Shown in pieces: positions 1 through 40,048 of a stretch of DNA of 40,048 nucleotides. Location of the stretch: assembly GCA_013375475.1 (NCBI GenBank), contig JABXKD010000030.1, forward strand, positions 1-40,048, given 5' to 3'. Origin of the DNA: Promethearchaeota archaeon (GTDB lineage Archaea > Asgardarchaeota > Lokiarchaeia > Sigyniarchaeales > SOKP01). The translations under genes were made by a program, and so were the position numbers. Each line of letters opens with the position of its first letter. Position 1 is the stretch's first letter. The notes below the pieces were generated by a model that was not told where the DNA came from, searched no databases, and saw only the letters and a list, made by a program, of their open reading frames with translations.

Positions 1-425
1 ATGTATCTAAAGAATAAAGATAGTAAATTTTTTGCGCACATAGCATCGGATAAGTGTCCCCTAATTTTGATTAAACCTCTCATAAACGCATCATCTGCTT
101 GAATTTTCCGTGTTATAACATTTTTCATGGTAGTTTTAGTAACAAAAAAGTGAATTACATCCAACTCTTCTGAGTTTTCCTCGTAGTACGAATTATTGTA
201 TGCCACCAATCCGCCGATCTTCTTAAGCCAGATATTATAATCTATGTCTTTAATGTATATATGGTAAATTTTATCATCATGTAATACTAATTCTTCCTGA
301 AATTCTTCGGTTTCATCTACAATCTTTATTCCTAGTCTAATAAACTTGTCTATTGTAGATTTTAATGCACTTTTTGACGAATCTAATGAGTTCATCATCA
401 TCAGTATAGCATTCGAGTCAATCAT
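1..425 (-). CDS. SCP2 sterol/lipid-binding domain protein (runs off the left edge; absent from ORF track)
   Basis: Manual translation from ATG at 425: MIDSNAILMMMNSLDSSK...EEFQEELVLHDDKIYHIYIKDIDYNIWLKK...IQADDAFMRGLIKIRGHLSDAM. The AFMxGxIxxxG motif is SCP2-like and the protein is paralogous to 563..994. Confidence 0.8.
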   Translation of the reverse strand, partial: MIDSNAILMMMNSLDSSKSALKSTIDKFIRLGIKIVDETEEFQEELVLHDDKIYHIYIKDIDYNIWLKKIGGLVAYNNSYYEENSEELDVIHFFVTKTTMKNVITRKIQADDAFMRGLIKIRGHLSDAMCAKNLLSLFFRY

Positions 426-562
426 TACTAAAGTTTATCCCTCTAACACTTTATTTTGAAAAATATTATGTTCGCATTTCTTCCAATTAATATTATGAAA
501 ATACTATTGATAGATCATTTATAGTTTTATATAATATTGCCATGATAAGAAGCACAAAACGA

Positions 563-994
563 TTATTTAATACCGTTTTTTTTTCGTAAATACTTTTCAA
601 ATATTCGGAATAGCTTGATGTATCTTAACCCTTGAGAGAAAGATCCTTCTACATTAATATTTCCTTTCATGAAGGCATCTGTTCCACTTACTTCATTTTT
701 TAAAATCTGAATGATTATGTCTTTATTAAATTTAATAGCAAATAAAGCTTTTGGGTTAATTCCTTTCTTATATTGAAGATTTCCATTTGAAACTTCTAAC
801 CAATAATTAAAATCTGCATCAGTCACATATGTTTGATAAATGTCGTCAAACCCAATTAATTCTTCCTTAAGTTCTTCTGTATTATTCATGATTTTTACTA
901 CTGCTTTGATGATCTTATCAAGTACATTTGCAAATTTTGGGCTCTCTATGTCCAGATGTTCCAAAATTGAACTAATTGGGTTCTGAGCGTTCAT
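563..994 (-). CDS. SCP2 sterol/lipid-binding domain protein
   Basis: C-terminal SGTDAFMKGNINVEGS SCP2 signature; shares EELKEEL...DADxxxWL with the downstream paralogues. Confidence 0.85.
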   Translation of the reverse strand: MNAQNPISSILEHLDIESPKFANVLDKIIKAVVKIMNNTEELKEELIGFDDIYQTYVTDADFNYWLEVSNGNLQYKKGINPKALFAIKFNKDIIIQILKNEVSGTDAFMKGNINVEGSFSQGLRYIKLFRIFEKYLRKKNGIK

Positions 995-1146
995 AAGTAT
1001 ACAGATAAATACCTCTTTGAAAAATCCTTATTCCTATAAATAAAGATAAAACAACTATTTATTTGTTTTTCTTCAGAAAAAAGCAATATAATAATGTGAA
1101 ACCAAGGGAAATTAAATTATAAACCTACTAAACTATCTAAAATAGC

Positions 1147-1713
1147 CTAGACTTTTTGAAACCGGATATAAAACATTTGATCCATAATTTTTTTTTCTAC
1201 ACTTTTAAATCCAATCGAAGCACCTAGGTTTAAATAGTATTCTAAATCCTGTTCTTTATTCCATTTGGTAGCATACCCCGTTGAAATTTTTTTCTCCCCA
1301 ATTTTAACTTCAAGGTAAAGGCCATACAAATCCTTATCTGAAATACCACGATTTGGAATTATAAAATCCCAAATGACAAATTCTCCTCCCTTTTTTGTTA
1401 CGCGGTAAATTTCCTGAAAAACTTTTTGATGGTTTGAAAGAGGAATATACATTAGGGTGAAAAAAGCGGTCGTCGTGTCGAAGGTCTCGTCTAAAAACTG
1501 CAAATCCTTTGCATCCATGATGATTTTTAAGTAATCTCCTGGAGCTGCTTCCTTCAGTTCAGATTCTCGACGATCTATTGCTACAACTTGTTCCCCTTTT
1601 AGCTGACCAATTATCCCCTCCCCTCCACCTCCAATATCCAAGATTCTACCTTTTAATTCGACATTAGATAGATCAATCTTTTGTAGCTCAATAAATTGAA
1701 TATTATCTTCCAT
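1147..1713 (-). CDS. Class I SAM-dependent methyltransferase
   Basis: Motif I ILDIGGGGEG, VVAID, DAKDLQFLDETFD, EIYRVTKKGG. Confidence 0.9.
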   Translation of the reverse strand: MEDNIQFIELQKIDLSNVELKGRILDIGGGGEGIIGQLKGEQVVAIDRRESELKEAAPGDYLKIIMDAKDLQFLDETFDTTTAFFTLMYIPLSNHQKVFQEIYRVTKKGGEFVIWDFIIPNRGISDKDLYGLYLEVKIGEKKISTGYATKWNKEQDLEYYLNLGASIGFKSVEKKIMDQMFYIRFQKV

Positions 1714-1888
1714 AATATATAATCCAAAATTTCATTCGTTTAAAATTTTTATAATGAATTTTTTTTTCTCCACTTTAATTCTTTTCATCGTAAAATAGCA
1801 AAAAATGGAATTTAAAATAAAATTTTTATATTTGGAATTATTTCTATCGTTATACTAAAATAAAATAATTCTATTTTTTAGTAAAAAA

Positions 1889-1996
1889 GCCCACATAGTG
1901 TAGTCCGGTCCAGCATTCGGGACTGTCACTCCTGCGACCCGGGTTCAAATCCGCGTGTGATAACCAAACGCGATGGAACTCCCGGTGTGGGCGCCA
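1889..1996 (+). tRNA. tRNA-Asp(GTC) with encoded CCA and a 30-nt intron (1950..1979) at non-canonical position 59/60
   Basis: Acceptor stem GCCCACA/TGTGGGC, discriminator G, then CCA. Anticodon arm CGGGA-CTGTCAC-TCCTG (GTC at 1925-1927). T-stem CCGGG/CCCGG. The T-loop TTCAAAT is restored by removing 1950..1979. Confidence 0.93.
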
Positions 1997-2228
1997 TTTT
2001 TTACCTTTTATCTTCCTAATAAATAATATTTTTTTTTTAACATCTCAAAAAATATAATAAGAACGATATTTTTAAAACCGAATTCCCCAACCCTAATAAA
2101 AACTTTTCGAACTTCGTAGAAGAAACGATTAAAGGTTTTTAAATTACAATTACTTATCTATAATCACAATTCAAATTTAATTCAAATCTAAAAATATTAG
2201 TTAAAATTCAAAAAGAGGTTAAATAATA

Positions 2229-2663
2229 ATGGTTGACAAAGCCTTATTAAAAGAAATAAAGGAAAAAATTGAAGCTGGTGCTGCTGCATCAGACGTAAAG
2301 GATACTCTAAAAGTATACGAACTCTTTAAGCAAGTAGCCGAAGAGAATGACGACTTAAAAGAAGAATTGGAAGATATGGATATCACTATCCAAATGAATA
2401 TAACAGATGCTGACGCTAAGTTCTGGTTAAAAGCCCACGACGGTACTATGGAATTTGGCGAAGGTACTGTGGATAATCCATCCTTCACGTTCTCCGCCAC
2501 GAAAGAAGTAGGTGCCGGTATGTTATTCGGTGAAGTTGATGCCACTAGCGCTTATATGGCCGGTGATATTACCGTAGAGGGTAACCTACAAGATGCTATG
2601 GCATTTCAAGAGATTATCGAATTAGCTTTAGAAGCTCTTGAAGATATGTTTGAAGATCTATAA
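2229..2663 (+). CDS. SCP2 sterol/lipid-binding domain protein, acidic (tandem copy 1)
   Basis: DATSAYMAGDITVEGNLQDAM SCP2 motif; GAGGT Shine-Dalgarno upstream. Confidence 0.9.
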   Translation: MVDKALLKEIKEKIEAGAAASDVKDTLKVYELFKQVAEENDDLKEELEDMDITIQMNITDADAKFWLKAHDGTMEFGEGTVDNPSFTFSATKEVGAGMLFGEVDATSAYMAGDITVEGNLQDAMAFQEIIELALEALEDMFEDL

Positions 2664-2953
2664 AAAAGTCGCATCTTCTTTAATATTAGCTCAAATCTTA
2701 CTTTTTCTTTTTAATTCTACACTTTTTTTAATCATTTTCTTTAAATCTGTAAGTATTAATTTATTAAAATTCGACAAATTTCGCAAAATTATTCCCTCGC
2801 TACCTATAGCAATTATAGATTTCGCAGTTTAATCGATAGAAGATATAAAACCTTTTTATAGTGTAAAGAGTTATACATTATAGTATTTATTTAATCGATC
2901 AAAATCGTAAATTAAATACTACATCATAAAAGATAATAGAAGGTTGAAAAATC

Positions 2954-3388
2954 ATGGTTGATGAAGCTTTAATAAAAGAATTGAAAGGAAAATTTGACGC
3001 CGGGGCTGCTGCTTCGGACGTAATGGATACTCTAAAAGTTTTCGAGCTGTTCAAACAGATTGCGGTAGAAAATGAAGATTTAAAAGAAGAATTGGAAGAT
3101 ATGGATATCACTATCCAAATGAATATTACGGACGCAGATAAGAAGTTTTGGCTAAAGGCAAAAGAAGGGACGCTGGAATTTGGCGAGGGTGACGTAGAAA
3201 ATCCATCATTCACATTCTCCGCCACGAAAGAGGTAGGCTCCGGTATGTTATTCGGTGAAGTTGACGCCACTAGCGCATACATGGCTGGAGACATTACCGT
3301 CGAGGGTAATCTTCAAGACGCAATGGCTTTTCAAGAGATTATTGAATTAGCCTTAGAGGCTTATGAAGATTTAGCTGAAGATTTATAA
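2954..3388 (+). CDS. SCP2 sterol/lipid-binding domain protein, acidic (tandem copy 2)
   Basis: Same length (144 aa) and highly similar to 2229..2663. Confidence 0.9.
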   Translation: MVDEALIKELKGKFDAGAAASDVMDTLKVFELFKQIAVENEDLKEELEDMDITIQMNITDADKKFWLKAKEGTLEFGEGDVENPSFTFSATKEVGSGMLFGEVDATSAYMAGDITVEGNLQDAMAFQEIIELALEAYEDLAEDL

Positions 3389-3467
3389 CATAACTATATA
3401 TTGACCCGTTGTATATCTTTTCTAACTTTTTTTTATTTTATTTGTTTTTATAATTTTAGACTTATAC

Positions 3468-4724
3468 CTATTTAGTTTCAAGCTTAAAGATTTTATCATT
3501 CTTTTTAACTTCCATATCAACCAAAATTCCTACAGTTATTCTATCTTTTTGCGTTTTGATAAAGGGTGTTTCAGTTAGATTTCCTTTTTGTTTAATTTGT
3601 ATTGACATAATTTTCTGACGCAAATATGTATCTGTATGGGTTCCAATTATGAATATTTCGTCACCTAGCTGTAATTTCCCTTTTGATAGGAGTATTTTTG
3701 CGGCTTTTCTATCGGGAAAATAGGAAAGGACTTTTCCTATTTCAACTTTTTTATAGTTAGAAATATTTCCATCGAGTTCTCGTTGAATTTCGCTTCCCTT
3801 TGGTTGTCCAAAGTAAAAACCCGTTGAAAAACCTCTGTTATACACCTTGCTTAACCGTTTAAGCCATTCTTGGACTTTATCAATTGTAAATGTATTGTCG
3901 TAGTACGCATCAATGGCTTCTTTATAACACGCGGTTGTTTCTTCTATATAAATCGGATCTCTCATTCGTCCTTCTATTTTAAAGGCATCAATATTGGCTT
4001 CAATTAACTCTGGGACGTGTTCAATCATGCATAAATCTTTGGAATTAATAAAAAACACTCCATCGTAGAGAAACTCGTTTGATTGGTCGTCGTATACCCG
4101 CCATTTTCTACGACAGGGTTGAACACACCTTCCTCTATTAGCAGAATATTCTTGGGATCCACAAACCTCAGCTGAGAAGTAGCATCGCCCGGACACAGAA
4201 GTACATTGAGCTCCGTGAACAAATGTTTCTATTTCAGCTTTTTGAATCTTACACTTTATATCTTTAATTTGGTTTAAGGAAAGCTCTCTAGCGAGAATTA
4301 ATCTTTCAGCTCCTAACTTTTCATAGAAGTTTGCAGTTCGAGAATTAGAAATATTGGCTTGAGTTGAGATGTGAAACGGCAAATCCTTATCTTTAACGAC
4401 TTCAATAACACCGATATCGTGTATGATTACAGCGTCAATTTCTGCTTCGATGGCATTATCTAACACTTTATTGAGTAGGTCAAATTCGTTTTCGTATACA
4501 ATCACATTTGTGGTTAAGTAAGTTAATATATCGTTATCATGGCATTTTTTTACGATACTGTTTAAATCGTCTAACTTAATATTATCGCTGAACATTCTCA
4601 TATTAAAAGCTTCTACGCCAAAAAAAACAGCATCTGCTTTACCTAAGACGGCATTTAAAGATTTTAAATTTTTTAAAGGAGTCATTAGTTCTACTCTCTT
4701 TTTTGTTTGACCCGACATACTCAA
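3468..4724 (-). CDS. Peptidase U32 family Fe-S protein (TrhP/RlhA-like RNA hydroxylation)
   Basis: HISTQ, ILAREL, FVHGAQCTSVSGRC, RGRCVQPCRR and FKIEGRMR motifs. Confidence 0.9.
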   Translation of the reverse strand: MSMSGQTKKRVELMTPLKNLKSLNAVLGKADAVFFGVEAFNMRMFSDNIKLDDLNSIVKKCHDNDILTYLTTNVIVYENEFDLLNKVLDNAIEAEIDAVIIHDIGVIEVVKDKDLPFHISTQANISNSRTANFYEKLGAERLILARELSLNQIKDIKCKIQKAEIETFVHGAQCTSVSGRCYFSAEVCGSQEYSANRGRCVQPCRRKWRVYDDQSNEFLYDGVFFINSKDLCMIEHVPELIEANIDAFKIEGRMRDPIYIEETTACYKEAIDAYYDNTFTIDKVQEWLKRLSKVYNRGFSTGFYFGQPKGSEIQRELDGNISNYKKVEIGKVLSYFPDRKAAKILLSKGKLQLGDEIFIIGTHTDTYLRQKIMSIQIKQKGNLTETPFIKTQKDRITVGILVDMEVKKNDKIFKLETK

Positions 4725-4826
4725 TTCCGTATTGATATAATTTACTATTAAGAAATATCATGTGAAAAAATAATGTATTGAATAAGATTAATATCAAAAA
4801 GAATAAAAAAAAATTGTTCTTAAATT

Positions 4827-6545
4827 TTAAATTACGGCAAACCATAGATAAAAAAGAACGACACTTATTACAAAGAATATGACTGCTGAAATGTAAGTCA
4901 TATGCTTAGAGTAGTTCCGAAATCTTCTACCATCTTGGGTCCATATAGTGTCCACTTGAAGATATGGACCTGGACCTCTTCTATACCACCCTTGAATTCT
5001 TATGTTCTGTCCTACTAATTCATCTGCTCTTCTGATTGCCCACCAGAAATCCATAAGCCTTAAACCAAATCGATAATCTATATACATCCGACCAGTATTA
5101 TCTTGAAAGTATAAATCTTCCGAGAACCAATATCCGGGTGTTCCTTTTCCAATAACTAAACCTTCGATTATAGAGGCTACGGGCCGAACAGGAGAAACAT
5201 TTATGTTGGTGACTAATTCAACTATATTATTAGGTGCGAATCCTTTTCGATACATGAAGGAAGTTCTCGCTATGACTCCAAATCCCATAATAATAAAACC
5301 AATAGCCCATAAAAGAACTAAATTATTAATCGAGGAAAAAGTTCCAATTACTAGAAAACCAAAAAATCCAAGAACCCAGACGGCTGTGAATGCAATTAGT
5401 ATTACGAAAAATATTGATGGTAACGATTTAATAACTAGATCAGTTATAAATTCACCTGCCATAGATTTACCTACTTGTTGTTCTTTGATTGCTCTCGCTC
5501 CAGAAAGATCGTATTCCACTGGAACTTTGTAAGTTTGACATTGTTCATTCAATCGTTGAATTCTTTTTGCCGTTAATGGATGTGTGCTAAATACTTGAAA
5601 ATATTTTGCCCATGGATTGAACAAGTCCCACCCGGCAGCAGCTTCAACTACTCTCTTAGAAATTTGGCCATTTTCATCCATGGCTTGCACTGCTACAGTT
5701 GCAGCTTTCTTTGGATCAAAGATGCCTAAGCCTCTAAGAGCTCTTACGCTTGATTTTTGCTTTTGTTTCATTTCAGCTTCCGTCCCGGTTGCTAGCAATC
5801 CATACGCAATCTTAATTAGCGCAGTTGATAAAAAATTTGGATTTTCAGTTAATTCAGCGGCGTGTTGATCAGCAAAGTATTCTCGGATTCGACTTACGAA
5901 TAAAGATACTAGAAATCCTATATAATAACTTATGTAAGATACTATCGCGACGACAATCAATGCTAAAACAATATAACTTCCTGCATCGTCATCTCTTGAT
6001 CTTCTTAAGCCCGAAAATCGTACCGCGTAATATGACCATCTTGCGATCGTTAATAATATTAGTGGAATAGCAAAAACAACAGTCATCAGAATGAAATCGT
6101 TATGCACAATATGACCTAATTCATGGGCAACTACAGCTCTTTGTTCGTGTTCATCCAAATAATGTATTATCCCCTCAGTTATTACCATTCTGGCTTTATT
6201 TTTAGTGTAGCCAAAGGTGAAAGCCTGAGGGTTATCATCATGGATTATTCCCATTCTTGGGGTTTTGATTTCTTGGATTGCCGTAACTTTATCGATGATA
6301 TCGGCTAAATAAGGGTATTTATATGTGAAATCATCATAGTCCATCCATTCGATTTTATACATCCAATTAATAAATATAGGACCCATACCATATTGGAATA
6401 AAACAATTAAAATCGTTAAGGCAATCATTATCAGAAGTCCAAAAAGATTGCCTGGTAAAAACCACACTCCTATCGTAAAGACTACAGCATAGATTAGAGC
6501 AAATAAAAACATTATAGCAAGGGTAGATGCTAATTTTAATCCCAT
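4827..6545 (-). CDS. htpX: M48 zinc metalloprotease (HtpX family), long form with extra C-terminal TM and beta-rich domain
   Basis: HELGH zinc motif, PQAFTFG, SRIREYFAD, STHP; several TM helices. Confidence 0.9.
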   Translation of the reverse strand: MGLKLASTLAIMFLFALIYAVVFTIGVWFLPGNLFGLLIMIALTILIVLFQYGMGPIFINWMYKIEWMDYDDFTYKYPYLADIIDKVTAIQEIKTPRMGIIHDDNPQAFTFGYTKNKARMVITEGIIHYLDEHEQRAVVAHELGHIVHNDFILMTVVFAIPLILLTIARWSYYAVRFSGLRRSRDDDAGSYIVLALIVVAIVSYISYYIGFLVSLFVSRIREYFADQHAAELTENPNFLSTALIKIAYGLLATGTEAEMKQKQKSSVRALRGLGIFDPKKAATVAVQAMDENGQISKRVVEAAAGWDLFNPWAKYFQVFSTHPLTAKRIQRLNEQCQTYKVPVEYDLSGARAIKEQQVGKSMAGEFITDLVIKSLPSIFFVILIAFTAVWVLGFFGFLVIGTFSSINNLVLLWAIGFIIMGFGVIARTSFMYRKGFAPNNIVELVTNINVSPVRPVASIIEGLVIGKGTPGYWFSEDLYFQDNTGRMYIDYRFGLRLMDFWWAIRRADELVGQNIRIQGWYRRGPGPYLQVDTIWTQDGRRFRNYSKHMTYISAVIFFVISVVLFYLWFAVI

Positions 6546-6766
6546 TTTTGATCACTCAAAGTTAAATTTAAACATTTAATTTTTTTGATAAATTTTCTAT
6601 TTCTTAAAATAAATTAACTATGATACCCAAGCAGTTCTTAATAAATAATTTTAACTACTAGAATTTAAAATTGTAAAGATTATGAATCGTTTTCGAAAAG
6701 AATAAAATAAATTGCTTTCATTATAATTTCAGCAAAATTTTAGAATGTAATTTAGGTGTTTTTACT

Positions 6767-7390
6767 ATGGATGCTAAACTGAAGCGATTATACGACGCAA
6801 CAGACAATCTTATTAAACAGCAATTTTATAAGAGTGGGAGCGATACGATCATAGGTAGAACACCTGAAGTTTCAATCAAAATTAGAAATTCGGGTCAGAT
6901 CGTCAAGAAATTTGAAGATATCTTTAATAAAAATATGCATCTCTTTTTAGAGGGGGACTATATGAAATTTTTTAGTCCTTTCAAGAGAATTAAGGGTGTG
7001 GATGAGAATCACCTAAGAGAAATATATCAAGATATTCAAATCAAATTAGCAGCAATGCATGGCACCGAATTTAACACGGTTATTATGTATACAATACTTG
7101 TTAGTTCTTTAACTACAAGTATCCGTGAAATACAATTTAACGAATCTGTTCAACAAATAATCGCAAGAACGAGAAAAAAAACTAACACTATAAATGTTAA
7201 ACAAATTGAGAAAGAATTAGAAAAGTTATTCATGCGAAACGATAAGGATGTGTCAATTTTATATAATATCTCATATCTCACCGCATTAGCAGAATCTTTT
7301 AATTTCACGAAAACTACTCGAACATGTAAGATTCAAAGGAGTAAACATATTAATCGCATAGTAAACTCAATCCTTTTTTCTCTTGATTAA
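6767..7390 (+). CDS. Hypothetical helical protein
   Basis: 207-aa ORF with AGGTG SD upstream; no motif recognised. Confidence 0.7.
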   Translation: MDAKLKRLYDATDNLIKQQFYKSGSDTIIGRTPEVSIKIRNSGQIVKKFEDIFNKNMHLFLEGDYMKFFSPFKRIKGVDENHLREIYQDIQIKLAAMHGTEFNTVIMYTILVSSLTTSIREIQFNESVQQIIARTRKKTNTINVKQIEKELEKLFMRNDKDVSILYNISYLTALAESFNFTKTTRTCKIQRSKHINRIVNSILFSLD

Positions 7391-7469
7391 TTTTTACCCT
7401 AAAAGGTGGTAACAAATTCTTATCACAGAATTTCATAATTTCTATAAAAAGGAAGGATTAAATCAAGAT

Positions 7470-8270
7470 GTGATTAGGACATTCCAAAATATAATTTACT
7501 CGTACTTTAAACAATATGGGAGAGAATTTCCTTTTAGGAGAGAGATAAATCCTTATAATGTTGTAATTTCAGAAATGATGTTACAACAAACTCAAACTAA
7601 TAGGGTATCTGAAAAATTTGAACAATTCATCCAAGAATTTCCTGATTTTCAATCTTTAGCAAATGCGCCCCTAAATAATGTGTTAAAAGTTTGGCAAGGC
7701 TTAGGCTATAACCGTAGAGCCGTAGCGCTAAAAAATATTGCCGAAAAGGTAGTTAACGAATTCGACGGAATTTTACCAGCTGATGTCGAGATTTTAAAAT
7801 CATTTCCTCAGATAGGTCACAATACAGCTTCATCGATAGTAGCATTTGCATTCAATATGCCCACCTTTTTTATTGAAGTGAACATTAGACGCGTTTATAT
7901 TTATTACTTTTTTCCTGGCAAAAATTCAGTTAACGACAGCCTTATCCTCCCAATTGTAAGGAAAACTTTGGATCGAGCTAATGTGCGAAAGTGGTACTAC
8001 GCTCTCATGGATTACGGAGTAATGCTAAAAAAAACTCATCCTGAATTGAATAAAAGAAGTGCCCATTACAGAAAACAATCAAAATTTAAGGGATCAGATC
8101 GAGAAATCAGAGGAAAAATTTTAAGACTCCTAATCGCAAACAGTAATTTGACTGAATCTGATATATTGAAGGAATTGAATATAAATTCTAAAAAACTGAA
8201 CGATATTTTGAACCTTCTAATCAAAGAAGGATTTATTAAAAAAGAGAAACACCTATTTTCAATTCCTTAA
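7470..8270 (+). CDS. HhH-GPD DNA glycosylase, MutY-like, with C-terminal winged helix and no Fe-S cysteine motif
   Basis: NPYNVVISEMMLQQTQ, WQGLGYNRRA, ALMDYG. Confidence 0.85.
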   Translation: MIRTFQNIIYSYFKQYGREFPFRREINPYNVVISEMMLQQTQTNRVSEKFEQFIQEFPDFQSLANAPLNNVLKVWQGLGYNRRAVALKNIAEKVVNEFDGILPADVEILKSFPQIGHNTASSIVAFAFNMPTFFIEVNIRRVYIYYFFPGKNSVNDSLILPIVRKTLDRANVRKWYYALMDYGVMLKKTHPELNKRSAHYRKQSKFKGSDREIRGKILRLLIANSNLTESDILKELNINSKKLNDILNLLIKEGFIKKEKHLFSIP

Positions 8271-9551
8271 TTTCTTCGATTTAAAATAATTTGCTATATT
8301 TTCTGCTAGCTTTTCTTGCTTTTTCCAATCCCCGTAAGCCAATCCTTTTGAAGTTAGATCAGATATTAACTTTTTAGTTTTTTCGTTAATTTGTTTTACA
8401 GTTTCATTTGCAAACACTGTTTGTGGTAAGGGCATGAAGCTATGTGTATGAATTTTAGCTCCCAAAATAGACAATTCTTTCATAAAATCTATAGTAAGGT
8501 TAATATCTTCATCTGTTTCGTTAGGCAAATTAAAAATAAAGTCAACATTTGCGATGAGTCCAGATTTTACCGTTAATTTCACTGCGTTATATACATCATC
8601 AATCGTATGGCCTCTATTACACGAGTTCAATATCTTTTGGCTACCTGATTGAGCACCAATTACAATATTATCGTTTGCAGCGTATTTTAGTACTAATCCT
8701 AATGTCTCATCAGTTACATGCTCAGGTCTGACTTCAGAAGGAAAAGATCCAAAATAAATCCTCCCTTTAGGCGCAATTATCTTTTCGATATTAATTAATA
8801 ACAGCTCTAATTCCGGAAGATTGAGAGTTTTTCCATCTTGCGAACCATAAGAAAAGGCGTTAGGAGTTATAAACCTAATGTCGGTTTTTTCATATTCTTT
8901 CATAATTTTAACAGCGTCACAAATAGACTTGATACTTCTATGCCTCGGGGCTGTTCCTAAAATATAAGGTGTTTGACAAAAATAGCAGACATAAGGACAT
9001 CCTCTAGTTATTTCAATAGCTCCATATTTAATGTGCCTACTTGGCAAAGCCGGATATTTATTTAAATCTAACCATTCTCGTTTTTTAGTTAAAATTATTT
9101 TACCATCCTTATCTAAATACGCGATTCCTTTAATTTCATTCAAGCTTTTATTATTTTTTACATTAATAAGAATTTCAATTAAAGTTTCTTCACCCTCACC
9201 CCTTACAACTAAATCAAAATCCATTTTAAGAGTCCCTTCTGGATCTCCAGTAGGGTGGGGTCCGCCTGCAATAAATAATACTTTAGTCCCATATTTTTTT
9301 CGTAAAGATTTGACTAAATCCCTAACCTCCCATAACTGAGTAGTAAAAAAAGAAATACCTAATACAGTTGATTCATGTATATCGCTAATTTCTTCTATAT
9401 CATTATATAGGTTCTCTTTACCACGAATAAAGTAAATTTCGATATCATTTAATTTGCGTTCTGTTTCGATAGCAGCAACTAACGCATTAAAACTGAAGAT
9501 ATTTTGTTTCTGATAAAATACAACAAATGCAACTTTTTTTCGCAAACACAT
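8259..9551 (-). CDS. B12-binding-domain radical SAM protein (TIGR04013-like)
   Basis: AGGPHPTG and GEGEETL B12-binding motifs; EITRGCPYVCYFC (CxxxCxxC); GSFPSEVRPE. Confidence 0.9.
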   Translation of the reverse strand: MCLRKKVAFVVFYQKQNIFSFNALVAAIETERKLNDIEIYFIRGKENLYNDIEEISDIHESTVLGISFFTTQLWEVRDLVKSLRKKYGTKVLFIAGGPHPTGDPEGTLKMDFDLVVRGEGEETLIEILINVKNNKSLNEIKGIAYLDKDGKIILTKKREWLDLNKYPALPSRHIKYGAIEITRGCPYVCYFCQTPYILGTAPRHRSIKSICDAVKIMKEYEKTDIRFITPNAFSYGSQDGKTLNLPELELLLINIEKIIAPKGRIYFGSFPSEVRPEHVTDETLGLVLKYAANDNIVIGAQSGSQKILNSCNRGHTIDDVYNAVKLTVKSGLIANVDFIFNLPNETDEDINLTIDFMKELSILGAKIHTHSFMPLPQTVFANETVKQINEKTKKLISDLTSKGLAYGDWKKQEKLAENIANYFKSKKLRN

Positions 9552-9644
9552 AATAATATCTTGTTATATTAAGAATATAGAATCTTTTGTAGATTAAAAT
9601 TATAATTCAAAAATATTATAATAAAAATAAAAAGTGAGAAAAAT

Positions 9645-10094
9645 ATGCTTTTTGTAGAATTATTTGCTACAGATCCTTCTATGGTAGGCTTAGCATGGTT
9701 TGATTTTTATTCTATCGGACACTTCTGCTTTGGGATTGGGGTTTTTCTTTTTTTTAGCTTATTTTATACTCTTCCAAAACACAAGGGAAAAATACCCATA
9801 TTTTCATTACTCTTTGTTTTCATCTTAACACTGGGAATATTGATCCTTTGGGAGGCTTTAGAATATTTCGTTTTTATCGATCTCGGTTGGAAATTCGAAG
9901 GGCGCGCAGATAGTTGGCAAAATATGACAACAGACTTAATAATTGGAGCTTTCGGGGGTATTGTATCTTGGATCTTTTGCTACGAAATTGTTGGTAAAGA
10001 TAAAAATGTTTGGGCTTATTATATTTTTGGAATCATAGGATTTGCATTGTGGCTGGTTGTGTTTATGATCTTACGTGCTTTTACAATAACATAA
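9645..10094 (+). CDS. Membrane protein, DUF2585/DUF2238-like
   Basis: About 4 TM helices with D-x-YS-x-x-H, WExxE and DSWQN-x-x-x-D motifs. Confidence 0.6.
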   Translation: MLFVELFATDPSMVGLAWFDFYSIGHFCFGIGVFLFFSLFYTLPKHKGKIPIFSLLFVFILTLGILILWEALEYFVFIDLGWKFEGRADSWQNMTTDLIIGAFGGIVSWIFCYEIVGKDKNVWAYYIFGIIGFALWLVVFMILRAFTIT

Positions 10095-10161
10095 CACCTA
10101 AACTTATTTTTATAAATTTTATTTCTTTTTTTTTACACAGAGATTATATATTTAACTCAAG

Positions 10162-10929
10162 GTGATTTTTGTTAATATTCAAGATTATTTCGAATTAAGA
10201 AGGGGGACTATCCCTCTGATATTCTCAGTTCCTCACGGTGGGACCACTAATTTTGAGATTATACCAGACAGGATAAACGGTATTCATGGAGTTGACAAAG
10301 AAACAGTAAGGCTTACTTTTGATTTAATAGAAGAAATTCGCAAATGTTCTAATTTAAAATCCAAAGATAATTTGATGCCTTCCTATATCATTTCAAAAAT
10401 TAAAAGAGTGAAAATAGATTTTAACAGAAAAGAAACAGAAGCTTTTTACTCAAAATCTAATTTGGCTAGAGAAATATACCAGTATTACCATAATAAGATT
10501 TTAGAGTTAATTTCTTACAATTTAAAAAAATTTAATCGATCTCTATTGATCGATATTCATGGGTTTGAAAAGCGCAAGAGACCTGAAGGATTTCGCGATG
10601 TAGAATTGGTTTTAGGCACTAATAATTTAGAATCTATGTTTCCTGAAAAATTACCTAAGAAAGATTGGGGTAAAAACTTCCGAGGGAAAATAATTAGAAA
10701 ATTCAACGACCTAACCATCCCAATCGCGCCAGGACATCACACCAGGAAAGAATATGCTTTAACGGGGGGATATATTATACAAAAATATGGAGCAAGTCGA
10801 ATTAAAAATAGTCAAGCAATACAAATAGAGTTTTCAGATAATGTTCGTCTGTACGATGCTCTATTAAGAGAAAAAACTTTAAAATCTTTAGCTCAACTAT
10901 TCTTTGAAGAATTTTCTCTTACAGATTGA
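10162..10929 (+). CDS. N-formylglutamate amidohydrolase family protein
   Basis: SVPHGG, IDFNR, YH, LIDIHG, GGYI and IQIE motifs. Confidence 0.85.
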   Translation: MIFVNIQDYFELRRGTIPLIFSVPHGGTTNFEIIPDRINGIHGVDKETVRLTFDLIEEIRKCSNLKSKDNLMPSYIISKIKRVKIDFNRKETEAFYSKSNLAREIYQYYHNKILELISYNLKKFNRSLLIDIHGFEKRKRPEGFRDVELVLGTNNLESMFPEKLPKKDWGKNFRGKIIRKFNDLTIPIAPGHHTRKEYALTGGYIIQKYGASRIKNSQAIQIEFSDNVRLYDALLREKTLKSLAQLFFEEFSLTD

Positions 10930-11062
10930 AACGAATCAAATACTTTTTTTCAATCAATTCTCGTTAGAATCAATTTCAAATAATATTTTAATGATGAATT
11001 ATAAATAATAGAACTCTTTCTAGGATATATAAAAATTAACCGTATGATTTTGACATATTTTT

Positions 11063-11398
11063 ATGTGCGATGATAAGATTGATATAAGCGATTTAGAATC
11101 GTTTATTAACGGTCTAAAAACTTCGCTAGATATGCTTGATGGAGCGGATCCAACTCAGTCAAAAGGATTTCAATCACAATTAGCAAAAACGATTTCTGCC
11201 TTAAGAATTAAAAAAACTGAACGATTTGAGCCATTACCTAAAGTTTTAGGAAATGCTACTAAAGAAGATATAAAAAATTATTTATTAAAAGAACTGGAAC
11301 AATTAATGCACTATTTAGATACCCAAGAATATCCTAGGAGCAAATTTGATTTAGTTAAGAAAATCGTTCATTTAAGAGCTGAAATTAATAGAATTTAA
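11063..11398 (+). CDS. Hypothetical protein
   Basis: 111-aa ORF filling the gap between co-oriented genes. Confidence 0.65.
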   Translation: MCDDKIDISDLESFINGLKTSLDMLDGADPTQSKGFQSQLAKTISALRIKKTERFEPLPKVLGNATKEDIKNYLLKELEQLMHYLDTQEYPRSKFDLVKKIVHLRAEINRI

Positions 11399-11435
11399 TA
11401 TCTTTTAATTTCTTATCCTCATTTTAATATCACAG

Positions 11436-12200
11436 GTGGTTCAAATTTTAATCGATGTCCATTGCCATATTAATCTATATTTAACGATTGATAAAATCAT
11501 TAAGAATGCTCGAGATGTTGGTGTTGAGAAAATTGTTGCTGTTGCAATGAGCTTCATAAGTCAAGAAAGAGTCTTAGAAATAGCCAGACAACATAAAGAG
11601 GTTTATGCCTCATTAGGAATTCATCCTGAAGAAGTAAAAATGAACGAGAAAATAGAACAACAGCTAGATTCAATAATTAGGTTAATTAGAAAAAATAAAA
11701 ATAATGTATGTGCTATTGGAGAAATTGGGCTAGATCACTACTTCATTAAAGACAAAGAGCTATATCCACTCCAAAAGACAATATTTGAAAAAATGTTATT
11801 GCTCGCCCAAGAATTGGAGCTCCCAGTTAATCTCCACACAAAAGGTGCTGAAAAGACAGTATTTGATACCTTACCCTCATATAGCATCCCTAATATCAAC
11901 ATTCATTGGTATTCAGGACCAGAAAAATTCCTAAATCTTGGAATAGACAGAGGATATTTTTTCTCAATTACTCCCGCAATTAGTTATTCACCTGCGGTAA
12001 AGAAAGTTGCTTTAAATGTTGATAAAGAACACCTTCTTCTGGAGAGTGATGGTCCTGTGAAATATTCCGGAAGTGTAGGCGTTCCAGCGATGGTTAAAAA
12101 TGTTTTAAATTCTATTTCAAAGATAAAAGAAATTAATTCACATGATTTAGAACGACAAATTGAACAAAATACAAGAAAGATTTTTCCTTCAATTTTTTAA
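11436..12200 (+). CDS. tatD: TatD family metal-dependent nuclease
   Basis: DVHCH, GIHP, AIGEIGLD, LPVNLH, LLLESDGP. Confidence 0.92.
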   Translation: MVQILIDVHCHINLYLTIDKIIKNARDVGVEKIVAVAMSFISQERVLEIARQHKEVYASLGIHPEEVKMNEKIEQQLDSIIRLIRKNKNNVCAIGEIGLDHYFIKDKELYPLQKTIFEKMLLLAQELELPVNLHTKGAEKTVFDTLPSYSIPNINIHWYSGPEKFLNLGIDRGYFFSITPAISYSPAVKKVALNVDKEHLLLESDGPVKYSGSVGVPAMVKNVLNSISKIKEINSHDLERQIEQNTRKIFPSIF

Positions 12201-12288
12201 ATTAAACACTTATATTTGCGTTTAATTAGACTTTTATAACAAAGAATCATTATTTTGATCTATATTATAAAATAAAGAAGTGAAATGG

Positions 12289-14637
12289 ATGAGTAAAAAA
12301 GGTGCTAGAATAAAAATAGATGAATACAAAGGACCATTAGGTTCAATCAAAGGCTTTGAATTAACTACTGGGAAGATAAGCTGGGGGGACGAAACAGAAT
12401 GGGAGCCAATGGGGCCAACCCCTAAACCTCATATTCCCACATTACGAGACTGGTTCTTTAAACTCATGGATAGATATCCTCCATACTACATGCCTATATG
12501 CGATATGTGCTGTCTTTGTACCTACGGCAAGTGTAATCTTTCAAAAGGTAGAACCGGTGCTTGTGGAATTAATATGGAAACCCAACAAGCAAGGATAGTT
12601 GAGATTGCTTGTTGTATAGGTGCTTCTTGTCATTCAGCTCATGGGGATCATTTACTACACTGGCTTAAAGAGAAATATGGGAATGTTCCTATAAATTTTG
12701 GTAATAATATTGCTGTAGAAATGCCTCATACTCGATTGGTTGTTGGTATGAAACCTGAAACATTAGAAGATTTAGAAACGGCAATGGAATGGGTACAATA
12801 TACCATTACACATTTACTCGCATCGGGCCACACAGGGCAAGAATCGTCTCATTTAGATTATGAAGCTAAAAGTTTCCTTGCTGGATTAGCAGATTCGGTA
12901 GGAATGGAGATATCAGACGCCGTTCAAATCGCAGCGTATGGATTCCCCGCTGGAGACCCTGATGTTCCAATCGTAGAGTTAGGCATGGGAACCATGGATG
13001 TGGAAAATAAAGCAACCATCTTGATGATAGGACACAATGTGGCGCCTGGAATAGAATTAGTAGATCACCTTAGAGAAAAGAACTACGAAGATAAAGTAGA
13101 TGTTGGAGCAATTTGTTGTACAGCTCACGACTTAACGAGATATTACGATGGAGCAAAAGTTATTGGATCAATGTCTCGACAATTACACTTTATTCGTTCT
13201 GGTTTAGCAGATGTTATCATGGTTGACGAACAATGTGTCAATCTACGAAGTTTTGAACAAGCCCAACTAGTAGGATCTCCATTTATAGCTACCAACGAAA
13301 AAAATATGGGTGGCTTACAAAATAGGACAGATGATCCTGTGGAAGAAATTATAAATGATTTAGTCGGAGGAAAACAAGCAGGAGTTCTCATTTTAGATCC
13401 TGTTAAAGCGGGTATAGTTGCAGTCGAAACGGCAATAAAAATTCACCCCATTAGAAAAGGACGAAGCGCCGTTCCTGACGAAGAAGGTTGCATCCAGATG
13501 GCTTATAACTGTAACGGTTGCGGAAATTGCCAACGTAATTGCCCTAACGATTTACCCATTGTTGATGGGGTTAATTTAGCTAAAGAAGGCGACTTTTCAA
13601 TCCTAGAGAATGTTTTTGACGATTGTTTAGATTGCGGGCGATGTGAAGCCGATTGTATGAAAAATGTATCTCCACTAACACTTATAATGCACGCAGGAAG
13701 AGACAAAATTAGAAACGAGAAATTTAACGTCAGAGTTGGAAGAGGTCCAATTCAAGATACAGAAATACGAAATGTTGGAGCTCCGATTGTACTTGGAGAG
13801 ATACCTGGGATAGTTGCGATTATTGGTTGTGCAAGTTATGGAAAGGATATCCAAGAGTTATATAAACTCGCCGAGGAGTTCTGCGTTAGAAATTATATCG
13901 TAGTAGTTTCAGGCTGTGGGGCTATGGATATAGGTCTAGTAAAAGATGAAGAGGGTAAAACGCTATATGATAGATTTCCCGGAGATTTTGACCGAGGAGG
14001 ATTAGTCAATGTTGGTTCTTGTGTGTCAAATCCTCACATTACTGGTGCTGCGATTAAGGTAGCAAATATTTTTGCAAGACGTCCGTTACGAGGTAACTTT
14101 GAAGAAATTTCCGATTATATATTACATAGAGTTGGAGCTGTCGGCGTAGCTTGGGGTGCAATGTCTCAAAAAGCTGCCAGTATAGCAAGTATGGCAAATG
14201 GATTAGGAGTTCCTGCCGTCGTTGGTCCACATGCTGCAGAATATCGGCGTGCTTATATAGGGCGATCCGACAACGAAGATTCGTGGAAAGTATTTAATGC
14301 ACGAGATGGAACAGCTAATCATTTAGTTGGACCTGGACCTGAACATTTACTTACTACAGCAGAATCAATAGAACAAGCAATTTGTTTAGTAGCTAAAATG
14401 TGTTTGAGGCCTGCCGATAACTCAAAAGGTAGAATGATCAAATTATCGCACTGGATTGACCTTGAGCGAAAATACAAAGGCGTAGACTTTCCAAACGATT
14501 TAGAAAAGTTCATAAGAGTAGACGCGGATATTCCAATTAACATGAAAGACGGTATTGTAGAATTTTTAAAAGAAAAAGGTTGGAAACCAAGAGAAATAAT
14601 TGATCCAACTTTACTTAAACGACTTTGTCACGCTTAA
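12289..14637 (+). CDS. cdhA: CO dehydrogenase/acetyl-CoA synthase complex alpha subunit (archaeal ACDS)
   Basis: MGPTPKP, CDMCCLCTYGKC, GACG, HxxHxxH, ICCT, two CxxCxxCxxxC ferredoxin motifs, GSCVSN, WGAMSQKA. ATG at 12289 preferred over GTG at 12280. Confidence 0.96.
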   Translation: MSKKGARIKIDEYKGPLGSIKGFELTTGKISWGDETEWEPMGPTPKPHIPTLRDWFFKLMDRYPPYYMPICDMCCLCTYGKCNLSKGRTGACGINMETQQARIVEIACCIGASCHSAHGDHLLHWLKEKYGNVPINFGNNIAVEMPHTRLVVGMKPETLEDLETAMEWVQYTITHLLASGHTGQESSHLDYEAKSFLAGLADSVGMEISDAVQIAAYGFPAGDPDVPIVELGMGTMDVENKATILMIGHNVAPGIELVDHLREKNYEDKVDVGAICCTAHDLTRYYDGAKVIGSMSRQLHFIRSGLADVIMVDEQCVNLRSFEQAQLVGSPFIATNEKNMGGLQNRTDDPVEEIINDLVGGKQAGVLILDPVKAGIVAVETAIKIHPIRKGRSAVPDEEGCIQMAYNCNGCGNCQRNCPNDLPIVDGVNLAKEGDFSILENVFDDCLDCGRCEADCMKNVSPLTLIMHAGRDKIRNEKFNVRVGRGPIQDTEIRNVGAPIVLGEIPGIVAIIGCASYGKDIQELYKLAEEFCVRNYIVVVSGCGAMDIGLVKDEEGKTLYDRFPGDFDRGGLVNVGSCVSNPHITGAAIKVANIFARRPLRGNFEEISDYILHRVGAVGVAWGAMSQKAASIASMANGLGVPAVVGPHAAEYRRAYIGRSDNEDSWKVFNARDGTANHLVGPGPEHLLTTAESIEQAICLVAKMCLRPADNSKGRMIKLSHWIDLERKYKGVDFPNDLEKFIRVDADIPINMKDGIVEFLKEKGWKPREIIDPTLLKRLCHA

Positions 14638-14929
14638 AGAATTTTCTTTATTTTTTTATTTAAATCTCTTACAATTTTAATTTTGTTCTATTAACTTAAT
14701 TACATCCTCAGGAAATTCTTCTTAGTTACTGAACTTTTTTTTGCAACTATACAAATCAAATCATAGAAATGATATATATGGACAAATCAACGCTTTTGAG
14801 AACGGTAAAGGTGAATATATTTTTCTTGGTGCTGATGAAAAAAAAAGGGAATAAGTAAGATAGTTGGATTAAATAGCTATCTTTCTAAAAAATCCATAAC
14901 ATTAGATAAGCTTAAACGAGATATTTAGA

Positions 14930-15225
14930 TTAAATGTTGGAATTACTTAGAGAAAGATCCTCGCATTGAAGCAAATGAATATCAAGGAAAAATTTTGTTA
15001 AGAATAAAAATTCTTTCAAAAACATTCTTGACTTCTTTAGAGGAGTAGAATCTACATCTTCTTTATATGATTCTGGAAGTGAAGTTAAATTATTATAGCT
15101 TAAATCTAGTATGCTTAGTTTTAATAATTCAGACAATATCTCTGGAAATGATGATATCAAATTTTTTTTAGATTTAATGAGTTAAGTTCATTTAAAGCTC
15201 GTATTGAATCAGGATGTAATTAATT
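14930..15225 (-). pseudogene. Leucine-rich-repeat protein remnant
   Basis: LHPDSIRALNELNSLNLKK, then a frameshift at the A8 run (15162-15169), then LISSFPEILSELLKLSILDLSYNNLTSLPES. No intact start; the tail is degenerate. Confidence 0.7.
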
Positions 15226-15372
15226 ACTTTGATGATGACTTGGATCAAAGAATATTAAGAAAGGTATGATAAATATTACTCTTATTATTCAATTAAATAC
15301 TTCCAGATTTAAAATTCAATAATTTAAAAGAGAGAAGATAGTTTTATGGATGATCTTTACTGCATAAATTAG

Positions 15373-16383
15373 TTATTTAGATAAGATTTTTTCATATACA
15401 TTGATATAATCCTCAACCATCCTATCGACAGAAAATTTTTCTTCAACCCATTTACGGCAATGTAACCTATTAATGTCTTTAATGTAGTCCAAAACATTGA
15501 CAGCTTCTTCAATTGACTTTACTAAAAATCCTGTTTTTGTATTATGTATGACTTCGGCCATACTTCCCCTATTAAATGCTATTACTGGAGTACCACAAGC
15601 CATTGCTTCTACAACAGACAATCCAAACGGTTCGTTAAAATTAATCGGATGAAGTAATGCATAAGCTCCCCCTAATAATTTATTCCTTTGTTCAGGACTA
15701 ACACTTCCTATATAATCGATTTTATTACTAGTTAAATGGGGTTTAATTTCTTGTTCATAATATTTTTCATCTTGTATAATTCCTGCCATTATTAATCTCA
15801 TTCCGGATTTGAGTGATATTTCAATTGCCTCTCTAGCTCCTTTATCGTTATGAATCCTTCCAAAAAATAATAGATATTTACCGATTTTTTCCCTAAATGT
15901 GAACTGATTAAGATCGATTCCATGATGAACGGTAGCAATATATTCAAGTTCATGACTACGATCTGCTTCACTAATAGATGCATAATAACAATTTTTATTA
16001 TACTTTTTATATACAGGTAAGATTTTTGGGGAAGAAAATCCATGAATTGTTGTTAATACCGGAGTTTTTGTCATCTTCGAGTAAGTTAAGGGAAGATAAT
16101 CAAAGTTATTGTGAATAATATCAAACTCATCACCTCTTTCAAATACTTCTGAGATATGTAAACATTCCCATACTTTTGGTATCAATTCTTTATCTTCTTC
16201 ATACCCTTGAGGACACACTCCAACTAGACGAGCTTTAGTTTCCGAGTCTTTAGTCGCAAAAAGTGTTACTTCAATCCCTCTTTCAACAAGCCCTTCAGTC
16301 AATAATGAGACAACAGATTCCCAAGGACCATAATGATGTGGAGGTGTACGCCACGCAATGGGGGAAAGCATTGCTATGTGCAT
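15373..16383 (-). CDS. Glycosyltransferase family 4
   Basis: PPHHYGPWE, FGRIHNDKG, EPFGLSVVEAMACGTPVI. Confidence 0.93.
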   Translation of the reverse strand: MHIAMLSPIAWRTPPHHYGPWESVVSLLTEGLVERGIEVTLFATKDSETKARLVGVCPQGYEEDKELIPKVWECLHISEVFERGDEFDIIHNNFDYLPLTYSKMTKTPVLTTIHGFSSPKILPVYKKYNKNCYYASISEADRSHELEYIATVHHGIDLNQFTFREKIGKYLLFFGRIHNDKGAREAIEISLKSGMRLIMAGIIQDEKYYEQEIKPHLTSNKIDYIGSVSPEQRNKLLGGAYALLHPINFNEPFGLSVVEAMACGTPVIAFNRGSMAEVIHNTKTGFLVKSIEEAVNVLDYIKDINRLHCRKWVEEKFSVDRMVEDYINVYEKILSK

Positions 16384-16460
16384 TTTTTACCCCCTCCCAG
16401 AGAATTATGATCCTTAATCGAATTTTCAATTATAAATCTCTCATTTTTAAAATTGATATA

Positions 16461-18746
16461 TCATTCATCCTCCTTTGTTATTATATCAATTTCAAGTAGG
16501 GTGTCTAGGTGATACATATTTAACAGCGAGATTAACCAAGCTAAGGTGGATTCTGCTCCTTGATTTCTACCTTTTCCTGTGGCTGATAACCCATCACTGC
16601 ATCCTCCAGTTTTATAATCATAAATTGCAAGGTTCAAATCATTACGTCCTAAGAACCATTCTAAACAGCGACGTGCTTCATTAATCCATTTATTATCTTG
16701 AGTGACTTTAAAAGCTTCAATACATGCTTCAAGGATGCTCTGGGCTTCAAGGGGTTGTTGATCAAATCGTGCAATCTCACCACCTTTAGGATACCATCCA
16801 TTATTGCCAATAGGAGTGAGGTATCCTTTTTCATTTGTTTGAATTTTTAATAACCATTCTAATGACTGCAATCCAGCTTCAACCATATCTCTTCGCTGTA
16901 ACCATTGTCCAGACATTAATAAAGCTTGTGGAATTTTCCCATTATCATAAGCAACAATATTTTCAATCCAAGGCCAATCATCTTGAGCGTTTTGACAATA
17001 CATCTCAAATAATTTATTTGCTATCTCCTTTCTATGTCGTTTCATTTTGCGATCACCACTAAATCTTGATAAATAGGCATGAATTCCTATTAAACCAAAA
17101 GCTAAGGCACGAGGAGAAGTAAACGTGGATAAAGTTTCTACCGCTTTTTCAAATATTATCAATGGTATATTTTCATATTCTTTAATATTTGATATCCCAA
17201 TAGTGAAACCTAAACTCCAGATTGCACGCCCATTACTATCTTCAGATCCCATCTCTTCCATCCATTTCCGATCATAACTCATAAAATTTCGAAATCTGTT
17301 ATTGGTTTCATTGAAAGCGTGTAAAATAAAACTCAAATATCGATATCCATAATTATTTATAAATTTGTCCTCGGATGATAGATTTTGTGCAAGTAAAACA
17401 GTAATTAATGCCCTCGCGTTATCATCAGTGCAATATCCATGATTTCGATTTGGTATTATATAGTTAGCATGTTGCAGAATACCTACATCATCGGTCAGAC
17501 GATATAAGTGATCAAATTTTGGATCAGGCATCTCAAATGGAGTAGATCTCAGAGATTTTCTCTGTGATGAAGATTTTGGATGGTATGATCTCTTTTGTAC
17601 GAGATCATCAAATATTTCTAAGTAATTTCTAGCAACTTCCTTCCAAATCATTTTTCTGGAGAATATATATGCTTGTTTACGCATGTTATGTCCTTCTACT
17701 TCATTATCTAATAAGTAAATAATTTTTTTTGCTATAGAATTGGAATCATTGAATGGAACGATAAATCCCCTTCCATCAGCTAAAATCTCCTCAGCATACC
17801 AATAAGGCGTCGATATTATGGCTTTACCAGCACCAAGAGCATAAGCTAAAGTTCCAGAGGTAATTTGTTCCTTATTTAAATAGGGTGTAATATATATATC
17901 GGCAACTCCTAAAAATTCACACAATTCATCTATATCAACAAACCTATTATGAAATATGAGATGGTCTTCGATATCAAGCTCTCTAGCTCTTCTTTGAAGA
18001 GAATGACGATAAGCTTCACCATATTCTTTTTTTATATTTGGATGAGTCTCACCTAATATAATATAAACAACATTAGGATGTTCTCGAATGATAGTAGGTA
18101 AAGCATCGATCATTACTTCTATTCCTTTGCCTGGATTAATAAGACCAAATGATAAAATCACTTTTTTTCCTTCTACTCCAAACTGATCCTTGAAAAAATT
18201 AGGATCTATGAATGGTAAATCAGGAATCCCGTGATGGATTAAAGAGATTTTTTCTTGGGGAACTTTATAAATATCTTTTAGAAATAATACTGCTTTTTGG
18301 CTCATGACAACTATTTTATCAGATATTTCGGAAATGGAATTTATTATTTTTTTTTGTGTTGCGTTCGGATTTGGTAAAATACTATGTAAAGTAGTAATAA
18401 CAGGCATTCTTAGATTTCGAATTAAACTTAAAATAAGATTGCCATGATCTCCTCCATATATTCCGTATTCGTGCTGAAGTGAAACAACATCAACCTTATT
18501 TACATTAAGAAATTCTGCAGCTAATTGATAACCTGCTATAGAATTTACATTCAATTCAAAACGAACTTGTTTTGGATAAGGATAACCTTGAGGTATATCA
18601 TTCATTGCGATTGCCCAACAATCGATTTGATCTCCTTCTTTAGAAACTGCTTGTAATAAATCATTTGTAAATGTGGCAATACCACATTTCCTTGGCAGAT
18701 AATTGCCGATGAACGCAATAGTCTTCAGATTTGGATATCTTCTCAT
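16461..18746 (-). CDS. GT4 glycosyltransferase fused to a C-terminal six-hairpin glycosidase-like domain
   Basis: PRKCGIATF, QHEYGIYGG and EQITSGTLAYA (GT4); GYCTDDNARAL, FDQQPLEA and NQGAESTL (C-terminal domain). Confidence 0.88.
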   Translation of the reverse strand: MRRYPNLKTIAFIGNYLPRKCGIATFTNDLLQAVSKEGDQIDCWAIAMNDIPQGYPYPKQVRFELNVNSIAGYQLAAEFLNVNKVDVVSLQHEYGIYGGDHGNLILSLIRNLRMPVITTLHSILPNPNATQKKIINSISEISDKIVVMSQKAVLFLKDIYKVPQEKISLIHHGIPDLPFIDPNFFKDQFGVEGKKVILSFGLINPGKGIEVMIDALPTIIREHPNVVYIILGETHPNIKKEYGEAYRHSLQRRARELDIEDHLIFHNRFVDIDELCEFLGVADIYITPYLNKEQITSGTLAYALGAGKAIISTPYWYAEEILADGRGFIVPFNDSNSIAKKIIYLLDNEVEGHNMRKQAYIFSRKMIWKEVARNYLEIFDDLVQKRSYHPKSSSQRKSLRSTPFEMPDPKFDHLYRLTDDVGILQHANYIIPNRNHGYCTDDNARALITVLLAQNLSSEDKFINNYGYRYLSFILHAFNETNNRFRNFMSYDRKWMEEMGSEDSNGRAIWSLGFTIGISNIKEYENIPLIIFEKAVETLSTFTSPRALAFGLIGIHAYLSRFSGDRKMKRHRKEIANKLFEMYCQNAQDDWPWIENIVAYDNGKIPQALLMSGQWLQRRDMVEAGLQSLEWLLKIQTNEKGYLTPIGNNGWYPKGGEIARFDQQPLEAQSILEACIEAFKVTQDNKWINEARRCLEWFLGRNDLNLAIYDYKTGGCSDGLSATGKGRNQGAESTLAWLISLLNMYHLDTLLEIDIITKEDE

Positions 18747-18826
18747 ATTTTTAAAGAAACTCTCAATATTTTTTTTATTTCGACAAGATAGAAATTTAAG
18801 ATTACAATCAAAAATAAATTCTTGGG

Positions 18827-18850
18827 TTATTATTATTATTATTATTATTA
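18827..18850. repeat. (TTA)8 perfect microsatellite, intergenic
   Basis: Eight exact TTA units about 80 nt upstream of the 18746 start codon. Confidence 0.9.
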
Positions 18851-18912
18851 TAAGGATGATTTTATGACTTAGGAGGTCCTTCTCGAGGTCTAAGTAAGAA
18901 ACTAAATACTAA

Positions 18913-20142
18913 TTACTTAATATCTCCGGTCCATATTTTTAATTTACCATTTTCCCGTCTAAAAATAACCTTTTCTTCCCTCGCTAACCAGCCTATTGCC
19001 ATTAGCAATAAATCTAGTCTATCTGCATACTTTTTCTTTAGCTGCTCTAAATTAATTTCTTTCCTAGAAGCTTTTTTAAAGATTTCTCCAGCAAGGAATC
19101 CTATATCCACATCGAAATTGGATTGGGATTTTATTAATTCTTTTAATAACGCAGTAAGATTAAGTGATACTACAGCTATCCGCTTATCGGCTGCTCCATA
19201 ATAGATATACAATCTATTCTTGAAAATAGCAGTGCCTGTAGGAAAAACAACATTCCAAACATTGCCCATTTTCTCGTAATCCTCCTTTGGAGAAAAAAGT
19301 GGTTTCTTCAACCGACCAATAACTCTAAAGGGAGGTTCTTTTTCAAGTAAGGCCGCAGAGGCGTGATAGATTTGACCTGAATTAGTATCCTCAACTGCGT
19401 GATAGATTAAGAGCCAACCTAATGGTGTATTGATTAGAGGTGCTCCACCACCTATATGGTGAGACTCGTAACTAAACTCTGGCTCCATCAAGACATGTTG
19501 GTCTAATTTTTTTAAATATTCTTCCCAATACTTTAGATTCTTTAATTGATTAAAGTCCTTGAAATCAATTAATTGAATATCTGGTAAGATCCTATGCATA
19601 AAAACAAAGTTGTTGTTATATTTTTCAGGGAATAAATAACAATCTTTTTCCCATAAAAGAACGTCTGGAGCGGTAATATCTTTAATATATGATACGAAGT
19701 GAAAATATTTACGTTTCAAATGTGATTGCTTGAATAAATTTTTTGCATCTTCATAACTTATTGAAGGAGTAATTAACCCATGTTTCTCCCAATTAATCAA
19801 ATCTTTACTTGTTGCGAATGCAACTCTTGCATTTTTTCCATCATATGCTGTATAAAAAAGATAAAAAATCCCATCTAGTGAAACAATCCGAGGATCTTCT
19901 ACACCGTGGATTTCATAATCATATTCGGGAAAAATAATAGGTTCTTCTTTTTTTTCAATAATATTTAAAGGACCCTCTAATTTAATATGTCCAATACTTG
20001 AATAATTCCCTTTTCTTACTGCACGGTAGAACATATGAAGGGTATTATCTTCTTGGTATATCGTAGGATTTAAAACTGCTTGATTTTCAAATTCTAAATC
20101 AGTCGCTTCAAGTAAAACCCCCTCTCTTTTAATCACTACCAT
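18913..20142 (-). CDS. GH130-like glycosidase/phosphorylase fused to a C-terminal DUF2582-like winged helix
   Basis: VLNP, GVEDPRI, YTAYDG, WEKD, IGGGAP, NVVFPTG, YYGAAD; C-terminal IGFLAGEIF...MAIGWLAREEKV. Confidence 0.85.
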   Translation of the reverse strand: MVVIKREGVLLEATDLEFENQAVLNPTIYQEDNTLHMFYRAVRKGNYSSIGHIKLEGPLNIIEKKEEPIIFPEYDYEIHGVEDPRIVSLDGIFYLFYTAYDGKNARVAFATSKDLINWEKHGLITPSISYEDAKNLFKQSHLKRKYFHFVSYIKDITAPDVLLWEKDCYLFPEKYNNNFVFMHRILPDIQLIDFKDFNQLKNLKYWEEYLKKLDQHVLMEPEFSYESHHIGGGAPLINTPLGWLLIYHAVEDTNSGQIYHASAALLEKEPPFRVIGRLKKPLFSPKEDYEKMGNVWNVVFPTGTAIFKNRLYIYYGAADKRIAVVSLNLTALLKELIKSQSNFDVDIGFLAGEIFKKASRKEINLEQLKKKYADRLDLLLMAIGWLAREEKVIFRRENGKLKIWTGDIK

Positions 20143-20239
20143 AAGTAATTGATATATTTAAAGTTATTAAGTTTTATTAGTTTTTGTATACCAGCTATTT
20201 TTTCGACCAAAAAAATTTAGACGGAAAAGACATATAAAC

Positions 20240-20911
20240 CAGTGGATCTCCCCTCTTGGGTAAGGGATACACTTGAGAATGACCTAGGTTTAAGATACGA
20301 TAATTTAAAAAACATTGTAGATTAATATAATAGTGATTTAAGATTAAAACATAGCATAATGCCTGTATATAAAAAATTAGAAGGAGAATTAAAGAAAGAA
20401 TTGAACAATTTAGTGGTGCTAATTATAGATTTACTAAAAGGGTTGGCTTCTTTTGACAATCAATATTGTCTAATAACGTCCTATTTTTCATTCAAAGCCT
20501 CGGAGTTCTCAAGATTTAATGTAATATGTTTATTTTGATTTTGAATTCATTGAATTAAAAAAACATTCTATTAAAGTTTTAGATAAATTAATTAAGTATA
20601 ATGAGGATAATGCGATTTTTTCGGAGATGTTTAAAAAAAGTGCATTAGAAATGAACTCATTTAAGACTTTTGTTGACATCATTTCAGAAAATGAATTAAT
20701 TAAGCTTGAAAAATCTGAAATTAGTAAGAAATTACAATTAAAACTAGGGGTAACATGGAAAGAATCAACTTCTGATTAATATATTAAACTTTTGTTTAAC
20801 TGGGCACGTAATACTAATCTAAGTCCAGAGATTTATTATAGAAAAAGGGATTCAATAAGAAATAGAGATAAATATATGAATCTTCTCGATTTTATTAAAG
20901 ATAATAAATAA
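20240..20911 (+). pseudogene. Decayed gene; 3' part resembles a helical/winged-helix domain (possibly AAA-associated C-terminal domain)
   Basis: From about 20598 one frame reads YNEDNAIFSEMFKKSALEMNSFKTFVDII...LGVTWKESTSD*YIKLLFNWARNTNL...DNK*, with a single internal TAA at 20777-20779. The upstream part is fragmented and the left boundary is approximate. Confidence 0.55.
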
Positions 20912-21049
20912 TTTTTTGAAAATTAATAAACTTTTCATTTTGAATCGAGATTTGAACTTAATTTCGTGAAAAATGGAATTAAATGAGAGATTCTAGTAAA
21001 TAAAATATATAATTCAATTAAAATAAAATTAAACTCTTTTCTTTTGGAG

Positions 21050-21081
21050 AGTTGCAGAAAAAAGTTCAAAAAGCTGCAACT
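21050..21081 (-). terminator. Inverted repeat downstream of thyA, possible terminator
   Basis: AGTTGCAG (21050-21057) and CTGCAACT (21074-21081), ending 16 nt past the thyA stop. Confidence 0.4.
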
Positions 21082-21097
21082 TAAATTCAATAACTAT

Positions 21098-22105
21098 TTA
21101 TTTTTGTTCTAATAACTCAATTACGTCCTCAGGAAATTCTTCTCCTTTATTTTTCATTCTGTTAAACATGTCTTTAACTTCAGATATAGTATTACCGTAA
21201 ATGTGCAAAGAATTACTAAAATCTAAGTAATGTCCCATTTCCAACCCAAGTTGATCGGCAACGTACTTTTGGATTCGAATCATACCATTTACATTAGCTT
21301 CCCAAGCTCTAAATAAATCTCTACTCCTCCAAGTTGTTTGCATAAGTAATTTATCTTCTTTCACTCTCATGTAAATTCTCTGGAGACAAGGAGGATCAAT
21401 GTGAAATGGATCGACAAGAGGACGCCAAGTTATAGCTTGAGCTCTCCGTGTATAAGGTTTTTCTTTTAGCTTTCTAATTATGTATTCTATTTGATCTATT
21501 TTTGGAAAATTTATTATCTCAATAGGTATTTTTTGAATTCCTACCTGGTCTGGTATTTTTTTATTAAGATTAAAATCTACTAAATGTTTTAATTTCCAAG
21601 TTATAGTCTCCTCCGAAATATCAATCTTCCCCGCTTTCAATAGTTTTTTATGCTCTTTTACGAAGTTATTATCAACGAATTCTAAGTCATAATTGACATG
21701 AATAGAATCCTCCAAGGAATAAGGTGTATAATTGAAAATTCTATCGTGATATGAATATGGAAAGCTCGTTTCAGAATCCCATAAATAATGATCGTTTGTG
21801 CCCTCCATGATCTCTTCAATATAACCACTTTGTATAGAACCTATCAAGTAAGTATCAGCCATACAACCATACACTTCGAAGGAATTTCCGTATTTTGAGT
21901 TGATATTCACAACCTTACCTTTCCTAGAAATAGGATCGCTCATTGGGTTCTCTATTTCGATTAATACAGTTGCATCTTTAGAGGGAGGATCTTCCTCTTT
22001 ATCGTATTCTGTTCTAATGTCATCTCCATTGTATAAAACTTGAGCTACGGCTGAAAGCCAAGCGTCCCGAACTGTTTTTTTAGAAATATATATTACTTGA
22101 GCCAT
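21098..22105 (-). CDS. thyA: Thymidylate synthase, archaeal ThyA type, with an internal insertion
   Basis: YSYHDRI, DQIEYII, TRRAQAITW, catalytic PPCL, RSRD, WEAN, SLHIY. Confidence 0.88.
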   Translation of the reverse strand: MAQVIYISKKTVRDAWLSAVAQVLYNGDDIRTEYDKEEDPPSKDATVLIEIENPMSDPISRKGKVVNINSKYGNSFEVYGCMADTYLIGSIQSGYIEEIMEGTNDHYLWDSETSFPYSYHDRIFNYTPYSLEDSIHVNYDLEFVDNNFVKEHKKLLKAGKIDISEETITWKLKHLVDFNLNKKIPDQVGIQKIPIEIINFPKIDQIEYIIRKLKEKPYTRRAQAITWRPLVDPFHIDPPCLQRIYMRVKEDKLLMQTTWRSRDLFRAWEANVNGMIRIQKYVADQLGLEMGHYLDFSNSLHIYGNTISEVKDMFNRMKNKGEEFPEDVIELLEQK

Positions 22106-22267
22106 ATTCTTAAACCTTTATATAATCACTAAAATTCTTATTTTGATAATATTAGAATCTAATTGTTAAAACCTTAACAAAACTAATTTTATTACGTTAG
22201 GTATAATCCTAATTAAATTGAAGGATGCTAATTGAGTGTATATAATTAAATATTCAATTTTTTATTT

Positions 22268-22301
22268 ATAATTACCAACAAAATTTAATATTGGTAATTA
22301 T
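22268..22301. promoter_or_regulatory. Perfect 11-bp inverted repeat in the divergent thyA / MoaD-like promoter region, putative operator
   Basis: ATAATTACCAA-N12-TTGGTAATTAT. Confidence 0.5.
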
Positions 22302-22345
22302 TTAATCTTCTTAGCATTTTTTAAAAGTTTGGAAGTAGTCTAAAA

Positions 22346-22639
22346 GTGATATCATTAAAGTTAAGGTTTGAACCACCATTTAACGAAATTACGAAAGGCA
22401 CGAACCAAATCATTAAATTCGACCAAGAACTAACAGTTAAGGAATTGTTAGAATTTTTTAAAGAGCACTTTGGCGAAAAATTCTATGAATTACTCTGGGA
22501 CAAGAAAAAGAAGAACGAGTTTAGTTCTTTCCTTTCAATTATCATAAACGGTAGAAGTTATAGGGGTGACAATTTCTTAAAAACGATTTTGAAAGATGGA
22601 GATGACATCGCTTTATTATATCTTTATTTTGGTGGATAG
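22346..22639 (+). CDS. MoaD/ThiS/SAMP family ubiquitin-like protein
   Basis: Beta-grasp pattern, IIINGR...LKDGDDIAL, C-terminal GG. Confidence 0.88.
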   Translation: MISLKLRFEPPFNEITKGTNQIIKFDQELTVKELLEFFKEHFGEKFYELLWDKKKKNEFSSFLSIIINGRSYRGDNFLKTILKDGDDIALLYLYFGG

Positions 22640-22653
22640 TCTTAATAAATAAA

Positions 22654-23685
22654 TTATAGTAATAAGATTAACCACATTCCAAATCCCGTTAAAATTGGGT
22701 TTAAAATGTTGTCTGAAACATGGTTTGCAAAGAAATCGACTAATAAGAATAAAACTGCTGATCCTATTGCCATAAAAAAGATTTTTACAAAACTCACAGA
22801 AATCCAAGTTTGATATATGTTCATCACTATTAAAACAATTAAAAAGGTAGATACGCCCCCGGTTATAAATCCTTCTATTGTTTTGTTAGAATCCTTCTTA
22901 AGGCTATGAGTCCCGTACTTTTTACCTATTAGACAGGCAGCAGCATCGGCACCCGTAGTTATTAATGCAACTGATGCTAAGATCGGAAATGGTGCAAAAA
23001 TGAAGGGTATTAAGGATAAAACCATAGGTGTTGAAGCTACAAAAGTGTTTAACTCCTCAGGTCTCATTGATAAAAACCAGCGTTTAGCCCAGTTTGGAAG
23101 CATATAGAATTTATTTAGGCGCGCAAGATCAGCAACTTGGAACATTATAACAAAACCTAATCCAATTGTAATTATCAACCAATGAGAAAAACTATAATTA
23201 TCTAAATTCCATTGGTTTAAAATGCCTAAATTATCAAGAATAGTTCCTAACGACCAAAAAAAAAGAATGATAAAGGTAGTAAATAAGTGCAAGAATTTCC
23301 TCCCAAATTCACTCTTAAAATCATCAACCCATCTATTCTTCACCTTAGTACAATAATCATTATAGTCCCTTTCGGCCATAATTTCGGGATTTTTTTTAGA
23401 AATTATCGTGTTATAAAGTAAAGTGGTAATCCATACGCTTATTTCAATTAAAAATATTAAAGAAGTTAAAAACCATAAGAAATTTAATGAATCTAATGGC
23501 AGATGTAGGGAATTAGCTTGAAACATAAAAGGAAAAAGGAATCCTGCTATTAAGAATAAGATGGCAATAATTATCTCGTTTAAAAACAGATGGGTTTCGA
23601 TCTTTTCTTTTCTATTTTTTATTACATAGATGAATGTTAAAACGGAATAACCTAGGAAAATCAAAGAAGTTGGTAAATAATTCAT
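22654..23685 (-). CDS. CTP-dependent polyprenol/diacylglycerol kinase family membrane protein (Dgk1/phytol/dolichol kinase-like)
   Basis: RKFLH, GADAAACLIGKKYG, KTIEG, SDNILNP; multi-TM. Confidence 0.85.
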   Translation of the reverse strand: MNYLPTSLIFLGYSVLTFIYVIKNRKEKIETHLFLNEIIIAILFLIAGFLFPFMFQANSLHLPLDSLNFLWFLTSLIFLIEISVWITTLLYNTIISKKNPEIMAERDYNDYCTKVKNRWVDDFKSEFGRKFLHLFTTFIILFFWSLGTILDNLGILNQWNLDNYSFSHWLIITIGLGFVIMFQVADLARLNKFYMLPNWAKRWFLSMRPEELNTFVASTPMVLSLIPFIFAPFPILASVALITTGADAAACLIGKKYGTHSLKKDSNKTIEGFITGGVSTFLIVLIVMNIYQTWISVSFVKIFFMAIGSAVLFLLVDFFANHVSDNILNPILTGFGMWLILLL

Positions 23686-23715
23686 GTTTAAACCTAATAA
23701 TAAGTAATTCTAAAA

Positions 23716-24822
23716 TCAAATCCAGTTTAAAATAATCGTAATATAATTGAGATTAAAAAAATATCGTATAAACAAAAAGATAAGGCTACTTCCGAACGGA
23801 ATTAATAAATTATCAGATACATTGAAAGGTTTATTAGTAAAAACATCAAAAAGAAAGAAAGCAAAAGTGAAAATTAAAGCCCAGTACACACCAATAAACA
23901 AGGTACATATAATAAAACACACAATTACTCCCGCGATGCTTCCTTGCCAAGATTTTTCGTTATTCCATTTTATTTTATTTTTCCCGAATCTTATCCCTAC
24001 CTGGCTGGTTGCCAAATCTGCAAGAGAACTCATTCCTAAAATCGTTAAAAACACCATTGGTGGCGTGATTAAAGCAGCAACCATTTGACCAATTGCAAAA
24101 AAGAGATATGTGCCGTAGCTTCTTTTTTCCTCCTCACATAATAAAGCCCTACAGATGAAATTAAAGGGAAATGCAAACCTTTTAGCTTTTCTAGTAAACT
24201 CATTTGCTATCATAATAAAACAAAACGCATAGAAAAAGAAAAATAAGAGATAATAGAACCACCCTAACGAAAATAAGACCGATCTAATGCTATCTGGTTC
24301 AGTTAATATTCTTAAGAACAAAAGAAACATATTATTATCATCTGGAATCATTCCGATAATTGAACTTGTTAAATCTTTCACAATTATAATTCCTAAGTAC
24401 CAAATGAAGAGTAAACCAATGAAAATTAGAACATGTGGGATTTTCCTGTAAGTATCTACCCTTAATTTACTTCTTTTTTTTGATTTTTCCTCTAACCAGG
24501 TCCAAAACTTTGATAAATCATTGTTCTTAAAAATTTTTTTAAAAAAAAACAGTAGAAATGACGAAATCAAGATTGTTGCTCCAATTATTAGTAATGGGAG
24601 TCCTAAGGAAAGAATAAAGATGGGTATTGTAGTGGAATATAGATCATCATCCTGAAACATTAACAATACGACAATTATAGTAACTACGAAAGTTAAAAAT
24701 AAAGCGCTAAACGCTAACAAATTATTAAGCAATTCTTTCTTAAATGAAAAATGCATATAACAAAATAGCACAACCAAATATGAAAAAAGCATTAATAGAA
24801 ACCAATATAGAAACTCTAACAT
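23716..24822 (-). CDS. CTP-dependent polyprenol/diacylglycerol kinase family membrane protein, second paralogue
   Basis: RKIPH, LADLATSQVGIRFG, KSWQGS, SDNLLIP; multi-TM. Confidence 0.83.
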   Translation of the reverse strand: MLEFLYWFLLMLFSYLVVLFCYMHFSFKKELLNNLLAFSALFLTFVVTIIVVLLMFQDDDLYSTTIPIFILSLGLPLLIIGATILISSFLLFFFKKIFKNNDLSKFWTWLEEKSKKRSKLRVDTYRKIPHVLIFIGLLFIWYLGIIIVKDLTSSIIGMIPDDNNMFLLFLRILTEPDSIRSVLFSLGWFYYLLFFFFYAFCFIMIANEFTRKAKRFAFPFNFICRALLCEEEKRSYGTYLFFAIGQMVAALITPPMVFLTILGMSSLADLATSQVGIRFGKNKIKWNNEKSWQGSIAGVIVCFIICTLFIGVYWALIFTFAFFLFDVFTNKPFNVSDNLLIPFGSSLIFLFIRYFFNLNYITIILNWI

Positions 24823-24905
24823 GTATATTTCAAATTTATAAATTAAATCCTTATATTAATGATAGTGGTTTCATTCTTTAAATAAACTTTTTTACAATTA
24901 CGATC

Positions 24906-25508
24906 ATGAAAAAAATCATATTAGCATCTAAATCTAAGGATCGATCAAAAATACTTAAAAGGTTAAACATTTCTTTTGAAATTTTTAATACACAAATTAA
25001 CGAGAAAGCATATAAAGATCAATATTCTGACCCAATTGAGTTGGTCAAAGAATTAGCTAAAGCAAAAGCATTGAAAACAAGAGATATGTTAAAAAGTGAA
25101 AAGAAAGGAACAGTTATTATTGCTGCTGATACAATTGTGGAATTAAAAGGTAAAGTTATCGGTAAAGCTGAAAATGAAATGGAAGCATTTCAGATACTAA
25201 AGACTCTAACCAATCGCTCTCATAATCTTATCACGGGTATAGCAATAACAGAAATAGATGGTTCTAAAGTTTTAGTTGATTACGATATTACCAATGTTAC
25301 TTTCTTATACTTATCCGATAATGACATTCGGGAATACATTAAAACTGAAGAATGGAAAGGTAGGGCGGGCGCTTATTCTATCAGAGATAGAGCTAGTTTA
25401 TTCGTTAAAGAAATCAAAGGCTCTCCTTCAAATGTTGTCGGCTTGCCAATGCAAAAAATATTTACGATTCTAAAAACAGAATTTAACTTGAATTTATTTG
25501 AAAGCTAG
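24906..25508 (+). CDS. maf: Maf family nucleoside triphosphate pyrophosphatase
   Basis: IILASKS, LAKAKA, IAADTIV, GRAGAY, NVVGLP. Confidence 0.93.
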   Translation: MKKIILASKSKDRSKILKRLNISFEIFNTQINEKAYKDQYSDPIELVKELAKAKALKTRDMLKSEKKGTVIIAADTIVELKGKVIGKAENEMEAFQILKTLTNRSHNLITGIAITEIDGSKVLVDYDITNVTFLYLSDNDIREYIKTEEWKGRAGAYSIRDRASLFVKEIKGSPSNVVGLPMQKIFTILKTEFNLNLFES

Positions 25509-25552
25509 GCTGAAAAGGATACAAGGTAGTATACTTAAAGAAGGTAAAAATT

Positions 25553-25723
25553 TCATTCCATTGAATTTTCCTTCCATAATTTTAAATTTTCGTAAAATAG
25601 CAACATTTTTTCGAGTCTGTTAACCATATTTTCATAGTATTCGTGATCAGCGTATCGATTATTAGCTAAATTTAGAGCTAAAGTTAGATTTTCTTTATAT
25701 TTTACAATTTTATCTTCAATCAC
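25553..25723 (-). CDS. Small hypothetical helical protein, 56 aa (absent from ORF track)
   Basis: GTG start: MIEDKIVKYKENLTLALNLANNRYADHEYYENMVNRLEKMLLFYENLKLWKENSME*. Fills an otherwise empty gap. Confidence 0.55.
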   Translation of the reverse strand: MIEDKIVKYKENLTLALNLANNRYADHEYYENMVNRLEKMLLFYENLKLWKENSME

Positions 25724-25947
25724 ATAGATTTCTCATTTTCTTTGAAATTAAAAATAGAAAAATATCTGGATAATACCGCAAAAGTTCTGAACTAAATAAG
25801 ATAAAGATTAAATAGTAAACCCAGTTATGAAAAATATCATTAAAAATTAGATAATTAAATTTTCTGAAATGAAAATATTAAATGCTTTTATTGGTTAATT
25901 TCTTAATACAATTATTAAAATTAATTAACCTAAAGAATTGATGTAAA

Positions 25948-26295
25948 ATGACTAAACATTACAAAAATGAAGGAATAATGAAAATCTTGACGATTTTAGG
26001 GGCATTAGTGGGATTAGTCTATATTATTAATGGTTTTGCTGTTTTAGCGGGGTACGGTTTTAATTTACCCACCATAGTAAACATTCAGCTTCTAGAAAGA
26101 ATCATTACTTTAATTATTGGACTTGTAGTTGTTGTTTTAACGTTTTTAGTAGCCTGGAAACCGAATAAACCCCTTCCATTTCATTGGCTTATTTTATTAA
26201 TACTTGCAATACTGCTTGTGATTTTTGGCGCAAGTATTTGGGCTTGTGTACTTGTTCTAATCGCGGCTATTATAGGTTTGATTGAAGAATTATAA
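25948..26295 (+). CDS. Small hydrophobic membrane protein (about 4 TM)
   Basis: Long hydrophobic stretches; no motif recognised. Confidence 0.75.
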   Translation: MTKHYKNEGIMKILTILGALVGLVYIINGFAVLAGYGFNLPTIVNIQLLERIITLIIGLVVVVLTFLVAWKPNKPLPFHWLILLILAILLVIFGASIWACVLVLIAAIIGLIEEL

Positions 26296-26347
26296 TTCAT
26301 TCCTAATCTCGAAAAACATATTTTTTTTCTTATTTTTTATTGCACAA

Positions 26348-27226
26348 TTATATATTTGCATTTTTTAAAAAATATGAAACAATTTCTTCCGCTAAATTGA
26401 TTTCTGTAACCTTTTGAAGGGCTGTAAAGCCGGGGATGGAATTTACTTCCAAAACTTGTAAGCCGTTTTCGCTTTCTACGATGTCAACACCTGCTATTTC
26501 TGTTTTCGTTATATTTGCAGCCTTTATGGCTAGGTTAGATAACTCCTTAGAAAGCTCTAAGGGTTCAGATCTTGCTCCGGCGTAAATATTTGTTTTCCAA
26601 TTATCACTTACTCTATACATTCCTGCTATTGCTTCATTTCCTAAAACGAAAATTCTAATGTCTCGATTAGGATGCTCAATAAACTCTTGAAGATAGAAAA
26701 CTTCGTGTAACTGGCTTAATGTATAGAAAACATTTTCTGCAAAACCTTTATCGCTTATTCGTGTAATTCCAACGCCTTTTGAGCCAAAAAGAGGTTTAAG
26801 CACAATATCTCTACCAAGTTCTTCAAAGGAATCTAATGCATCGTTAGCATTTTCGCATATTATTGTTCTTGGTGTTGGGATGTTATGCTTTTCTAAATAA
26901 ATTGAAGTAAGAAATTTGTCGCTCGCAATTTCCAAGGATTCTCTTGAATTAATTAATTTCATTCCGTATTCCTCTATTGCGTTGAGTAAATCGAGTCTAA
27001 AGAAAATCTTTTGGGTGGGTGCAACGCCAAAGCCTCTTACAAGAGCTCCGTATGGATCAAGTTTTTCAAATTGTTTTTGAAACTGGTTAATGTTAATCTT
27101 CACTTTAATCGTTGACGGGATAAAATATTTCACCTTATATCCTCTTGATTCAAACTCTTTAGTTAAAGTTTGAACCTCAGGATCGTCGGGTTTGGGCGTA
27201 ATTATCATAGAATGCATGCTATTCAC
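26348..27226 (-). CDS. RimK family ATP-grasp alpha-L-glutamate ligase
   Basis: DKFLT, VLKPLFGSKGVG, YLQEFI, RDIR, WKTN, GVDI, EVNSIPGF. Confidence 0.92.
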   Translation of the reverse strand: MNSMHSMIITPKPDDPEVQTLTKEFESRGYKVKYFIPSTIKVKININQFQKQFEKLDPYGALVRGFGVAPTQKIFFRLDLLNAIEEYGMKLINSRESLEIASDKFLTSIYLEKHNIPTPRTIICENANDALDSFEELGRDIVLKPLFGSKGVGITRISDKGFAENVFYTLSQLHEVFYLQEFIEHPNRDIRIFVLGNEAIAGMYRVSDNWKTNIYAGARSEPLELSKELSNLAIKAANITKTEIAGVDIVESENGLQVLEVNSIPGFTALQKVTEINLAEEIVSYFLKNANI

Positions 27227-27290
27227 TCATATAAAATTTTTATAATTCAACTGACACTTAATAAATAAATTTAAGTTTTTTAAAAATATA

Positions 27291-27899
27291 TTGAAGTCAA
27301 TGGAATCGAACGATAAAGAAAATGAAACGGAAAAATTAACACGGATACTTTCAATAATTCAGAATCTATACTACAAAAAAAAAGACCAACTAGATGATTT
27401 AAAATTAGAAATCTCTGAAATTCAGTCCGTTTTAAATAGTATAAACTCGTTACTTTCGAATAAATCTTTCTCTAGTGCAGACGAGCTATATTCAAAATCG
27501 CATGCCAAAGAAAAGAAATCTCTAGATGAGTATTTTAATGAAGAAATCTCTGAAGAAACTTTTAAGGGAACAAATATTAAAAGAAAAATCTTCTCAAATC
27601 AAGATCAAGAAGAAGAAAACTTATTATGCGTCCTTAACCTCTACGATTTTAAAAAAGTCGAGATAAAGTTTATCGATCCCGAAATAAGAGGAATACAAGA
27701 AACTTCTGGAAATTTTATCAACATTTTTCTAAAGGGAGCTCTTATAAAAATAAAAGAAAATAATCCTGATTTGAGTATTAGTTATCGGTTTAAGAATATT
27801 GATAAAATTGAATACATTACCATCTCAAATTTAAGCTCAATTGAAGATTATGATTTAATTACCGCAAAAATCCGAGAATTATTAGCTTGTGAAGACTAG
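27291..27899 (+). CDS. Hypothetical protein with N-terminal coiled coil
   Basis: Heptad-like pattern in residues about 15-55; the start may be ATG at 27300. Confidence 0.7.
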   Translation: MKSMESNDKENETEKLTRILSIIQNLYYKKKDQLDDLKLEISEIQSVLNSINSLLSNKSFSSADELYSKSHAKEKKSLDEYFNEEISEETFKGTNIKRKIFSNQDQEEENLLCVLNLYDFKKVEIKFIDPEIRGIQETSGNFINIFLKGALIKIKENNPDLSISYRFKNIDKIEYITISNLSSIEDYDLITAKIRELLACED

Positions 27900-27969
27900 T
27901 CTCTTTAAGATTTATACTAAAACTAAAAGAATAAGGGAAATAAGAATTGTGTAAACACAATTTTGACGA

Positions 27970-28197
27970 TTAATTTTTTCTGGATTTAATAAGAACAATG
28001 ATTCCCACAAAGAAGATAATTAGACCAATAGTGAGTGTTGATATTGCAACAACCATCTCTGCCATTTGAATGACATTAGGGGGCGCGCTAGTGAGTTCAT
28101 ATAGAGGTCTAAATCCAATGATTACAATAGGAATGGTAAAGATGTTGATAGCGGCAACAGCAAATAAAATATAAGCGACAAACCTTTTTACCATCAT
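27970..28197 (-). CDS. Small 2-TM membrane protein
   Basis: Two hydrophobic helices and a basic tail; AAGGT SD; 33 nt downstream of the GTPase gene. Confidence 0.75.
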   Translation of the reverse strand: MMVKRFVAYILFAVAAINIFTIPIVIIGFRPLYELTSAPPNVIQMAEMVVAISTLTIGLIIFFVGIIVLIKSRKN

Positions 28198-28230
28198 GAA
28201 TTACCTTTCTTAAACCAAATTAATACAATT

Positions 28231-28866
28231 TTACTTATTAACGGTTATATTTAACATCATTTCAGCTACGTTGTTATTATACTCTTCAACATCAGCAAAA
28301 TCCTTTACAATCTCTCCACAAGTAACAAAATAGTCGATAATCGAGATTTTTCTTTGATTGAAGAAAGCAGCGATTTTGGTTTTTGCTTCTTCTAATTTCT
28401 TGTCCTTATCTCCTTCAAGTAAATCGACTTTGTTTATACAAACATATATCTTATCGGGGAAAAAGCGAACATCGTTGAAAAATTCAAATTGTTGTTCTAA
28501 TTCACGATCCAAAGAAATTACGGCGATAATTTGCGTAGCTATTCGACTAATTGTTATAATGCCCATCTTTACGACTGCACGTTTTCGATCCCCGCCAGGG
28601 GCAAAGATTGTGTGAGCCTTTCCGGTGCTGTCCTCTCTAAAGACAACTCGATTCGGGTGAATTGTTTTCGTTTCTTTTTGGTTAAGGGAATCTTCTTTAG
28701 TTCCTCCTGGAACGGTTGCTTCGCCAGAAAAATCGGTTTTAACAACGGTACATTTTTTCCCGCCCTTAACTTTTTCTATGTCTCCTACTTTTAAATACCT
28801 CACAAAAAGACGAAGAATACTCGTTTTACCCGCACTTATATCTCCAAGTAATCCAATGTTCACCAT
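28231..28866 (-). CDS. Atypical small GTPase (MglA/Arf-like)
   Basis: G1 GDISAGKTS, variant G3 FAPGG, G4 NKVD, G5-like TCG. Confidence 0.85.
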   Translation of the reverse strand: MVNIGLLGDISAGKTSILRLFVRYLKVGDIEKVKGGKKCTVVKTDFSGEATVPGGTKEDSLNQKETKTIHPNRVVFREDSTGKAHTIFAPGGDRKRAVVKMGIITISRIATQIIAVISLDRELEQQFEFFNDVRFFPDKIYVCINKVDLLEGDKDKKLEEAKTKIAAFFNQRKISIIDYFVTCGEIVKDFADVEEYNNNVAEMMLNITVNK

Positions 28867-28867
28867 A

Positions 28868-29674
28868 TTACAGTTCCTCCGACTCTAATAGTTTATTTAG
28901 TAAGAGTTCATAATCCTCGATTAAATATTGTCCCAGATAAGCGTTATTATGAGCTTCGATGAGAGCGATTAGAACTTCTTTTAAATTTTTCGCTCTGTTC
29001 GCATACTTCTGCAAGTTTTCTGACGTTGGTTCCTCGTCAAATTCTCTTGCTTTTTCTTCAAAGCCAAACTTAGCTCGATCAGGTAATGCATCGAAAAATC
29101 CAAAAGCGGAATAACCTTGATATTGGAAATAAACGAAAAATCTCGTCTTTATATTAGTAATAACTTTCGTTAAGTAAGCCGAAGGATAAATCTCCCCCAA
29201 TATGAGTTCTTCATCTTGTTCGATTACAAAATAGGGAGATATTGGAGATGATTGGCTTCCATACATTTCTTTTGGAGGGAGCGAAATGAAGGGTAATTTT
29301 TCCGATACAATAGCCCACAGGTCTTCCCGCTTCTTCTCTAATAATATGTCTTTAAGCTCTTCAAAAGCGAAGAAGAAATCTGCTTGCAAAGCAAGCAATG
29401 AACTTAGATAAACTGAAAGAGAAGCAAATGTAGCTTCGAGCAGGGGGCGTCTTCCCTCATCAGAGGGTTTTACCACACCCTTCCATGCGCGAAGTCCTGT
29501 GTATACGAATCCTTTTACATCGAAAAAACTTCCAGAAAGGAAGATAAACGAAGGAGGGGCTCCTTTCTGTTCTGTTAAGAGAGTTCTTGACATATTTAAA
29601 AGTGAATCTTCTAGCTTTTTATCGTTAAACTTTGAATGAATGACAGGCATCATTAAAATTTTTTTCTTCGCCAA
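28868..29674 (-). CDS. Hypothetical protein translationally coupled to the GTPase
   Basis: TTG start after a GGAG SD; the stop codon is 1 nt before the GTPase ATG. Confidence 0.75.
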   Translation of the reverse strand: MAKKKILMMPVIHSKFNDKKLEDSLLNMSRTLLTEQKGAPPSFIFLSGSFFDVKGFVYTGLRAWKGVVKPSDEGRRPLLEATFASLSVYLSSLLALQADFFFAFEELKDILLEKKREDLWAIVSEKLPFISLPPKEMYGSQSSPISPYFVIEQDEELILGEIYPSAYLTKVITNIKTRFFVYFQYQGYSAFGFFDALPDRAKFGFEEKAREFDEEPTSENLQKYANRAKNLKEVLIALIEAHNNAYLGQYLIEDYELLLNKLLESEEL

Positions 29675-29996
29675 CTTTCATAAACTCCGATTGTTATACT
29701 AAATAATAAAAAATTCTGAATAATTAATTTTTCGTATTTTAATTAATTAAAATAGTGGAAATGAGAATATTTAAGTATTAATCTAAAAAAGTCATATTAG
29801 AAATAACTAATCACTTGTCTTATTAGTCAAAGTGTTATTCAAAAAATATTTCCCATTGCTGAAATAAAGCAATCCAATTTTTTTTGATCTGAATAATTTG
29901 ACAAAATAGTAAGATTTAAATCATCATCAAGCTTAATCATTAATGCCAAATCTAATTACAAATCAAATCAAATCAAATTACCTAAAGGTGAGAATT

Positions 29997-30323
29997 ATGG
30001 TTATGGTTGTATCTACATCTTGGTTTCCAACAAGTAAATCCGCTGAAGTAGGGAAAAAATATCTTGAAATCATGAAACAATTTCCACAGGATAAAACTAT
30101 ATCAAAAGTTATTGTATCTGTAGGCGTAAGAACAACTCCAGATGGAATGAAAGCCTTTTCGATTTCTGAAATAAAAGAGGGGAAATTAAAGGAATTCATG
30201 GATCTAGCTTACAAGCAAATACTTATCTGGTCTGAAATTGAGGGATATAAAACTGAAATGGAATTTTATATGTCAGGAGCAGAGGCATTACCACTTGTAG
30301 GACTTGTAATGCCTGAATTATAG
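29997..30323 (+). CDS. Hypothetical alpha/beta protein
   Basis: ATG at 29997 lies 5 nt after an AGGTGA SD and is preferred over 29943. Confidence 0.7.
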   Translation: MVMVVSTSWFPTSKSAEVGKKYLEIMKQFPQDKTISKVIVSVGVRTTPDGMKAFSISEIKEGKLKEFMDLAYKQILIWSEIEGYKTEMEFYMSGAEALPLVGLVMPEL

Positions 30324-30338
30324 ATCAAAAATAATTAA

Positions 30339-30352
30339 TTTTTTTTTTTTTT
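30339..30352 (+). terminator. T14 tract, archaeal oligo-U terminator
   Basis: 14 consecutive T starting 16 nt after the 30323 stop, between convergent genes. Confidence 0.55.
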
Positions 30353-30424
30353 AATTAGCTTAAAATTTCTTTAATTTTTCAATATCAAGTTCAAAAATAT
30401 GAGACAATTCTAAATCTTGCAGAC

Positions 30425-30940
30425 TTATTCTTTCAATTTTAAAGATAATTTTACTAACAATTTATGTAAATCTAATTTATAGCCAATTAACGGTGTGAGT
30501 TGGACTTGATTAGCCGTTTTATCTATTACTAAGTAACCTTTCTTCTCTAGCTCTTTTAAATCGTCAATTACCTCTTTTTTACTTCTTAATTTTTTAATTT
30601 CTTGAATTGAAGAAGCACCAGAATTCTTAAGACAAGATGTAAGTGTGCAAAGTAAAGTTGCTGCTAAACTAGGCTTTCCCTCAAAAGGATTAGCCGAAAT
30701 TAGTTCTGTGACCTCACTATCGTAATTTAAATACCAGTGTGAATTTAACGAATTGAATTTTACTTGAAGTCCCAGCGGTATAAGATAATTAGATAAGCCA
30801 TTAATCAGGTTTTGGAAATAAATCGAATCGTTCTTATTTTTAACATTTAAAATCTCGAGTATCTCTTCTTCAGTGGCCCCTATTTGATATTCATTCTTCT
30901 TACTACTAAGTAATTGCATTAAAATTGAAATTTCATTCAT
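30425..30940 (-). CDS. KITE subunit (ScpB/Nse1-like tandem winged helix)
   Basis: Two WH-like halves (LINGLSNYLIPLGLQVKF...HWYL; IQEIKKLRS...DLKELEKKGYL...VQLTP); sits after the kleisin and SMC genes. Confidence 0.7.
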   Translation of the reverse strand: MNEISILMQLLSSKKNEYQIGATEEEILEILNVKNKNDSIYFQNLINGLSNYLIPLGLQVKFNSLNSHWYLNYDSEVTELISANPFEGKPSLAATLLCTLTSCLKNSGASSIQEIKKLRSKKEVIDDLKELEKKGYLVIDKTANQVQLTPLIGYKLDLHKLLVKLSLKLKE

Positions 30941-30952
30941 TTTTTCAATAAC

Positions 30953-31600
30953 CTACACATATAATGTATTTGTCTCTTTTTGATACTTAACCTTCCCTAA
31001 TTGAAGTAAGTGCAACAGATATACGAACTGTTCGTAAATCTTTAGCTGATCAATATTTTCTTCAAACACCTCTTCAAAATAACAGGGGAGTTTATTTCTG
31101 ATTTTGTTAAAAAAGGCATTGACTTTTTCCGTGAACTTAAGTTTCGGGATTTCTAGTAAAAACTGGTAATCACTGCTCTCTTTATTCAAGTGTTCAATCG
31201 TGAAATCCATTATTCTTTCTTTACAGAAACGATTTTCGGCGTATTCTAAGAAATTTAGAGATAGTGCTTCTAATTCAAAATAATTATTCCAACAACCATT
31301 AAAAATCTCAACAATCTCATTTTCTTCTGGATTTTCTTTTAAGAAATCCATAAATTTCTTTTCAATATCTAAAGAATTAAGTAAATTCCTTAATTCCTCA
31401 AATTTTCGGTTTAGTAGTTCACAGGCGTTTACGTAGCTCTGAGAATAATTTTCAATGTTAAAAATGCTAAGTGAATCTTTAATGTCGCTAAAAATTGGAT
31501 TTAGTTCGAGTTCTAATAAGTTAATTTTACCTGAAAGAATATCATCGTTAATAATTTCGATCTTTTTATTGATATCCTCTGAAAAATCTATTTTTTCCAT
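30953..31600 (-). CDS. Kleisin subunit (ScpA-like)
   Basis: N-terminal GKINLLELEL...NACELLNRK; C-terminal winged helix FEEVF...QFVYLLHLLQLGKVKYQ; directly downstream of SMC. Confidence 0.78.
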   Translation of the reverse strand: MEKIDFSEDINKKIEIINDDILSGKINLLELELNPIFSDIKDSLSIFNIENYSQSYVNACELLNRKFEELRNLLNSLDIEKKFMDFLKENPEENEIVEIFNGCWNNYFELEALSLNFLEYAENRFCKERIMDFTIEHLNKESSDYQFLLEIPKLKFTEKVNAFFNKIRNKLPCYFEEVFEENIDQLKIYEQFVYLLHLLQLGKVKYQKETNTLYV

Positions 31601-31602
31601 GA

Positions 31603-34600
31603 TTACTTTTCCTCTAAAATTTTGGGTTTGAATATGGTAGACACTTCTTTTTTGCCGACTCTTGCCACCCCAATTAACTTGTCAGCAAGTGAATACAACA
31701 CATTTGATGATTTTGGAAGAAACATTAATAATTGAATTGAGTTGTTCTCTAAAGTGGATTTTATCATGTGATACGAAGCTTCTGAATTCTTATCGTCTAA
31801 AAACATTCCTGCTTCGTCAAACATACATAATGGAGACGGTTTAATTTCTTGAAGGGATAAGATTAGACTAATTGAAATCATTGAAATTTGGCCGCCGCTT
31901 AAGGCTGTACAAGATTTTAACTGGTCTTTTGAAATTGCAGCTTTGATATCTACACCCAAATCTTCAAAATTTCCAATTAAATCAAGAGTACAATAAGCTT
32001 TAATATTTGCAGAGCTAAATTTTTGGTTGATTTTAGAATTTAAATCCTTCAGAACTAATTGAAACTTATTGAAATATGTGGTTTCCAGCTTTTTTTCAGT
32101 TTTTATAGCTGCTTTTATATCTCTTTCTATTTCTTTCTGATTTTTAATTATTTCTTTTAAACCTGTTAAAATCTGTTCTTTTTCTATTAGAAGCGAATCG
32201 TCGACATCTAAATAATTTAAAAGTTGTTTATCGATTTTTAGAATGTCTCTATTAATATCTTCTACTGGACGAATTGTGATTCTTTCCTCTTTAATATACT
32301 GCCCGATCTCAGATAAAATGCGTTTTAGATCTTCCCTCTTCATCCCTAATTCATGTTTTAATGAAGATTGCTTAAACATTTCTTGTTCTAAGCTTAATTT
32401 TACTTGAATATGAGCTTTTTCTATCTCACCCTTTTCTTTCTGGACAATGACTTTTCGTGTATGCAATTCAGATATTTTTGTATTAATAGATAGAATCTCA
32501 TCTTCCAAATTTTCTAACTTTCTATAGATTTCAAATGCTTTTTTATCTGACTTCTGGAATTCAGTTTTTTTCGCGTTGTAATTTAGTTTTTCTATGCTTA
32601 ACTTATTCTCATTAAAATTTATGTTATTATTGATTTTCTCTAATGATCCTAGATTATTATTTAGTTTTTCATCCCATTTTTTTAGCTCATTGTTCATATT
32701 ATTTAGTTCGTTCGGAATTTCCTTTATTCTATTGTTCCAATAGAAGAATTCGGGTTCTTTTTGAGCTTCAAGATCTACGATTTTTTTCCCGAGGTTTTTG
32801 ATGTTGTCTTTAATTTCTCCATTTTTTTGTTCTAATGTATAAATCTCATTATACAATTGATTCTTTTTTGAAGTTAACCTTTCTTTTTGCTTGAAATTGA
32901 ATAAGAGGTCGGCAAACGATTCTTTTTTTCTAAATATCTCACCTTGCTGCTTATCAAATTTTGCTTGTTTCACTTTTAATTCTAATATTCTATCGTTAAC
33001 TGATTTAATCTCTTTTTCTAAAAGTTCAGATTGTTCCTTTTGAGTCCCTGCGCTTAATAATCCTTTAAGACGCTTAATATGAGGGCTTTCATAGACGTAT
33101 TTATACGATATAATCTGTTTACCCTGTAACGTCACACACTTGCCCTTGAAAGTGTTTGTTTTATAAAGCTCTTTTGCAGAAAGATTGTCTTTAACAACAA
33201 GACAATTCTTGACCTTCGAATAAATAACCTTTTGAACGTTTACATCGTCATTAACAATTTTAATTAATTCTGCTAGGTAACCTATTACTCCTGTTGCTAA
33301 AATTTTTTGAAATGGAGTAATATTTAACTTCTTTGGAATATAAATATTGCAATAAGCGTTATATTTCTTTTTTAATCTCTCTAACAAATTTAAAGAGTCC
33401 CAATCGCTCGCAATAAAACTATTAAGTAAGCGTTCTCCTAAGACAGATTCAATAGCATAGCTTAACTCATCGTCATATTTTAAATATTCGATTATTGGGC
33501 CTATAACGCGATCATCTAATTCTCTGTTCTTAATTTCTTCCTTGAGAATATTAATATTAGGTGATAAGACGATTTTTCGTTCTCTTAATGCCGTTTGGAG
33601 TACTTTAAACTTTTGCATCCTTTTAGATTTGTCGTATTCTAATCGCTCGATTTCAGCGCCAAAATTTAGGATATTAACTGTTATTTCCTTTAAATCTTTA
33701 TCTAATTGGCTCAGCAAATTGGTAGAGGGATTTTCTAAGAACCATTTATTTTTTTCCAGTTTGTGGTCAATGTCCATCAAACTCTGAAATATATCGTTGA
33801 TATCTTTATTTGTACTTTCAATTCTTTTTTCGTTCTCTTGGATACTTCTTATGTGTTCTTCTTTCTCATTAGTTAAAGTGTTATATTTTTCTAAGAAAGC
33901 TTCATTCTCTTTAATCGTTCTTATAAGATCATTTTGTTCCTTAATCAATTTATCAATGCTGCTCTTAATAGATTGTTTCTTTTTTTTAACTATTTTGATT
34001 TCGTCTTCAAACTTTTGTTTCTGTTTGTTAATCTTTCTTAATAGCTCCTCTAATTCCGAGACATTTCCTGATAGCTCATCCAATTCTTTTTTCGCATTTA
34101 TTTTTTCGTTTTGCCAAGCATTAATTTTATTGACTAATTCTTTTTTTTTATATTCTAATTCTCCAATTTTTTTTGATATTGTGTTAAGGTTGTCATCTAC
34201 TTCAATTACTATTTTTTCTTTTTCTAATATTAAGTTTCGGTACTTTTCAGCGTCTTTAGTTATAGAATTTATTTTATTTTGGCTCTCTTTGAATGATAAC
34301 TCCAAATTCTCAATATCTTTTTGTAAAATATCCTTATTTGCCCATAACAATTCATCGGTATATTTATTTCTAACATCTAATAGTTTCTTTTTCTTATCTA
34401 ACCTTTCTAATTTTGGCGTTAATAAATCCAGGTTAAAGTTTAATGTATTTTTTCTGGTTACTAATGACTGAAATTCCGTATCTAAAGAAAAAACTCCGTT
34501 TTTCTGTTGAAGTATCTCCTCTCTAAGGCCTTTAAGCCCTATACCTTCTTCTAAAAATGAACATAACACGATAGGTTTTAAACTTTTAATAGCATCGATT

Positions 34601-35088
34601 TTACCTTGGCTTACAAATGCGAATTGATTGTCAGGATTAATTTCTAACTCAGTAATAAGTTTTTGAATTTCATTAACATGAACTTTTTTAAAATTTGGGT
34701 CATGCTTAAGTTGAATTTCATAAAAAGGAGATTTTCCTCTTATCACAGTCCTTCTAACTTTAATTATCTCACCTTGAGACTGAATATGAAGCTCAACCAT
34801 AGCATGAGGTTGACCATTTCTAATAAAATCAGACCATTTTTTATAACGCTCATCTCTTTCATTACTACCTAAAGCAAATTTAATAGCTTGAAATATCGAT
34901 GTTTTTCCGCTCCAATTCGGGCCAATAATTAAAATGAAACGAGGAGGTTCCTTTTTTTGTGGAATTAAAAAATCTACTTCGTCTTTTTGAAAAGATAAAA
35001 AGTTTTCTAATATAACTTTGCGAAGAAATACGCTTTTTCCTGTAGAATCTTTTTTAACATTTTCATTTCTTTTAGAAGAAGTAGCCGT
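31603..35088 (-). CDS. SMC-family ATPase, Smc5/6-like (1161 aa; frame open 96 codons upstream of the listed ATG)
   Basis: The upstream in-frame region encodes LRKVILENFLSF and Walker A GPNWSGKTS. Q-loop INPDNQFAFVSQG, hinge VIGPIIEYL, signature LSGGQ, Walker B/D-loop PLCMFDEAGMFLD, long coiled coils. Confidence 0.9.
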   Translation of the reverse strand, partial: TATSSKRNENVKKDSTGKSVFLRKVILENFLSFQKDEVDFLIPQKKEPPRFILIIGPNWSGKTSIFQAIKFALGSNERDERYKKWSDFIRNGQPHAMVELHIQSQGEIIKVRRTVIRGKSPFYEIQLKHDPNFKKVHVNEIQKLITELEINPDNQFAFVSQGKIDAIKSLKPIVLCSFLEEGIGLKGLREEILQQKNGVFSLDTEFQSLVTRKNTLNFNLDLLTPKLERLDKKKKLLDVRNKYTDELLWANKDILQKDIENLELSFKESQNKINSITKDAEKYRNLILEKEKIVIEVDDNLNTISKKIGELEYKKKELVNKINAWQNEKINAKKELDELSGNVSELEELLRKINKQKQKFEDEIKIVKKKKQSIKSSIDKLIKEQNDLIRTIKENEAFLEKYNTLTNEKEEHIRSIQENEKRIESTNKDINDIFQSLMDIDHKLEKNKWFLENPSTNLLSQLDKDLKEITVNILNFGAEIERLEYDKSKRMQKFKVLQTALRERKIVLSPNINILKEEIKNRELDDRVIGPIIEYLKYDDELSYAIESVLGERLLNSFIASDWDSLNLLERLKKKYNAYCNIYIPKKLNITPFQKILATGVIGYLAELIKIVNDDVNVQKVIYSKVKNCLVVKDNLSAKELYKTNTFKGKCVTLQGKQIISYKYVYESPHIKRLKGLLSAGTQKEQSELLEKEIKSVNDRILELKVKQAKFDKQQGEIFRKKESFADLLFNFKQKERLTSKKNQLYNEIYTLEQKNGEIKDNIKNLGKKIVDLEAQKEPEFFYWNNRIKEIPNELNNMNNELKKWDEKLNNNLGSLEKINNNINFNENKLSIEKLNYNAKKTEFQKSDKKAFEIYRKLENLEDEILSINTKISELHTRKVIVQKEKGEIEKAHIQVKLSLEQEMFKQSSLKHELGMKREDLKRILSEIGQYIKEERITIRPVEDINRDILKIDKQLLNYLDVDDSLLIEKEQILTGLKEIIKNQKEIERDIKAAIKTEKKLETTYFNKFQLVLKDLNSKINQKFSSANIKAYCTLDLIGNFEDLGVDIKAAISKDQLKSCTALSGGQISMISISLILSLQEIKPSPLCMFDEAGMFLDDKNSEASYHMIKSTLENNSIQLLMFLPKSSNVLYSLADKLIGVARVGKKEVSTIFKPKILEEK

Positions 35089-35106
35089 TCATTTTCACCT
35101 GTTTTA

Positions 35107-36396
35107 TTAGTGTTTTCCAAAAGCTCGTTTTAAATTATCTATCCGTTTTTTTGCCATTTCTAGATTAATTTGAGCCATTTTAGGACTATCGTTCAAAATA
35201 AAGGCGTATTTTGCGAGCAATTTTCTATCATTTTCTTCCAAAGTTTCTTCCTTATTCATTTTATCAATGATAAGTAAAAGCTCACTGTAATTTTTAGAAA
35301 CTGCGTTTTCATATAGTTGGTTAAGCATAAATTCAGAAAATCTCTCTTCTTTTATCTGATTAAGTAGTTCAGTTGAATTATTACTTTCTGTAAGTGCAAC
35401 TCCTTCTTTTTTGAATTTTTTATCCTGATATTCTTGATTTTCATGAACATTATTATACAAAAATTCCATCTTTACCTGTTCTGAAGAAATAGAAGGAATA
35501 TATTCTCCTGATTCTATTAAGTCAATTAATACATCTGTAATTTCATTACTTGATTCATTTAATTCAGAATTAAGAAAATGCTTGAAGATACCCACTTTTA
35601 ATAAATGATTTATATCTTTTACTTCCCAATTAACAGTGTAGTCTACCAGAGTTTTTATGTCAAATACGATTTTGGGATTTTTTTCTGAAAAGTTACGAAA
35701 AATCGTTTCTCTCTCTATTTTATCAACCAAAGGGATTTTTATGAATAGATCAAAAACTTCAAAGATTAACCTCGAATTCGATTCGATATCTTTAATGTTA
35801 TTATTAATCCAGATGAATAATAAACCCTCTTTTATCATACTTTTCTTATCTTTAAACGATGTCATAAACAACTCTAAAAAATTTCTTTCTCTTACTTTGA
35901 CATTGGAAAAATTCTCTTGGTTTATCAAAAATATTCCTCGAATTCTATTCTCTTGAAGTTGATTTTCAGTTGGTCGAGACTCCTCGACATCTTCAGTCGT
36001 ACTTTCCTTAGCTGTTCGATTAACTTGTATTAAATTTTCCAAAATGGATGTAAAGTTGCGGAAAAACTCATCAGGCTTCTTAATTATTTCTTCTTGGTTC
36101 AGATCATAAAAATTTAAATAGTAATTTTTAGAAATTAGTTTTAAATAGTCAACTACATCTGTTCCAACACTTATATTAATCAAAATAGCTCCTTTTGGCT
36201 GGATAAATTTATTATAACTCTGTACGATCGTTTCCTCGTGATTAGTTAACATTATTTTCAAATAATTAATAATATCATTATACTTATCTCGATAAAAAAT
36301 CTCCTCTCTATCAATGTCAATTTCATCTGGTGTAATTACCCGATAGTATTTAGAGAATTCTATACCGTTATCTGTATCCGTCATAGAGAAGTTCAT
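35107..36396 (-). CDS. Degenerate AAA+ ATPase-like protein without Walker motifs
   Basis: PKGAILINISVGTD occupies the PKGxLLxGPPGxGKT position; FDLFIKIPLVDKIERETIF and a lid-like region are retained. Confidence 0.65.
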   Translation of the reverse strand: MNFSMTDTDNGIEFSKYYRVITPDEIDIDREEIFYRDKYNDIINYLKIMLTNHEETIVQSYNKFIQPKGAILINISVGTDVVDYLKLISKNYYLNFYDLNQEEIIKKPDEFFRNFTSILENLIQVNRTAKESTTEDVEESRPTENQLQENRIRGIFLINQENFSNVKVRERNFLELFMTSFKDKKSMIKEGLLFIWINNNIKDIESNSRLIFEVFDLFIKIPLVDKIERETIFRNFSEKNPKIVFDIKTLVDYTVNWEVKDINHLLKVGIFKHFLNSELNESSNEITDVLIDLIESGEYIPSISSEQVKMEFLYNNVHENQEYQDKKFKKEGVALTESNNSTELLNQIKEERFSEFMLNQLYENAVSKNYSELLLIIDKMNKEETLEENDRKLLAKYAFILNDSPKMAQINLEMAKKRIDNLKRAFGKH

Positions 36397-36623
36397 CTAT
36401 CTGTTATTTATTTTTTTTTAACATTGTTTTCATGGCAATAATCACATAAATATTTAGCGTTTGATTATCTACCGACAAAAACTCACGCATTTAAATATCT
36501 TAATTTAAAATATCAACAGCTTAATTATTTAGATCAACAAGCAGAAGTTAATAATATTATGAGAGGTAAAGAATTTACAAAAATATGGTGTACTAAAAAA
36601 AAAAGAGTGGAAAAATTATTATT

Positions 36624-36878
36624 TTATTTTTTTCCGCCAGTACCATGCATACAGAAAAAACCGCCTTCTAGTTCGTACTTTGGAAATAATCCACAACCAA
36701 AGCAATTACAACCGTTATTTTTAACTTCAGATAATGGTTTTTCAGTTTTTCCACGTGAACAAAACAGTGCATGTGGCTCAAATTCGTTTAATTGATTAGG
36801 TTTGAACGAAGGACAAGGACCACAGAATTTACGACATTCGCTCATACTTTCCTCATCATCAGGAACGGGTTTCGGCAT
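36624..36878 (-). CDS. DUF2769-like small cysteine-rich metal-binding protein
   Basis: C-x3-CGPCPSF, LFCSRGK, GCNCFGC, FFCMHG. Confidence 0.75.
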   Translation of the reverse strand: MPKPVPDDEESMSECRKFCGPCPSFKPNQLNEFEPHALFCSRGKTEKPLSEVKNNGCNCFGCGLFPKYELEGGFFCMHGTGGKK

Positions 36879-37039
36879 ATTAGTTAAACTTATACTTTGT
36901 TATATCAAGCAACTAATTTTGTTGATTATTAACGAAATAATCATAGTGCCTATTAAATTTAATATTTATAGATTATTAATTTAAAGGGCGTTTAATCATG
37001 ATATATGAGCTTAAATACTATTAAACTAAATTTGAAGCT

Positions 37040-37441
37040 TTAGTTGAAAGCTAAGACTTGATTACATATGTCTAAATAATGCTTAATTTCTTCCTTATAT
37101 AAGTGATAATAAGTAAATTTTTGCTTTTTATATCCCTGTATTATACCTGTCGCAACTAGCTTTCTTAAATGATGAGAAATTGTAGATTGGGACTTATTTA
37201 ATATAGCTTCTAATTCACATACACATCTGTCTTGCTCTTTTAAAGCATTGATGATGATTAGTCGCTCTTTGGATGAAATTGCAGAGGTAAATCTTTCAAT
37301 CACATCTAAATTTTCATCTTCTTCAAAATTTTTACCCAACTCTATTAAATCTTCAATGTATGCATTTGAATTTGAACAATTATCACGTGTACATAATGTT
37401 TTATTAATTTCTAAAGATCTTTTTTGTTTCATAAGAGACAC
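37040..37441 (-). CDS. ArsR/SmtB family transcriptional repressor
   Basis: RLIIINAL...DRCVCELEAILNKSQSTISHHLRKL; additional N-terminal CxxxxC. Confidence 0.92.
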   Translation of the reverse strand: MSLMKQKRSLEINKTLCTRDNCSNSNAYIEDLIELGKNFEEDENLDVIERFTSAISSKERLIIINALKEQDRCVCELEAILNKSQSTISHHLRKLVATGIIQGYKKQKFTYYHLYKEEIKHYLDICNQVLAFN

Positions 37442-37607
37442 CTTCTTTTTTTCTATATTTTTCTCTTTATAAATATTAAGAATAAATCGATAAATATAAA
37501 TCTATAGCATTTAAGGCTTCAATTTTGTTCAAATCGACAACCTTAAATTTGATTCTTAATATTATATCTCAAGCTCTCGCCATTAAAATTATAACAATTA
37601 AGAAAAA

Positions 37608-38150
37608 ATGGAAGAAATCAACAATCTAAAAGTTGGGATTATTTCAGATGGAAAATATGGTGAAAGAGCCTTTGAGAATATTAAAAGGAAATTTGATACA
37701 ATTTGGATCACAGTACCTGATTTGCCATCTAATCTAATGTTAGATGACGAGATTGAGACTGATATTCCTTTATGCGATATTTATATTTCTTATGTTCGCC
37801 ATCCTGATATTATCTTACAATTAGCCGAGCTTCAAAAACCATTAATTCTTGGTGTTCTCCCTGGTTTTGGTCTTTACGAGCAGGCTAAAGGAATTAATTC
37901 TAAAGTAGTTCACGCACCCACAATGTGTTCTTTAGAAAGTAATACTGGAATAAAGCAAATAGATCTTTTTACATCTTTTTATGGCAATCCGATTTATGAG
38001 ACTAAAATTGATCAAAATGGAGTGATTGAAGAAATTTCTGTAAAACGCTCCTCCTTATGTGGATCATCTGAAGCAGGTGCTAATTTTTTGATTAAGAAAC
38101 AACTTAGTGAAGAGAATCTTCAAAATAAACTTATTAAAAAAAAGGACTGA
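37608..38150 (+). CDS. DUF166-like protein, possibly C-terminally truncated
   Basis: GKYGERA, YVRHPD, PTMCSL, YGNP and RSSLCGSS motifs. Confidence 0.65.
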   Translation: MEEINNLKVGIISDGKYGERAFENIKRKFDTIWITVPDLPSNLMLDDEIETDIPLCDIYISYVRHPDIILQLAELQKPLILGVLPGFGLYEQAKGINSKVVHAPTMCSLESNTGIKQIDLFTSFYGNPIYETKIDQNGVIEEISVKRSSLCGSSEAGANFLIKKQLSEENLQNKLIKKKD

Positions 38151-38155
38151 TAATT

Positions 38156-39823
38156 ATGGCAGTATTATATATGCGCAAATTAGAGCAGGAACCAGAATCA
38201 TACGACTCTAAATTTACAACCCTTACAAAAGGTGTTAATTTAGAAGTTAGAGATTGGATACTTGATAGAATAGGTACTTCAAAATCTATCTTAGAGTTAG
38301 GATGTGGAACTGGAAGCCTTGCGACTCAAATGGCACTAAAACAGAATAACGTTCTAGCGATTGATATAAATTTTCAGATGATCAATTTTGCAATGCAGAA
38401 TTATCCTTCTGATCTAAAAGATGGTACGCTTCTATACCAGACTGGGACGTTTACAAACATGCCAGTGAGTGAAAATTCTCAGGATATAATAGTTAGTACT
38501 TTTATGTTATCTGAACTTCGACCTTTTGAGCAACAGATCTTCCTTAGAAATGCTTGGAAAGTATTAAAACCAAGTGGTCGGTTGATTGTAGCTGCTGAAT
38601 TTGTACCTAATGGTTTCTGGAAATTACTGTTTAAAATAAAAAGATGGAGATATAAAAAAAAGCTTAGACGACTTAAGTTAAGAAGCACTTTTCTCTTGAA
38701 ATGGTTCTTTAGATATATAGAACCAATTGGATTTAAAATAAATGCAAAAAAGGATTGGAAACATGGAACTATTCAAGCCCTTGAACTAGTAAAGATGGAT
38801 GATAAAGAATCAAACGAACCGGGATATTACCAACCTGAGCAAAAAAAATTCAAAGGTATTATTTCGCAGTTAAGAATATATCGCTGTATTTATACCGGAC
38901 AGGTGGATCTCGTTCCAATAGATCCTGGTCTTTACAAATCAGGAAATCCTGATAAAACTTCTCCTATCGTTGTTACCGCAAACTATGAATTTACTTTTAT
39001 CAAAGTAATGAGAGATTTGAAAGGTCTTGACGCTTGGGTGTTATGTGTTGATTCCAATGGTATAAATGTATGGTGTGCTGCAAGAGGGAACGATTTTGGA
39101 AATAATCAACTAATAGAGGCAGTTGAAGCTACTGGATTAAAAAATATTACTGAGAAAAAAACTTTAATTCTCCCACAACTATCTGCGGGAGGTGTAGCTA
39201 CTCCGGAGTTACAGAAAAAAAATAAAGAATTCCCCTTCCGAGTGGTGTTTGGACCCGTGTGGTCTAAAGACTTACCTGATTTTATAAAAAATAGACCTGC
39301 TCGAAAACCAGATAAAATGAAGCTTGCTAAATTTACGTTAAAGCATCGTTTTCGCGGATTTATTACTCACACAACCTTTCTACTCCGAAAAATATTTCTA
39401 TTGCCCTTGTTTGCATTATTCCTGATTCTATTTGCTTTAAGTTTAATAGGATTGTTCGATAAATTATGGTGGGTTGGCGAACTTTTACTTTGGGTAATAA
39501 TTTCGAACATTTTAATAACATTTTTATTTCCCATATCTAAATTTACGCGGAGATTTATATATAAAGGGATTTTCTTTGGGACATTAAATTCTATTGCCCT
39601 GGGAGTTTTAACTTATTACCTTCATAATTCAATAGTCTATATGCTAATGAGCATCGCATTTTTCTTTTGGGTTTCGTTTTTCTCTACAATGTCATTAAGT
39701 GGCTTTACGATGGCTACGAGTCCAAGTGAAATTCAAGAAGAATATCCAATTTTTAGTATCATAAATAAAATTTTATTAACAATTAGTTTGATTTCAATGG
39801 TGGTTGGAATCATTTTACTGTAA
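38156..39823 (+). CDS. Fusion of a class I SAM methyltransferase, an HgcA-like corrinoid-binding domain and a TM domain
   Basis: ILELGCGTG...VLKPSGRL; then PGLYKSGNP, SPIVVTANY, GINVWCAARG, ILPQLSAGGV, FGPV; about 4-5 C-terminal TM helices. Confidence 0.88.
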   Translation: MAVLYMRKLEQEPESYDSKFTTLTKGVNLEVRDWILDRIGTSKSILELGCGTGSLATQMALKQNNVLAIDINFQMINFAMQNYPSDLKDGTLLYQTGTFTNMPVSENSQDIIVSTFMLSELRPFEQQIFLRNAWKVLKPSGRLIVAAEFVPNGFWKLLFKIKRWRYKKKLRRLKLRSTFLLKWFFRYIEPIGFKINAKKDWKHGTIQALELVKMDDKESNEPGYYQPEQKKFKGIISQLRIYRCIYTGQVDLVPIDPGLYKSGNPDKTSPIVVTANYEFTFIKVMRDLKGLDAWVLCVDSNGINVWCAARGNDFGNNQLIEAVEATGLKNITEKKTLILPQLSAGGVATPELQKKNKEFPFRVVFGPVWSKDLPDFIKNRPARKPDKMKLAKFTLKHRFRGFITHTTFLLRKIFLLPLFALFLILFALSLIGLFDKLWWVGELLLWVIISNILITFLFPISKFTRRFIYKGIFFGTLNSIALGVLTYYLHNSIVYMLMSIAFFFWVSFFSTMSLSGFTMATSPSEIQEEYPIFSIINKILLTISLISMVVGIILL

Positions 39824-39876
39824 TAATAAATAATACAAAAAAATAAAAGGAAATTGATATATAAGAGGTATGATCA

Positions 39877-40048
39877 ATGACAGAATCAGAATTTAAAGTA
39901 AGTTTAGAAAAATTATCTATAAAGGATTTTAAAATATTCGTTAATGAATCTCTTTGCAACGGTTGCGGATTATGTGGAGAAGTGTGCCCATTTGGACTTC
40001 CTCAACCTCTTGATAATGGAAAATACGATATTAAAAATCCTAAGCTTT
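39877..40048 (+). CDS. 4Fe-4S ferredoxin, HgcB-like position (runs off the right edge; absent from ORF track)
   Basis: GAGGT SD; MTESEFKVSLEKLSIKDFKIFVNESLCNGCGLCGEVCPFGLPQ contains CxxCxxCxxxCP. Confidence 0.85.
   Translation, partial: MTESEFKVSLEKLSIKDFKIFVNESLCNGCGLCGEVCPFGLPQPLDNGKYDIKNPKL

Follow-up and report, generated by a model that had tools for sequence, protein, structure and literature searches.

The window, by which we mean the whole 40,048-nucleotide stretch of Promethearchaeota DNA analysed here, ends in a small gene cluster built around a 555-residue fusion protein. This protein combines an S-adenosylmethionine (SAM) methyltransferase domain, a corrinoid-binding domain resembling that of HgcA, and five predicted transmembrane (TM) helices, and its gene is followed by that of an HgcB-like ferredoxin (Table 1). 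The gene of an ArsR/SmtB metalloregulator is transcribed divergently from this operon, and its product scores above the cut-off of NF033788 (67.7 bits, cut-off 55). Further upstream, between 23.7 and 36.4 kb, lie unrelated genes, including those for Maf, a RimK-type ATP-grasp protein, an SMC-like protein and several products without a family.

Table 1. Features of the fusion locus, with positions in the window.
Feature	Position	Strand	Basis
Small Cys-rich DUF2769 protein, 84 aa	36624..36878	-	PF10967, E 9.8e-11
ArsR/SmtB metalloregulator, 133 aa, CVC motif (RCVCELEAIL)	37040..37441	-	HTH_5, E 6.6e-17
DUF166 protein, short form, 180 aa	37608..38150	+	PF02593, E 3.3e-22
Deletion junction relative to locus L017, ~1.3 kb	38127..38155	.	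DNA alignment
Fusion ORF, 555 aa: CpaM-like methyltransferase, HgcA-like corrinoid domain, five TM helices	38156..39823	+	ORF, profiles, alignment, model
Class I SAM methyltransferase domain, CpaM-like, aa 1-215	38156..38800	+	NF043040, invariant motifs
HgcA-like corrinoid-binding domain, predicted, aa ~235-390	38858..39325	+	PF03599, NF040863
Five predicted TM helices, aa 395-554	39338..39817	+	AlphaFold2 secondary structure, hhalign
HgcB-like 2x[4Fe-4S] ferredoxin, N-terminal 57 aa	39877..40047	+	ORF, Fer4 profile

Architecture of the fusion protein and its ferredoxin partner

An earlier, sequence-only reading had proposed that one open reading frame (ORF) carries a methyltransferase, a domain with the hallmarks of HgcA and C-terminal TM helices, and the translation, Pfam, NCBIfam and AlphaFold2 all bear this out. 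The motifs PGLY, VTANY, GINVWCAARG, LPQL and FGPV are each present in the translation. Pfam places Methyltransf_11 at residues 46-145 and CdhD (PF03599) at residues 235-344, both with an E-value of 1.1e-15, while NCBIfam places CpaM at residues 4-210 (E 9.2e-40) and HgcA_corrinoid at residues 255-550 (E 1.5e-55). Methyltransferase motif I, GCGTG, is encoded by positions 38300-38314, with Asp70 following beta-2. The cap helix NVWCAAR occupies positions 39065-39085, and the codons there read tgg tgt gct gca aga ggg, in agreement with the earlier assignment of the cap-helix cysteine, Cys307, to 39074-39076. In an alignment of 29 fusions with identities down to 28%, the SAM-site residues G49, G51, G53 and D70 are invariant, as are N304, V305, W306, C307, A308 and A309 of the cap helix; Cys307, the presumed cobalt ligand by its position in that helix, is thus kept in all 29.

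The AlphaFold2 model of the fusion (pLDDT 89.5, pTM 0.86) contains five long C-terminal helices (residues 395-430, 438-461, 467-490, 493-517 and 523-554), and this region aligns with the TM domain of canonical HgcA, both in hhalign and in the HgcA profile. The best fold match in the PDB library was the HgcAB model 9a0b_A (E 3.3e-14); a PDB sequence search with the fusion found no solved HgcA. The methyltransferase fold superimposes on Coq5 (4obw_C) with a Z of 21.1 and an rmsd of 2.8 over 201 aligned residues, a value at which many class I enzymes tie.

The ferredoxin ORF is open at the end of the window and, as the window is an entire contig, it is cut by the contig end itself. The sequenced part, CNGCGLCGEVCP, matches Fer4 (E 7.1e-8) and holds a first CxxCxxCxxxCP motif at positions 39955-39990, the sole cluster motif within this part; it shares 95% identity with the N-terminal part of the complete 119-residue protein at locus L008. 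As a fragment of only 57 residues it scores 17.4 bits against the HgcB family NF040864 (cut-off 99). HgcB_ferredoxin is the best NCBIfam family of complete orthologues, at 47.0, 53.5 and 56.1 bits, below the same cut-off. All 17 complete orthologues carry two CxxCxxCxxxCP motifs, a GCGCLW sequence and a C-terminal CC or CxC, so that the second cluster motif and HgcB-type cysteine tail that the earlier reading set as a check are present in orthologues. The ferredoxin gene is conserved downstream of the fusion at 22 of 26 loci; at locus L023, no ferredoxin match was found within 2.5 kb downstream.

We also predicted the complex of the HgcA part with the ferredoxin. Its score of 0.53, against 0.00 for the best control, lends weak support to an interaction: in the benchmark, 58 of 80 solved complexes reached the mark, as did 2 of 110 pairs that were mismatched, and scores of 0.60 or below comprised just 7 of the 80 solved complexes along with both passing mismatches. 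Prediction runs agreed in at least 87% of contacts, with a partner pLDDT of at least 64. In relatives, a Cys-rich protein is encoded downstream, for which the Atlas gave no more than leads, to thioredoxin-like PF13192 clusters (scores 0.82-0.88); Pfam returned no match to E 10 other than a chance-level UFC1, and NCBIfam returned none.

Relationship to the HgcA, HgcAB-like and CpaM families

The fusion scored 188.7 bits against the HgcA family NF040863, over residues 255-550 and thus including the TM region. This lies below the curated cut-off of 275 and below the 419 and 367 bits of the canonical HgcA representatives P0136 and P0139; HgcA matches above the cut-off were found in none of 41 related genomes. 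The fusion has the cap-helix cysteine and the five-helix C-terminal TM domain of HgcA. Its NVWCAARG sequence fails the rule N[V/I]WC[A/S][A/G/S]GK, given as a high-stringency cap-helix rule for HgcA in passages of PMC10087281, in that the canonical GK is missing, and the lysine is absent from all ten methyltransferase-fused representatives. Against the HgcAB-like family NF043039 the fusion scored 182.1 bits (cut-off 285), matching profile positions 14-276 of 350, and it lacks the C-terminal ferredoxin domain of that family, its ferredoxin being a separate gene. With scores below both cut-offs and a cap helix outside the rule, the earlier suggestion of a divergent paralogue holds.

The same reading had also placed the corrinoid domain with HgcA rather than with CdhD/CdhE, and here too our data concur. 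Against the CdhE gamma family NF003195 the fusion scored 70.6 bits (cut-off 306), over the corrinoid part only (residues 235-380), compared with the 188.7 bits for HgcA, and the top fold match was to HgcAB. The CdhD/CdhE (AcsC/AcsD) proteins of CODH/ACS share the PF03599 corrinoid-binding fold, with PDB entries 2h9a, 4c1n and 9fzy matching at E-values of 3e-8 to 1e-5. The PF03599 match covers only profile positions 248-359 of 387, however, and the window protein differs in having a TM domain and a cap-helix cysteine. A separate CdhE-like gene is found on another contig (C258) of the same genome. The likeness to ArsM, another class I SAM methyltransferase with ars genes as neighbours, is generic (39.2 bits on NF008823, cut-off 263).

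In profile-profile comparison, hhalign scored the window type at 356 against canonical HgcA (293 columns, TM region included) and at 307 against the HgcAB-like family (254 columns); this placement draws on HMM scores and three such comparisons, neither of which tells whether methyltransferase-HgcA fusions form one clade. Like the HgcA/HgcB pair, the window type has an NVWCA cap helix with its cysteine and a TM domain of five helices; in both, the ferredoxin encoded downstream is of the 2x[4Fe-4S] kind with additional cysteines and an ArsR-type regulator adjoins, and SAM is the reported donor for HgcAB. Unlike that pair, it has an N-terminal SAM methyltransferase, AARG in place of AAGK in the cap helix, a profile-level identity of only ~30%, scores under the HgcA and HgcB cut-offs, a ferredoxin with GCGCLW and longer tails and, in relatives, an ACR3 gene in the operon.

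The methyltransferase domain is best described as CpaM-like, judged by profile and alignment. CpaM, the "corrinoid protein-associated methyltransferase", is a family already recognised by NCBI, whose name reflects the link to HgcAB-like proteins. The domain scored 136.4 bits on NF043040, below the cut-off of 180, over nearly the whole profile (positions 3-213 of 216), and the deeper methyltransferase-HgcA fusions P0134 (211.5 bits) and P0215 (230.6 bits) exceed that cut-off. It can be aligned over its full length with standalone CpaM, and 18 invariant positions are common to both; in this alignment of 17 sequences, standalone CpaM included, G49, G51, G53, D70, E148 and T178 are invariant. The domain therefore has intact SAM motifs and the family positions, and it lies in the same frame as an HgcA-family corrinoid protein.

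Comparison across Asgard genomes revealed the same three modules in three fusion patterns. First, at all five loci inspected, a standalone CpaM is encoded directly upstream of an HgcAB-like fusion protein, both being families that NCBI has named; no ars genes were seen at these five loci. The second pattern consists of triple fusions of CpaM, HgcA and ferredoxin, as in P0376 and P0382, which reach 362-379 bits against HgcAB_like and 256-265 bits against CpaM; seven such frames of 597-653 residues were found in the sampled Asgard genomes. The third is the window type, a methyltransferase-HgcA fusion with a separate ferredoxin. The CpaM and HgcAB-like cassette (NF043040 with NF043039) shares with the window type its three modules, the signature M6, L9, E10, Y16, GxGxG, D70, E148 and T178, a phylum and often the same genomes. 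It differs in that the ferredoxin is fused to HgcA with the methyltransferase free, or all three are fused, and in its cap helix, GACGDDF, whereas in the window type the methyltransferase is fused, the ferredoxin is free, and the scores fall under both cut-offs.

Distribution and arsenic-related neighbourhood

Whether the fusion occurs in other genomes or is a product of misassembly had been left open by the initial reading, and the former proved to be the case. Among the best-listed homologues, 119 of 120 are proteins of 541-586 residues with both methyltransferase Pfams and PF03599. Full-length fusions among these best 120 matches share 64-89% identity and derive from Asgard metagenome-assembled genomes (MAGs) of the Lokiarchaeota/Promethearchaeota, Hermod-, Hod-, Heimdall- and Odinarchaeota. 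The fusion was located, whole or in part, at 26 genome loci, and a window-type match was present in 19 of 121 sampled Asgard genomes. Misassembly is ruled out by the full-length homologues, the 26 loci and matching contigs; the three-module system is conserved in Asgard (Loki-type) archaea.

Contigs from the X1 run match positions 38938-40048 and one bin near 37306-37407 alone, and nothing is concluded from the stretches they leave uncovered. A 239-nucleotide RNA-library contig (X10) is identical to 38994-39232, and pieces from another RNA library (X15) are 90-95% alike to the window; both indicate presence in RNA libraries and are no proof of transcription. A joint in the X4 run (38152>38735) was disregarded, as its short side comprises only 20 letters.

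The neighbourhood of the fusion points to arsenic. An ArsR orthologue lies directly upstream at 11 of 26 loci. The gene of an ACR3-type arsenite pump immediately precedes the fusion, in the same orientation, at 9 of the 26 loci and in 18 of 25 related fusion-carrying genomes. These counts are not independent because they are drawn mostly from one genus. The DUF2769 gene was found by tblastn beside arsR at L007-L010, L012 and L017. A bona fide ArsM gene adjoins the fusion at L027 (363 bits, cut-off 263). The possibility of an arsenic acceptor, raised before these neighbours were known, gains support from ArsR, ACR3 and ArsM. In a fusion clade at 60-65% identity, MarR-type regulators replace ArsR, and ACR3 was not seen at the three MarR-type loci inspected (L025, L030 and L027).

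In the window itself, a deletion has removed the C-terminus of the DUF166 protein together with the entire ACR3-type gene, leaving 251 bases (37980-38230) where L017 has 1568. An 872-nucleotide contig from the X4 run crosses this junction (37621-38492) with zero differences. The resulting short form, the sole DUF166 match in the genome, is without the Cys-containing C-terminus of the long forms of relatives (~240-250 residues), which match on Pfam as well. ACR3 had zero matches in the window's own genome and, with this gene lost, ArsR is the one link of the fusion to arsenic there. As the genome also encodes an ordinary ArsM elsewhere (341.7 bits), arsenite methylation by the fusion would be redundant.

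Proposed methyl transfer and competing explanations

We propose a membrane-bound, HgcA-family system of three modules at this locus that passes a methyl group from SAM to cobalt and on to a metal or metalloid, with an arsenic-type acceptor favoured; to this reading as a whole we would give an even chance. The CpaM-type class I domain would bind SAM. The HgcA-like domain would hold the corrinoid, its cobalt liganded by the cap-helix residue Cys307, the five helices would anchor the enzyme in the membrane, and the separately encoded HgcB-like ferredoxin would contribute two [4Fe-4S] clusters and a C-terminal cysteine pair. In the putative cycle, the ferredoxin would bring cobalt to Co(I), the fused methyltransferase domain would position SAM so that Co(I) accepts the methyl group, and methyl-Co(III) would then hand it on to a soft metal or metalloid that is thiol-bound and held out by the ferredoxin cysteines, with the operon presumably under the control of an ArsR whose CVC site is of the As(III) type.

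The steps of this scheme differ in their strength. Transfer from SAM to cobalt by the methyltransferase domain is somewhat better than an even prospect. According to passages of PMC11588087, SAM methylates Co(I) of HgcAB and was reported as its methyl donor in 2024, and HgcAB obtains this methyl group without any methyltransferase domain, so that the fused domain is not obviously needed for the SAM step; the terms "binding site", "SAM binds" and "SAM-binding" were absent from the passages of that paper that were searched. The acceptor of the fusion is probably some metal or metalloid, and not mercury. The CVC site of ArsR and the ACR3-type pump in most relatives make an arsenic-type metalloid a likelier acceptor than Hg(II), and we consider such a metalloid a plausible candidate that nonetheless falls short of an even chance, and mercury an unlikely one. 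Passages of a preprint link hgcAB to ArsR and arsenic in ND132 and put forward the idea that HgcAB arose for something other than mercury methylation (bioRxiv 10.1101/2022.10.17.512643). More tentatively still, Asgard archaea may possess a second, ArsM-independent and cobalamin-dependent route of metalloid methylation, in which the SAM methyltransferase domain would charge the Cys-ligated corrinoid, and the HgcA-like protein together with the HgcB-like ferredoxin would transfer methyl groups to As(III) or a similar soft metalloid at the membrane, beside an ACR3-type exporter and under ArsR control.

Were the fusion instead a genuine methylmercury-forming enzyme, orthologous to HgcAB and extended by a SAM-binding domain of its own, this would agree with HgcA_corrinoid being its top NCBIfam family, with its slightly greater proximity to canonical HgcA than to the HgcAB-like family in hhalign, with the HgcB cysteine features of the orthologous ferredoxins and with SAM as the donor of HgcAB (passages of PMC11588087). 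We find this improbable given that NVWCAARG fails the cap-helix rule and, in passages of PMC10087281, no Hg-methylating isolate is known without those residues; that the lysine is missing throughout the methyltransferase-fused representatives; and that the HgcA score is below both the cut-off and the canonical representatives. Moreover, cultured fused HgcAB-like relatives gave no Hg methylation according to passages of PMC10087281 and PMC10083202, and the neighbourhood is ars-type, not mer-type.

A role in repair has also to be weighed, in which the methyltransferase domain and ferredoxin re-methylate cobalt only after accidental oxidation while catalysis uses another donor or runs as demethylation, for example of methylated arsenicals. 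In methionine synthase, an AdoMet domain and flavodoxin re-methylate cobalt after accidental oxidation, and the likeness of the fusion to this reactivation speaks for such a role, as does the ordinary ArsM already encoded in the genome. Passages of one preprint take corrinoid-dependent methyltransferases as markers for the anaerobic demethylation of arsenic (bioRxiv 10.64898/2026.08.27.747368), and passages of another describe a genetic tie in M. maripaludis between DUF166, here a neighbour, and CODH/ACS, which contains a corrinoid (bioRxiv 10.1101/2024.03.05.583561), hinting at maintenance. Against this, the inspected operons showed no additional methyltransferase of the TIM-barrel MT1/MT2 type, SAM is the reported catalytic donor for HgcAB, and in each of the three architectures the methyltransferase accompanies the corrinoid protein, a pattern that suits a stoichiometric catalytic partner at least equally well. 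We judge a repair function to have a low probability.

Least probable is that the methyltransferase acts alone on a small molecule or lipid, with the HgcA-like part as a membrane anchor or engaged in unrelated corrinoid chemistry such as reductive dehalogenation: its closest solved folds are Coq5 and phosphatidylethanolamine N-methyltransferase (Z 20.7-21.1), and HgcAB is reported to dechlorinate CCl4 (bioRxiv 10.64898/2026.04.26.720869), but the fold is uninformative as to substrate because many class I enzymes tie at a Z of about 20, the cap-helix cysteine and its neighbouring residues are invariant, and among the sequences examined this methyltransferase family is found only beside or fused to HgcA-like proteins.

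In the literature searched, we found no description of an HgcA-like protein with a methyltransferase fused to it or encoded next to it, and among the papers listed for CpaM, dominated by unrelated acronyms, none contained the phrase "corrinoid protein-associated methyltransferase". The fusion offers a tractable system for asking how SAM gets to cobalt, and the three fusion patterns are evidence for a real partnership of NCBI's hypothetical CpaM family with corrinoid proteins of the HgcA type. The fusion also ties an HgcA-family enzyme directly to an arsenic-resistance operon, which bears on the idea of a non-mercury origin of HgcAB. If the second, cobalamin-dependent route of metalloid methylation exists, the HgcA family would be ancient machinery for methylating metalloids, of which mercury methylation is an offshoot, and the fusion would contain the first Rossmann-fold methyltransferase to methylate protein-bound cobalt. 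In sediment metagenomes, window-type genes could inflate counts of "mercury methylators" because they pass loose hgcA HMM thresholds.

The fusion protein and its distribution

The window spans the entire contig C212 of a genome of 3.9 Mb in 288 contigs, and at its 3' end encodes a methyltransferase–HgcA-like fusion. Pfam assigns the class I methyltransferase domain Methyltransf_11 to aa 46-145 (E 1.1e-15) and the CdhD-type corrinoid domain PF03599 to aa 235-344 (E 1.1e-15). The curated NCBIfam models miss the window type, which scores under the cut-offs of CpaM, "corrinoid protein-associated methyltransferase" (aa 4-210, 136.4 bits, E 9.2e-40, cut-off 180), HgcAB_like (aa 253-518, 182.1 bits, cut-off 285) and HgcA_corrinoid (aa 255-550, 188.7 bits, E 1.5e-55, cut-off 275). 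Every motif listed in the sequence-only reading is present in the translation, and the cap-helix Cys codon was verified in the DNA at 39074-39076. An AlphaFold2 model based on an alignment of 29 homologues was confident (pLDDT 89.5, pTM 0.86) and predicts an N-terminal domain of Rossmann type, then an alpha/beta domain, and five long helices towards the C-terminus (aa 395-554). In the PDB library, Foldseek ranked first the HgcAB complex as computed in a published model (9a0b_A; E 3.3e-14, 28% identity, 323 columns) and then class I methyltransferases; in VIA-align, aa 11-214 matched yeast Coq5 with Z 21.1 and rmsd 2.8 over 201 residues, tied by many other class I enzymes. A PDB sequence search returned no solved HgcA among its matches.

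The fusion is real and widespread. With 8000 candidates scored, 394 database proteins match it at E <= 0.001, and 119 of the best 120 listed are 541-586 aa long with both domain kinds present. These 119 are 64-89% identical to it, belong to MAGs labelled Lokiarchaeota/Promethearchaeota, Hermod-, Hod-, Heimdall- and Odinarchaeota, and are named by NCBI just "methyltransferase domain-containing protein". It occurs, whole or partial, at 26 loci in the species-representative genome collection, and a window-type CpaM-model match (108-152 bits) was found in 19 of 121 genomes drawn evenly from the phylum, 16 of these matches lying within open frames of 553-591 aa. The sequence-only reading would have given way to a misassembly or to a fusion confined to one genome, and the 119 proteins and 26 loci speak against both. 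An 872-nt contig from a second study's run crosses the DUF166/fusion junction with zero differences. The HgcA-like part has 1008 relatives in an all-against-all search of representatives, and among the best 150 of these are ten methyltransferase-fused cluster representatives, some just 33-37% identical.

Across 29 fusions with identity down to 28%, the invariant residues include G49, G51 and G53 (motif I), D70 (acidic, after beta-2) and E148 in the methyltransferase part, and the cap helix N304-V305-W306-C307-A308-A309 together with L339-P340-L342 in the corrinoid part, a pattern indicating that both active-site signatures are under selection.

Relationship to HgcA, HgcAB-like proteins and CpaM

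On the HgcA model, canonical representatives carrying NVWCAAGKGTFG reach 367-419 bits, and the window fusion, with NVWCAARG, reaches 188.7 bits. The consensus rule for true hgcA, as given in excerpts of PMC10087281, requires N[V/I]WC[A/S][A/G/S]GK, and is failed by NVWCAARG and by 10/10 methyltransferase-fused representatives. This failure and the missed HgcA and HgcAB-like cut-offs strengthen the earlier suggestion of a divergent paralogue; that the fusion is a true mercury methylase, despite its likeness to HgcA, seems unlikely. Profile-profile comparison of the window type gives 356 with HgcA, over 293 columns that run through the TM domain, and 307 with HgcAB-like proteins over 254 columns; the HgcA and HgcAB-like profiles score 418 with each other. 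Our reading is that the window type represents a third HgcA-family lineage, more divergent than the other two. By its scores it would clearly fall outside CdhD/E, since the CdhE gamma model matches just its corrinoid part, with 70.6 bits, contrary to the CdhD/E placement against which the sequence-only reading had set itself. In the window genome the HgcA model matched only the fusion and a separate CdhE-like gene on contig C258, and the CpaM model matched once. The CdhE-like match (G000:C258:2493-3122; ~490-500 aa) has internal stops (1 TAG, 1 TAA), as do those of several relatives, which may be gene boundaries or recoding.

The same Asgard genus has a second system, in which a free methyltransferase of 219-241 aa immediately precedes a 363-365-aa protein that has cap helix GINVWCGACGDDF and a di-cluster ferredoxin fused at its C-terminus. 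The 5/5 loci inspected (L040-L044, in genomes G012, G014, G038, G017 and G023) were organised this way, and their flanks contained no ars genes; NCBI names the pair "CpaM" and "HgcAB-like fusion protein", and the HgcAB-like model gives the latter 375 bits at L040. HgcA-model and CpaM-model searches found no such cassette in the window genome. The window methyltransferase and free CpaM can be aligned over their whole length at 23-28% identity and share 18 invariant positions, among them an N-terminal M-x-x-L-E...Y signature that is missing from generic methyltransferase models. The deep methyltransferase-HgcA fusions P0134 and P0215 score above the CpaM cut-off, and triple fusions of all three modules (representatives P0376, 601 aa, and P0382, 582 aa) score above both cut-offs; seven triple-fusion frames of 597-653 aa were found among sampled Asgard genomes (G050, G056, G097, G104, G130, G148, G151).

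NCBIfam already has a curated entry, a hypothetical equivalog, for the methyltransferase–HgcA-like association; the literature searched yielded no description of it or of the window-type fusion. Excerpts of PMC10083202 place Thor- and Lokiarchaeota sequences in a fused-HgcAB subtree and state that the first 327 alignment positions were removed as poorly aligned; the accessible text contains no mention of a methyltransferase domain in these proteins.

Gene neighbourhood and partner ferredoxin

Features around the fusion gene in the window
Feature	Coordinates	Strand	Remarks
429-aa protein without known family	35107-36396		kept beside arsR in relatives
DUF2769 protein, small, Cys-rich	36624-36878		adjoins arsR; kept beside it in relatives
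ArsR/SmtB regulator with RCVCEL		divergent from fusion	upstream of fusion; 67.7 bits, cut-off 55
DUF166 gene	37608-38150	same as fusion	5 nt before fusion start codon
Fusion ORF, 555 aa	38156-39823	+	3' end of window
Ferredoxin fragment	39877-40047		first 57 residues, one CxxCxxCxxxCP; runs off contig end

In relatives the order is arsR, a long DUF166 gene (~240-250 aa), an ACR3-type permease (TIGR00832, 267.5 bits, E 1.8e-79), fusion, ferredoxin and a 132-158-aa protein. Aligned with a related locus (L017:3858-5425), the window lacks ~1.3 kb that would follow the body of DUF166 and precede the fusion (window 38127-38155). This stretch comprises the Cys-containing DUF166 C-terminus and the entire ACR3-type arsenite permease gene, and the window's locus is a reduced version of the relatives' operon. 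Neither ACR3 nor a second DUF166 was matched anywhere in the window genome, which is estimated complete.

ACR3 lies immediately upstream of the fusion in 9/26 loci. When fusion positions were crossed with ACR3 matches in the same 41 relatives, 18 of the 25 fusion genomes had a co-oriented ACR3-type gene immediately before the fusion, which for most of these genomes was the sole ACR3 match; the other seven had it 3.7 kb off (one), elsewhere or unplaceable (five) or absent (G000, the window genome). The 41 are mostly of one genus, so these counts are not independent, and three of the 18 come from another family. Adjoining genes in the window's genus (e.g. G012:C32:29472-30437) score 260-281 bits, just below the ACR3 cut-off of 282.8, and a second ACR3 located elsewhere in G010 (G010:C96:42464-43453) and G023 scores ~440 bits; the adjoining permease may be a diverged ACR3 subtype with a different substrate.

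At L027 a bona fide ArsM (363 bits, cut-off 263) and a DUF166 gene lie just upstream. MarR-type regulators replace ArsR in a clade at 60-65% identity, accompanied at L025 by an FMN-reductase-type flavoprotein. DUF166 adjoins the fusion in 7/26 loci (e.g. L009:4135-4857), and a DUF166 gene of Methanococcus maripaludis is reported, in excerpts of bioRxiv 10.1101/2024.03.05.583561, to be co-fit with CODH/ACS and required for CO2 fixation; because CODH/ACS contains the homologous CdhD/E, DUF166 may be an accessory factor for PF03599 corrinoid proteins generally. The 132-158-aa protein, with a Cys-rich N-terminus (L013:8141-8536, L020:3177-3650, L028:8038-8463), had no NCBIfam match and only a chance-level Pfam match to UFC1 (E 0.085); the Atlas offers weak leads to clusters of thioredoxin-like PF13192 (scores 0.82-0.88), the Pfam family named for the organoarsenical resistance protein ArsE in bioRxiv 10.1101/2022.10.17.512643. 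One Asgard-type arsR-DUF166-ACR3-fusion-ferredoxin locus with 80% protein identity sits in a MAG titled Nanopelagicaceae bacterium (L012, DATKTW010000069.1), which suggests a mis-binned contig.

A homologue of the ferredoxin fragment lies just 3' of the fusion in 22/26 loci; three of the remaining four stop at or within the fusion gene, and 2.5 kb downstream of the fusion at L023 gave no ferredoxin match. The second cluster motif and C-terminal Cys tail anticipated for the truncated gene are found in its orthologues: all 17 complete ferredoxins aligned (101-120 aa) have two CxxCxxCxxxCP, GCGCLW and, at the C-terminus, CC or CxC. Among NCBIfam families they score best on HgcB_ferredoxin (47-56 bits, cut-off 99). 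Complex prediction of the L008 HgcA-like part with its own ferredoxin gave 0.53 against 0.00 for the best control, with contacts agreeing at least 87% between runs and partner pLDDT of at least 64, and weakly supports pairing: the benchmark mark was reached by 58/80 solved complexes and 2/110 mismatches, and scores <= 0.60 included just 7/80 solved complexes, yet both passing mismatches.

Proposed chemistry and candidate acceptor

In HgcAB, according to excerpts of PMC11588087, HgcB clusters reduce cobalamin to Co(I), the methyl donor to Co(I) is SAM, not methyltetrahydrofolate, Cys93 is the cobalt ligand and mercury methylation requires the HgcB cysteines; "binding site", "SAM binds" and "SAM-binding" are absent from the accessible text. 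Branches associated with CpaM would have a dedicated Rossmann-fold domain to bind SAM and present it to Co(I). A MetH-like repair module with another methyl donor or direction is an improbable reading of the same parts. Because the same modules recur in three different fusion patterns, the sequences argue strongly that methyltransferase, HgcA-like and ferredoxin modules act as one machine; independent functions for the first two are more doubtful still.

The neighbouring ArsR, ACR3 and ArsM genes favour a metalloid of the arsenic type as acceptor in the second half-reaction, lending support to the arsenic suggestion of the sequence-only reading. Consistent with this, excerpts of bioRxiv 10.1101/2022.10.17.512643 link hgcAB to arsenic and to an ArsR-like regulator, and excerpts of PMC10060404 report Asgard acr3 and arsM genes from seep sediments. 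A simple arsenite-methylase role is countered by the separate, ordinary ArsM of the window genome (contig C144, 341.7 bits) and its loss of ACR3. With the fusion, the delivery of SAM to a corrinoid of the HgcA type can be put to a direct test, as can the possible arsenic link. Metatranscriptome contigs lying on the gene come from two libraries in two studies and indicate presence in RNA libraries only. Of these contigs, one matches 38994-39232 without a difference, and others are 90-95% alike over methyltransferase, HgcA part and ferredoxin.
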